Shown: positions 1 to 64,000 of the stretch, one piece after another
How positions within the stretch are numbered: position 1 is the first letter of the stretch
Layout: each line of letters begins with the position of its first letter
Assembly (NCBI GenBank): GCA_009103225.1
Contig: RHPI01000638.1
Coordinates: 744,001-808,000 of the forward strand
Direction of reading: 5' to 3'
Origin: Chlorokybus atmophyticus
Taxonomy: Eukaryota; Plantae; Mesostigma and Chlorokybus algae
Length of the DNA stretch: 64,000 bases
Position numbers and translations under genes: made by a program
The notes under the pieces: model-generated
The model's database searches: none
What the model saw: the letters and a program-made list of their open reading frames with translations, nothing else
What the model was told of the DNA's origin: nothing

Positions 1-37
1 TGCCTGAAGAAGCCCCAGTGTTCGCGCATTCTCGAGA

Positions 38-2194
38 ATGGGTTCAATATGTCCTATGAGGACGAACACTGAGCAGCTGCAAGCGGCGAGAGTACCCGTA
101 CAACCTTCTGACCAGCTGCATTGGCTGCAGATGATCGTTAACGAGTTCACACTGCTGGACATACCCAGATGGGAGGCAGTGGAGGAGTGGGTCGCACGGT
201 GGTTGACCGCAGCAGCAGGGGTGTTCGACGCTTTCCTGCGTGAGCCCGCACGACACATTTACGAGAGTGACAGAACGGCGGTGCCCGCAGCACGCGATTT
301 TATCGCTTGAGCAGGTCCACGGAATACCGGTGCGCAGGTGGTCACCACAGAAATTGAGGAGCCTCGCGCGCGGGCGGAACAGATGCTGCACCTCACTCCA
401 CACTACGACACACTGCTGCTGCAGTATCTGGGGGGGGACCATCACCTACGAGCGCCGACAGCGAGTGCTGGAAGCAATGGCAGGCATACCCATGGCCACT
501 CTCACCAGATATCAGCAGGCACGCAGACCAGGTCAGCCAGAGGTGGACAGGTTCATATGGGGGGCTGTGCTACTGCGTGAGGCTGCAGGGCGAGTGATGG
601 CGGAAGAAGGCCGCAGCTACCAGCGAGAGCAAGGCTACCCGAGGGTCACGCCAGAGATGGCAGATGGCTACACGCGTTCCCACGTCACCCACCAGCTATG
701 ACACAAAGGCTGGCACACATGGAACGCGAAGGACGACTTCACCCTCAGATCCTGCGGCGCATTTGGCAGGAGCTTTTCTTCTCCACTGCCCTGTTGGACC
801 TGCCAGAGACAGTGCCACTTCATGATGAAGGTGACCTGGAGCACGAGACAAGGATCCAGTTGTCGGAGCTGGTGCTGCAGGTGGGCCAACAGCAGCCCAA
901 CATTGATGACACCGTCTCCTGGATCACGCGGCTCCACGGGTATGAAACCAGCAGCTTGAGCATCACGATTAATGGTATCATCGGCACGGTGCAATACATA
1001 TTGCTGAAGCCCATGCCACCAATCGCACTGTTCGGCATGGACTGGTGGAGGGCGTGGCTGGTCTGGCAAGCTACAAGGCGGATGCGTACCACTATTGACT
1101 GGCACGCACGTGATCCCGAATGGAACACCTGGAACGGGTTGCGGACACCTTCAGCACCTCACCTGTATGCATTACGCATACGTGCGCACGACGTGGCCTG
1201 GCGCGACGCTATGACAATGTGCTTGGGGAGGATATGTGACCGGACAGGACCGACACCAAGGATACAGCCACCGCACAAGAACGGGCTGCAGCGGCTGTAA
1301 TGCGGGTGCGTATGCCGGCTCATGACAATGAAGGACTGTTGCGATGGACCAGCATGCTGGTAGTGGAAACTGCACATGACCTCTATCGACAGAGAGAGAC
1401 GTTTCCAGTACGGCCAACCTCACGAGTGGTACCTGCCCTCATGTTTGCCACTTCTAATGAAGCACAGGCAGAGAGAGAGCGACTCACTGAGCGAGAAATT
1501 TGCATCGAGACGGCAGCCGCTCTACGAGAGCCGGGCGTATATGACATGGACATACGAGGAGGTATGCGCATGCGCTCAGACAAGCCGTGGCCATAGCGCT
1601 TGCGAGCTCTGGTTGCTGACATAGTCCAATGCGAAAGCGCATTGTGGGTCATCCTTACTACCGGTGGGAGGAGTATCAATGGATGCTGGTCTTCACAGCC
1701 GCCATGCAGGTGGCCACTGATCGTGCCAGACGACGCTCATGGGGCTAACCCCGCTGCATCAGCAGAAGTTCAGCCGCCAAAGTCCATATGGCCTAGCACG
1801 CCAGCAGCAGAGGTACAACAGGGAGCAGTTCCGGCACCGCGACCTCCACGACCAGCACCACCACCACAACCAATCTGGGGGGTCCCATGGCTGCGACAAG
1901 CAACCCTACCTCCGCCAACAGCCATAATCATGACGCCTGAAGAACGCCTGGCACGCGATGAGGTATGCAGTCGTGGATGCTGGACAGTACACTGTATACA
2001 TGCGGCATGCATTTCACGGCATGCGAGGGGGCGTCACCGCTGACAGACAGTTGCGGACACTATACTGGCTGAGGAATACTAACTTCCCAGCACTAGACTT
2101 CGTCAACCAGACAGGGCCTCGGCACCCACACGGGCACATCTTACCATCAGAATGGCAAGTGGCGCTGGTGCAACAGGCAGCTGCAGAGGCGTGA
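38..2194 (+). pseudogene. Fragmented gag/ORF1-like region of the retrotransposon
   Basis: Chain of overlapping intron-free + strand ORFs (38-310, 240-701, 698-1300, 1300-1596, 1600-2043, 1958-2194) directly upstream of the protease. No clear CCHC knuckle; assigned by position. Confidence 0.55.
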
Positions 2195-2197
2195 CAG

Positions 2198-2700
2198 ATG
2201 GAGCTCGACCTGGTGGCAGCAACACAGCAGCTACAACAGCAGGATCCCAGGCACTATCAAGGACGCCGCCGTGGGCAGCTCATACCAACGCGCAGGAAGT
2301 ATCGCTCGCCTGACGTAGCACTGGTGGACAAGCGTGCGGCACATGTCCTCGTAGACGGGTTCGCGCCAGCACATGGGTTGTTAGACACCCGGGCTCAACC
2401 AGCGATGTTGGGGGCACGCGCGGTACAGGCGCTGGGCATTACCGACGCTGATCTCGAGCCCTGCCCGTTTGTCATCAGGACAGTGATGGGGGAGAAGAGC
2501 CGGGTGCGCGGTCAGACACGTAAGGAGCTGACAGTCATGATGGTCGGACTCGACATGAAGGAAAAGGCGCATCGCGTGGGCACAATTCCTCGTGCCCGCA
2601 ACTGACGGTTATGACGTCCTGCTTGGCACTGAAGCTATGATTTGGGCTGCCTGGTGAATGTGTGGACAGGCATGGCACATTTTAGACCGCACAACACGTG
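2198..2700 (+). pseudogene. Retroviral-type aspartic protease (frameshifted)
   Basis: GLLDTRAQPAMLG (DTG motif mutated to DTR) in ORF 2198-2605; TDGYDVLLGTE continues in another frame near 2600-2640. Confidence 0.85.
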
Positions 2701-3127
2701 GCATCAGTGTGCGCGTTTTCCACTGCAACTCTACCCACCTGGCAGCGCGAAAGCTAAAATGCTCGAAGCACGCCGAGAGAAACGGCCAGCAATGTTCGAA
2801 GACACTGATGAGGTGGGGGCCTTGCCAGCTACAGGCAACGCGGCAGCAGCACCACGCACACGGCTAGTGATGATGGCATTGCTGGAGGAGGCTGAGCTGG
2901 CACCACACCCTGCCATTGAGGACATCATCGAGCACGCCACCGTGACGGTGGTACCACCACCTCCAGCACGCGAACACGCACAACAGGCATTCAGATCGCG
3001 ACGACAGTTAGCACTGCTGGCAGACGACGCGGCATCACGAACCTTCTTGCCAGGTCGCATTTAACCCACAGACGAACACCTGAACACCGGTGTGGTGCCC
3101 TTCACGCGAGAACGACGCGCATGAGGG

Positions 3128-4080
3128 TTGGTGGTGTTGGAGCTGTTCGGTGACATGTCCGGTGGGCTGGCGGCATTGCTGAACTGCGGCCTGCCGGTGC
3201 GCAAGTATTATTACTGTGATCCAAACGGGGCGGCACGCACGGCAGCCGCACATCACTGGCACCGGCTTCAGCAGTATCACCCGCTACAGCTGCCCGCATC
3301 GGCACTACAAGGAGCACTGAAGGCATTGTCCATGGGCATCCGCATGATCACCCCGGCACATCTCAAGGCTTTGGGGGGTGTTGACCTGGTCATCGCGGGT
3401 TGGGAGTGTCAAGGCCACTCACGTGCCGGGCTAGGTAAAGGCTTGAGTGACCCACGCTCAGGATTGTTCCGGGAGTTAGTGCGTGTGGTACGCGCTCTGC
3501 AACAGTTACAGCCTACACGCCCTGTGGCTTATGTACATGAGAATGTTCATTCAGCAAATGACACCCGCGCAACGGCTTGTGAGGACTATACTATGATCTG
3601 CATTGTGCTGGGCGCGCCAGTGTTTATGAACGCTGCCAGGCACGGCTCACATTGTTTACGTGCTAAATGGACCAACCTGGCCACGCGTGAGGAACTTTCT
3701 TGGATGCAGGCAGGGACATCGACCTCCACGGATAAAGGTGTCATGCCATCCTAGAACCAGAGCGGACCTCACTACCAATGAGACGAGATGATCAATGTCC
3801 TTTCTACAGTTGCAACTTCTGGGGTAAGCCACGTGCTGCTCTGCCTACCTTGGTGTCTTACCCTGGCTTATACGCTTTTCGTAACGGAGGGGCTGGCATG
3901 CTGTGGGATGAGCAATTGAGGCAGGCATCATGTGCTTTGGAGCGTGAACGTGCTATGGGCTTCTTATCAGGGGTTATGTCCACCTCCACCCTTACCGATC
4001 AGCAATGCTGTGAGGTGCTTAGCCGTACCATGGATCAGAGCAGTATGACATGGTTATTGAACGCCGCATTTGTCTTGCAG
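3128..4080 (+). pseudogene. C5 cytosine DNA methyltransferase domain within retrotransposon pol
   Basis: Motif I VLELFGDMSGG, motif IV DLVIAGWECQG with the catalytic Cys, GLSDPRSGLF, motif VI YVHENV, motif VIII-like RAKWTNL. After a frameshift near 3740: ILEPERTS..PFY..PRAALPTLVS and C-terminal ERERAMGF..TMD (motif IX/X-like). Confidence 0.9.
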
Positions 4081-4149
4081 GATCGCCATCACCGCCGTCG
4101 AGGCGACACTGCTGGGGGTGGTATACCAATGACAGCCTGCAGGATCCAG

Positions 4150-5640
4150 TCACGCTGAATGCACAGCTGGCAATTTTACCCGAGATGGAAGATACATTGC
4201 ACCTACCACCGATGAGCCAGTAAAGGTGGAAACAGGGAGGAGCATCGACGAGATTGCCACACCAGAACAGAGGAAGGAGCTCACAGAGCTGTTGGACAAA
4301 TGGAGGTTGCGGTTTAGCTTCAGCATGAAAGAGCTCGGCAAGTGCAACTTCTATAAAATGTATATCAATTTGGAAACACAGTAACCCATCTTTCATAGAC
4401 AGCACCGGCTGGCCAAGGTAGAAGAGGAGCTGGTGGAGAAGAGATGCAAGGCACTACTAGAAGCGAGGCTTATCGAAGATTCGATCTTTGACTTCGCAGC
4501 GGCCACCGCGATGCCTCTCAAGAAGAACTCGGACGGCAACTGGACAGAGAGAGGTATGTGTGGAAATTATCGGCCATTGAATGGGCACACAAATCAGGAC
4601 CGATACCCCATGTCGACACCGGACAATATATTCGACGACATCGAGGACTGCACCTATTTCTCCATCCTGTATATGAGGCAAGGCTACAATCACATTGAGA
4701 TCAAGGATGCTGACAAGATGAAGACAGCATTTTGGGGAAACAGCCAACCATATCACTGGAAGGTTATGCCCTTTGGCTATAGAAATGCGCCAGCCAAGTT
4801 TTAAAGGGTGATGGACAGGGTGCTCAAAGGACTGACCTTCGCTGCTACATCAACGACATTTTTTGTGTTTAGCCGCACGCCAGAGGAGCACTTTCGACAC
4901 ATTGAACAGGTATTACAGCGGTTGAAGGAAGCAGGCATGAGCTGTCACGCTGACAAGTGCTAGTTCTTCACACCGTACCATACCTGGACAATTACATTGT
5001 ACCCAACGGCGTGACAGTTCAGCAAGCCAAGGTTGACGCGCTACACAAGGTACCGGCACCCGTGGATTTCTCCACCTTACGCGCATTCTTAGGACTGGCT
5101 AACTATAACCAAAGATTCATCGAGGACTTTTCTAAAATTGCCAAGCCATTCAACGATGTACTGAAGAAGGCAGTGGGATGGGAGTGGCAGGTCGAACATC
5201 AATAGGCCTTTGAACAACTCAAGCACAAGTTGGTGTCCGCACCAGTGCTGCGTAGGCTGGACCCCAACAAACCATTCGTATTACACACACACTGGAGCCG
5301 GCTGGGATTGGGGGCAATACTGTGCCAACAGGGTGAAGACACAAAGGAATATGTCATCATTTAATCGCGAGCCGCAGCAACAACGCAGCGGAAGCAAACT
5401 ACAGCAGATACGAGGGTGAGTGCTTGGCAGCAGTATGGGCGATTGCATATTTTCGGCCATTGTTGTTCGGAAGAAGTTTCAAGTTGCTCACTGATCATCA
5501 GCCCATGAAGTGGCTGATGATCAGCCAGAAGCTCACTGGCAAGCATGCCAAATGGGCCCTCATGCTATAGAAATTTGATTTCAACATCGAGCACAAAGCC
5601 GGGGTTGCTAACATGGATGCTGACGGGCTCAGTCGCAATC
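4150..5640 (+). pseudogene. Reverse transcriptase and RNase H (multiple stops and frameshifts)
   Basis: ORF 4433-4804 (DRYPM, KTAFWG, MPFGYRNAP), ORF 4957-5205 (LRAFLGLANY), LVSAPVL..PFVLHTHWS, ECLAAVWAI..LTDHQP..NMDADGLSR. Confidence 0.95.
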
Positions 5641-5797
5641 CAAACCGGGAACAATGGGATCGTACAGGGGCGCGCCATGACCATGTTGCCGCTCTTAGGG
5701 CCTCAGTGGGGTTGGCCGAACCCGCCGCAACGAAAGTAGTCCAGCTAGACCCGGTGGACACAGACACGGTAACGATAACTGGACAGACCAGCAGGTC

Positions 5798-6830
5798 TTG
5801 CATTACCTAAAGACCGATGACATCCCGGAAGGTGTGACCGCCAAAGAGAAGGACCGCATCTGTCAGCGGGTGAGGCAATACTCCTGGCACGACGGTAGCA
5901 TATGGAGGAAGACACCAGCTGGATTACGGCATGTGCCAGCACCTCAAGAGCGCGAAGCTATTGCCACTACCTTGCATGAGGAGCTGGGCCATTTCGGGGT
6001 CAAATGTACCCTCAGCCTGGTGCAGGGCACTTACTGGTGGCGTGGCATGACTGCTACAGTGCAAAAGGTGGTGTCCACATGTACCATTTGTGACCGCATC
6101 AGGGCCAGCTTACCACCCTTAATGTGGAGTTGCATCCACTGCCCATTTAGGGGATGTTCTACCGGTGGAGCCTCGACATTGCCGGCGAGTTGTCAATATC
6201 AGCAAGGAAACACAGGTACATATTGGTCATGATAGAGCACTTTTCCAAATGGGTGGAGATTGTGCCACTTAGGACAAGAGCAGTCAGGGTGTGGCTAGTG
6301 CCTTCTTGGACAATGTGCTTAGTAGGTTTAGGGCGCAGAGGTCTTGACGGACCAGGGCTCTGAGTTTTAAGGGGCCTTTGACGACTTACTCACCAAGACG
6401 TATATTAATCACTGTCGCACGTCCCGTGATCACCCACAAGCGGACGGGCTGGCCAAGCGCATGGTGTAGACCATTAAAAAAGCCATCAAGCCTTGCGCAA
6501 GTACTGCGTGCAGCATGATTAACATAATTGGGACAAGGCACTGCCTTGGCTGACGCTTGGGTATCGGTGCACGCGACAAGCGTCACTCAGAACCTTCAGC
6601 CCATACTTCTTGCTGTCTTGACGGGAACCGCTATTGCCATACCGGGTCCGCCGCGCAGTAGGACAAGTGGTGAGCGTCGACACACCAGCCACCATACTGA
6701 CAGCGCTTCGGGAGCGAATGAAGATGTTCAAACGGCTGATGCTTATGGCCATGGCCAACCTGCAGACAGCACAACACAGGGATACTGCTCGATACGAGCA
6801 TGTGCGCAGCAGGTTATATAAAAAGCATAT
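5798..6830 (+). pseudogene. Integrase (H2C2 zinc finger plus rve catalytic core)
   Basis: LHEELGHFG..YWWRGM..CTIC; WSLDIAG..YILVMIEHFSKWVE; TDQGSEF; HPQADGLAKRMV. Confidence 0.93.
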
Positions 6831-7076
6831 TCGCAAGTTTCAGGAAGGCAATTACGTATATCGACAGAAGGTCACCCACAACACCTTGAACACCAGCACC
6901 GGCACGAAGGTGTTCAAGATTCGCAAACTCCTACCTACCAGGGTCTTGGAGTTGGTAGACCACACTGGTGCCACCCTCAAGGATCACACAAAGCACAGTG
7001 CTCCCTGCCACCGTCCACATATGGAGGAGGAGGACGAGAACGAGAACTTAACCTTTCATCCCCTGCGTAGCCATCA

Positions 7077-7212
7077 TTGCAAAGGGTGCGGAAGTGCCAA
7101 CCAGGATGCAGATATGATGTTGTGCAATGCCTGCCAGGACGGATGGCACAAGCACTTTTTTATATGCCGCTACCCGACATCCCAGAGGGCAAGTGGTACT
7201 GCGATTGCAGCA
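7077..7212 (+). pseudogene. Degenerate PHD finger at the pol C-terminus
   Basis: CKGC..MMLCNACQDGWH, then after a frameshift PLPDIPEGKWYCDC. This is the C4HC3 pattern with one Cys lost and the last CxxC shortened. Confidence 0.8.
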
Positions 7213-7268
7213 ATGGAGGACGAGTAGGGACCAGAGAGCTATCCAACCCGTGGAGGACCATTGGGTTT

Positions 7269-7279
7269 AACAAGGGGGG
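7269..7279 (+). promoter_or_regulatory. Polypurine tract candidate
   Basis: AACAAGGGGGG about 40 nt after the end of pol and directly before the repeated segment. Confidence 0.6.
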
Positions 7280-7280
7280 T

Positions 7281-7500
7281 AGCCTATTGACTCTCTTTTA
7301 GCCTGTTATGTGTGCAATTTTGAAGGCATAGCTCGGACTGTACAAAGATTAGTAGGAAACCTTGTATTATACTGAGTGCCATCAGGCGCCACGGTGGTCT
7401 GTGACATTCACATGGGATGACAAGCAGTTTGTCAGTACAAAGTAACACTGTCCTAGAGAACTCCACGATACTATATGGCACGAAGGTGTTAAGCACGACA
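7281..7500 (+). repeat. ~220-bp direct repeat, copy 1 (start of the putative 3' LTR)
   Basis: Aligns with 8122-8335, e.g. TTATGTGTGCAAT..TGAAGGCATAGCTCGGACTGTAC and CAGTACAAAGTAACACTGTCCTAGAGAACTCCACGATA. Confidence 0.9.
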
Positions 7501-7837
7501 GCTGTCATGCGATGACATCTCGTAGCAGCGGAAAGCCTCAAGGATCTTACAACCAACCACAACTGCTAGGCATTTTAGCATACATCGACGGTAACGCCAA
7601 TACCTCAAACATCACATGGTCGATGCATATGTGACGACCGTAGGATGACCAAACGCCACCGACATCAGGCGGCAGATCAACCAGCAGCAGACGGCGGTGG
7701 GCGACAGGAACAGGGAGCTCGGCGGCGCAGCGGTATGGCAAGAGGTGCAAGCAACATCGAAAGGCTTTGGGCGGGAAGAACAGCGGCGGACGTAACCGTC
7801 AACGCCGGGTTCGTTACCCTTGGCTTGCAGCTAGGCA

Positions 7838-7845
7838 TATATAAA
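7838..7845 (+). promoter_or_regulatory. TATA-box candidate in the putative LTR
   Basis: TATATAAA in an otherwise GC-rich context between the two direct repeats. Confidence 0.3.
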
Positions 7846-8121
7846 GCATGCATGCATGTGTAACAATTAGTGAACAGCAAGTGTTCAAGTGAAAGCGGAG
7901 TAACAAGTGTTTGCTGTGCATATGCTGGTTGCTTGCGTGTTCACGTGTGTGTACATCAGCATCGCTCGCATTGTATGCTTGGCTGCTTGTGCCATGCAAT
8001 TGATCCCTTAGATGTGCAGTATACAGTACATGTGGTTTTGCTGCATGCACTTTGTAGCGGTGTGTTGTTCCTCCCTTGAGCAAATAGCATGCTGACACTC
8101 TAGCTGTTTGAGAGTGCGTTC

Positions 8122-8335
8122 AGCCTGTTGACTCTCTTTTTGCCCGTTATGTGTGCAATCTTGAAGGCATAGCTCGGACTGTACGGAGATCAGGGGAAGA
8201 CCTTGTATTATACTGAGTGACATCAGGCGTGGTCTGTGACATCCACATGGGATGACGAGCAGTTTATCAGTACAAAGTAACACTGTCCTAGAGAACTCCA
8301 CGATATAATATGGCACGAAGGTGTTACGCACGACA
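8122..8335 (+). repeat. ~215-bp direct repeat, copy 2
   Basis: High similarity to 7281-7500 at an offset of about 840 bp. Confidence 0.9.
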
Positions 8336-8568
8336 TGTGCTTTGCCGACTACGCGCCGATCACACCCGTGCTGGGCGGGTTGGAGGCCAATGAGGCCTTA
8401 TGATAGATTGCATCAACACGAAGGCGATTAACGCTTCTCACCAGCCACTTGCACAACTGATTGCGGTTTCTTTACAGTACCCTTCCCACTCCAAACACGC
8501 GCACACACGCGCGCTGCTCACACACACACACACGTACTCGCACCCATCCACTCAAAAGCGTACTTCCG

Positions 8569-8790
8569 GTGCAGTTGATCTTGTGGTAGGGGCCTGCCCA
8601 CATGCAAGCAGGCTTGTGCGTGAAGCGCACACTGAAGCCAAAAACGGCAAAAAGTGGACTGCGGGCCATACGCACTTACTGTGGCCACACATCAGTCACC
8701 TCGGACTTTACAACATGTGGCGCAAGTCCTTTGTGTCAGAATCAGAGTGCATGCGCGCGTGAGCACAACAGACAGTACTGGGCTGCATCA
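8569..8790 (+). repeat. Dispersed repeat homologous to 15461-15662
   Basis: Shared GTGCAGTTGATC start, GCCAA(A/G)AA(C/A)GGCAA(A/C)AAGTGG..CATACGCACT..CACACATCAGT and GGCTGCATCA end. Confidence 0.7.
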
Positions 8791-9099
8791 GAAACAACAG
8801 CTCTCTATTACAGTACATGCATGCAGTAGAAGGGCACCGCACACAGGCCCACATTCTTGTGCTGCAGCTTGCTAGATATAGCGATGCACTGCATGAGAGT
8901 GGTTTGAGTGCCAAGCGTGAATATTTATGCATGTATGCGGAGGGGAAATGGCATAGGCCATCCCTGCACGAATGCAGCAACTTGGTGACTGTGTGGCGTA
9001 TATGTGGTAGATGTGTGCATGTTGTGGGCATGTACTCTGTGCCAATAGCAGCACACTGTCTCTTTTGGCCATGGCTTCGGTCAGCAAATCTTTCATAGA

Positions 9100-10249
9100 A
9101 TTGTTGCTGATGAGTTGTTCATCGTCGTTCATCGCCGTTGCACCTGTCGATAGGTTTGTGGGGTTTGCATGTGGTTGTCGTGTTTTGTGTCTGCAGATGT
9201 GCGCATGGACTCAGTGGACTAAGTAAGTGTTCGTTTTGCAGCAAGGGTAGATGCGCTTGAAGACAGGGCATGTGAAGTTGCTGCGTCAAGGTGCTGGCAC
9301 GGACATCACGGTGAGTGCTGGAGTGGATGCGAGAAAGCGTGCACGTGTGCATGTGTATGTGTGCGCTTGCATGCGGGTTTGCGGATGTGTCCATATGCAT
9401 GGTATGTTTCTGTGCAAACGTTCGCGAGCGTGCCTAGGTTTGCTGCATGTGAATGCTGTCACTGCCAGTAATGAGTACCATGTTCGTGGCTGCTGCCAGA
9501 CAAGAAGGTGCAGACTTGTAAGAACAACACACTATTGTTGGTTGACTCAAGCAGAGTTCAGTTCAACCTGAAGCCGTTTGCTATCATTGCGCAGGTAGCC
9601 CACCATTGTCCTTATGGCCATGACCCAACATACCAGTGCAACCTTGTTAAGGCGCTGCCTTCTATTGGCGTGCGGTGCAGCAACGGTGAGGAGAAGCAAG
9701 GCGGCCTGTTGGCTTGACCACTGCTGATCTATGACCGACATATGTTGTACGGTGTGGGCGTGCGTGTACAGACGGGGAAGTATGACTTCAACCAGCCGCT
9801 AGTGGCATGGGCACTCAACTATCCGTATGGCGCCATGGGCATGGTCCACACGGTGGAGATGCATCCCGCGTGTCACACCAGATGCTCACAGCCCCACACA
9901 CGTGCATCCGCGTGCGCACGCAGGCAGTTGCATGTCAACATGCGGATGTTGCTGTTGGCTACAGCAAGCACTGCAACTCTCTGCATGGCTGGCTGTAGCA
10001 CCACGAGTCTTGCCTGTGTGGGTCGACATCAACAACAACGCCTCGCGCAATATGTTCTTGCAACTGGTAAGAAGCCTGCCTGCGCTGCGCTGCAGACCTG
10101 TTGCTTTTGGGTTGACGTTGATGAGGCATCCAGTGAAAGTGTGCCAACTGCAGCTTGGTGCTGCTATTGTTGTTGCGTGGCAGGGATTTGTGATGGACGG
10201 CGTTTGTGTCACTGGGGTTGACAGCAAACTTAGTGACCCAGCGCAGTAA
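9100..10249 (+). pseudogene. GLYAT/FR47-like GNAT acetyltransferase, 5'-truncated pseudogene (copy A)
   Basis: Exon remnants match copies B and C: HVKLLRQGAGTD (with a 1-nt insertion), VAHHCPYG, YDFNQPLVAWALNYPYGAMGMVHTVE, VWVDINNNASRNMFLQL. The VYP exon and the EYRRKGLAK segment are largely deleted and one donor site is lost. Confidence 0.85.
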
Positions 10250-10532
10250 TGATGCATTTGGCTGCCCACCTGTCAGATATACACGCGCAGGGGTGCGCGT
10301 TGCCTGGCCCGACGCGGCGCGGCCCCGCGGCGCTGCTTGGCAAGCAGGCAGCGCTGCTTGGCAAGCAACCAGCGCGCGAAACTTCGCAGCAGCAAACTGC
10401 GTAGCATGTATGCAAGCAGGCAGCAGACGCCTGCGCCACAGCGGCAGCGGGGCCTCTCTCTCCCTCTCTCTCCGCTGGGCTGCTGGAGACTAACTGACGG
10501 GCAGCAAAGCCAACCCCCGCAGCCCCGCGGCG

Positions 10533-13500
10533 ATGGCGGCCTCAGGGGGGCCTCTTCTGCCGCTGCTGCTGCCAGTGCTGCTGCTGCTGCTGCTGCTCGG
10601 TTCAGGTAAGAGCTGCTGCTGCTGCTGCGCATCAGCACCCTGAGGCAGTGTGCTAACACGACTGTGGCGTGTCTGCTTGCTGCGCGCAGCCGAGGCGTCC
10701 GTCCCGTCTCTTGCAAGCGCCAGGAAAGTAAGTGCGCAGCTCTCCCGCTGCTGTTTTCTGTTGCTGCTCCACACCCATCCCCATGCCCATGCCACAGCAC
10801 GTCGCCTAGCGGCTTGCGTTGCACGACAGCCTTGTTGCATGGACACGGTGTTGCACGTCCGTCGCACTCACGCTTTGTTTGCTGCAACGACTGCAGGGTT
10901 GGGTCTCCAGAAATTTCAGGCGGCTGTGTTCACCGGGATCCCCGGCTGGCCCGACTTGAGCACGACTGACTACGACCCCTGCAATCTGGATGGCATAACC
11001 TGCACATCATCGGGAGTCACCAAGATGTAAGCAAGCAAGCTCGCTCTAGTGTGTGCTAGTTGGCTTCTTCTAAGCCGTCTGCCATCGCGGCATCACCCCA
11101 GTCGAGCTCACAAACCAACGTGATGATGCATGGCTTGTCTTATAGGTCCTTGCCTTCCTATGGCTTACGAAACGACCAGCCCTTGACCGGTCTCGACGAC
11201 CTCGTCAATCTAGAAACACTGTGAGTGCTCCTGTTTTTGTATGTACACCGAATTGCTCAGCAGATTGCTTGCAATGTAGAGTGCTTTCACCGGAATCGCG
11301 TGAGCGGCATTGGCCGGGGGACAAGCCCCACGCGACAGTCATTTGTTCCACCTGCAGCACTTACCCTTGTTGCATGCGCAGGAAGTTGCAGCAACAATTG
11401 ACAGGACCCTTGCCTGATTTGCAGCTACTCACCAAGTTGGTTACCCTGTAAGTGTTGATGTCGAGTATGCTTAGCATTGCGCTGTCGGTCGTGCTTTGTG
11501 TAGCATACCACTGCACATGGACTCTTGTCCGTTCCATCACATATCCTAATGGATACATACACGCGCAGGGATTTATCCGGGAATACGTTTACGGGACCAA
11601 TACCAAGCACATGGGGTAGCCTGACCGCTTTGCAAGACATGTGAGTTATAGACACGTTGTGTTGCAACATCCTTGCAAGTGGACCCGTTGGCTTTGACAT
11701 GGGGGATGGACCAGCTGATGCGCATGTACATGCATATGCAGACGTCTTGTTGAAAACCAGCTGTCCGGACCACTGCCGAGCACACTGAGCAAGCTTGTCA
11801 ACCTTAAGATTATGTAAGTTGTGACTACATGTTGTTTGTTACAACATGCCAGTTTAAGTGTGGAGGCTGTGAGCTCGAGTGTGCAGTTCGCACTCTGAGG
11901 TGTCAGTTATGTGGACCAGTCCGCTCTTGTGACAGATGTTGCCACATGTGTGCATATCAATTGGTGGGCTGATACGCGCATTTATGCGAAGGTTGATTGA
12001 TTATAATGGCATATGCGGAGCTGTTCCTGTTTGGAGCACCAGTGTGTACTTTAGTTGCCAATTCACTCTCATCGGATATCCTTGCCCTCCTTCCCCCTCG
12101 CCCCCTCCGCCTCCTCCTTCCCCTCCTCCACCTCCGCCCTCTCCTCCACCTCCGCCCTCTCCTCCAAGTAAGAACGTCCAGTCGTTGAGCGCTCGAGTGA
12201 CTGCTGGCAAGTGTCAGCTGTCGTACGCTGCTACTCTGTGCTCACAGTTTTGCTTGGCGCACTAAAATGTCCGCTTTGCGTGCAGCCCGTCCGGCGTCTG
12301 CCGCAACTGTCAAAGAAAGTAAGTAGTAGCTTGCCTGTCTGCCATATGTGTACAATGTGTCACAGCGTAGCGCTCTGGGCTTTGCATGGACACCAGCATG
12401 CGGTTGTGTTCTGCCACACACGCACAGTGCTCACTCACACACGCTGTTGTCGGTGGCAGTGGCGGGCCTTCGGTCGTTGCAAGCGGCCATCTTCTTCTAT
12501 GAGTATGATGAATACTACAACAGGCAATTGGTGAGAGGCATCGATGGTTGGCCTGATCTCGCCGCGCTACCCGACGACTACGACGCATGCACCTTCCTCA
12601 CTTGCGATGGCGGAGTCATTACCCAATTGTGAGCACGTTTGTGTGCTGGTTGTTTACACTCATACACTTGTTTGTCGTGTCGTGTACACCTATACTATAG
12701 TGTCGTGGCTGAACTCAACCCTTACCATCAATGCGTGCCCTTCAGAGATTGGAGTCCGACTCGTAGTTCACCCGACCCTAGAACAAGACTTTACAACGAC
12801 AAGCCCTTAACCGGACTCAACAACCTCGTCAACCTTCAATACTTGTAAGTGTGCTTCACATATACAACGAATCATTAAGTAGAGCTCTTGCAGAATCATG
12901 ATATGAAGAGTGTAACGGCGCTGTTATTGGTTGAGTGCGTCGCTTTCGAGGCAGGCCACATGCATTGTGCATCATTGCAACTTGCAGCAACCAACATTGT
13001 TGCGCAGAGACTTGGACAATTGTTACTTCGGTGGGCCCTTGCCTACGCTCAGCCAACTCACCAACTTGACTTACTTGTAAGTGTTCCATGTGCAACTACT
13101 GTACCTACCCTGAAAGGTCATGCACAACGCAACGTGCGAGTGCTTATCGAGCATCGCATGGCATGCGATGCAGGGATCTCGGTGGGAATTATTTCAACGG
13201 ATCGTTGCCATCGGAGTGGGGTAGCTTCATCAAGTTACAAGCCTTGTAAGACCTTGGTTGATTTCTATCTCAACGATTTGCTTGTTGTGCATATGCAACG
13301 CCTTGATACAAAGCAATTGCTAATGCGCAGGAGGATTGGCAATGGTGATAACAACCTTTTTGGGCCGTTGCCAAGCACATGGAGCAACTTAGTCAACCTG
13401 CAACACATGTAAGTTATCATTGTGCAGCATGTCACACCGCTACATTACACAGTAAAATGCACCCATGGGCGTTCACCACATGGATATGATATTGCTTACA

Positions 13501-14774
13501 CATATAACAACGCGTACAGGGACCTTGCATTCGCCGGACTTTCAGGACCCTTGCCGAGTACATTGGGCAATCTAGTTAGCCTCCAAACCTTGTAAGTTCA
13601 CCCGGTAACGAGAGGTTACAGTTTGCAACAATGTCTCATTACGTAACACCGGACATACCCTCGTGCGCTGCCATCACATCATGTATTGTTGATTGACATG
13701 CATGTATGTGCAGGAGCCTTGAAGGAAACAACTTTGTCGGATCGGTGCCAAGCACGTTTGGCAACTTCATCAACCTCAATTCTCTGTGAGTTGTGACCAT
13801 GCATCATACCGTCATTGCACAACGCATGGCGTGATGCACTCCTAGGACTTGTCAAGGTTTCCCTATATGACAAGTCATATGGACATGCATGCATACATAC
13901 ATGACTCTGTACAAACAGCTGATTAGACCGTTGCAACGGAGCATTGCATACTACTGACACACACTCGTATGCTTCCATTACAAGTGTTGTTGATTGACAT
14001 GCATGTGCAGGGACCTCTCTAACAACAAACTTAAAGGATCCGTGCCAAGCACATTAGGCAACTTGATCAACCTCGACACTCTGTAAGTTGCGACCATGCA
14101 TCTCATTATTATTGCTCAACATATGCCTCTTAGGTCTGTCGAAGGTTGTTTTATCTGACAAGTCACGGTGATACATGCGTATATATACAGGGGATTGTAC
14201 GGCAACCAGCTTGTTGGACCGTTGCCACGGAGATTGAGCAACCTAACGAAGCTCACATATATGTAAGTTGTATTGTGCAATGCACATTGTGTCGTAGCTG
14301 CCAATCATCATGTGTTGCACCATTGTGCTTTCACTTCAAGTTGTATGCTCGTGTATGCATGCAATCTAAGATAAGATGTGCAGCGACGTATCCGACAACC
14401 AAGGGCTATGCGGCAACATCCCCCCGTTTGGAAGTGCGGTATACATAAACTACTCCAACACTGGCCTTGGCAGTCCCTGCCCATTGCCTCCCCCTCCCCC
14501 ACCCCGTCGTTCTCCCCCTCCTCCTCCTCCAAGACCTTCCCCGCCGCCTCCTCCTCCTCGTCGTTCTCCACCTCCTCCTCCTCCAAGACCTTCCCCACCT
14601 CCTCCTCCTCGTCGTTCTCCACCTCCTCCTCCTCCTCCTAGACCTTCCCCGCCTCCTCCTCCTCGCTCTCCGCCTGTGATCCGTTCCCCTCCGCCGCCCC
14701 CGACAGCCTCCCCGCCTCCTTCTCCTCCTTCTCCTTCTCCTTCTCCCTCGCCGAGGCGTCCACCACCTCCCTAA
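10533..14774 (+). CDS. Secreted tandem LRR-extensin-like protein: signal peptide, LRRNT, 4 LRR, Ser-Pro linker, LRRNT, 7 LRR, extensin tail (multi-exon)
   Basis: Signal peptide MAASGGPLLPLLLPVLLLLLLGS. N-caps (GWPD..YDPC/YDAC..TC). Phase-2 LRR exons such as DLSGNTFTGPIPSTWGSLTALQDM (11569-11640) and DLSNNKLKGSVPSTLGNLINLDTL (14011-14082). Caps NGICG..C and NQGLCG..C. SP(4-6) repeats. The exon 2/3 junction phase is ambiguous. Confidence 0.9.
14480..14771 (+). repeat. Extensin-type coding tandem repeat
   Basis: Alternating units of about 27 nt encoding PPPPPPRRS and PPPPPPRPS. Confidence 0.9.
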
Positions 14775-14810
14775 TCATCCTGTCATTCTCCGTTCTACAC
14801 GTATGGGAGT

Positions 14811-15662
14811 ATGGCAGTTGTTGAGATCAGGGATCTGATTAGCCACGTGAGTAGCAGCCAGAGTTCTTGCGGCTTATTCTCCCTTGTGAAGTGGCTCATA
14901 TTTCGCATGCTTTTTCCCCGAGACTTGGCAGGTATCTACTGTTTCCCTTCCATGCGTTGGCCAGTGCCCTTCATGCCTGTAGGTTTGTGGATGTGGTGGT
15001 GTTTTTGGCGACTTGTACTAGCTGTGGATATTGAACTCGAACCCAGCTCCTGATGCAGTTTATCCCTCTCACACTTTCCGCTGCCTGCATTGGAGTGTTG
15101 GAGGTCTCATGAAACGCGGGGTGCGCGACAAACTCGACTCTCTGCTCCAAGCCAATAATAAACATGTAGCGGTCCTTTCAGAAACACAGCGCTCTCCGCC
15201 CGCAGCACACAAGAACAAGCTGGGTAACGAGATCATGTGCTTTGCCGAGACGCCGGGCTGGGCGGCTTGGAGGCTGACCAGGAGGAGGAGGAGGAGCAAG
15301 AAGGTCATGCAACAGTGTGACTCGAAGCTTTCACTTGCACAACTGACTGGCGAACCACAGCCCCCCCTCCCCCCTCCTAACAATGCTCGCGCGTGCTTAC
15401 GAACAAAAGCACACACGCACATGTTTACGCAGAATCTCACAGACAGACCTGGACATACTTGTGCAGTTGATCCTGAGATGAAGCCTGCAAAGTAGCAAGG
15501 CCAACCAAGCCAAGAGTAGCATGCCAAAGCCAAGAAAGGCAACAAGTGGTGTGGGCATACGCACTCGCTGCAGCACACATCAGTAGTCGCGGAGTCCAAC
15601 ATTTGGTACAAGTGCTTTGTTCCAAGTATTTGATGCACAAGAGATGTTGATTGGCTGCATCA
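14811..15662 (+). mobile_element. Remnant of an APE-type non-LTR retrotransposon with a degenerate 2A-like peptide
   Basis: LVLAVDIEL(+1 nt)NPAP at 15012-15051, then FRCLHWSVGGL..VAVLSET, resembling the APE/EEP N-terminal motifs (hxWNVxGL..hhLxET). Confidence 0.65.
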
Positions 15663-16307
15663 TGGGTTGTGTACACGGGCCTACATTCTTTTCGTGCATC
15701 CCTGCATGCGCATGCATGCGCGTTATACTGCAACTTGTGTAGGACATGCATTGGATGAGGGTGGTTGTCAAGCGCGTACGGTCACGCATACAAAGGCTAC
15801 CGCCAACATAGCAACAGTTTCCACTAGGTGCAAGTACTCGTGTGATTCAACTCTACTCAGCCAGTCTTCTTATGATTGTCATTGCGTGCTCCCCGCCGCT
15901 GTGTTTGGCTGAAATGCACTACCTTTAACACGCTGCCTACCCAATTCTTGTGAGCTTTTGACACTCTGCCAGCAAGAAGTACACCAAAGCCAAGTGGGCC
16001 CCCTTGTTATAAGCACGCCAGCCATCAACAGCAGCAATGTCCAATAACCTCTTTACTGTCAGTTATTTGTGGGCATACAATACGCCTGCCATTTCACGAA
16101 ACAAGAAAAGTGACTGAATTTGTACCCCAACTTTCAAAGTCATAGTTGAGGCAGTCTTGCTTGTGTGTGTGGTAACACCAGCCCTGGCTATGCACCTCAA
16201 TCCAAACCAAGCCGCTACACGTTGGTGCTTGAGGAGGAAACACAAACAGCAGGAGGCCTGGAAGGCAACATCAACAGTCCCATCCACCGCTGGCTGGCCC
16301 GTGTGTC

Positions 16308-17946
16308 TCACTTCCCAATGCAGAAGCGGCTGAATATCACATTGAGCACGTCCTCGGTGACGTCCTCGCCGGTTATTTGTCCGAGCGCGAGGGCGGCCTC
16401 GCGCAGGTCGATCGTCCAGAAGTCCACGGGCAGATCCTGCTCCACGCTGCTACGCAGACGCTGCAGCGCAGCGCGCGCCCGCACAAGCGCCTCAGTCTGC
16501 CTCTGCTCATGCAAACACAACCCGACATGAACCCAACATGTTGGAGATGATGGTACCATCGCGCACACCGCATCTTGCTGGGATGGGGAACAAAGCTTTG
16601 CATGCCAATGTGTCACAGTTTCCTGGTGCTGTATTGCGTCGGTATGGCGGTGCGTTGTGTTGTTAAGTTGATTTGAGTGGTGTTGCTGTGCGTTGCGTTG
16701 TATTCAGTGTGTTGTGTCCAGTTGTGTATGTCTTGAAACCTCACCTCATTGACGGCCCACGCCGCCCCGCCTTCTTCCGTCCGTCCCGCGCCAACGATGT
16801 CCAGTAACGCAGCCTCAAGCGCGTCAATGCCGTCGCCTGTGGCGGCGCTGAGTGGCACCACCGCCGCGACAGAGGATTCGTTGGGGACGCTCACGCCGGC
16901 CGCGGACGCGCGGTCCACCTTGTTGATGGCCAACACCACGGGCGCGGCACTTCTTAGATGGGAAGAGGAGGAGGAGGATGTGGGGTCGGGTTGTTGTTGG
17001 TCCCGCTCCAAGACTGAAACTGGGGTGTTCCTTGGCTCGGCCCCTTCAACATCTGCATGCGTACATGTATATGTGGAAGTGCGCGTGCATAAACACGCAT
17101 ACACACACACACGTACGTGCACACGCACGTACGCGCGCGCACGCACACACACAACCAAACAACATCCCATACACAGCTTCAGGCCACACTCCTGCAATGC
17201 AACACACATTGCGCAAACGTACCCATTGACTTGTATAACTTTGGAGCGAGTGACATGGGACCGGCTAGTTTGCCAGAGGACTCCATGTTGGCATCCTCAT
17301 TATCGACGTCATTGACAAAGAGGGCTCTGTGGATTTTGCCGTCATCTTCAGTCCATCCGTCCTCTGCGCTGACAACAAGCACCACCACATCCGCACGCAA
17401 AGCTGCCTCGCGAGACCTCTCCACGCCTGATGCAACCACATCGTGTCAACGAATGCGAAACAAAGAGCATGGACAAGTTGCCCATGGATCTGCACGCACA
17501 TCAAGGTGTTACACAAGCACATGCATACACGCACGCATTCAGACATGCACGCATACACACCCACATGTACGCATCAACACATGCCCACACGTGCACGCGT
17601 GCTCACGCATGCCGACGTTCACATGCATACACATGTACACGCCCGCATGCACCAGATACCAGCCCGCGCGTACGCGCTTTCCCACCTATCCGTTCCACTG
17701 TGTCGGTGGTGTCCCGTATGCCGGCTGTGTCGAGCAGTCGCACTGGGATGCCGTTGACCACGACGCCGGCCTCCACGACATCGCGCGTGGTGCCGGGGAT
17801 GTCCGTCACGATCGCGCGAGAACTCTGACTCCACTTGTTCAGAAGACTGGACTTGCCGACATTGGGACGACCCACCAAAGCAACCTGCAAGACATTGGGG
17901 TTTGTTGAGGTTGATGTCGTTGTTGTGTTGTGGCTGCTGCTGCTGT

Positions 17947-17980
<34 letters not shown>

Positions 17981-19793
17981 CCATCATCATTGTTGTTGTT
18001 GTTGTTGTTGTTGTCGTTGCTGCTGTTGTTGTTTTTAGCCTTATTGCTCTTGCTCTAGCTGACATCATCGCTGTTGTTCTTGTTGTGCTTGTTCTTCACA
18101 AAGCAATACTCTACCTCCAGTCCCGCCTGCAGCAGGTGTCCCCTCTTCGCGGTCGCGAGCATGTCGTCGACGCGTCGCGTGAGCGCGCGCATGCGCTCGA
18201 CGAGGTTGGGGACGTCCAGGTCGGGCAGCTCGTCGTCGAAGTCGATGCGGGCTTCGAACTCCGCCAGCAGGTCGATGCACTCGGTGCGGAGAGAGGAGAC
18301 GGCCTCGGCGATCCCACCCTGGAAAGAGGTAAGGTAGTCATATTTTCAGAAACAACATGCACAACCTCAACGGGCACATGCGCATTGAGTAGGTAGCTCA
18401 TGCGGACAACGGAGGATTCGCACACATACATACTGATGTGCGCGATTGTGCACACACGCATGTACACGCGCACACTCTCTCGCACATCAGTGGCGGCACA
18501 CACTTGTACACGCACACACGCGCATGCAAACACGCACATACACATACACATGTGCGGGCGCTCTCTGACGTGTGCGCATACAGTAATATGCACGCAGGCT
18601 CACACATTTGCATGCGTGTGTGTATGCGTGCGTGCGCATGTGGCGCTGCATGTCGGGCACACGCTCACCTTCATTGCTGAGAGTGCGCTGGCGGCGGCTT
18701 GCGAGGTGCGAGCGGAAACCAGCTGCTGCACGCTCTCCGCTTGCGATAGGTCCAGGCGGCCATTCAGAAAAGCGCGCATGGTGAACTCCCCTGCCAGGCA
18801 CAAACACACGTGTTGGCTGTGTGACATCGCACTCTCATCAACGGGTACTCGTGAACAGGCACGCTATGACGGGGTGTGCAATGCATGACTGTATCACGCA
18901 TATGCTGTACATACGCACCAGCTCTGTCACAACACACATATACTCATCGAGTCAACTTACCCTAATAAGCTATGTGAATGAATGCTACGTATGCTATGTA
19001 TGCTATTCACAGCTTCACGTGCATGTATGCGTCAATTACTTGGTTCAAAGGGTTGAAGAGAGAGTACCAGGCCGTGCCAGTCGCGCTCCTGCGCGCAGGC
19101 AGACGTCGAGCACCCGCCGCGCGCAAACCGGACCACCGTGGCCCTGGAGCTCCACCACGTCCTCGCGCGTGTACGAACGCGGCGCGAGCATCGGCAACAA
19201 CAACACCTGTGGAGAGAAAAGTGGGGACAAAAGCACATGAGGAAAGGGCTAACACACATACACGCGTGTACCAACACACAAGCCACACATGCATGCAGTA
19301 CCCATGCACGCGCACACAAATCCACACAAACGCACATGTGCACAGGCACACATGGGCACGCATACGCGTATGTGTGTTTGAAACGCATACATGGGGGGTG
19401 GAGTGTGACATGTAATACGTGTGTTTTGAGCTCATATACACGCGCACACGCACGCTTACACCAACACCCACATCCCCACCCCCCCCCACCCCCCATCCTC
19501 TCCTCACCTCATCCACCATCTCCCCCGTCTCAAAGTCCACCACACTCCCGTACACCACGCGGTGGCTGCGCATGCGCCACCCGATGCTTCCCGAACCGTG
19601 CCGGAAGACTCTTTGTGCTATGGCTTGGGCGTCGGGTCCCGACAGCCGCACGATCGCGACGCTGCCGGGAGAGAGGGAGGAGACGGAGACGGGGGTCACG
19701 ATGGAGGCGATGGTGTCGGAATCGTAGGTTGGACTGTGGTGTTGGGTAGCATTGTCGCCTGGGCATGATTGTAAGCATAGTTGGGTGACACAC
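16308..19793 (-). CDS. mnmE: tRNA modification GTPase MnmE/TrmE (organellar; multi-exon; first exon(s) not resolved)
   Basis: [50 protein letters not shown]1 [25 protein letters not shown], and C-terminal IFSRFCIGK. Confidence 0.95.
17930..18033. repeat. Compound trinucleotide microsatellite (TGC/CAT/TGT) in an MnmE intron
   Basis: Runs of CAT followed directly by TGT, read from the sequence. Confidence 0.95.
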
Positions 19794-20871
19794 CTAGTTG
19801 GTCAACAGGAGACATACGAGCGTGCGCACGTGCTTGCATGCACATGTGTATTCATGCGGTGTGCAATGCATCGACAAGAGTGTGCGTGCCTGCACACGCA
19901 CGCACGCAAGCTGACCACACATATGTCTTGTGGTGGTTGTTCAGCTTACATGCTTGCATATAATCGCCAAAGCAAGCATACAAACACAATCAGGTCATGA
20001 TGCTCGCACGGCGGCAAGGAGAGATGGCATGTTATGACTGCTGACGTGATTGCCAAAAGCACGATTGAATAGAAAAGTTACCTGAGTCTGAGTGCGGCTG
20101 CCTCGAGGCACTTGTTATGTTTTGCTGCGCTACACGTTGACTTTGAACTCTATGCTTTCTGAGCAACGCACAATCCGTGCCCGCTCCCCAGCGCAAGCCA
20201 CTGTTTCTGCATAACATCTGTTGCTTGTTGCAATGCCTGCACACATACGAACAACTGTTGTTGTTGTTATCGAGCACACCTGATCGAACTGCGTCGCATG
20301 CAGCGCACGCAAGTTGAGTGTGCATGCATACACAGGTGCGAAGGAGGAGGAAAAACAAGGTCCTCGTTACGAATATAACAGCAAACGAAATCAACAGCAA
20401 GGAATGCTCATGTCAGCAAGCCACCGGTGACAAAATGACTTGTTTGCGCGGAATACGCTGCTCTGCATTTGGCATCTTTTACCTGTTATGTTTGCAGCCC
20501 GGCCTTGCTGGACTCAGCGCTGTCAGTGCTGTGAGCATGGCCATCCTTGGCAGTGGCAAAGCGGCCGCCATTGAAGAACCCATGCTGCTGGCACCAACTT
20601 CTGGACTGTAGACCTTGTGGTTCACATCAAGTAAGCTACCAGTGGAAGGGAGCAATCTCAGAGGCGGCGCTTAGACAGCTTCATAGCTTCAATCGCACAG
20701 TTCTGAGCCTTCCCACACACCCTGAGACAACCTCTCCACAAGCAGCATTCCTGACCCCGTGAAAGAGCTTGCTGCCGCCTCGCTCTCAGCTCAGCTGTGA
20801 CGAGATGTTATCAGCGTCGCTACTGACATGCGAGACGTCCGTAGGAACGCCTCTCTTCTCCGTCGACTACA

Positions 20872-20904
<33 letters not shown>

Positions 20905-21290
20905 GAAGTGTTGATGGTATACTACCGTCAGTGTGCATGACACTGACAGCATGAGCGTTACAAAGCTCCATGCCATGCGGTGCTCTCCAAGTGTTGTGTC
21001 GGCTGATGTGTGGCATGGTCAAGTGTAATGCCTGTATTGGCAGCATTCATGAAGACAACCGGCGTAGCACCCAAGGTGTCGATGATTCTGGTTGCTTGAA
21101 GGTCAAATGTCAAGGTGGCGTGCGGCAAGTTGGCCGTCGCCAAGTGCTCATCACGGGAAGTGACGAGTGAGGTGCGTGTATGTGTGTCCACACGTACCAG
21201 TACATTGTTTTGATTGCCAATATGATCAACTGCTGATGTGTCGTGTAGAGTTGCATCAGGGCTAAGCAACAAACGGCACTTGCTTTGCAC

Positions 21291-21525
21291 CGGTGTGTTT
21301 GTGTTGGAAAGCATCAATCCATGAAAGATATGACCTTATGTGGCCTGCTAGTACTGAGCCAAACGACAGTGGTGCACACTTGGGTCAAGGCCTTCCCGCA
21401 AGGTATGATAGGGAAGGCTGTCATTCGAGGTGTGCATCGTAGTCATCCGACAGCACTTTTGCACATCGCCAAAGGTCATGTCTGTGGGATTGATGCTTTC
21501 CAACACAGTATTGCTTTGCACACCG
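21291..21525. repeat. Imperfect inverted repeat (arms about 47-54 bp, spacer about 135 bp)
   Basis: GTGTTGGAAAGCATCAATCC (21301-21320) pairs perfectly with GGATTGATGCTTTCCAACAC (21487-21506). Flanking CGGTGTG/CACACCG and TGACCTT/AAGGTCA also pair. Confidence 0.85.
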
Positions 21526-22425
21526 TAGGCTAGTTGTTTGCCTTGCGCCATTCTGTACAATACAGAATGAACAACTGGTCACAACGGCCATTGAAAGAAT
21601 GCACATGTGAACACACTTGCGCGTCATTGTATGTGTCTGTGCACCTCATTGGTTGCTTCTTACCAACAATGTAGTGGTAGGTAGTAGTAACGACGAGTGA
21701 TTGCATGGTGTGATCTGGCTGCAGATAGAGTAGTAAAAATAGTTGCGTCATTTCGTGCGCTTATAATTTGAGCGAGGACCGGCCGAACTAGCCGCTGCCT
21801 TAGCAACGAGCTATATGTTCATATGCGGCACGCGCAACATATCACACTTGCGTGTGCACTGGACTCACAATACAGCATGCGATCTGAACACTGTAAAATA
21901 GAACTTGTTCCAAAGAGAAGCGCATACAGTCTGTATATATGTATATATGTTTTATGGTGTGCATCATCACTTGTGTAAGGGGAGTGTCCCAGGTAGTGCT
22001 ACCAGGTGCTGTGTCTGTTGATTGCGTACCTTGACACAAGCGTGCAGAAGTGCTTCCAGTACTAGCCTAAAACCCCCTCCATGCCTACTGAATTGCTAGG
22101 TAGAAGTAGTCGTGCTTGTGTGGTGTTAGCGTACCTGTCGGCCATGGAGACAGATGCAACCCTGGCCACGGAGTGAGAGGCGGCGTGGGCCACTCGACAC
22201 CACAATATAGGCGGCATGGGCGGCGTAGGGGCGTGATGAGGGTGTGATGCTGGTCATGGCGCTGAGCGCGGTGTGTGCGATGTGCAAGACACTACTGTAA
22301 TATGTGATATATGTAATATGGAGATATGGATTATGTTAGATATAATTATATCATTGATCATAAATGCGATCGCATATGACCGTGTGCGTGGTATAGTAGC
22401 ATAGCTTGCGACACACACTGCACAT

Positions 22426-22468
22426 ATATATATATATAAATATATATATATAAATATATTTATATATA
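22426..22468. repeat. (AT)n-rich microsatellite
   Basis: Run of ATATAT with AAAT interruptions. Confidence 0.9.
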
Positions 22469-23258
22469 TTGTTGCTTGTTATGCTTGTTGTATTCTTAAT
22501 TACCATTGCCTACTCTCGTGCTCTGTTCTCTGTGGATATACGTGAATATGTGTACATAGGTAATTTGTGTTGGTTAGCTGCTGAGTCCTGCTGTTGCCAC
22601 ATGCACAGGTTTGCCATAAGTTTTGCAACCTGAGCACAACAGAGGCACACGCATCTGTGCATAGAGTATTGCACATAAGCCACTGCTACGCGAGCACCCG
22701 CAGTGTGTATGCACAGTGATGCGAGCACTCATGTGGCTGTGGGCATCAACAGCAGCTGCTCGCACGCACCATGCAAGTTTGTTTGCGCACCTACGCACCC
22801 ATGGTCATCTGGCATATGCCAGCAACAGATTCAGTAATGCGAGCAGCGGTATGCCAGCCCCACAACTCTATTGCCAAGTGCAAGTTCGGGATTCAGGAGC
22901 CACCCTCCTTTGCTGCCAGTGTCAGCTGCATCACACTATGTCAAGCCACAGCCTGCAACACAGACCAGCATTGCCTGGTTGTGCGCGGCTGCGCAAGCTA
23001 ACTCAAAACCCTCAACCAATGCCGTTCTGTACAGCACACTAGCACTAACCTCGCTAAAGTGTTTGGGTGGCGTCCTCCATGTGGCGCACCTGTGGCAATG
23101 TATAGTTGCCACGTGATAAATGTACACGTGAACCGAACATTCCGTGCAAGTCTTCCTGTGCGACGAAGCACTGCACCACACCGCACAAAGCTATCCAGGA
23201 GGCCTGGGCTGAGGCACTTGACAGGGAATGTACCAACAAATGGGCTGGTAAGCGATCA

Positions 23259-25272
23259 TCAACCGAGCGGTGGTGGGGACTGCAGATGATGCAAGTGCTG
23301 CTGCTGCTGCTGCTGCTGGTGTGGGTGCTGAATGGCCACTGGTGACTGCTGCTGCTGATGAAGTTGCTGCTCGTGCTGTTGCCTATGCTGTTGTTGCTGC
23401 TGCTGCTGTTCTGCTTCCAATTGCAGCTGCTGCTCCTGCTGCCGCTGTGCTCGCAACTCATGCGCTCGTCTTCGCAGCTTGTCGCCGGATGGTTTGTACA
23501 AAACGAGGGTGACGTATTTGCTTCTGTATCGGTGGGTGACACCCATGATGGTCGCATCTGTTGTCCTCGACTTCTCCACGTACGCGTGATTCAAGATAAC
23601 ATGCTGCGGCCGCGGCAACAGAGCTGGCGAGTCTCTTGCTGGAGGAGCGTTCAGCAGTGTCAGGTGCAAGTGCGGCGGAACCGTTGGCGGCTCCTTGGCA
23701 TAATCATCAATGTTCCACATAGGATTGTCATAGCTTGCATATGGAGATCCTGACTGCTCAAAAGCAGCCATGGGATCTTCCGTGGCCGGTGCAGGTTCCT
23801 CAACTTCAATGACGTTGTTCACATTGCCCTGTTCATCATACATGGCTGGTTGATCGGGGGCATACCTGAAAACACCAAGTTAGCACATGAAACACCTTCC
23901 ACGTGTCTGGACTCAGTCTGCGCTGTAAGGGCTGCTAGTTCCACTCACCTCCATTCCCCATCCACAATGAACTTATACTGGTAGACACCAGGCAGCAACA
24001 TCTTGGCAAGTAAGAACTCCTTGCCACTTCGCTGCATGCGATGCCTTGTCCTCCACCCATCAAATGTGCCGTTTATATAGACTTCACTTCCTCCATGTGT
24101 CCACCTGTTTGCCCAAGACATGAGTTACTCATGATTGTATTGAGATAAAGTAACAACAACGCCATCAGGCTGCCCTTGAACAACCTTATAACAGTGGCAA
24201 CAGGCTGAGGTTCTGCAATGCCAGAGGTCTCCGGACCACTTAGCCCCATAGCAGGTCCATCCAGCGCAAAGTCATCTGCTCGAGGTATTGGTTGCATAGG
24301 TATCTGCACGACACGCTCAGTTCAAAAGCCAGCGTTTGTCTGCAATATTCCTCCGTAACAACCCAACAGCAAGTGCTGTAAAACACGTCAATGTCATTTG
24401 ACCATAATATATGATATGTGCAAAAGTCTGCTCACGTGTTCCGCCCAGTGTAACATCAAGTTGAGGGAGTGCATTCTCAACAACTGGACTCATGACACGC
24501 ATCCCTGGCGACTAAACCACGCCTATCCTATAATGCAAGATTGTCTTCAAACAACAGAACAACTCCAGTTCTGGAGTCAACTACAAGAGGTCAATCATTG
24601 AAGAAGGACTTTGGTTATCCAATAAAAGTGGCCTGTGTGCTTGCAATGTGCGCAAGATCCAAACCGGGATTGATGGTGCTGACAGCGTGCTGTTTAACTG
24701 AACTGAAGCATTGAGCCGCGTGCACATGTATTTAAACCAAGAACATGCATCGCCATGGCAACCGATAGCCGTGGAGCTGCAAAACTCAGAACAACGACAA
24801 TGCTGGAAGCACAAGACCCAATAAACCATACACTCCAATCCAAGTCAATGCAACACCAGGTTTCTCGTTGTGCTGCAGCACAGGGTGCATTGCAAAGAGT
24901 ATGTATTGCAGGGGATTTGAAGCGGTAACTTGCAGCTATGCAATCATTTCGACAGTGATCCAACAAGCAGTCGACTAACTGCATGCAAAATCCACGATGG
25001 GCAAGGCGCCAATGACCTCTCACATAATGAGGACAAACCGAAATAATCAATTGCCATACCTGAGGTGTAAACATGAGGGGCGAGCGATCCATTGCAGGCG
25101 ACCCCGGAGGACTACCCATGCTTCCAGCCATGTCCTCAGCAGAATCCCGGCGTCCTCCGCCACCGCCAGAGCCCATGCTGGTTCTGCCCGCTCGTACAGT
25201 CCCGCCTCCTGCACCTCCTGCTCCTCCTCCTGCTCCGGCCCCCTTGCCGGAGCGCACATGCATGTTCCCCAT
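23259..25272 (-). CDS. SnRK1/AMPK beta regulatory subunit (4 exons) with a C-terminal polyQ extension
   Basis: N-terminal MGN (myristoylation-type) start. Plant KINbeta-like SPLMFTPQ|IPMQP. CBM48 WTHGGSEVYINGTFDGW..YQYKFIVDGEWR. ASC domain PPTVPPHL..PRPQHVILNH..THRYRSKYVTLVLYKP. Confidence 0.95.
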
Positions 25273-25786
25273 GACAGCTAGGATTTTATCAACGCCGGCC
25301 ACCGGCCGCCCTCTGCGTCATGGATGAGCAGCAAACTAGCTACTACCACTCTTCAAGGTGGCTACCTACGACGGCCACCTCTCGGACAACATCAGACACG
25401 CCCTCAAGGGCAAGATTGCAGCGCCTTCAGGCCCAACCAACCCACGCTGCTACTGCAAGGGCGGCGAGGTGAGGTTGAAACGTCCGCGCAATCCACTGAA
25501 GCTCCTTGCGCCCGCCAGGCAGCAAAGATGATGGTCTTCAACAACGCCACGCGCGCTCTGTGCAGCAGTTGTCGCAGCGCTTTAAGGCAGCCCCAGCGCA
25601 CCTGCGCTACAACAACAATGCCGCCGACCTCAACGCCGACACCACCTCTGCCGCCAAGCACAGCAATGGGCTCCAAACCCTAAAGCAACGTTAGTTTGCC
25701 GGTGTGACGTTAGCAGTTGTGCCTTCCCACTTTGCTTCCTTTCTTGCTACCCTCCCATTGTTCCTTCCTTGCGCCCCTATCACGTG

Positions 25787-25840
25787 CCAGCCAGGCCAGA
25801 ACTGGCCAGGCCAGGCCAGGCCAGAACTAGGTCAGGCCAG
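25787..25840. repeat. (CCAGG)n pentamer array in the divergent SnRK1beta/DRC2 intergenic region
   Basis: CCAGCCAGGCCAGAACTGGCCAGGCCAGGCCAGGCCAGAACTAGGTCAGGCCAG. Confidence 0.8.
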
Positions 25841-25998
25841 ACCAACGCCAGACCGGGGAGGAGAGCGACTTGCCGTTGAGGCCAGTGCGGAGAGCGGGTG
25901 GTTGAGTTGAGCGTCAGGGGTGTAATCAAGCATTGTGTGTGATTGCGAGTTTCAGTGCCCAAGCGGGAGGGCAAAGGGAGAGTGTTTAGCCTTTCAAG

Positions 25999-28900
25999 AT
26001 GGTGAAGCTGGACAAAAAAGTCAAGGGAAGCAGCAAGGTACTCAAAACATGGTCTCAAGTCAGAGAAATTGCGTCCATACAAACAGCTGTAGCATGTGGT
26101 ATACTTCCCAGAACGGCATCAGTCCACTTGACTGACGCCGTTCTGGGAGTGTTGCACACAGTTGCGTGGGTACAACAGTTTCTGCCCTTGTCGCTATGTG
26201 TCAACCAACCCACATTCTTTCCTGTCTGTTGGCTCCAAAAATCCTGTTTCACATGCTTGCTGATAGTGGTGTCCTGTCCTGTTCGTCTTTAAGCCTTCAT
26301 CCGCTGTTTGCCGTCCACGCAGGTGAAGATGAAACCGTTGACAGAAGAGGAGAAGCTCATACGACTGGAGATGCTGGCTCTTCAGGTAAGAGCTGAGGGC
26401 CCAAACAGTGGAAATAGAGCAACGTAGTGATACCTATTCAGATGGCAGTGGTTGGAAGAAAGAACAACCATGCTAGTATTGAGTGGTTGTCTTTATGACG
26501 CACGCGCACGCATACGCACACGCGCACGCGTGCAGTTTTGGCAGAAGCACATCACAACTCAACAGGGCACACAGCATGCAACACAACGCCGTCAGAAAAA
26601 CGTGCGTGTTGCAGTATTCTATCCACAACCACTTGCTGCTGCACCAACCGTCCTCATTGTCTCAGCAAGAGGAGTCCCGTCGTTCCCGCGAGGAGTCCGC
26701 CCGTCTGCGTCTCCAGTCCCGCCTGGCTCGCGAGTCCGAGATCGCGCGCGCCAACTCGCTGAAGCTGCACGCCCACTGGCGCGCCATCATGCGGGGGGCG
26801 AAGGCGGAGGAGATGAGGGCGGGAGTGGAGATCGCGGCGCAGAACCATGAGAGAGAGGTGGGGGGGATATGTTGTTTAGTGATGGCACGCACGCACGCAC
26901 GCACGCTGATACCAACACTTGCCTTGCTGCAGATGGACAGGAAAGACGCCATGATCCAGATGCTGGACCGTGACCTCGAAGACGGTGCGTAGTGGTTTGG
27001 TGTGGTGTGGGAGGTGCTCGGGTGTGCCAGTGTTCCTGCTTGTTGTGTCACTCAACATGAGTAACAACTGCGTTTTGCAACGCTGCAGCTGAGGAGCAGT
27101 ACCAGGTGGCGTTGAGGAGCCACCTGCAGATCATCGACCAGATAATGAGCCTGCAGTTCGCGTGGACTCAGGCAAGTGGGGTCGTGAGTGAGACATAGTA
27201 CTATGCAATGTGGCCTGATGATACAGAGTGTTGATGTGCGTGAGTCACGCAGGAGATCACGGATGAGTTCAACACGGCTGTGACAGCACTGGAGCAAGAG
27301 TTTGAGACGGAGCGCAATGACTATACAGCTGCTCATGCCCACCAAAGGGTAAGAGTAGTAGTAGCCACTATGGTCTCAGCTAGATAGCATTGCGTGTGCA
27401 TGTGTGCGCGTGCGTGCGTGCGTGTGTGCGCACGCGCGCGCGTGTCTGTGGTCGTGTCTGTAGTCACGCTCGACAGCACACAACAACGCTGTCATCTGCG
27501 CGCATGTGCGACAACGTATTGCTGAGATGTTGTGTCTTCCTGTCGCGCAGAAAGACCTGCTAGACATGATGTCGGCGATGGAGACCGAGTTCGGGCAGGC
27601 CGAGTCCGACGCCAGACAGGTACGACTGACATGTCTGTGCGACAATTTGTCCAACCGAACCAACACAACAAGTCCAACGGAACTCGACGTGTGCCTCATG
27701 CCAGGAGTTTGAGAGCGCGCGCGAGGAGATCCGCAACCGCCATGCGGAGGAGTACAACGTGCTGAAGATTTCGCTCGAGTCCACCATCGAGGAGCTGCAG
27801 CGACAGTTCGACCACGCCCACCAGGTGCGGTGCAGAACAACATGCAATGTAACAGTAGTTACCAGAAGTTACGCCATACTGTTACAACCGGTATCACAAC
27901 TACCACCACTGGCACTGCTGGTGATACTGGTGCTGCTGTTGCTTGGTATCGTGTTTGTGGCAGCATGTGTGTCGGTCAGCATCACTGGCACCAAGCTCTG
28001 GTACTTGCAGACGTGTAGGCCACTGGTACAAGTAGCCCGTAGCATCTCTGAACAGTGCCACTGTGACTTCTGCTTTTAGTACCGACATGTCATTTCCAGA
28101 AAGCAGTAGCATCAGTGACATTCGGCAGGTATGAGATACACATACCCACCCACACACATCCCCCCCCCACCAGGCCTACCTCTCCGCGACGGACCAGCGC
28201 GCCTCTTCGTTTAAAGAACTCACCGAGCGCGACGCCTCTTCGGCCTCGATCATCGAGAAGCGCATGCGCAAGCTGTCGCGTCTTCAGGAGTCGCTGGCGG
28301 TCTGGCGCGCCAAGACGGGGACCAACACGCGGGAGTGGGAGGGGAGGAACAGGGCGCTGAGGGAGGAGAAGGAGGCCATGGCGGGACACTATCAGGTGGG
28401 GAGGGTGGGTGGGATAGTGCATTTGTGTTGTGATCAACTATGGATGCATCGTGACCTTCTTTGATGTGTAGAAACTGAGAGGGCACATGAACAAGTGGAG
28501 GGCTGCGGCTGGTGCGCGTGTGGCTGCGCGGTGCGCGCGCTCGGGAGCATGCCTCAACTCACTGCAGGAACGCCTTGCGCAGGTCCGTGCTTTCTGTAAC
28601 TATTGCGCACACACACACACGCGCGCACACGCACACGAACACGCACACGCACACGCGCACGCGCATACGCATACGCATACGCACACATTTTCTCACTTGC
28701 AGCACCTTGAACCACAATTTGATGCCAGTAATGAACAGCGTCACATATGCTGCCACTGTACGTGAAAGCACTTGTAGTTTGTACCAACACACCCATATGT
28801 GTGTTCCCGTCAGGCCGAGAGGATTCTTAAACTCGGGGAGCTGAACCGCAAGATGGAGACGGAGAGGGAGAAGGTGCTGCCGTTCCACCCGCTCGAGCCG

Positions 28901-29842
28901 TGTGCGGGCAACAACAAGAATGAGGAAGGAGAGGTGTGCAGCTTGTTCTGTCGTATGGGTGAGACAGCATGATGAATGCAAATTGTCTAATGACTTTGTG
29001 ACCATGCAGGAGGGCACAGTGCCCAAGGAGCTGATGCTGACGGCAAAAGAACTGGGCTTGCAGGTAGAGTGGATGTTGTGTTGGCTTGTGTGTGTACTGA
29101 CGTCGCACAACAACATGCGTTGTGACAACCTTGCGTGTGGGTGTGTTTGCGACGCTTGGTGTTTTTGTATCAGATGGGAGATGGTGCACAGAGTGGTGAT
29201 GCAGCCGAGTCTGAGGTGCGCATCAGTACTGACGAGTGAGAGTGAGAGAGGAGACCAGGCTTTACGTTGGTGTGTTGATTGAGTTGTGTACAAATCACCT
29301 TTGCAGGTGCCGGTGAAGCCCATGTCTTCTTACGCCACGGACGAGAACGGCAAGATGGTGGAGGAGTGGGACTACCTCAACAACTTCTTCAAGCGCTACA
29401 ACAAGGTAACGAGGAGTTGTTAGTGTCACACAAAGTGGTGCAGAGCGATTGTTTGATAGGGAACTGCCACGTGTCTCTGGCTCACTGTGGACAAATGTAG
29501 GCCAGGTGCATGGTCAGTGGATACACATACAGATACACGCACACGGGCATGCACGCAGATGTACAGGCACACGCGCGCGCGCGCGCACACACACACACAC
29601 CACACACGCAGGTCCTGTTGGATAAGCTGGCGGTGGATCAGGAGCAGGCCCGTCTCCTGAAAGAGAACGCGGACCTGCGTCAGATCCTGAAGCAGTACCT
29701 GGACGGCATCTCCGTGAACCACGACGTGCTGACGGCGCCGCAGGGGAACCCGCTGTTCGTCGTCAACCACAAGCTCAGACTCAACGCGCCGGCGGCGTAT
29801 GAGGTGCAACGCAAAGCAGCATCCAATGCGCAGATGGCGTGA
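25999..29842 (+). CDS. DRC2: Dynein regulatory complex subunit 2 (CCDC65 family), multi-exon
   Basis: [49 protein letters not shown]; [10 protein letters not shown]|[33 protein letters not shown]. Confidence 0.92.
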
Positions 29843-31049
29843 GAGGGATGGGAGTGGCATGGGAGTGTCATGAGATGAGAGTCGGATGATGGCATGGTAG
29901 CAGTGTAGTAGTAACAGGACATGTATAAATTTTCGCGAATGTGTTCGTTGGTTTGCTATCGGGGATATGCCTTGGCATGCACGCAACCTGCAACCAAGCT
30001 GTCTTTCTTGCTTTCTTCTACACGCACTGTTTTCGGTAAGGTATAGAACGGGCTGATCACGAGTTGTTCGTTGCTGTCTGCCTGCAACGTTCCTGCCTAC
30101 TGTTTAATTGATTATTCCCGCGCACTTACAACTTAGCACATCCAGAAAAGACGTAAACGCAAACACCACATTACACCTCGTCATGCCAAAGTAATAAACT
30201 GCAGTCGCCAAGACAGTGTCTGACACGCATGTTTGCTATGCAACATGCACCGCCAAAGCAGCTTACAAGAGTCCAGCATCACGTGCAACTCCAACTTGCG
30301 AGTCTGCAACACTCGGGGCGCACGCAATTGCAGCGACTCAGGTGCCAAGGTTCACAATCACAACAAGTCATACTTTGTACTTGCGATTGATATGTGGTAA
30401 TCAAGCTGACTTTGGTAGTGGTAAATTATAATCAAGCCCACATACTGTCTGTTAGCGCAGCATGCGCACAGTACAGGACTACGATGCAGAAAGGGACATG
30501 CACACATGTTGAACGAGCGCAAGGCATCAGTGCATGCTCTGGACTTCTGTACACACAGACTGGACGCGCGTGCAAAGGATACACATGCACACATGTTTTT
30601 GGCAGATAGCGTCGTCAGTCAAACATCAAATAGGCAACGCTTTCTGTGCTTGTGAGTGTCTGACTTGCGCATATTATGCACATAAGGTCTAGGAGACGTG
30701 CCTGAGGTTGTCATCAATGCTGCACAGCACTAACACAAACTAAAGCATCATTTACCACAACTACGGATATTATGAGATATACACAGCGACAACCGTGCTT
30801 GCTAGCATACCGCTCGGTAGCCAGGCGGTGCTACCGCACACCCAGCCTGACTACCCACAACCAACATAACCAACTCACGCTCCTATGCACAATCTGCTAC
30901 ACACATGTGACACAAGTACGCAGCTGCCGGCACACATGCATAGCGCGCGTGGATGTCTATGTGCGGTGATGCAGTTGTGCATCATAGACTGCGCAGAGGA
31001 GTAGCTCCTCTCGCTTGTGCGCGCGTTCAACAGTGTCTTAGCCACTGTT

Positions 31050-33847
31050 GGCCCCAAAAGATGTGGCATACCTGCCTTCCGTTTGGTAGTACAATGGGAA
31101 GCCCACCACCTCGTTGAATTGCTCAAATGATGGCAGCTGCAAGGGAGCTGCTATGAGTGTCGATGTTAGACATCGCCGTCGCCACGCAGAACAGACATCA
31201 GTCATACTCATAGTTCACACGAGTACACCAAAGACATGCACACCGCGGATGGTGGCGGCATATGGCCGGACTTGATGGCAGCCAGAGCGTCTTCCATAGA
31301 CGTATGGAAACCGCCATCAAGGACAAAGGGTACACCACCTGCACATGCACAACACAACATCCCAGTTACACAATTGAAGTAAGGTACATCACCTGCAGTA
31401 AGGTACTTCCCCTGTTGCAACGCTTACCAGCTTGTAGCCGATATCTTGCAGTTCTGCTGGAGATAAAGTGGGAGTTTTACCGCCTCCTTCCAACATTCAC
31501 CTGCAGCAAGATGCATGTTAGTACACGCACGCCAACACTGCCTGTTGGCGTGCGTGTACTAACATGCATCTTGGTTTGAGTGTGCGAACATGCTTGACCA
31601 GTGCAGGTGTATTCCCAGCGGCTTCCCATATGGCTCGCATTTCTTCAACGTTCTCCAGTGCGTCGACGACCACAATATCAGCACCAGCGTCCACGAAAGC
31701 GCGCACACGGCACAATCTGCACAGATGCCATGGGTGACACACCACAGTTGCATCTTCACATGCGCAACATCCATGCAAGTTACGCTTCTCCGAGGCTGTC
31801 GGTTGAACGGGCATCAGAGCGCGCCACAATCAAATTGTCTTGGCCTTCATATCTTTCATCTACTGCTGCTCTGATCCTTGCCAATGCTTCCTACCATGCA
31901 CCCCACACGCAAGTTGCGCATCTTGTCACAGATTCAATTTGGCATTCTGATACTGATAAGCACGCAGTCCTCCAGACCTGCCTGTCTATGACTGTCTTCC
32001 CTAAGGTGTGTCCGCAGCGTTTGGGCATGACTTGGTCTTCAATCAGAATGCCTGCAAAGCCTGCACGTGCATACCCCCGTACTGTCCTGCATGCAAAGCC
32101 CACCCACTTGGCTCTTGCTTCCAATGGAAGGAGGCATGGCAGCAACATGCAAGAGATCAATTGAACCTGCGTACGTTGACGGCATTGCCATAGCCAGTGT
32201 CTCCATCACCAATGACGGGTATGCCAACAGCATCAACAATGTTGCGTCCCTGGTCAAGCATCTCTGCAAGAGCACAAACGCATTAGCTCGCACCATCAGC
32301 AATGACAACTGACAGGCATCTATACAGCATACACACCTAAGTCAAGTCAGAGCGCACTACACAGTGTAGTGCTTGACTTGGATGTGAAATACTGTACCTC
32401 CATATGATATGAGGCCGGTATCTGGCACAGCCAAGCGAGTGCAGCAACACAGGATCCTGCAATCGCTTACACAGCTTTGGCGCTTAGACAACAACACGTT
32501 TCAGCTCAACACCTCATATGCACAAGAGCCGTAACACTCGTTAACGCCAAGGGGAAACCAGCACGCTCTATTAGGCGGGCACTCAACGCTTCATAACAAG
32601 CTGGAGCCTGGAACGAGTAACTCTTTGTTAATGAAGTAGCCCTTGAAAAACACAGCAACAGTTCATGCAACAGTTCTTCTTCTGTGTCAAGTTTACCTGT
32701 AGCAAACCCGGTTCTGCCAGCAACCGCTGCAACTCGCACGCTGCAGTGCTGCATGTGGTTGAAGAGCTACCCTGCTGCATACCGGCAGTAGGCACAGCCA
32801 CTTCTCGCCTCCCTCAGTGTCACACAGACTGCACCGAAAGAGCAAGCAGTGTGTTTCAGCTACAGGCTGCAGTTACATACAACATCCCAGCTGAAAATCG
32901 GTCGTTTAGAAGCGGTGCAACAACACTTAAGTAAATAACACGAATGTATGGTAAGCAAACCTAAGTTTGTGACAGCACACATAACGTTTTACAAACTTTT
33001 ATGCAGTGTCCCGCAAGGTCAGCTACAAGGCTGGCATGGCATACTAACAACACAGCGCGTCAAGTAGCAGCTAGAAGAGCGCCGTCACACCTTTGTGTCG
33101 CCATTCGTTGCAGAGAACAAATGGCTCGCAAAGTCCAAAATGCCCTTTAGGCCGTAAGCCTAGCTGGACAAAGTACCTCACTGCCGCTAGCACAACTTCT
33201 CAAGGAAAGCAGCACATAAACGTCGTGACCTTCGACACCAGCACTACCTTTTTTGCTGGTGTTGCGTGCATATAGCTGAAGTATTGCAACCAGCATGCGA
33301 CGCCAACGAGATGCAGAGCAAACACAGCACAGCAACTTCGATTGAACTTGACATGCATGCGCCACCCACATGCAACCCTGACTTGACTCATGCACCGACA
33401 TGTCAACGCATACCAGGGTACAGTGTAGTAGGTGGTTGAAGCTGTTCCATGCAACAACCAGAACAAGCCAACAACACGCGGACGGAGATGAATCGAGCGT
33501 GAATCAGTCTGCAAGGGTGCCTTGCCAGAGTCTGGCTTGCGATAGCAGCAAAACGAGGGCGCTGTGCCAAAGGTCAAGTGCAATCTTGGCAGATACCTGA
33601 ACTTGGCACATGCATGCAATGCCGAACAATCACTGCAACAAAAACGCTGTTTCAAACATAACAAGGCACATGGCCGCCCAGAACAGCACTGATCAGAGCC
33701 GCTGATCAACCAACTGCTACCAGGCAAACACACTAGATCACCACTAATGGGGGGGGGGGGGNCAAGGGTAGGCAAGCAGGCAGGCAGGCAGGCAGGGGGC
33801 ACCACCTGCGCAACAAAGGTGTAGGGCGCAGAAGCCATCTGCAGCCG

Positions 33848-33878
<31 letters not shown>

Positions 33879-33998
33879 ACGGCCTGGGCCCTCCGCCAGA
33901 GCCGCAGCTGCCTTGCATGCAGCTGCCACAACGGCTGCAACGCTTGTCACGCTGCGGAGGACTCTTCCACCCATGCTGCGCCACTGCGCGCGCAACAT
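31050..33998 (-). pseudogene. PEP mutase / isocitrate lyase superfamily gene (PrpB/CPEP-mutase-like) with three apparent frameshifts
   Basis: LQRLLAEPGLLQ|APACYEALSARLIERAGF, IPVIGDGDTGYGNAVNV, GILIEDQVMPKRCGH, ARSDAR, RAFVDAGAD, MLEGGGKTP. Frame breaks near 32440, 31495 and 31295. Putative first exon with GCCACCATG at 33998. Confidence 0.85.
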
Positions 33999-34412
33999 GG
34001 TGGCGGTGGCGGTGCCAGAGGCGCGGTAGGGCAGGGCAGTAGGGCGCCCGGCGGCGCCCGCTGGGCTTGCTCGCAGTGCAGGTGCAGGTGGTACATAACA
34101 TCCATGCTGTACACTATGTGTACAGCATGGATGTTATGCTGTTGTACAAAAGGGGTATGTTGGGATGATAGCATGCATGGTGTGCTGGCAGTAACAGTGA
34201 CATTCACCAAAAACACTCATCACATAGGTCACCATCAGGCTAGTATTTATATAAGCCTACTCTTTGCACAACCCCTATCAGCCTGCCCCGTCAGTCGTGC
34301 GAGCATGCATGAAGTAATCATTTGCCCACATGGGCCATGTATTGCTGCATTGCTTGTGATAGTTACGGCGGTATATAGTGTGATAGCGTGGTAGCGTTCA
34401 GTTGCGAGGGGN

Positions 34413-34695
34413 AAGGATGAGAATGAAGAGGTCCTCCACGAACCTACACACTGGATGGTGCGTTTGCGAATGCCAGCTCGCGTTGAGTCCAGCTGTGGAA
34501 GCAGCGCATCTCGCAACCGTTCGTGTTCAGGTATGAGCAGCGGACCGAAGCGCTGTAACTCTTCTTGTAGTATGTCCAAACATTCGCTTCGCACTTCTGG
34601 ACTGACATCCTGTCGCCAAGCTCGTCAGTATGTCATACGCAAAAGGCAGGCAGACATTCTTCAAGAGAAGCAATACTCGCAGGCACAAGCAAAAG
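34413..34695. repeat. 283-bp identical copy of CAND1 segment 45731-46013, bounded by G-runs and an N
   Basis: Same sequence at offset 11318 wherever compared; GGGGN on the left and G9 on the right. Probably an assembly artefact. Confidence 0.85.
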
Positions 34696-36153
34696 GGGGG
34701 GGCTCTCATTGCGGTGAAAGTGCCTACAAATGCAAGTACCATATCTTACGTGCTTACTTGACTCTGACCCAGAGTCAAGTTTTATGCCGATTATGCGTGG
34801 AGAGATGTAGGGACGTCGATTGGACCTGATGGCTTCGCAGCCTAGCCACGATCGACATCTACTACTTAACAGTACTATCTGACAGTACTTACCATAAGCA
34901 GCGCTCAGCCGGGAGGAAGAGCACGTGCAGCTGAGTTGGCTTAGTGTTGCAAATGTGCTGATCATACGTCATCAGATAAGTTTGTCGCTTTGGTGGCAAA
35001 GTCGTTTATCGCCCTTCTTTCCACGAGCTCATTACCAATTGCGCATGCAATGTGATCCAGCACAAGGGGTTGAATACAACCACATATCCGGAGTTATGTC
35101 CATGTACGGGCAGGAGATTGCTTATGCACGTCAACGCGCTCAAAGCGTAAATCTGTTTGAGAAAGGGTCCACAGCCGTGTGTGTGGTTCCAATTTAACCA
35201 TCATCGCAAATTGCTCGCATGTCCGATGTGGCAGTGCTGTTGACACAAGGGCTACGCAGTGATATGCTGTGGCGTAAATAGTCAGATGACAGCATGTATT
35301 GTTGACTTGCGTTGTTGAGGTTGGCGTTATGGCTTTGCTAGCCTTTCAATACACGATATATCAGTTACCTTACAGGTAGATGTTGACAAAATGTGACAAA
35401 TGACACCAACAATTTGCGAGTTTCTTGCAGAATTGGGTACATCGTGCTCCATGTTGTTACACTCAATTGCATAGCAATAGGTGAGGCAACTACAAATACT
35501 GCGCAAGACAGTGTACAAGACTTTTACTCACATGCGTATTGTCCATGCATGTGCATCAGCACTTGCACACCCCATATCCCAATCTACCAAACATAATGTA
35601 CACCTCAAGCAAGGCACGATCAAGGCGGCGGCACCACTCAACCTAGCATGTGCCTGAGCTAAGTGCGTGAGGGAGGCGGGTGGGGTTAAGGAGCACAGCA
35701 GCAGCAGCAGCAGCAGCACTAAACCGACCTGTAGGCACAAGGACATACATGTGCCCAAGGACCACAGAGCCAGCATCATTATAATGGGTGCCGCCATCCT
35801 CCACACCAACCTGTGTCACAACTGGCCCGGCAAATAAAGCTTGGTAATGACAAGCAGCAATCCAAAATTAGCTATCCTAACACCAAAAGGTCATATGCAA
35901 TGCGCGTGATCCATTACTTACAATAACCGTCAGTGTCCTGCTGATGCTACCTACTCGAGCCGGTACGGCAGCCAGTGGGTCCATGCAACCTACAAAGCCT
36001 GCGTCTCTCCTCCAAACCACTATGAGGGCAAACAGTCGTACTAGCTGTGTGGCAGCGAGCAAGGCATAATTACAAGTTGTTAGCCGCTGAGTCACGAGCA
36101 GACAACATGCGTGAATTGACCCCGATGTGAACTTGGTGTCCCTCTTGATACCT

Positions 36154-39100
36154 CTACGCCGTTGAGGGCATCGGCATTTTTGACGGGGGCGTGGTGCCCA
36201 CATCATTGTCACCGCTGACTGCAGCGGCCGCCTCCGCAGCTGTGGCCGTGGCTGGAATGTCATCTTCAACGGGCACATAACGGCCCTCAATGAAGCCCGT
36301 CTTGGGATTCAACTGGCTGACAAAGCGGTACGACACCTCCTTGGGCTTCTTGTCAAGAGCCTTGAACGTGAAGCGCTTGCCCTCCTCGTACTTAACCTTC
36401 AGGTCCTTCTCCACGAGGGGCTTGAACTGGCTGTCCAGGGATGCCGCGGCCCTTATCCACAGCGTGACAATGCCCAGCAAGATCACACCAAGGTAGGGTG
36501 TTGAATTGGCCAGCGAGCCAAAGCCAACAATCAAGAACTGCTGGATTAGAGCACCTCCTGACTTGCCCAAGGGATTGCACACGACATCAATGGCAGCCTT
36601 GCCCTTGACCTGCAGGCATCAACCACACATCAGGCATGCGTGGCTGATGACGGAAATGTTGAAGGGCGAAAAGACCTAAACATGATCCTACAACTGTGGC
36701 AGCACGACAATATAATACCCCGCTAGTGCAATCAAGTAGCCTCAACTAAACATGCCAGCTCTACACAGTTCTTCTCAACTTACCTTGGTTTCGTCATCCA
36801 GGGGGATGTAAGCCATCTCCTTGCATGGGTCAAACAGCGAGTACTTGGCACTCTTTGAGAAAATGTTCTGTAGGGCACCAACATACACAGCCGCCAGCAA
36901 CGGGGTCAACCCAAAAGTCGCCAGGAACGGCGCCAGCGGCTGGCCGCCCAGGACCAACGCAAAGAAAATGACACCGGTGACCAACAGGACGGCTGGTGTG
37001 ATGGTGGCGGCCACACCCCAGCCATACTTGCGGAAGATCACACGCGACAGAAGCATCATAGCGAACGTCACAACGCCAGTGGCGGATGAGAAGTTGCCCA
37101 TGAATGCAGAGTAGTCATTGGGGTTGGGATACTGTGAAAATGACAGTGTTAAAACAAGGGTGTACATCGTAAAAGCCATAAATAGCAACCAAGACTGAGA
37201 CACACTCAGTGGATAACCAGGTTTTGCACAAAACCAAAAAGCTAAGCACAGTGCACAGCATGACTTGAAAACAAATGTATATGATTCACACTCTGCATCA
37301 TAGCTGCAAGTCATGCATGCCATGCAAATTGAAGCAATCACTGGTCTTGCATGCTGACCTGTGCCTTGATCTTGCCCTTCCAGGTGACCTCCACAAGGTT
37401 GATGGAAATACCGTAGCAGACGACAAGGGTTGCCAAGTCTAGAATGTAGCGCGACTTGGACAAGAACTTCAGACTCTCACCCACGCTCATCTTCATCTTC
37501 TCCTTCTTCTTCTGCTCAGACACCAGTTATCAGTGCGAAATCGCAGCGCGCAAGTCACAACACTCTTGTGCTTCCAGCGATACAAAAAGTTTCATAGCGG
37601 CAAACAATGATGTACCTTGCCACCACGGACTTCAGTTGGTGGGAAAATGTTGGGGTTAGGAAGAACAAATCGGTTCATGGCCCAGTAGATACCGGTGATA
37701 ATGAAGCCTCCAATGACAACCAGGCCCATCATTCCACGCAGCGACATGCCCCAGCCGTCAACTCCAGGTGGCAAATCAGCGCGCATCTGCACACACCGTC
37801 AACGAACTGAAGCATGGAACAGTCTTGGCACACCCACCGCTACCATGCCATGTCAAGATATCGCAGAAAGCAGCAATATTGCTGCGGTACCTGGCTGAAC
37901 CAATGTACAGTGCGGCCAGAAACGATGAGTGCAACATTGGCACCCAATCCAAAAAGTGGGTAGAATTGCTTAGCCTCGTCAACAGTGGTGATCTGCAAAG
38001 ACACGAACAACACGCCTTGGTGGCTACCTCAAGCAAACAGTAGACTACATTGGGAAAAAATTATGAGCACACACCTGATTGGCAAAACCCCAGAACAGAA
38101 GTGACACCACCACACTGCCCCAAAGTTCAGCCATCACATAGAAAAGGCAGAACGTCCAGTTGCGCAGGATGGATATGGGGCCTGCAAAGCGAGGACCAGC
38201 ACTTGCAAGTAGCCGCTCTGCAAGTGCTGTTGGATGCAGCTGCTCGCGCAGAGGGTACATGATAAAAGCGAAGGCTCCAAAGAAGGCGACAAATGGAAGA
38301 ATGCATGCGTAAAATAGCATCTCTGTCGACAGAACATTTGCCAATTTTGCGTACAACACCATGAAGCCAATAGCCATCTGCAAAACAGTACAAAGTAGAC
38401 TGTTGACAAATTTTCAAGCATAGTGTGTTACCTCTGATAATGCCGAGCACAATGCCCCATATTGCCAACTATGTGCATGCATGCACAAGTTGCTGTGTTG
38501 CTTGCGCACTAGTGGCAGCAAGAACTACGGGGACAGGACCAACGTTGCACCTACCGGCAGATTCACCCAAGTCTTCAAGAAAGGAATCGTCTCTGCGCCA
38601 GATCCAGGAGCAGTCACCACCAGCACATCCTTGGTGTCTCGAAGGATCGTGTAGTTGAACAGAATACAGAAGAACATGAGGCCAAGGGGCACAATCTTAA
38701 ACCATGTCTTTGCCTCAATTCCAAGGTACTGCACACCAACACAAGAGCAAAATGATCATTCACATTGTTACCTTCGCCATGTGACACTGCAAGCATGCTA
38801 ACAGACTGTATCTCTTGCAATCTATCGCATACTCCGACACATGAACGCTCTTGGTACAAAGATTCTGCAGTAACGAGGACTACACCACATAAGCGCAGTG
38901 CGCATGCAACTGTTCAGGGCAATTTCACGGGTGCAGCTTCTTGCGGCCAAACGACCGTCACAACACTGACACTTGCAGTATAAGACTGAAAAGAGTGATA
39001 CAGATGCCTAAAGCAATCAAATTTTCATGACTGTGCAGAGTTGACAGAGCATTAGCATGCAAGGTACAGGGCACCGAGACACATGCTACGAGTGCATGCA

Positions 39101-39545
39101 ACCAGAAGGATGTGCCGTGCGTGTATGTTTTGCCCAGTGCATGGGCCCATGCGAGTGTTGCGAGTGCTGAGTAGCAACAACTGCCACTGTCACCCACCTT
39201 ATTGTTGCCCCAGGACGCAGGTTTTGAAGAGCCAGATGAAGAAACTGCGACATCGGCTGCCTGCGCACGCACAGAAAACCCCCTCCGCCTCACAGCACGC
39301 AAAGACAAGCTGCCCGCTGCAGAGCTTCCGAAGCGACCAAGGTCGAAGCGGCTAACGCTGCCGGCGACACCAGCACCGCTGTTGCTGCTGCTGAGCCGGA
39401 GACCCTCAATGCCACGTGGAACGAGAGCGGCCGACGGCGCCTCTCTCCTAGGCGCTGAGCTGACAGCCGCCGCCTTGTGAGAAGCTTGCCGAAGATGTGC
39501 TCTGCTGCCCCCGAGCAGCGCCGCACTCGACGCCACCGCCGCCAT
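36154..39545 (-). CDS. NTT: Plastidic ATP/ADP transporter (TLC/NTT family) with transit peptide, multi-exon
   Basis: Ser/Ala/Arg-rich N-terminus; KIVPLGLMFFCILFNYTILRDTKDVLVV; FYVMAELWGSVVVSLLFWGFANQ; YGISINLVEVTWK; QNIFSKSAKYSLFDPCKEMAYIPLD; VCNPLGKSGGALIQQ. Confidence 0.96.
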
Positions 39546-41067
39546 GGTGGCAGCAACAAGACACCCCCCCACCTCCCCCAGGCGGCACCGCCGCCACCAC
39601 CACCGCCCCCTACACCGCCGCCGCCGGCACCAACAACCAGGCCAACCCCTGCTGCAGAGCCGTCAGCGGCAAGCCCTGCTGCGAGGCAGAATCGCGGTCA
39701 GACTTACCACTGGACGCGAGCAGCGACGGATTGACTTTTCTTTGCAAACTACGCAGCTGCTGATATTCCTTTACAGGGCTGATATCAAGGGCGGTCACGG
39801 TTTACACGCTGTAAACCCCGACCCCGACCTAACAACCAGTACTGGCGCGCATCGCGCGCTGGAAAATGGGGAAAAGCTTGCAAGGCATGGATATCGACGG
39901 TGAGAGATTCGTGTTTACGTCCTTTGCTGCCAGGGTGTAAGCGGGGTCTTAGCGGGGGACCTAGTGCGAGACGCCTGCAGGCGGCTGGAGTGCTAAGATC
40001 GGCTGTATCAAGCCGGCGGTCTGTAAGACCCGCGCGTGTATAAGCCTGCCACATAGGCGTCGTCATCTCTAGCGGAAGATCCAACCTCGAAAACGGAGCG
40101 CGGAATCCGGGTATTTGTCTGCTGGATTCCTCGGCGGGCAGCAGTAGAACGCCAAAAGCGACTTCTCGAGGCTCAACGGACGGATTTAGGAGGAAAAATC
40201 TGCATGTTAGCGCTTGAGCATTCAACCTGGTTTGGAATCCGATCCGCCGCCATCGGCAGCCCGCGCTTTGGCTCAATCAAACCATGACAAGCCATTTGTT
40301 GCCAGATTTGTTGAGTTCCAGCAAGTCATCAATAGGCCTAAATGTTGGCAGCAAAGGGCAAAAGTGGGGCTCAGACACAGCACACCCTATCACAACCACT
40401 ACTGACCACAGCATTTCCATGCCTGAGTTAGAAACCCGCTGTTGCTAATGTTGTTGATGTGTGCACTTGCCAAGAACTTGAGATGTTATGAGCAGCAATC
40501 AACATACATTTTGTATGTGCTTGGTCATCGGTATCTATGATGTGCTAAGTCTGCTTATACTTCGCGCCCCTCTATTTCACCCAGACATTTACATAGACAG
40601 TTTTTACTAGCGATGTGTGACAGCCCCAACCCATTAACCCACATGCGCACATAGGTATGGCAAGGGAACAAGCAAAAGGACAACCCATGCACACAAGTTC
40701 GTGGTGTTAGCAGCAACAGCTGCAACTCATTGCAGATGATTGCCGCAGTGAAATTCGCATCCAATAGCACCCTTTGACTACCACAACTGGCGGCCGCACA
40801 TGTGCGCACAAGTTATGGCCAACAGCATCGCGCATGCAGTGGGGACATCGTCTGGCACAATGTGCTAGCTTGTGGTAGTTGTCACTCAGCATATGACACG
40901 CATCAACCCCAACCTTGACAACATTACTTGACACAAGGTTACCACTTCCCATCCAGTTGAATGGCCCAATCATCACCAGCACCAACCACCTGTTGGCAGC
41001 CAAAACTCTACATTGTACACGTCACAACTAAGCCGCACATGCAAACAGCTCAGGCTCACAACTTGCT

Positions 41068-44000
41068 CTAGGCATCCAAGCTAGTTGCCATGCTGTTGTT
41101 CTCTGCGCGGATGGCGCTGAACTTCGCGGCAAGAGGTCCCTTCTTCAAAGTGGCCACAAAGTTTTTGAAACGCACACAGTTCTCCACGCCTCTGCAGAGC
41201 AAGCAGGAATGAGTTGGGTGCTCCAATGTCCCAGGTAAAAGGCCCAACCAGAGTATGTATGTGACCCAAGTGTCCGAACCGCTCTGCGCGTCCATGCATA
41301 ACTAGGCATAACTCTGCTAGCATAGCGCTTCAGGTGCAACAGGGAAGTAACTTGGGTATTTACACCACACAAACTCACCTGATCTGACACAGAGCGTCCA
41401 CAGCTCGTAGTGCGCTGCGAAGCATGTCTTCATTGCGGTCCACCTCCTGCTTTACAGCGTCGGCTTTGGTCTTGGTGTTCAAAGTTTTGTCCAAAGGCTC
41501 CACAATGTCATCAAGCACTGCATGACAGATTGTGTACAGTCAGCTTCCACATTGAGTCAGCGAACAACGACACACTGGCCATTGGCGAGGCGCAATTGAT
41601 CTCACCAGCGAGCACGGCAGGTCCAGCAATGACAGCCAACTTTGACAAGACAAGATGGCATGGCATCTTCACATCGTAATGATCTGCATCAGACATACAG
41701 ACCGCTTGTCAGTATTTGACAAAGGCTCTCATCAACGCATGACTGTGACAAGGCGGCATCACCAACCTGACAGCCCAGACAATAGATGTGAGATGAATTC
41801 GCTGGTGTCTATTCGATCGGGGCAGGCGTCCAGCAGCGTGTCCATGCACTCAAATGCAGCCTTCCGCAGCTCCAAGCCATCATCCACTGTGTGCTTGAAC
41901 GGGCCGAGGTCTACAACGCGAATCAAGTCTTTCCTGATGGCGGTCTGCTCATACAGAAGGGGCAAGAGCTCAGGCAGCAGGTCGACCACCAGGCCGGCTT
42001 TGCTGTGCGCTGCACTGCTCAATGTTTGGACAGCGGCCTTTCGCACATGCCGATCATCATCCTGCATAAAGGCAAGCAGATTAGCAACCTGTACCTGAGA
42101 ACAGTATAGCATGTAGTCATGCCCCTACTACTTTAAGTTGACACATTGCATGGGAAGATGATTACCTTCATCAAACACAATGAACCCTGCAGCATAGGCT
42201 GCACCATCCGATCCAGCTGTGGTTTGTCCACAATAGTGTACTTCAAAGCTGTTACCACAGCCGCTCGCGTGAATGCGGAAGTGCTACTTGTTCCCTGCAT
42301 GACAAGCGCCAGTAGTAAGTATGTGTCAGTTGTGGGATGAGCGCCGCTCAGGCGCAAGCGGCACTTTACAGCATCAGAGGCATTGAGATCTACCTGTTTC
42401 AGGGCTGGGAGAACCGTTTCTGGTGCAATCACAGCGAGCTTGCCCAGGCACTCAGCCACCACATTCCGGATGCCTTCCTCCTCACTCTCACAATGCTTGA
42501 ACAGCAAGCCCAGTATTTGCTGCACCTCTTGTGATGACAGCTGAGACGCCGCAGTATGGCTGGCCTGTCTTGAAATGACCTGCAAGGCACAAAGTAATCT
42601 GCAACACATGCTACCAGCACTGTCACAACAAGGATTATAGGACAGAAACACACCTCCTTCAAGGAATGCAGCAGTAAGTACTGCAGCTTTGGTTCCGCCT
42701 CTATCTTGTTCAAAATGAACGGCAGGTACTTCGGCAAGTTGCCCGATGCAATGTTGCCTAATGCGTATGAAGCAGCGATCTTCACTTCCTCTGACTGTGC
42801 TTGCAGTGCGGAAACCAACATCTCAACAAGCGCATTTGCGTGCGCGCTAAGGTCTTGTCTGTGGCCAATCTCTCCAAGGCAAAGCAGTGACAAAAGCCGC
42901 TTCTGCAAAACCAAAGTCATCATTACGCATACACAGCAAAAGACTGACCAAGCCAGGAGTTGACCCGTGCCATACCGAATCTTCTGTTGACGCGTTTTGC
43001 AAGTTCCCCACCAACATGTCAGCCGTGGAGACACATTTGCTGTCTCCAGCCGCAAGGCACAGCACAGCAACGCACTGTGCAACGGAATGGAAAGCCTGCC
43101 GATTGGTTGGACTGCTGGCTGCTGAGGCAGCTGCCCCGACTGGCCCAGCAGCAACAGTACCCGCAGCCAGCAAGGCATTCAACAGGTCTTCATATGTAGC
43201 ACTTGGCGTATTCGTGTACACCAGTGAAGCAAAGAATGCTTGCAACGACTGCAACCAGGCGGCACAAGCAAGATGTTGGAGGCCGTCACACAATGTTTGT
43301 AGGCAAGACGTGAAATTTACCTGCAATGCCTGGCCTTGCAAGAGAGCAGACTTCACAAGGGCCAAAGCCTGCGGCAACACCTTGTCCCGCAATGACTCTG
43401 CTGTGCTCGGTGTCCGGGCAAGCATTGTGCAGAACAGTTGCAGTGCGAGCGCAGCAAGCTGCAGGTCGCTGTCGTTGATTAAGGCGGACGCTTCTGTGAT
43501 GATGGTGTCATAGGTAGCTGAGGGGATGATGTCGGCATAGCCCGTGACAAGGGCATCGAGCGTTGACAAAGAAGCTTGGCGAAGAGCACGGTTTGCCTAA
43601 AAAACATGGCAGCAGTCATCAATCTGGCCTTGCACACGCTATCCTCCTTTATCAACAATAGACTTCACTCTCACCTTGCGCAAAAATGATGTCAACTCTG
43701 TGATGGTAGGGTCAAGGACAGAAGACAGATCTATGTGCAGCGTAGATTCTGCAATCAGCTGGAATGCTTTGACGGTCGCTAGCCTGGTAATCTCATTGCG
43801 AAGGCGATCAAGCAGCAGAGGCAAGCATAGAGAGAGTTGATCACCCAGCTTGTCGCCTAACAACGCAAGAACCAGTCCCATGCCACCGATTGCGCACTCT
43901 TTCACTTCCTGTTGACAAAAAGTGGTACCATTAGGACCAACATGGACTGGCAAGTTTGCTCAGCACCAGGCATGCATACACAGAACGTGTTTTGTTGAAT

Positions 44001-47000
44001 AGTACAGATCTGACCTGGTCTTGGTCTTGGGCTGTCAACCGCTGTAGGATACATGTGTACAGGGGCTTGACGTACGGCTGAAAGTCAAATGTGCTGGAGC
44101 CATCAACCCTTGGCCGAATGACTTTTACCAACTCACTGCACACGCGGAGAGCTTCTGCAGTAACTTTGTAGTACCGTTCATTAACACATGCTAGCACAGG
44201 GCCTGACAGCGTCTGAACATAGGGCTGAAACACCTCAGGAGCATGTGATGCCATCAGTAGCCGCAAGAACAGCAAAGCCTCAATCTTCACATTCGAGTTG
44301 GACTGTTTGTCGGTTAGGGCCCGCTCAACGCCTGGCACGAGGGTAGGGACATTTTCGTCCAAGCTATTGGGCAGCACTTGTACCAACTCCTTCAACAAGG
44401 AGAAGGCTCCGACCTGCTCCAAACAAGTGTTGATACAAAACTTGCAAAGCACTCAAGTTTGAATCGCTCAACCCTATCACCTTTGTTTTCAATGACTTTT
44501 CTTTCAACTGCCTGTTGATGGCCTTGACAATGTCTGGAACAGCGGCGCGAAGAAGATTGGCTGGGCTGCTGGCAGGTTCAGGACCTTCTGGCGATGTGTA
44601 TACCCGCATGACTGACCCTGTTTGACGCAGCAAGTCGGAGAACGCAGCAAAGACATCGAGTTTGACGTTCTCTTCTCGTTCTCGGAAACGCGTCAACAAT
44701 TCAGGACAAGCCTTGGCATAAACAGTGGGTAGCAGCTCTGGGCGCGACGTGATAACCGAGCCAAGGCATTTTGCAGCTGCCCTCCTGACCTGTTATGCCA
44801 AGCAGGCAGCTGTGAGTGATTATGTCAGTCATTTGCATCTATACACTTAATCTGTGCCCATGTGCAGTGCGTTCTGAAGTGCACATGAACGCACTGCACA
44901 AGGCAGTCATGCAACCATCAGTTGGTCTGGTGTGGCAAAGACTGGACGAAGCATACCTTCCAACTTATGTCCTCGTCGTCGCTGTACTCCTCTCCGCTTT
45001 CTTCGTCCTCATCGGCCTCATCTTCTCCACTTGCATTGCCATCTTCCTCCATGTCGTCCGTGAAGTTTGGGTCATATTTGATGTACTCCAAGCAGACATC
45101 TAGAATGAGAGGGCAGGAGTCTGTAACTTCCCGCGGACATCTCTGTATGAAAGACTCGAGTGCCTGCGGAAAGGTTATAACCATGAAGTGGGCTGAACAA
45201 CAGCCACAAGTGACAACCCTGACAAAGCTGTCGGGTCAGGAGAGAGCCTAACTATGCGCATGCGTATGTGCGTGCAATGCACTGTGAAGGCCCACCTGCA
45301 GGCTGTTCTCCCTAAGCTCATCATCGTTTTCTGAAGCATTCCTGCAGTATGACAGCAGGATAGGAACGACGTCCTTCAGATGCCGTCCAAAGCGATATCC
45401 CACAGATCGGCTGCAAAGCGTTGATAGCAACTAGCTCAACAACACAACCAACAGCATGCAAGTGCGGTGTGCCAAGCAGTGGTGGTGTTTGCTACGCAGC
45501 CCCAAGTTTGGCTACATATCAGAGCGAGAATAAGAGGCAGCACCTGAGGGCACCCACAGTTTGTATGTATGTCCGTATGAGATCTGGCTTCATATCCTCC
45601 TGCTGCAGTTTCTGAATAACTGCCATGCTCACAGTCAGCAAGACAGAGTCTGTCATGCTGGCAACCAAGACACCTGCACATCAGGAAAACAAATTTAAGA
45701 AGATGGGCACAACCACATACGGCAAGTGAAAAGGATGAGAATGAAGAGGTCCTCCACGAACCTACACACTGGATGGTGCGTTTGCGAATGCCAGCTCGCG
45801 TTGAGTCCAGCTGTGGAAGCAGCGCATCTCGCAACCGTTCGTGTTCAGGTATGAGCAGCGGACCGAAGCGCTGTAACTCTTCTTGTAGTATGTCCAAACA
45901 TTCGCTTCGCACTTCTGGACTGACATCCTGTCGCCAAGCTCGTCAGTATGTCATACGCAAAAGGCAGGCAGACATTCTTCAAGAGAAGCAATACTCGCAG
46001 GCACAAGCAAAAGTCAGCACTCGTGTGCAATGTTAGGCCAAAAAAAAGAAAACATGTGCTGACTTGACTCTTATTACATACCGGAGAGCTAATGCCATCA
46101 AGCAAACGAGGTGTCAAAACTTTGACGGTTGCGGTCGCAATGGCTCCAAATGGTGCCTCTGAAACAACTGTCTTCAGGCCAATACTAGCAATGTCACGCT
46201 GTTGCTCCTTGCCACGCAAGAGCTTCTGACAAAGCGTTTCTACAATGTTCACCACACGAGCCTCGTTGACCTTCTTCACCAGTGGCGCCAGACTGCGCGA
46301 GCAATCTATTAGCCATGCAACCCGATACCTATCAGCACGTTCCTGTCTTGCTACAAGCTCCATAATACACAGGCCGTTTACAAGCATGGGTCAACTGGAA
46401 GCAATTGTGTACATGTCGCAGACCAGAAGCTGAATGTTGCAAGTGCAGCGAATCAATTTGCACGGTTGTACACGTAATACGGCTTATGCTACTGTTGCTG
46501 TCTGACTGAGTTGGCTACAAAACACTGCGCTGGTCAATCTCAGTGATTGCGTGTGGTGCTTCACAGCTGACAAATAGCAGTCACCGCTGCTTACCACTTC
46601 ACAGCGAGGCCTGCTATGTCACCGGAAGCATCTTCCAGCTGCTGTAAAACGACTTGGCAGATTTTTTGCTCTGTGTCTGCGTCTGCTTTGAACTCGGCCT
46701 TGCTAAGCTCATTGAGCAGATCTGATGTGGCCATGTACCGGTAATCCTTGTCCTTTGAGGCAATCTGCAATGGCATGCAGATTAAGACACAGATGAACGA
46801 CATGCAGGCCAGCATGCATGCAAATATGCGTGTTCTAAATGCACAACTGCATGGCTTCCTGCAGGGCAGGGCTAGGGACACTGGCACAGAAGATTGACTT
46901 GAAGCAATTGACGTGCTGCATGCATGCTACCTTCCCATTAGCATGCAGGTAGCTGAGCTTAGGGTTGCTATGCATATCAGCCAGGTTAAATACAAATTGC

Positions 47001-47064
47001 CGCCTAGCTTTCCCAACAGCAAACCCACCTTCTCAAGAATCAAACTGACTGTTGCGCTCGCCAT
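41068..47064 (-). CDS. CAND1: Cullin-associated NEDD8-dissociated protein 1, multi-exon
   Basis: [97 protein letters not shown]. Confidence 0.97.
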
Positions 47065-47344
47065 GGTTGTTGACCAGACAGCCTTAACACTGTGCTGATC
47101 CTAGCAGACGAGCAGGCACAACGGAGGGCACTTTAGCTGTGTCCAAGCAGCCAGAACATGACAAGGCGCACGCTACGCGCACCCACAGGCCCAACTAGCT
47201 GGGCCACCACCGCAAACCCGCCGCCGCCACCGCCAGCCAACTAAACGCATTGGTAGCAGCACAGTGCCCAAGTTTAGGGTTTGGAAAATTTCGTGCTGCA
47301 TTCATGCAGTGACGCTCGGTGAGCTTGCGGTCGTTGCAGGCGGC

Positions 47345-48732
47345 ATGGCTGGCGGCGTGTTGGCGCTGGGCGTCATCGTCTTAGCTCTCCTGTGCGTTGT
47401 TGCTGCGGAGGTGCACCATGACGACGCCGAGGCGGCTGTGGTCGTGCAGCTCACCGCCGACAACTGGGATAGCAGCATGAAGCAAGGGGACTGGCTTGTC
47501 GAGGTATACTCCTCATCAATGTGCTTGCGTGCAGTGCAACACTGCACGCAAGCACGCACGCTGCAAGTATTCAACAGGGAATGTCAAACGTAATCAATAC
47601 CAATGCCGTTCGCTCTCTTACTAGCGCAGAGCTGACACAGTGGCATACTGGCGTCCGATCATGCTGAATGTACGCTCGTTTTCACAATGACATTGCAACT
47701 GTAGTCTCTTTCACACTAGTCTGTGTGCAGCTGGTTGCTCCAATACTTGGATCTGTCATCGACCAGTGTCCATGCTTTCAATGTTGCTACGATCCTCAGC
47801 ATGCATGCAGCGCTGTCAAGCGGCAACAGTTGCGTCTATGAATGAACAGGTGTATGCTCCATGGTGCGGAGCATGCCAGCAACTAGCGCCTACGTGGCAC
47901 GCTCTACCAAGGCATCTCCAAGGGCACAACATCCTCGTTGGAAAGGTGTGCATTTCATCACAATGACACGGCGTTGGTTGCGCTCGCAGCTTCCCTCTGG
48001 TCAACACTTCATTCTTGACAGTATTGGTACCATTCTTGTCATCTACTGTGCCAAGGAGTGCCTGTGGCCTTCATGCGTAGTGTTGGTAACAGGTTGACGG
48101 GACCGAGGAGAAAAGTCTGGCAGGGCGTTTGCACATAAAAGCATACCCAACCATCCTGCTCTTTAAGAACGGCAAGGCGTATGAGTATACTGGCAGCAGA
48201 AGTATGCAAGATTTGGTGCATTTTGCAGATACAGGTATGTATGCAGTACTGAGCCTATGCCTGCTTTGCTGGATGGCAAGCTCCACGTGCATTGCATTGC
48301 AGAACGGTGCAACACTTAAACATGCCTTTGGTTTGTGTACTGGTCATTACTCCAACTTGTCCTAGCTGCTTGGCGAATGTGCTTTTCCAATCCAGTGCTG
48401 ATGCAACCCAACAACAATGCGGATGGTGCTGTGTTCACAGCCACCAACGACAGGTTGATGATCATTGCCAACACTCATTGCTTGCAGGTTTCAAAAGCGT
48501 GGCACCGAAGCCCTTTTGGGCAGATCCCAACTCTTTGGTGGGGCGTGCATTATTCTTGCTGCTGCGATTGCCGGACATGACGCGTGCAGCCTACAAGGGT
48601 CTGCTGGCCAGCGGCTTCTCTCACGGCGCCATTGTAGGTTTGATCATCCTGGTTCCCGCTGCTTGCGGCTTGCTGTTCATCGTGTTCATCGATGTGGTCT
48701 GGGGTAGACGCAGAGATGACAAATGGGAGTAG
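47345..48732 (+). CDS. Thioredoxin-related transmembrane protein (TMX-like): signal peptide, Trx domain with WCGAC, C-terminal TM helix; 4 exons
   Basis: QLTADNWD..GDWLVE|VYAPWCGACQQLAPTW..GK|VDGT..IKAYPTILLFKNG..YTGSRS; hydrophobic AIVGLIILVPAACGLLFIVFI. Confidence 0.88.
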
Positions 48733-49634
48733 GTATGTGTGAATGTGGGCTTGTGCTGCATGTGTCACAGTACATATTTTTGGTAGTTTAGAGAATGTAC
48801 ATAGTGTACACTGATTGGACAATGCTTCTGTCGCGCTGTATCTGGCAACAGCGTTTGTCTGTTTGTCAGCAAGTAGTAAATAAGGACACGTCTAAACTGT
48901 AACAGGTTTTAAAATCTCTATGTGCATGTCGCGACCTGTGTCTGTGTGCCATATTGCAAGATTTATATCAGTGGCCACATAAGGCGATAGATAGGTCGCC
49001 GACTCTCGGACACCAGTCAGAATGTGGGCAGTCATCTCTCTTGCCATAGATGCATCAAAGGTGACAATCGCTTTCCAATTACAAATTGACTACCAACACA
49101 CAGCTGGCGGCCTTTGAAGTGGCTGGTGCATTGCAACTGCTGCCTGGTATACTGTGTCTTATTGGTACACCAGACTGCCTTACGCTTGTTAGTCCAGCGC
49201 TGCAATCACCTCGCAATAACAGTGCAGGTATGCGGCCAACCACTACCCAAGCAGCGCGCGCGGCTGCTGAGCCAATCGCAATACCGACTCATGTAGTAAC
49301 CAAAACATTGCTCTGGAGCCGCTTCAAAGCCCCTCGCCAGCTGCGTCTCTCATCCTAGCGACGCCTGTGCGCTTCAATTCACATTAACGCATAGACATCC
49401 ATACTGGCTATGCGTTCATTGATCACTTGAAAGTCTCGAGATGATCTTACATTGCAACCGCTCTATAAACTTGTGTCGCAAGCCACTGGCTGAGCGCTGG
49501 ATCACTCGCATATGCTATGAGTTGTCTGAGAGAGTTGATACTGAGAGCAGCAACATACTCTGCAATGTGCAGTAACACAATATCAATAGACTGTTGATGT
49601 TCTGTTGTGTTTTGCAGCATGGGTGTGCGTGTCT

Positions 49635-51904
49635 CTAACAGCTGGGCAGCCCAGTCAATTGTGACTGCATTGACTTGCTTTTGGGCTTGCTGTCAACCCA
49701 GTGACACAAACCGTCCTGCACAAACCCCTGCACGAATATGCATCAGCAATCCACTGCTGTTAGTACATTTTTCTACCTCCCAAAGCATCAATTCTGCAGC
49801 GCAGGCAGGCTTCTTACCAGTTGCATGAACATCTTGCGTGAGGCGTTGTTGCTAATGTCGACCCACACATACGGCGTCATGCCACTGGCGAGTTGCGCCT
49901 CCGCGAGTGCCACGACCGCTGCTTTCGCCAGACCTTTTCTCCTGTACTCCTGTGCACATCAAGCAAGTCATCAGTAGCTCCATGGAAAGACCCCATGCAA
50001 CAAAAACAGTGGCATCGCTTGCTGTACCATATACAGCATCCATGCATTCACACATGCACACGTGTGCATGCACACGTGTGCGTGCGCACGCGCGCACATG
50101 GTTGGCATATGTGTGACATGCGGGGCTGACCTCCAGCGTGTGGACCATGCCAAGGGCGCCATATGCGTACGTGAGTGCCCATGCCACTAGCGGCTGATTG
50201 AAGTCATACTCCCCATCTGCGGGCGCACAAACGCGTATGTTACTCATAGATTAGCAGTTGACAAGCCAACAAGCCACCTTGCTTCTCTCACCATTGCTGC
50301 ACCGCACGCCAACAGAAGGTAGCGCCTTGATGAGTTGGCGCTGGTATGTTGGGTCCTTGCCATACGGCCAGTGGTGGGCGACCTGCACAACATATTGATC
50401 AGCTGCAGCTTGAACTTAGCATGAGTTAAAATAAATTGGAGCCAATGGTGTTGTTACCAACTCTGCATCTTCTTCTCTTAGTGGCCCGAGCGCAAAGCCA
50501 CTTTCTGGTAGCGAACCCGTCAGGACACTTGCATCTTGCAGCATGAGCCTGTCATTCGGGTACACCTACCAAGCGTTACGCAACAAACATTGTGGACGCA
50601 ATACTCGGCAGTGGCAGCAAGCACATGCACCGGACCTGTCATACGCAACAAGGTCTCTAGTTATGTTACTTATATTGTCTTTTTCTTGATGTTGAGTCAG
50701 CTATGTTGTTTACTGATGACTTGAGTTTGATGAAGCGCTAGACACACATACGGACAACGCACGGGGAGACACACTGCGCACGTGTGCCCACACGTGCAAG
50801 GACACGCACGGACGCACGCATGCACACATGCACACGCTCGCTCAGGTTCGCACACAACCATTTCACTCACCATTACGTCCGTCCCTGCAGCTTGACGCAG
50901 CAACTCCACATGCCTGTCTTCAAACGCGCCTGCATTTGCACACCAGTCGTACACTTACTGCCACTAACTTCATGCTTACAACTGCAAACTAGCCACAACA
51001 ACCACATGCAAACCCAAATGTACCTATCGACAGGTACAACGACTTGAACAACTCATCGGTGAAGGCGCTGGCAGCCGCCTCGCGGTGGATGGCATAGAAA
51101 TAGCAGGAGACGGCGTTGCCGTCGGTGTCATCATCATTGTTGTCGGCGTTGTTGTTGGAGGAAGAGGAGGTGTTCTCCTCTTTGGGTTCGTGGCGTCTGA
51201 GCCAGAAGAATGCTGCGGGATAGAGCAGCCTGCGCAGTAAGTCAGACTGCAGCAGCATGTTGGCCACACCAATCGCATGCCTACATTCGTGCACGCTGTG
51301 AATGATGGCATACTTAGTGCGCATAGCAATAGCTTGCCGGGATTTCCATGATAGCCACACATTATGCAATCACCATCACTATGCACACACGATGTGTGTG
51401 TAGTGGCCATTGCTGATGTGCCATGCGCATGGCTGCAATTAAGCTTCTATGTACACCCATCATGAGGTATTTAAGCAAGAATAACAAACCAGTTGTGTGT
51501 GTGCGCGTGCGCGTGGATGCGTGTGCGCAGGCGTGCGCGTGCTTGTGTGTGCGTGCGTGCGCATATGTACGCTCACACCTGTCAACATAGAACTCGTATC
51601 CATCCGCGAGGCTTGCGCGTTCGGGGTCAGGACTTAGCCACGCGCGGAGGCAGGATGCCACTTTCAGCCCGCTGCCATCGCGCTCCAAGCGCGTATCATC
51701 CAGGTACTGTTGGACGCCACGCTCGCTGTCTTTCACGGGCGGCAACGGCGGCGGGGCCAGATGCAGGCTGTGAGTTGGGTTGGTGTGGGTGGTGTTGCTG
51801 TTGCGGGAGTGTTTAGGCGGGTTCACTTGCGCTGCATTCGCGCGCTCGATCGCGTGCGCGAGGGGGAGAAGACAAGCCAAATCTCCGCGCTCGATGCGGA
51901 TCAT
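49635..51904 (-). CDS. GLYAT/FR47-like GNAT acetyltransferase (copy B, 8 exons in frame; possible extra 5' exon near 52520-52830)
   Basis: Exons join in frame through GT-AG sites: MIRIERGDL.., RLLYPAAFFWLRR.., GAFEDRHVELL.., VYPNDRL.., VAHHWPY.., PLVAWALTYAYGALGMVHTLE|EYRRKGLAKAAV..PYVWVDISNNASRKMFMQL|GF. RRKGLA is the GNAT acetyl-CoA motif A. Confidence 0.85.
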
Positions 51905-54900
51905 CGTGCGAATTGTCAGTTGACCTGATATACAGTTCTGTCGTTATCCCTGTCCAAGTAAGGCAACCGCTGCAGCAATAGGTGCTGCAGCAGTTTTGTG
52001 TATGCTGGCGTGCGCATGTGTGCATGTGTACAAAAGAACGTCGAGGGTGTTGACTGCGTGCAGCGCATGGCATATACCAACACACAACATGCATGACATG
52101 CATTACAAGCGCATGGCATACAACACCACTCAGTCAATAGGACACCACCGGGCTACTGTATGTACGTGTACAGGATCTCTGCCAATACGTGCTTACCATG
52201 CTAAGTTTGAATGCGCGCTTTTTCACTTCGTAGATTCAAGCCGTGACAAAACACGCACGCGCATTTACCCGTGTGCGTGTGTCTCTGTGAGGTGCAGTGG
52301 TCCACACCAGCAACGCCCTACATGCATGCCAACTGAGGATGGGCGCAGATGTATGTAAAAAAACCTATCATCTCAATCCCATAACCATACACAATATACC
52401 CAACAAGTGTGGTTGCCACCCTTGACGGCAGTCTAACAACCAGGTTGATGACTGACCCATGCTAGTGCAAGCTGCAGTGACGACCTCTCCAAGTCCGTAG
52501 CATGGCTTGGACACCGTACCTGCAGGCACGCACTTGAAGGTGGTGGACAAGGCAGAAGAAGAGGAGAAGAGGAGAAGACGCAGGCGGTGGAGGAGGCAAC
52601 GGAGGCGGCGGCGTGCATGCGTCGTTGCTTGGCAGGCGGCCTGTTTAGACAGTGGCAGTGTGTAGGCGTGAGCATCGACTACGGACAGTCGATGCCTGTC
52701 GGCCAAGCACGTCGACGGTCGACCGGCACGGCCTACACCCGGTAGTGCCCCGCTGTGCATTATCGCTACCGCAGGCAGGCATCGACTGTCGGTGCCATGC
52801 ACGGTCGTCGATGCACTAAAAGAAAACATTGAAGGATTACATAGTAACCTAGTATGACACGGTCACCCACTTTCTAGTAAGACCCAAACACGCTTTTGTC
52901 TTGTGTTGTATTTGCTTGCTGTGCACTAGCTCCGTTCAACTGTGTTTACTCGGTGCACGTGCGCACAGTTGTGTTTGGGCGCATACGTGCATGTGTGTAA
53001 GAAAACAAGTGTGTCGAGCAGATTTAATTGTCACTCTATGCACACATGAGTGCATGCTCGAGTGCGCACATGCACCCACCGCACCTTACTTGCACAAGCA
53101 TCCATATGGGTACATGCACGTTAGTACAATCAAATGCTTATGTGCGCACATACACGGTCGCATTGCGCGCACGCACGGAAAAGGATGAGGGACGCATACA
53201 TAACGCACTGCATGGCGCAACTGCTCATTGGCGCTGGTCAGCTGGCTCACTGCTTTTGCTTGTCTTGTTGTTTTGGATGTTGTTGCAATTGTTAGCGGTG
53301 CCCTCTACATCATTGCTGCTGTTGTGCAATGTTTCGACACGTGTTAGGTGTGGCGGTGCTTGTTGCATTGTTTAACCGCATCTACATATGTGCCAGAGCT
53401 AGTGCAACGCACACAACTGTATACTATGAATGACAAAATTTGCACACCCCACGCGTATGCGCATATGCGTATACATATGATGCGAGCAGACACGCACTCA
53501 GTCGGTTGCATGCCCTCGGGGAAAATATAATGGCACAGTACTTGAAACTCGAAAGATTGTGTTTGTAAACTCCAGCGGCAGCAGCAAAAACGCGCACGTG
53601 GTTTATTGCAAAAACACACTGCCGCACTTATGATTATACCCCAACTGCTGCTGTTATCATCACTTGCTTACTACCGAGCCAAAGCAGGCAACCCCTTCAC
53701 TCTCTTCCATACGGATTTTGCACAAATCTACAAACACATCAACAGGTGAGTCCGACTCACCGAGTCGGTGCGCAATTCAGATGCATACTACGGGGGTTAT
53801 GGTTTGGTTCACTGATCAAGTTGCAGAGTCGTTATAGCCGTTATTTGAAGCATGCAAGTGCATCAATGCCAACAACCCGCTCATGCTGAACGGGCTTGCA
53901 GCGGTGTATGCCTTATGTAGACACGTCATACCGTTGTTGTGCACATGTGGGAAAATTCGTGTTTATTTGCGATGAGAGCAACGAAATGCGCGTTTTGTGC
54001 AGTGATGTTGTTCGCGTTGAACCGACCAACGCGACGGTCGGTTGCGCCACTTGTGGCGTACCCCGTACACGATGGTGTACGCAAAATTATAATAGTGGTT
54101 GTCATGTTATAGCTGGTGCTCGGACTGGTACTCGTGCATTGGAAGGCGAAGCACGATATGTGTGTCTCTCTCACCTCCCTCCATGTATGTCCAATGTTAC
54201 GTGTGTGCATGCGGAGTACAAGCTAGTGCGTGCGCATTATTGCACCGCGGACGAGTTTTGCCAATGTGTGAGAGTGTATGCCAGCGTGCGTGCAAGTGGG
54301 TCCGTGGGTACTATTTCAATGAGGAGTGTTGGCCTCCATGCGTGCGTGTGCGTTAGATGCATATACATGTGTATGCTCGCTTGTATGTGCGAGCACTGTG
54401 GCACGCATGTGGGATGCGTGGGTACGTGTCGGTTTATAGTAGTGCGGGCGGGTGCTACCGGCGTTCGTGTGCGCATGTGTGCCGTTGTGCCCGCGACTCA
54501 ATAGCTTCACTGGTTGCCTTGTGTACGTGGACACAACAATGCTGTTACATGCATACACGCTCACAGTGCTGTCACATTGTGCAACATGCAGCTGCAGTGC
54601 GAGCGCGTACTGAACTAGCTGCGATGATTTGCAATGTGTATAAACGACTCTTTGCAGAGTTCACTTCGCGGTAGGCCAACCCCGCAACAACTATGACTCG
54701 AGAACTTTGCACGTACACCGTCGCTCAATTGCATGATGCCAAAGTATAGATACTGAGTTGGGCTTAGACTGGCAGTGGCACTGACCCGAGAACCCATACA
54801 ACATATGCGTCGACGATGTGCAACTTGCACATGAGTTGAACTCATGCTTTAAGAACTATGGATTCGACTATCATGCCGTACACTCATCTACTTGCTACGG

Positions 54901-55148
54901 TGAGCTACCAACAACAAAGGTATGTATGTTAACGACACTCTTCGTGTTGTGCGTCCAGCCGTCACGCTCCTTGTCACACTGACTAGGCCAATGTCTTGCA
55001 ACAACAACAGGTTGCATCCACCTAGTGGTTTAGGCGTGTATGCGCACACATGTGTCTGCGTGCATGAGCATGCACATGAGGTTGACCTTGGGGGCGTTTG
55101 CAGTGCAAACAAGGGCGCACACATTGCAATGGCACAACACACCCGCTG

Positions 55149-55181
55149 GTGGAAGTCCACGGCATCGCCGTGGACTTCCAC
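55149..55181. other. Perfect 15-bp hairpin with a 3-nt loop
   Basis: GTGGAAGTCCACGGC-ATC-GCCGTGGACTTCCAC. Confidence 0.9.
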
Positions 55182-55887
55182 GCTGTGCGAAGCGCAGGCC
55201 ACGCAGCAAATGCGTGCGCTCGTTCAAGTTGGTTCAACATGCTCAACTCAAAGGGTGCCTGTGCGTGATGAAAAGGGGAAGAGCACGAGCCCTCACCTAA
55301 TGCGCAATGCAAAGGCCCCAACATGCATACATGATACCACCGTCAGTACAGCATGTATACACCGTGAGGTATGCTCTACGTACACATGCACGGGGATATA
55401 AACACACGCGCATGACGCCGAGTCTCGCCCACATGCTCGCATGTAGGCACATGTCTCCAATACAGCATATGTTGCGCGTCAAGTGAAAAATGTGACAACA
55501 TCATCATTGTGCGCAGCGCCTCTGTTAGGCGGGTATGCGGTTTCAAACCAACAAGTTGTTGGCTAGATAGATTATGCTCTCACAGTCATTGCATGTTGTG
55601 TTGTCGTGTTGTTTGTTGTCAACACGCTCTTCCCCCATTGCTTTGGGAGGGCAGAGTACTGCGCGCATGTGCACCATGTTGTGTGCGTGTGCGCAGCTGT
55701 GTGCTAGTTGATGTTGCCTTCTGTTGACCGTGGAGCACACACATGCGAATGTGCATATGTAACAAGCCTACTTGTGATATGTCGCTTACAACATGACGGA
55801 TCAATGGGTAACTTTTGGACTGACCGGATGCCATCGCCTGAGGACGCTTGAAGCGCGCGCCAAGTCCAGCACTCCGTTTGTTAAACA

Positions 55888-55888
55888 G

Positions 55889-55924
<36 letters not shown>

Positions 55925-55926
55925 AC

Positions 55927-55978
<52 letters not shown>

Positions 55979-55996
55979 GCACGCACGCACACACAC
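55888..55996. repeat. (CA)n/(CGCA)n microsatellite
   Basis: About 110 bp of alternating purine-pyrimidine sequence. Confidence 0.95.
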
Positions 55997-56702
55997 TGCT
56001 GACAGAGGTCGAGGGTGTAGCGGGAGTGCGCGCATACTGCCCTCTCACGATGAGGCCCACACGCGCCTAATTGTTGTTGCACTGGTTGTTGCATGTGGGG
56101 CTGGGGGGGCGAATATGTGGTGAACAGCGAAGGGGACTCTCAAGCGACCAACCTTGTGAATGAGTGACGCAGCAGCAGCAGCAGCAACTTGCATGCATTT
56201 CCATGGCAGCAGGCATGGAAAGCCTTGCTGCTGTTGTCAATCACATTGATAGTGATACAACATTCCGTCAACGCACTGGTGTTGAGGAGGTACACTCCCA
56301 TCCAACCAGGCGCTTTCTTGGCTGCATTCACTCAAATTGTTGCGCACTGCGCCAGCTAGAAAATGTTCAGCTTCACAGACAGACTTAATGGTTTCATCGG
56401 CCATGCCTAAGATTGGATGCGACTCACGACATCAATAAGAAATGTCAACCCTGTCTCATAATTCGTTTTGCCAACCTCGCGACCATGTGGCTCTGTACAA
56501 CCGGACAACGGTTGTGAATATGTGGCTATCAGGTTTGTTGTGTGGCATATGTTTGCGTATTGTTTTACAGCAGTAGGAACTCCAGCTTGTCCATCTGGTT
56601 AGGCAGCGCCGACATGTTATACCCGCTTAATCCTCTGCATGTCATAACATCATGTCATGTTCCACTCATGACAAGCAGTAGCCCCCTGGTAGCGAACCCG
56701 TC

Positions 56703-57058
56703 NNNNNNNNNNNNNNNNNNNNNNNNNNNNNNNNNNNNNNNNNNNNNNNNNNNNNNNNNNNNNNNNNNNNNNNNNNNNNNNNNNNNNNNNNNNNNNNNNN
56801 NNNNNNNNNNNNNNNNNNNNNNNNNNNNNNNNNNNNNNNNNNNNNNNNNNNNNNNNNNNNNNNNNNNNNNNNNNNNNNNNNNNNNNNNNNNNNNNNNNNN
56901 NNNNNNNNNNNNNNNNNNNNNNNNNNNNNNNNNNNNNNNNNNNNNNNNNNNNNNNNNNNNNNNNNNNNNNNNNNNNNNNNNNNNNNNNNNNNNNNNNNNN
57001 NNNNNNNNNNNNNNNNNNNNNNNNNNNNNNNNNNNNNNNNNNNNNNNNNNNNNNNNNN
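56703..57058. other. Assembly gap (356 N)
   Basis: Run of N. Confidence 1.

Positions 57059-57136
<78 letters not shown>
57059..57136. repeat. (TC)39 microsatellite next to the gap
   Basis: Read from the sequence. Confidence 0.95.
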
Positions 57137-57140
<4 letters not shown>

Positions 57141-57564
57141 GTGTGGCAATCAGTGAATAACACGGTGTTATGCGCGCATGCGCGGCCTTTCCAGGTGGTC
57201 AAAATGCACAAATTTTGTGGTATGGCTGATGCAGCGGAGTCATTCCAGGCTTTTGCCAGCTGCACAGCACGATGTGCAATACATGTACATTCGTAAGGTT
57301 TGTGCGCCTTGCACCCCAAGTTGAGAGCTTACTTGTTTTGATTGAGTTACTAACTTATCCTTGCTGCAAGTGCTCAAGTTTTGTGTGTCACAGACCACTG
57401 CCTGTAGCTGCGCAGGATTGCTCATGTCATGCTCTGAGCGTCGTTGAGCAAGTATGGTATCCGCAGCAGCAGTGCAACCCAATGTGTAATGCCGCAACGT
57501 CAACAGACTGTTGATGTTGTCATGTTGTTTCTCAGTACACATGCAAGCACGCGCCCAGTCAACG

Positions 57565-59761
57565 TTATGACCACGCTGGCTCCTTTTTGGGTCTGCTGTC
57601 AACCCAATGACACAAACCGTCCTGCACAAACCCCTGCCACGCACAACACCCACTACTGTTGGCACACATTGAATCGATACCACATAATCCAAAAAGCATC
57701 AAGTCTGCAGCGCAGGCAGGCAGGCTCGTACCAGTTGCAAGAACATCTGGCGCGAGGCGTTGTTGTTGACGTCGACCCACACGTACGGCGTCATGCTGCT
57801 GGCGAGTTGCGCCTCCGCAAGTGCCACCACCGCTGCTTTTGCCAGACCGTTTCTCCTGTACTCCTGTGCATATCAAGCAAGTCATCAGTAGCTCCATGGA
57901 AAAACCCATGCAACAAAATCACTGGCATTGCTTGCTGTACCATATACAGCATCCAAGCATTCACACATGCACACGTGTGCGTGCGCACGCGCGCACGTGG
58001 TTGCATATGTGTGACATGCGGGGCGCACCTCCAGCGTGTGGACCATGCCAAGGGCGCCATGCGGATACGTGAGTGCCCATGCCACTAGCGGCTGACAGAA
58101 GTCGTACTTCCCGTCTGTACGCGCACACCCACATCATACAACACATGTTGGTCATAGATCAGCAGTAATCAAGCTAGCCAACAAGCCACCTTCCTTCTCT
58201 CACCATTGCTGCATCGCACGCCAACTGAAGGTAGCGCCTTAATGAGATGGCGCGGGTAAGTCGGGTCATTGCCATAAGGGCAGTGGTGGGCTACCTGCGC
58301 GAGTACAAACAACAGACAGACAGATTCAGCTTGAAGTCCACATGAGACAAACCAATCACAAGGTAGTATTAATTCTACCAAGTCTGCATCTTCTTCTCTC
58401 AGGGGCCCGAGCGCGAAGCCACTTTCTGGTAGTGGGCCTGCCAGGACGCTTGCGCCCCGCAGCGTGAGCCTGTCGCTCGGGTACACCTGGCAGGAGACAC
58501 ACACCACGGAAACATGCATGCATTACTGGCAGTGGGAGCATCACGCACCTCAGTCAATCAACCTGCCCTGCACAGTGAGGTCTCTGATTGACTTTGGTTC
58601 TTCTTTATCCTTTGATGTGCAACTTGTTTGCTGATGAGTTCAGTCTTGTACTTGCCAACACACAGGCAGACATACAACCCGTATGGGCGCACACGCACAC
58701 GCACACGCTTTCCGAGCTGGCACATCCACTCCAGCACTCACCATTACTTCCGTCCCAGCGCCTTGACGCAGCAACTCAACATGCCTGTCTTCCAATGCAC
58801 CTGCGCTTGCACATGAGATGTTCACTGGCTGCCACACACAAGCTCATGCTCACACCAACAGACAACACACAACAACCACATCAACAGGCACATGTACCTA
58901 TCGACAGGTGCAACGACCTAAAAATCTCATCGGCAAAGGCGCTGGCAGCCGCATCGCAGTGGATGGCATAGAAATAGCAGGAGACAGCGTTGGTATTATT
59001 GTCATTGGCGTCATTGTTGTTGTTGTTGTTGTTGACAGAAGCGTCTTCTCCGGGGCGTCTGAGCCAGAAGAATACTGCGGGATAGGGCAGCCTGCAAGGT
59101 GAGTCAGACTGCAGCAGCATGTTCACAACACTAGTCACATGCTTTCATTCGTGTATGTTGTTGGCATAAGCAGCGCACACACAGTAACAGCTAACTGGGA
59201 GTACCATTGCATGACCGTAGATACATTCACAGTTACCATCAGTGTACATGCACATAATGTGCGTGTAGTGCCAATTGCTATCGTAGCGCGATGCGCATGG
59301 CCGCAAGTAGTGAGCTTGTATGTGACAGCCAACCACTTGAATTTGATCAGTATCTAGGCTTGCAACGAGCGACCATTGTCTAGGTGGGTGCGTGTGCACA
59401 GGCGTGCACGTGTTGTTCATGTGTGTGCTTACCTGTCAACATAGAACTCGTATCCATCTGCTAAACGCGCTTGCTCGAGGTTGGGACTTAGCCACGCGCG
59501 GAGGCAGGCTGCCACTTTGAGCCCACTTCCATCACGCTCAAAGCGCGTATCATCCAGGTACTGTTGGACGACACGCTCGCTGTCTGTCGCGGGCGGCAAC
59601 GGGGGCGGGGCCACATGCAGGCTGTGAGTCGGGTTGGTGTGGGTGGTGTTGGCGTTGCAGGTTGGTGTGGGTGGTGTTGGCAATGGGGCTGCATTCGCGC
59701 GCTCGATGGCGTGCGCGAGAGGGAGAAGACAAGCTAAATCTCCGCGCTCGATGCGGATCAT
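57565..59761 (-). CDS. GLYAT/FR47-like GNAT acetyltransferase (copy C, 8 exons in frame)
   Basis: Same exon-intron structure as copy B; EYRRNGLAKAAV..PYVWVDVNNNASRQMFLQL|GFVQDGLCHWVD. The upstream region 60150-60550 is homologous to 52500-52860. Confidence 0.85.
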
Positions 59762-61187
59762 TGTGCCAATTGCAACACGCACACCTAATGCATGACAATG
59801 TCTTCATCAACATCAGTACAGATTAGTACTATCAGGTGTGACAGCTGTGCAGCAACGGCTGCAGCGGTGGTTGCCTTGCAGTTTTGCGTGTGTGCGTGCG
59901 TGCATGTGTTTGTATGTGTGAGGCCTTCCAGCAACACGTGCTGAACATGCCATGACAGAGTATGCACATGCCCATGGAAGTGCATCAACCCGTGTGTGCG
60001 TGCATGCGCATGTGTCTCTGTAAGGTGCAGTAATCACCACACCAACAACGCCCACCTCAGCAGACATTGTACATCTATGCCAACGGTGTCACGAGCTCAC
60101 AACAACCAGTGTATGTGATGTAACCATTGACTTCAGTCCAACAACCAGATCATGCACCTGCAATATGGCAAAGTCTGCAAACCACTGACTTGGTTTACAG
60201 ACTGCGAATGCAGGCACGCACTCGAAGGTCGTGGTGGAGGAAGAGGAGGAGGAGGCGGAGAAGCCGGCGGAGGCGGCGGCGGAGGCGGAGGCGGAGGTGG
60301 AGGTGGAGGTGGAGGCGGCGTGCATGTGCCCGCTTGGCAAGCAGCGTCTGTTTAAAATACTGGCTGTGTGGGCGTGAGCATCGACCACCGACGTATGTCA
60401 CGTCGACGGTCGACCGCCACGCTGCCCTACGGTAACTGAACTACCTGTGCATTGTAGCTAGTTTGCGCTGCGCTGACAATCCTCGACTTTCCGCCATGCA
60501 CGGTCGTCGACGCACTAGTATAGGGGGTGAGTCAGAGTGTATATGACACAGGCACTCTCTGCCATGGAGCTGGCCTGCGGATTAGGGCGGCGGTGAGTGG
60601 CGCGGGAGAGCGGTAAGGGAGGAGCGGGAGTAAAGGACTAGCGGGCGTCGGTGCACTCAGGCCCTTGCCTCGGGTTGCCCCAGGTGCCTTGCTCGTGCTC
60701 ACGCTTTGTTACTGTGACACTTGTCGCTATTTTTCCCACTCCCTCATTCTTGCGGTGTCTGTTAGAATCAAATGCAGCCTGATCCCTCCTGCTTCTTCCC
60801 CATACCTGCTCTGATTCTGTCACCCTCCCTCCTCTCTTGTTTCTCTATGCCTCGTCCCTTCACCTTGCCAGCTTCTTTGTACCCTCCCTCCTCTCTTGTT
60901 TCTTTATATCTCTCCCTTTCACCCTGACTGCTCTCCCTCCCTCCCTCCCTCCCTCCCTCCCTTTCTCTCTTAGTGTCAAACACAGCCGTGGTTTCCCTCT
61001 CTCATTTGAGCTTTTCTGTCGCCTTAGCTCCGACTCTCTTGACACACGGACCTTCCTCCTTCTAACCCTTACTCTCCAGCGCCTCTTCCCATTTATTGCC
61101 AATAGCTATGTCTAGTTCTCTCTCTCAATGCATGGAACAGCCGCTTACTCTCTCCTTGTGCTGTTTGTGTCTCATTGCTTGCCGCAG

Positions 61188-62980
61188 GCTTTTGCTCATT
61201 GTTGAGAGGCAAAGGCAGCAAGCGCGTTTGGCCACAGAGCGCATTTGCACGTCTTTTCTTGGAAGACGCCGCCTAGAGTGCAACTATCATCCGCCATGCA
61301 GGTATGCACACCAAATGCGCACATGTGCACATTCGTTATGAACTTTGGGCTCTGTCAACTGCGCAGGTTAAACTTCTTTCATGTGCAAGTGCAGCACTTG
61401 CTGATGTGCATCATCTGCTGCTAGGCAGACTCCATCCGCGACGCTACGCAAACAATGACAATGATGGGCGCCCAAGCTTGTTGCGTGGTCCTGTAAGCCA
61501 TGCTGGTACATTGCATGCAATGTCAAGTGCTTGCCGAAAGTGTACAGCAAATACTATGTTAGGTTGTATCTTACGTTGCCCATGCGGACATGCTGCGGTA
61601 ATGAGTTGATGTGCATGATGTTGCACAGGCCACAATTCACCACCCCGGACGTTGCATTTCGTCTGTACTTTTGAAATGCTTGCCACCTTCATCCATGTCT
61701 GTTAGCATTCGCAAGCGCATTTGAAGCCCAAGAAAGAATCCTGCGGTCATGCTCTGCAGCCGCGGCATAGACCGCCCGGACGATTAGGTGCGTGCAAGTT
61801 AGTCTAATTAAAGGTGTTGGTGTAAACATTGATTGTGAGAATAGTGTGCAGGATGAGCCTTACAACAACTTCATTGAGGGAATCATGAAAGAACTACGCG
61901 CGTTGAGGCGGCAATTTTGACTATGGCAAACAGATGGGGAATTTTAAAGCAATAAAGAGGTAATGATTGAGGGCGTCCTGGCCTCGGCGTACTTCATAGA
62001 GAATGCGTTGGCCCTGGCTGAGTCTGCGGGGGGGCGGGGTGATGCAACAAGTGTGAGCATAAAAGGTGTAGAGTTCTTGATCATCCAAGACATTCTTCGT
62101 ACATATGTTCTAGTGCAGCAAACGTCTCAAGCATTTGAGTCTATAATCCGCGAGTTGGAAGCTGAGGTAGGGTGTATCTGTTTGATGTGTATGACCACGT
62201 TGTAACAACAATAATTTGCTTGTATTACATAGAGCTAGTTGCTTTGTGCAGGATGCGCCTTACCATGCGTTTAAGGCATTTCGCATTAACGTCTTACAAA
62301 GAGAAGAAGAGAAGCAAGTTGGATTGCATGAAATGGTCGTTATGAATGTGGAGCACATTTGGAGTTTGATACGCCTTGGAGCAAATAATGATGCTCATAC
62401 AGCCTCAAGCCATCCGCTCGCCACTTTAAAGCCATTCATGAACCAACGTGAGCGCAAGGTGTACGAGCACTTTCAATTAACTACATTGCAGGGGACTCTG
62501 CCGGTAAGTGAGCCACATATCATGCTTTACAATATGTGGCTGTGACTTATGCTTGTAGCTTCGTTTAATCAGCAGCACTAGCGAACTCAAAGGGCTCAGC
62601 ACTCATTGCTGCTATGTGGTTATCGCCGCGAGGTACCAATTGCAGGGCATCAATGTTCCTAGCCACTTCGAGGTCAACTGCCAAGGCAACTTGCTAGAAG
62701 ATGGCAATAGTCGCCCGATGCTGGTCATGGGGGAAGTCAGAAGTAGCTATAAAGGTGCGTATGTGGCCATATGTGTAGTACTTCAATCGCCCTCGTGACC
62801 AAGTGCTATTGTCGTGCAAAACTTGCCAAGGCAAACCAACAATTAGCACTTGCTCTAAATACGGTGAAGTTTGTGCTTGAACACATCAGCGGTTGTGACA
62901 TGTCGGTCGGTGGCGTCATTACAGCACTAAGTCCGCTATTGGTGGTGGACACCCTCGATGACAGCCAGCTTGGCATCTGA
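61188..62980 (+). pseudogene. Decayed multi-exon gene with a C-terminal PD-(D/E)xK nuclease-like motif
   Basis: Exon-like blocks after GCAG acceptors; in-frame stops in the exon near 61852-61960; PSHFEVNCQG..VMGEVRSS..KANQQL pattern at 62646-62850. Confidence 0.45.
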
Positions 62981-63109
62981 GTTCGCGTGGCGCAGCGGCG
63001 GCCGTGATCGATCAGGGTGTGAAGCGCTATCATGTGAGTGACAATGTGTTGCAGTTTGTTTGAATTAGGGTGATGTCACACAGGTGTGCAAGATTTTTGC
63101 TACAGTGTT

Positions 63110-63112
<3 letters not shown>

Positions 63113-63178
<66 letters not shown>

Positions 63179-63238
63179 CTCGCTCTCTCTCTCTCTCGCT
63201 CTCCCTCCTTCTCGCTCTCCCTCCCTCTCGCTCTCTCG
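63113..63238. repeat. (CT)n-rich microsatellite
   Basis: Read from the sequence. Confidence 0.95.
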
Positions 63239-63262
63239 CCCTAACCCTAACCCTAACCCTAA
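63239..63262 (-). repeat. Interstitial telomere-like repeat (CCCTAA)4
   Basis: Four exact CCCTAA units (TTAGGG on the minus strand) directly after the CT tract. Confidence 0.85.
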
Positions 63263-64000
63263 CCCCCATGCATAATGGCCATGTCAGCTGGATCATCATA
63301 TCCCACATATCGCGGCGGGGTCACGCCTAATGCACTTTGCTTGGTTCTACAACTCACTGCGCCTGATGTTTACTTAATGTTCACCAATGGTTGGCTCGAA
63401 CACGAGCGCTTTGAAATGTGTGCATTTGGAGCAAAATGCATGTAGACGTGCACTTTACGTGGGTTCCCCCAAAATACCGCGCCCGGTGCACGTGCGTGTA
63501 TGTAATGTACATACAGGCACGTACACCACGCGGATAACTACTTGCGGCAAGCAGTTATCATCCATAAATGCACGTGCACTTACAGCGATTAAACAAGCAG
63601 TGCAGTTTGCGCACGAAATACTGACGCCAATGATCAGCGAGCAACGGTGTTACAGCTGTTGCAAGACGACTATTATCGGTTTGCGCGTTCATGCACACGT
63701 GATGCTCCCACTTGGTGTGTAACAAACACAGCAAGATGACACATTGTTGCATGGCATGCAACAGGTGTTGTGCATTTTTCACAAGAAGCTGTGTGCAACA
63801 CATTAGCGAACAGCAAGAACTTTGCAGATTGTTGCTAACTCCGTAAGGCAGTTATTGCGGCCTTCGGAATACGATTATTATATTATAACATCTTGTGTCC
63901 ATTGGATGGTGTCCGACACTGTGCATGCACACACGATGACTTTTACAAAAGCCATTATGGCCAATATGCACACCTCCAAAATGACGCCCAGCTTTTTGTT

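Follow-up and report, generated by a model that had tools for sequence, protein, structure and literature searches.

The sequence discussed here lies in a gap of 1.5 kb between two converging genes, an LRR-extensin-like gene on the plus strand and mnmE on the minus strand, within a 64,000-nucleotide stretch of the genome of the streptophyte alga Chlorokybus atmophyticus; this stretch is referred to below as the window. Given that genes converge on the gap from both sides, the DNA between them is expected to be 3'-untranslated or intergenic. A scan for the TGTAA poly(A) signal found no site between 14266 and 17509, and the ends of the untranslated regions were thus not placed. The last exon of the LRR-extensin-like gene (Table 1) yielded no match in a Pfam search and includes a Ser/Pro-rich repeat with a 27-nt period (family D4) at 14474-14766. 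The ORF at 14811-15053, which contributes to the feature analyzed here, shares its frame with this exon, the TAA stop codon at 14772-14774 standing between the two. On the other side of the gap, the mnmE/trmE GTPase gene spans 16311-17439 on the minus strand; its upstream ORFs look like a G domain by eye and have no Pfam match.

Several additional features were observed in the rest of the window. A diverged segmental duplication of ~2.1 kb occupies 49796-51915 and 57726-59772, its copies being ~7.9 kb apart and 79-91% identical in many blocks, and a third, inverted copy is located ~40 kb away, at 9267-10088. A 292-nt direct repeat at 34404-34695 and 45722-46013 (99% identity, 11.3 kb apart) could represent either LTRs or a recent duplication. 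An interstitial CCCTAA run at ~63235-63265, of the TTAGGG telomere-like type, is immediately preceded by a long (CT)n/(CTCG)n tract, and an assembly gap at ~57036-57140 abuts a (CT)n tract, the window containing 358 N in total. An Rfam search of the entire window revealed nothing that would point to an EEP family.

Table 1. Predicted features in and around the gap between the two converging genes (positions are those of the window)
Feature	Positions	Strand	Remarks
Last exon of upstream host gene (LRR exons, then Ser/Pro-rich extensin-like tail)	14376-14774	+	From translated sequence; stop TAA 14772-14774
2A-like stretch, first half	14991-15038	+	Frame of ORF 14811-15053: M-WWCFWRLVLAVDIEL; nearest in-frame ATG 14991
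Base to drop for joining the halves	15039	+	Inside the free x codon of D(V/I)ExNPGP; best break column 18 (frameshift-aware scan)
NPAP	15040-15051	+	Frame shared with the endonuclease-like ORF; Gly->Ala at the skipping site
TGA stop of upstream frame (ORF 14811-15053)	15051-15053	+	13 nt upstream of the expected ORF2 start
Probable L1-type AP-endonuclease (EEP) N-terminus, beta1-alpha1-beta2	15070-15195	+	HTFRCLHWSVGGL...VAVLSETQRS; ungapped 42-residue match to L1 ORF2 profile
Weak APE continuation	15196-15267	+	HMMER envelope to residue 82; KLGN aligned to LLGS; similarity ends after
C-terminal exon of mnmE/trmE	16308-16616	-	Ends ...FCIGK; PF12631 (MnmE_helical), E 2.7e-20

The gap first drew attention because an earlier note on this DNA had described a degenerate 2A (StopGo) peptide in front of the start of an AP-endonuclease (APE). 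Direct reading of the sequence bears out the bases that were given for this site, namely, CTA GCT GTG GAT ATT GAA CTC at 15018-15038, G at 15039 and AAC CCA GCT CCT at 15040-15051. The plus-strand ORF 14811-15053 ends in ...MWWCFWRLVLAVDIELEPSS*, and the +1 frame, which is open from stop to stop across 15022-15492 (the listed ORF is 15031-15495), reads LWILNSNPAPDAVYPSHTFRCLHWSVGGLMKRGVRDKLDSLLQANNKHVAVLSETQRS... or, in a second read-out of the same open stretch, LWILNSNPAPDAVYPSHTFRCLHWSVGGLMKRGVRDKLDSLLQANNKHVAVLSETQRSPP.... The string LAVDIEL/NPAP exists only across these two frames, as the note had also stated, and is joined by dropping the single base at 15039. The joined core is V-D-I-E-x-N-P-A-P, with both invariant glycines of the GD(V/I)ExNPGP consensus replaced (GD->VD and NPGP->NPAP). 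The reading frame through the 2A-like motif into the downstream protein is interrupted, with the two halves in different frames and the upstream frame terminating at its own stop codon. Downstream, FRCLHW begins 8 residues past NPAP, correcting the previous count of 7, and the conserved Trp of the putative APE follows 13 residues past NPAP in the same frame. The nearest in-frame ATG is positioned 12 codons upstream of the motif Asp and would make a 20-residue N-terminal 2A.

For the endonuclease-like part, a reference set was assembled by scanning JGI metagenome contigs for back-translated WNVRGL-(21-25)-LQETK, which produced 112 in-frame N-termini. Of these N-termini, 13 run on into ORFs of 879-1211 residues, and the three long ORFs that were checked consist of Exo_endo_phos, RVT_1 and zf-RVT, an APE-RVT_1-zf-RVT architecture that is that of plant-type L1 ORF2. 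Most of the WNVRGL...LQETK matches (loci L061-L180, JGI and ENA metagenome contigs) are plant L1 LINEs, that is, host plant DNA inside "metagenome" assemblies, and a subset of these plant L1 ORF2s begins with a conserved M-N/D-P-S. An L1 N-terminal profile was derived from 84 distinct N-termini and run, unfiltered, on the complete six-frame translation of the window (1470 peptides), in which the stretch 15070-15195 ranked first, with a score of 19.6 bits (E 5.2e-5), the runner-up scoring 5.4 bits, and its 42 residues align without gaps to the profile consensus knlkilsWNVRGLnsrarrdevrelvassrpdivcLQETKle. For calibration, the top score with the same profile was 17.7 bits among shuffled peptides (150 window-equivalents) and 8.1 bits in 1.39 M residues of unrelated real six-frame DNA, and Escherichia coli XthA, a true member of the family, scored 23.6 bits. 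The 31 columns outside the search pattern contribute +10.2 bits, compared with -18.4 +/- 7.9 for the null (p 5e-4).

A protein language model produced a concordant result. In the ESM Atlas, residues 12-72 fall with PF03372 (0.95, 199 shared features), and a query with the entire ORF has short EEP-like proteins as its neighbors (0.88). Taken together, the profile and the language model make it very probable that the start of a LINE endonuclease is genuinely present in this sequence, and the hidden LINE remnant with an AP-endonuclease start that had been proposed for this site is supported on both counts. By the L1 profile, the endonuclease motif block (h-x-h-x-W-N-V-x-G-L ... h-h-h-L-Q-E-T) is present, and its catalytic residues are not intact: the aligned residues are W-S and S-E-T, so that Ser occupies the Asn position and the position of the Gln before Glu, and the Glu is retained. 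The endonuclease-like stretch has no initiator Met in frame.

Conventional searches remained blank. Pfam, run on the ORF and on three sub-pieces, retrieved no EEP family and only a sub-threshold Dynein_AAA_lid hit that we regard as noise; in particular, neither PF03372 nor PF14529, the families that the earlier note had proposed to run on 15060-15300, was matched, because the small size and advanced decay of the fragment put it beyond the reach of Pfam. No EEP family matched the fragment in NCBIfam or in a phmmer search of PDB (E<=10), and the 154-residue ORF found no match when 5.8e9 proteins were screened by word search, nor did 87 residues in a HMMER search of 1.84e9 representative proteins; the scan of JGI metagenomes contained no relatives of the fragment either. 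In a BLASTP comparison with E. coli XthA, the fragment is collinear over 67 residues (XthA 6-70) at 13.9 bits and E 1.3, in a register that places WSVGGL/VAVLSET against FNINGL/VIGLQET of XthA.

These blank results, from Pfam, NCBIfam and PDB through the word search to the all-against-all HMMER comparison, would be expected if the endonuclease-like and the 2A-like stretches both owed their resemblance to chance, being non-coding DNA (3'-UTR or intergenic) that was singled out because a whole genome was read. The E value of 1.3 against XthA and that of 1.5 (4.7 bits) against an ExoIII/APE1-type profile would fit such an explanation as well, as would the scaling of the L1-profile score to the genome (1396 windows), which gives ~0.1 expected chance matches (0.07-0.15). 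We nevertheless consider an origin of both features by chance improbable: two independent methods, the L1 profile and ESM, agree on EEP, no real-DNA null scores above 8.1 bits, the columns outside the motif reach significance by themselves, and the two features would be found side by side by chance only ~1e-5 times genome-wide.

The assignment to LINEs needs to be considered separately, because the N-terminal beta1-alpha1-beta2 motif is common to all ExoIII/APE1/LINE endonucleases. If a cellular EEP gene, for either an ExoIII/APE1-type repair nuclease or another EEP enzyme, had left a pseudo-exon or relic here, this remnant would share the motif and would also account for the BLASTP register with XthA residues 6-70. 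The clade of the fragment was judged against two profiles, plant L1 and ExoIII/APE1, the latter being built in the same way from giant-virus and phage genes. The score of 4.7 bits with the ExoIII/APE1 profile, as opposed to 19.6 bits with the L1 profile, weakens the case for a repair-nuclease relic, and the match is therefore LINE-like rather than repair-nuclease-like; moreover, no further exon-like pieces of an EEP gene are present nearby in any frame. We accordingly regard a cellular origin as very improbable.

The putative LINE is represented by its extreme 5' portion. Full-length APE (255 columns) and ORF2 (1173 columns) profiles match at positions 4-47 only, and no other APE or RT match was detected in any frame at 14000-17000 or elsewhere in the window. 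Within 14700-15800, no usable poly(A), simple-repeat 3' end or target-site duplication was found, the repeats there being short and at chance level; the lack of a poly(A) tail and a target-site duplication is expected since the fragment comprises only the 5' end. As judged from these comparisons, the fragment of ~200 bp is dead, isolated and decayed, and nothing points to present activity.

The 2A-like string was evaluated with a 23-column log-odds matrix made from 120 distinct natural 2A peptides (14 residues followed by GD(V/I)ExNPGP) that were cut from RNA-virus contigs (loci L181-L300). Both strands were scanned with one +1 or -1 break allowed and scored as X; in the database searches the two halves of the frameshifted peptide were used apart, and X stood at the break in the matrix scan. 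Among the null matches of this matrix was a near-2A string, ...TLKGDVEEN-x-GD, lacking NPGP, in six large IMG/VR viral contigs (L021, L031, L037, L042, L051 and L055). The candidate starts at 14982, and its break falls on base 15039, in the x column. With -0.5 bits, it is the best site of the window, followed by sites with -7.3, -8.1 and -9.2 bits. The substitution of Val for the Gly before Asp costs -11.3 bits and that of Ala for the second Gly -10.7 bits, for a total of 22 bits. Exact convolution predicts ~0.18 equally good sites per window and ~250 per genome, and in real DNA there are 5 distinct equally good sites in ~2.1 M positions (~2.4e-6 per position); the core 2A-like motif taken alone is therefore not beyond chance and is worthless as evidence. 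Strings within one deleted base and at most one mismatch of D[VI]ExNPGP have an expectation of 0.05 per window.

The location of the motif is more informative than its composition. It would occupy the N-terminal region of a LINE ORF, ahead of the APE domain, and the probability of an accidental match with its end 13 residues ahead of the Trp is on the order of 1e-4 per LINE 5' end (~7e-5 in phase with the APE frame, 2e-4 in any phase); in 108 upstream regions of reference L1 elements, none exceeded -11.1 in the 2A matrix. This placement could reflect descent from a single-ORF LINE that began with a short N-terminal 2A/StopGo (M-x11-GD(V/I)ExNPGP) directly before the endonuclease, as in L1Tc, Ingi and some CR1 elements, in which case the subsequent decay would have involved a single-base change in each of the two glycine codons and the insertion of a base in the x codon. 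Such a history would explain why the window has its best 2A-matrix site here, why the break coincides exactly with the free x codon, why NPAP shares the frame of the APE and why an ATG precedes the Asp by 12 codons. The proximal context RLVLA (columns 9-13) is also 2A-like, its score of +4.4 bits (p 0.006) falling at about the 5th percentile for natural 2As. A recent preprint reports 2A-like peptides from the ORF2p of a green alga, Haematococcus lacustris, with Dualen/RandI elements among the carriers (Snell and Matreyek 2026, PMC13405545), which lends this possibility some additional plausibility.

On the opposite side of the balance, both glycines that define a 2A are missing and the reading frame is broken. 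With all 14 upstream residues included, the context falls to -5.9 bits (p 0.08), the minimum of the 120 natural 2As being +1.9, so that the distal upstream context lies below every one of them. No relative of the fragment at all, with or without an intact NPGP, was found among the 5.8e9 or the 1.84e9 proteins or in the JGI metagenomes. Furthermore, the APE profile that matches is of the L1 type, and the LINE clades with 2A in PMC3708506 are Rex1, Crack, L2, L2A, CR1 and Ingi, L1 not being among them. The low frequency of such elements bears on the issue as well. LINEs with 2A are rare among eukaryote genomes, so that the prior for a true 2A is low, and with perhaps 50-500 LINE 5' ends in the genome, chance alone would produce 0.01-0.1 cases, a figure comparable in order of magnitude to the prior for a real 2A family. 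On balance, it appears doubtful, if conceivable, that the string is the relic of a true StopGo peptide, and equally tentative is the corresponding notion that an extinct or unrecognised LINE lineage in an early-diverging streptophyte alga bore an N-terminal StopGo before an L1-like endonuclease. The 2A-bearing LINE family that the earlier note envisaged in this alga is thus a less likely reading, given the absence of both glycines, the split between two frames and the failure to find a homologue with NPGP, and the change of frame together with the stop codon suits the ORF1/ORF2 junction of a normal bicistronic L1 equally well.

The explanation that we rank first, and consider somewhat probable, is that of a LINE fragment with a coincidental 2A-like string. 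An old L1-like APE-type LINE would have left here only the first 45-65 codons of the ORF2 endonuclease (15070-15195, perhaps to ~15267), the remainder of the endonuclease, the reverse transcriptase and the 3' end having been lost. LINE insertions are usually 5'-truncated, which is why a later deletion that took everything downstream of the endonuclease start would have to be postulated. The first half of the 2A-like string would be the tail of an upstream frame, possibly the end of ORF1, and the second half would be a short ORF2 leader in another frame. In 39 reference L1 elements, the ORF2 Met is located 3-14 (mostly 5-10) residues before the Trp, and the ORF1 stop, in whichever frame, is mostly within a range from ~40 nt ahead of the ORF2 ATG to a few nt beyond it. 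The distance between the candidate stop and the expected ORF2 start (Table 1) falls into this range, and the frame change therefore resembles an ordinary L1 junction; such a layout is that of a normal bicistronic L1, so neither a frameshift mutation nor a StopGo peptide would be needed.

The preference for a LINE fragment with a chance 2A look-alike has to accommodate observations that count against it. The 2A-like site is the best of the window by 7 bits and is in phase with the APE. In addition, neither a profile of plant L1 ORF1 tails nor Pfam detected any similarity to the upstream frame, so that the ORF1 label finds no support in these comparisons. We infer that the upstream frame could belong to ORF1 and that the 2A-like string is most likely a coincidence.

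Should this be correct, the locus would be a dead transposon scrap between two genes, with no present function. Its interest would be mainly methodological, in that a LINE 5' relic of 45 residues was missed by every standard library and could be recovered with a clade-specific N-terminal profile. The analysis further indicates that a 2A call that requires a frameshift and lacks both glycines cannot by itself carry an evolutionary claim. If, on the other hand, a 2A-bearing lineage did exist, LINEs with 2A would extend to the streptophyte branch and possibly to the L1 clade, and this 200-bp relic would be the only trace of the lineage seen so far; intact GD(V/I)ExNPGP copies in the genome, if there are any, would contribute an L1-like example from a streptophyte to what is a scattered record of 2A acquisition by LINEs. 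The extension would be modest because 2A-like peptides were already reported in green-algal ORF2p in 2026 (PMC13405545).

The closest known counterparts of the fragment are plant-type L1 ORF2 N-termini and the 2A-like peptides of APE-type non-LTR elements. The Haematococcus lacustris elements offer a resemblance in kind, being LINEs of the green lineage in which a 2A-like peptide precedes the endonuclease-RT protein at its N-terminus; they are intact predicted proteins, often with a DUB or PPR domain ahead of the 2A, whereas the sequence analyzed here is a dead 200-bp fragment from a different alga. More generally, APE-type non-LTR elements can carry 2A-like peptides near the N-terminus of their ORF2p, and mutations of key residues in the canonical motif abolish recoding, with the exception of a single E->Q change (Odon et al. 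2013, PMC3708506). The fragment resembles the 2As of these elements in the D(V/I)ExNP-P core, in part the Leu-rich proximal context, the position directly before an in-phase APE and the Met ~12 residues upstream, but differs from them in that both glycines are replaced, the ORF is broken by one base, and the APE match is of the L1 type rather than Rex1, Crack, L2, CR1 or Ingi, with no active relative known. The likeness to L1Tc, the 2A of which was reportedly described by Heras and coworkers in 2006, lies in the 20-residue N-terminal 2A that would result from translation from the ATG at 14991.

Relative to plant L1, the fragment is greatly reduced. It retains only the first 45-80 residues of ORF2, with Ser at the Asn position and Ser in place of the Gln, and lacks an in-frame initiator Met, the RT, the zinc-binding domain, a poly(A) tail and a target-site duplication. 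Within these limits, the similarity to plant-type L1 ORF2 (APE-RT-zf-RVT) is specific, involving an ungapped match of 42 residues with the same 23-residue spacing between GL and (Q/S)ET, and the short spacer that follows the upstream stop is like that of L1 ORF1/ORF2 junctions.
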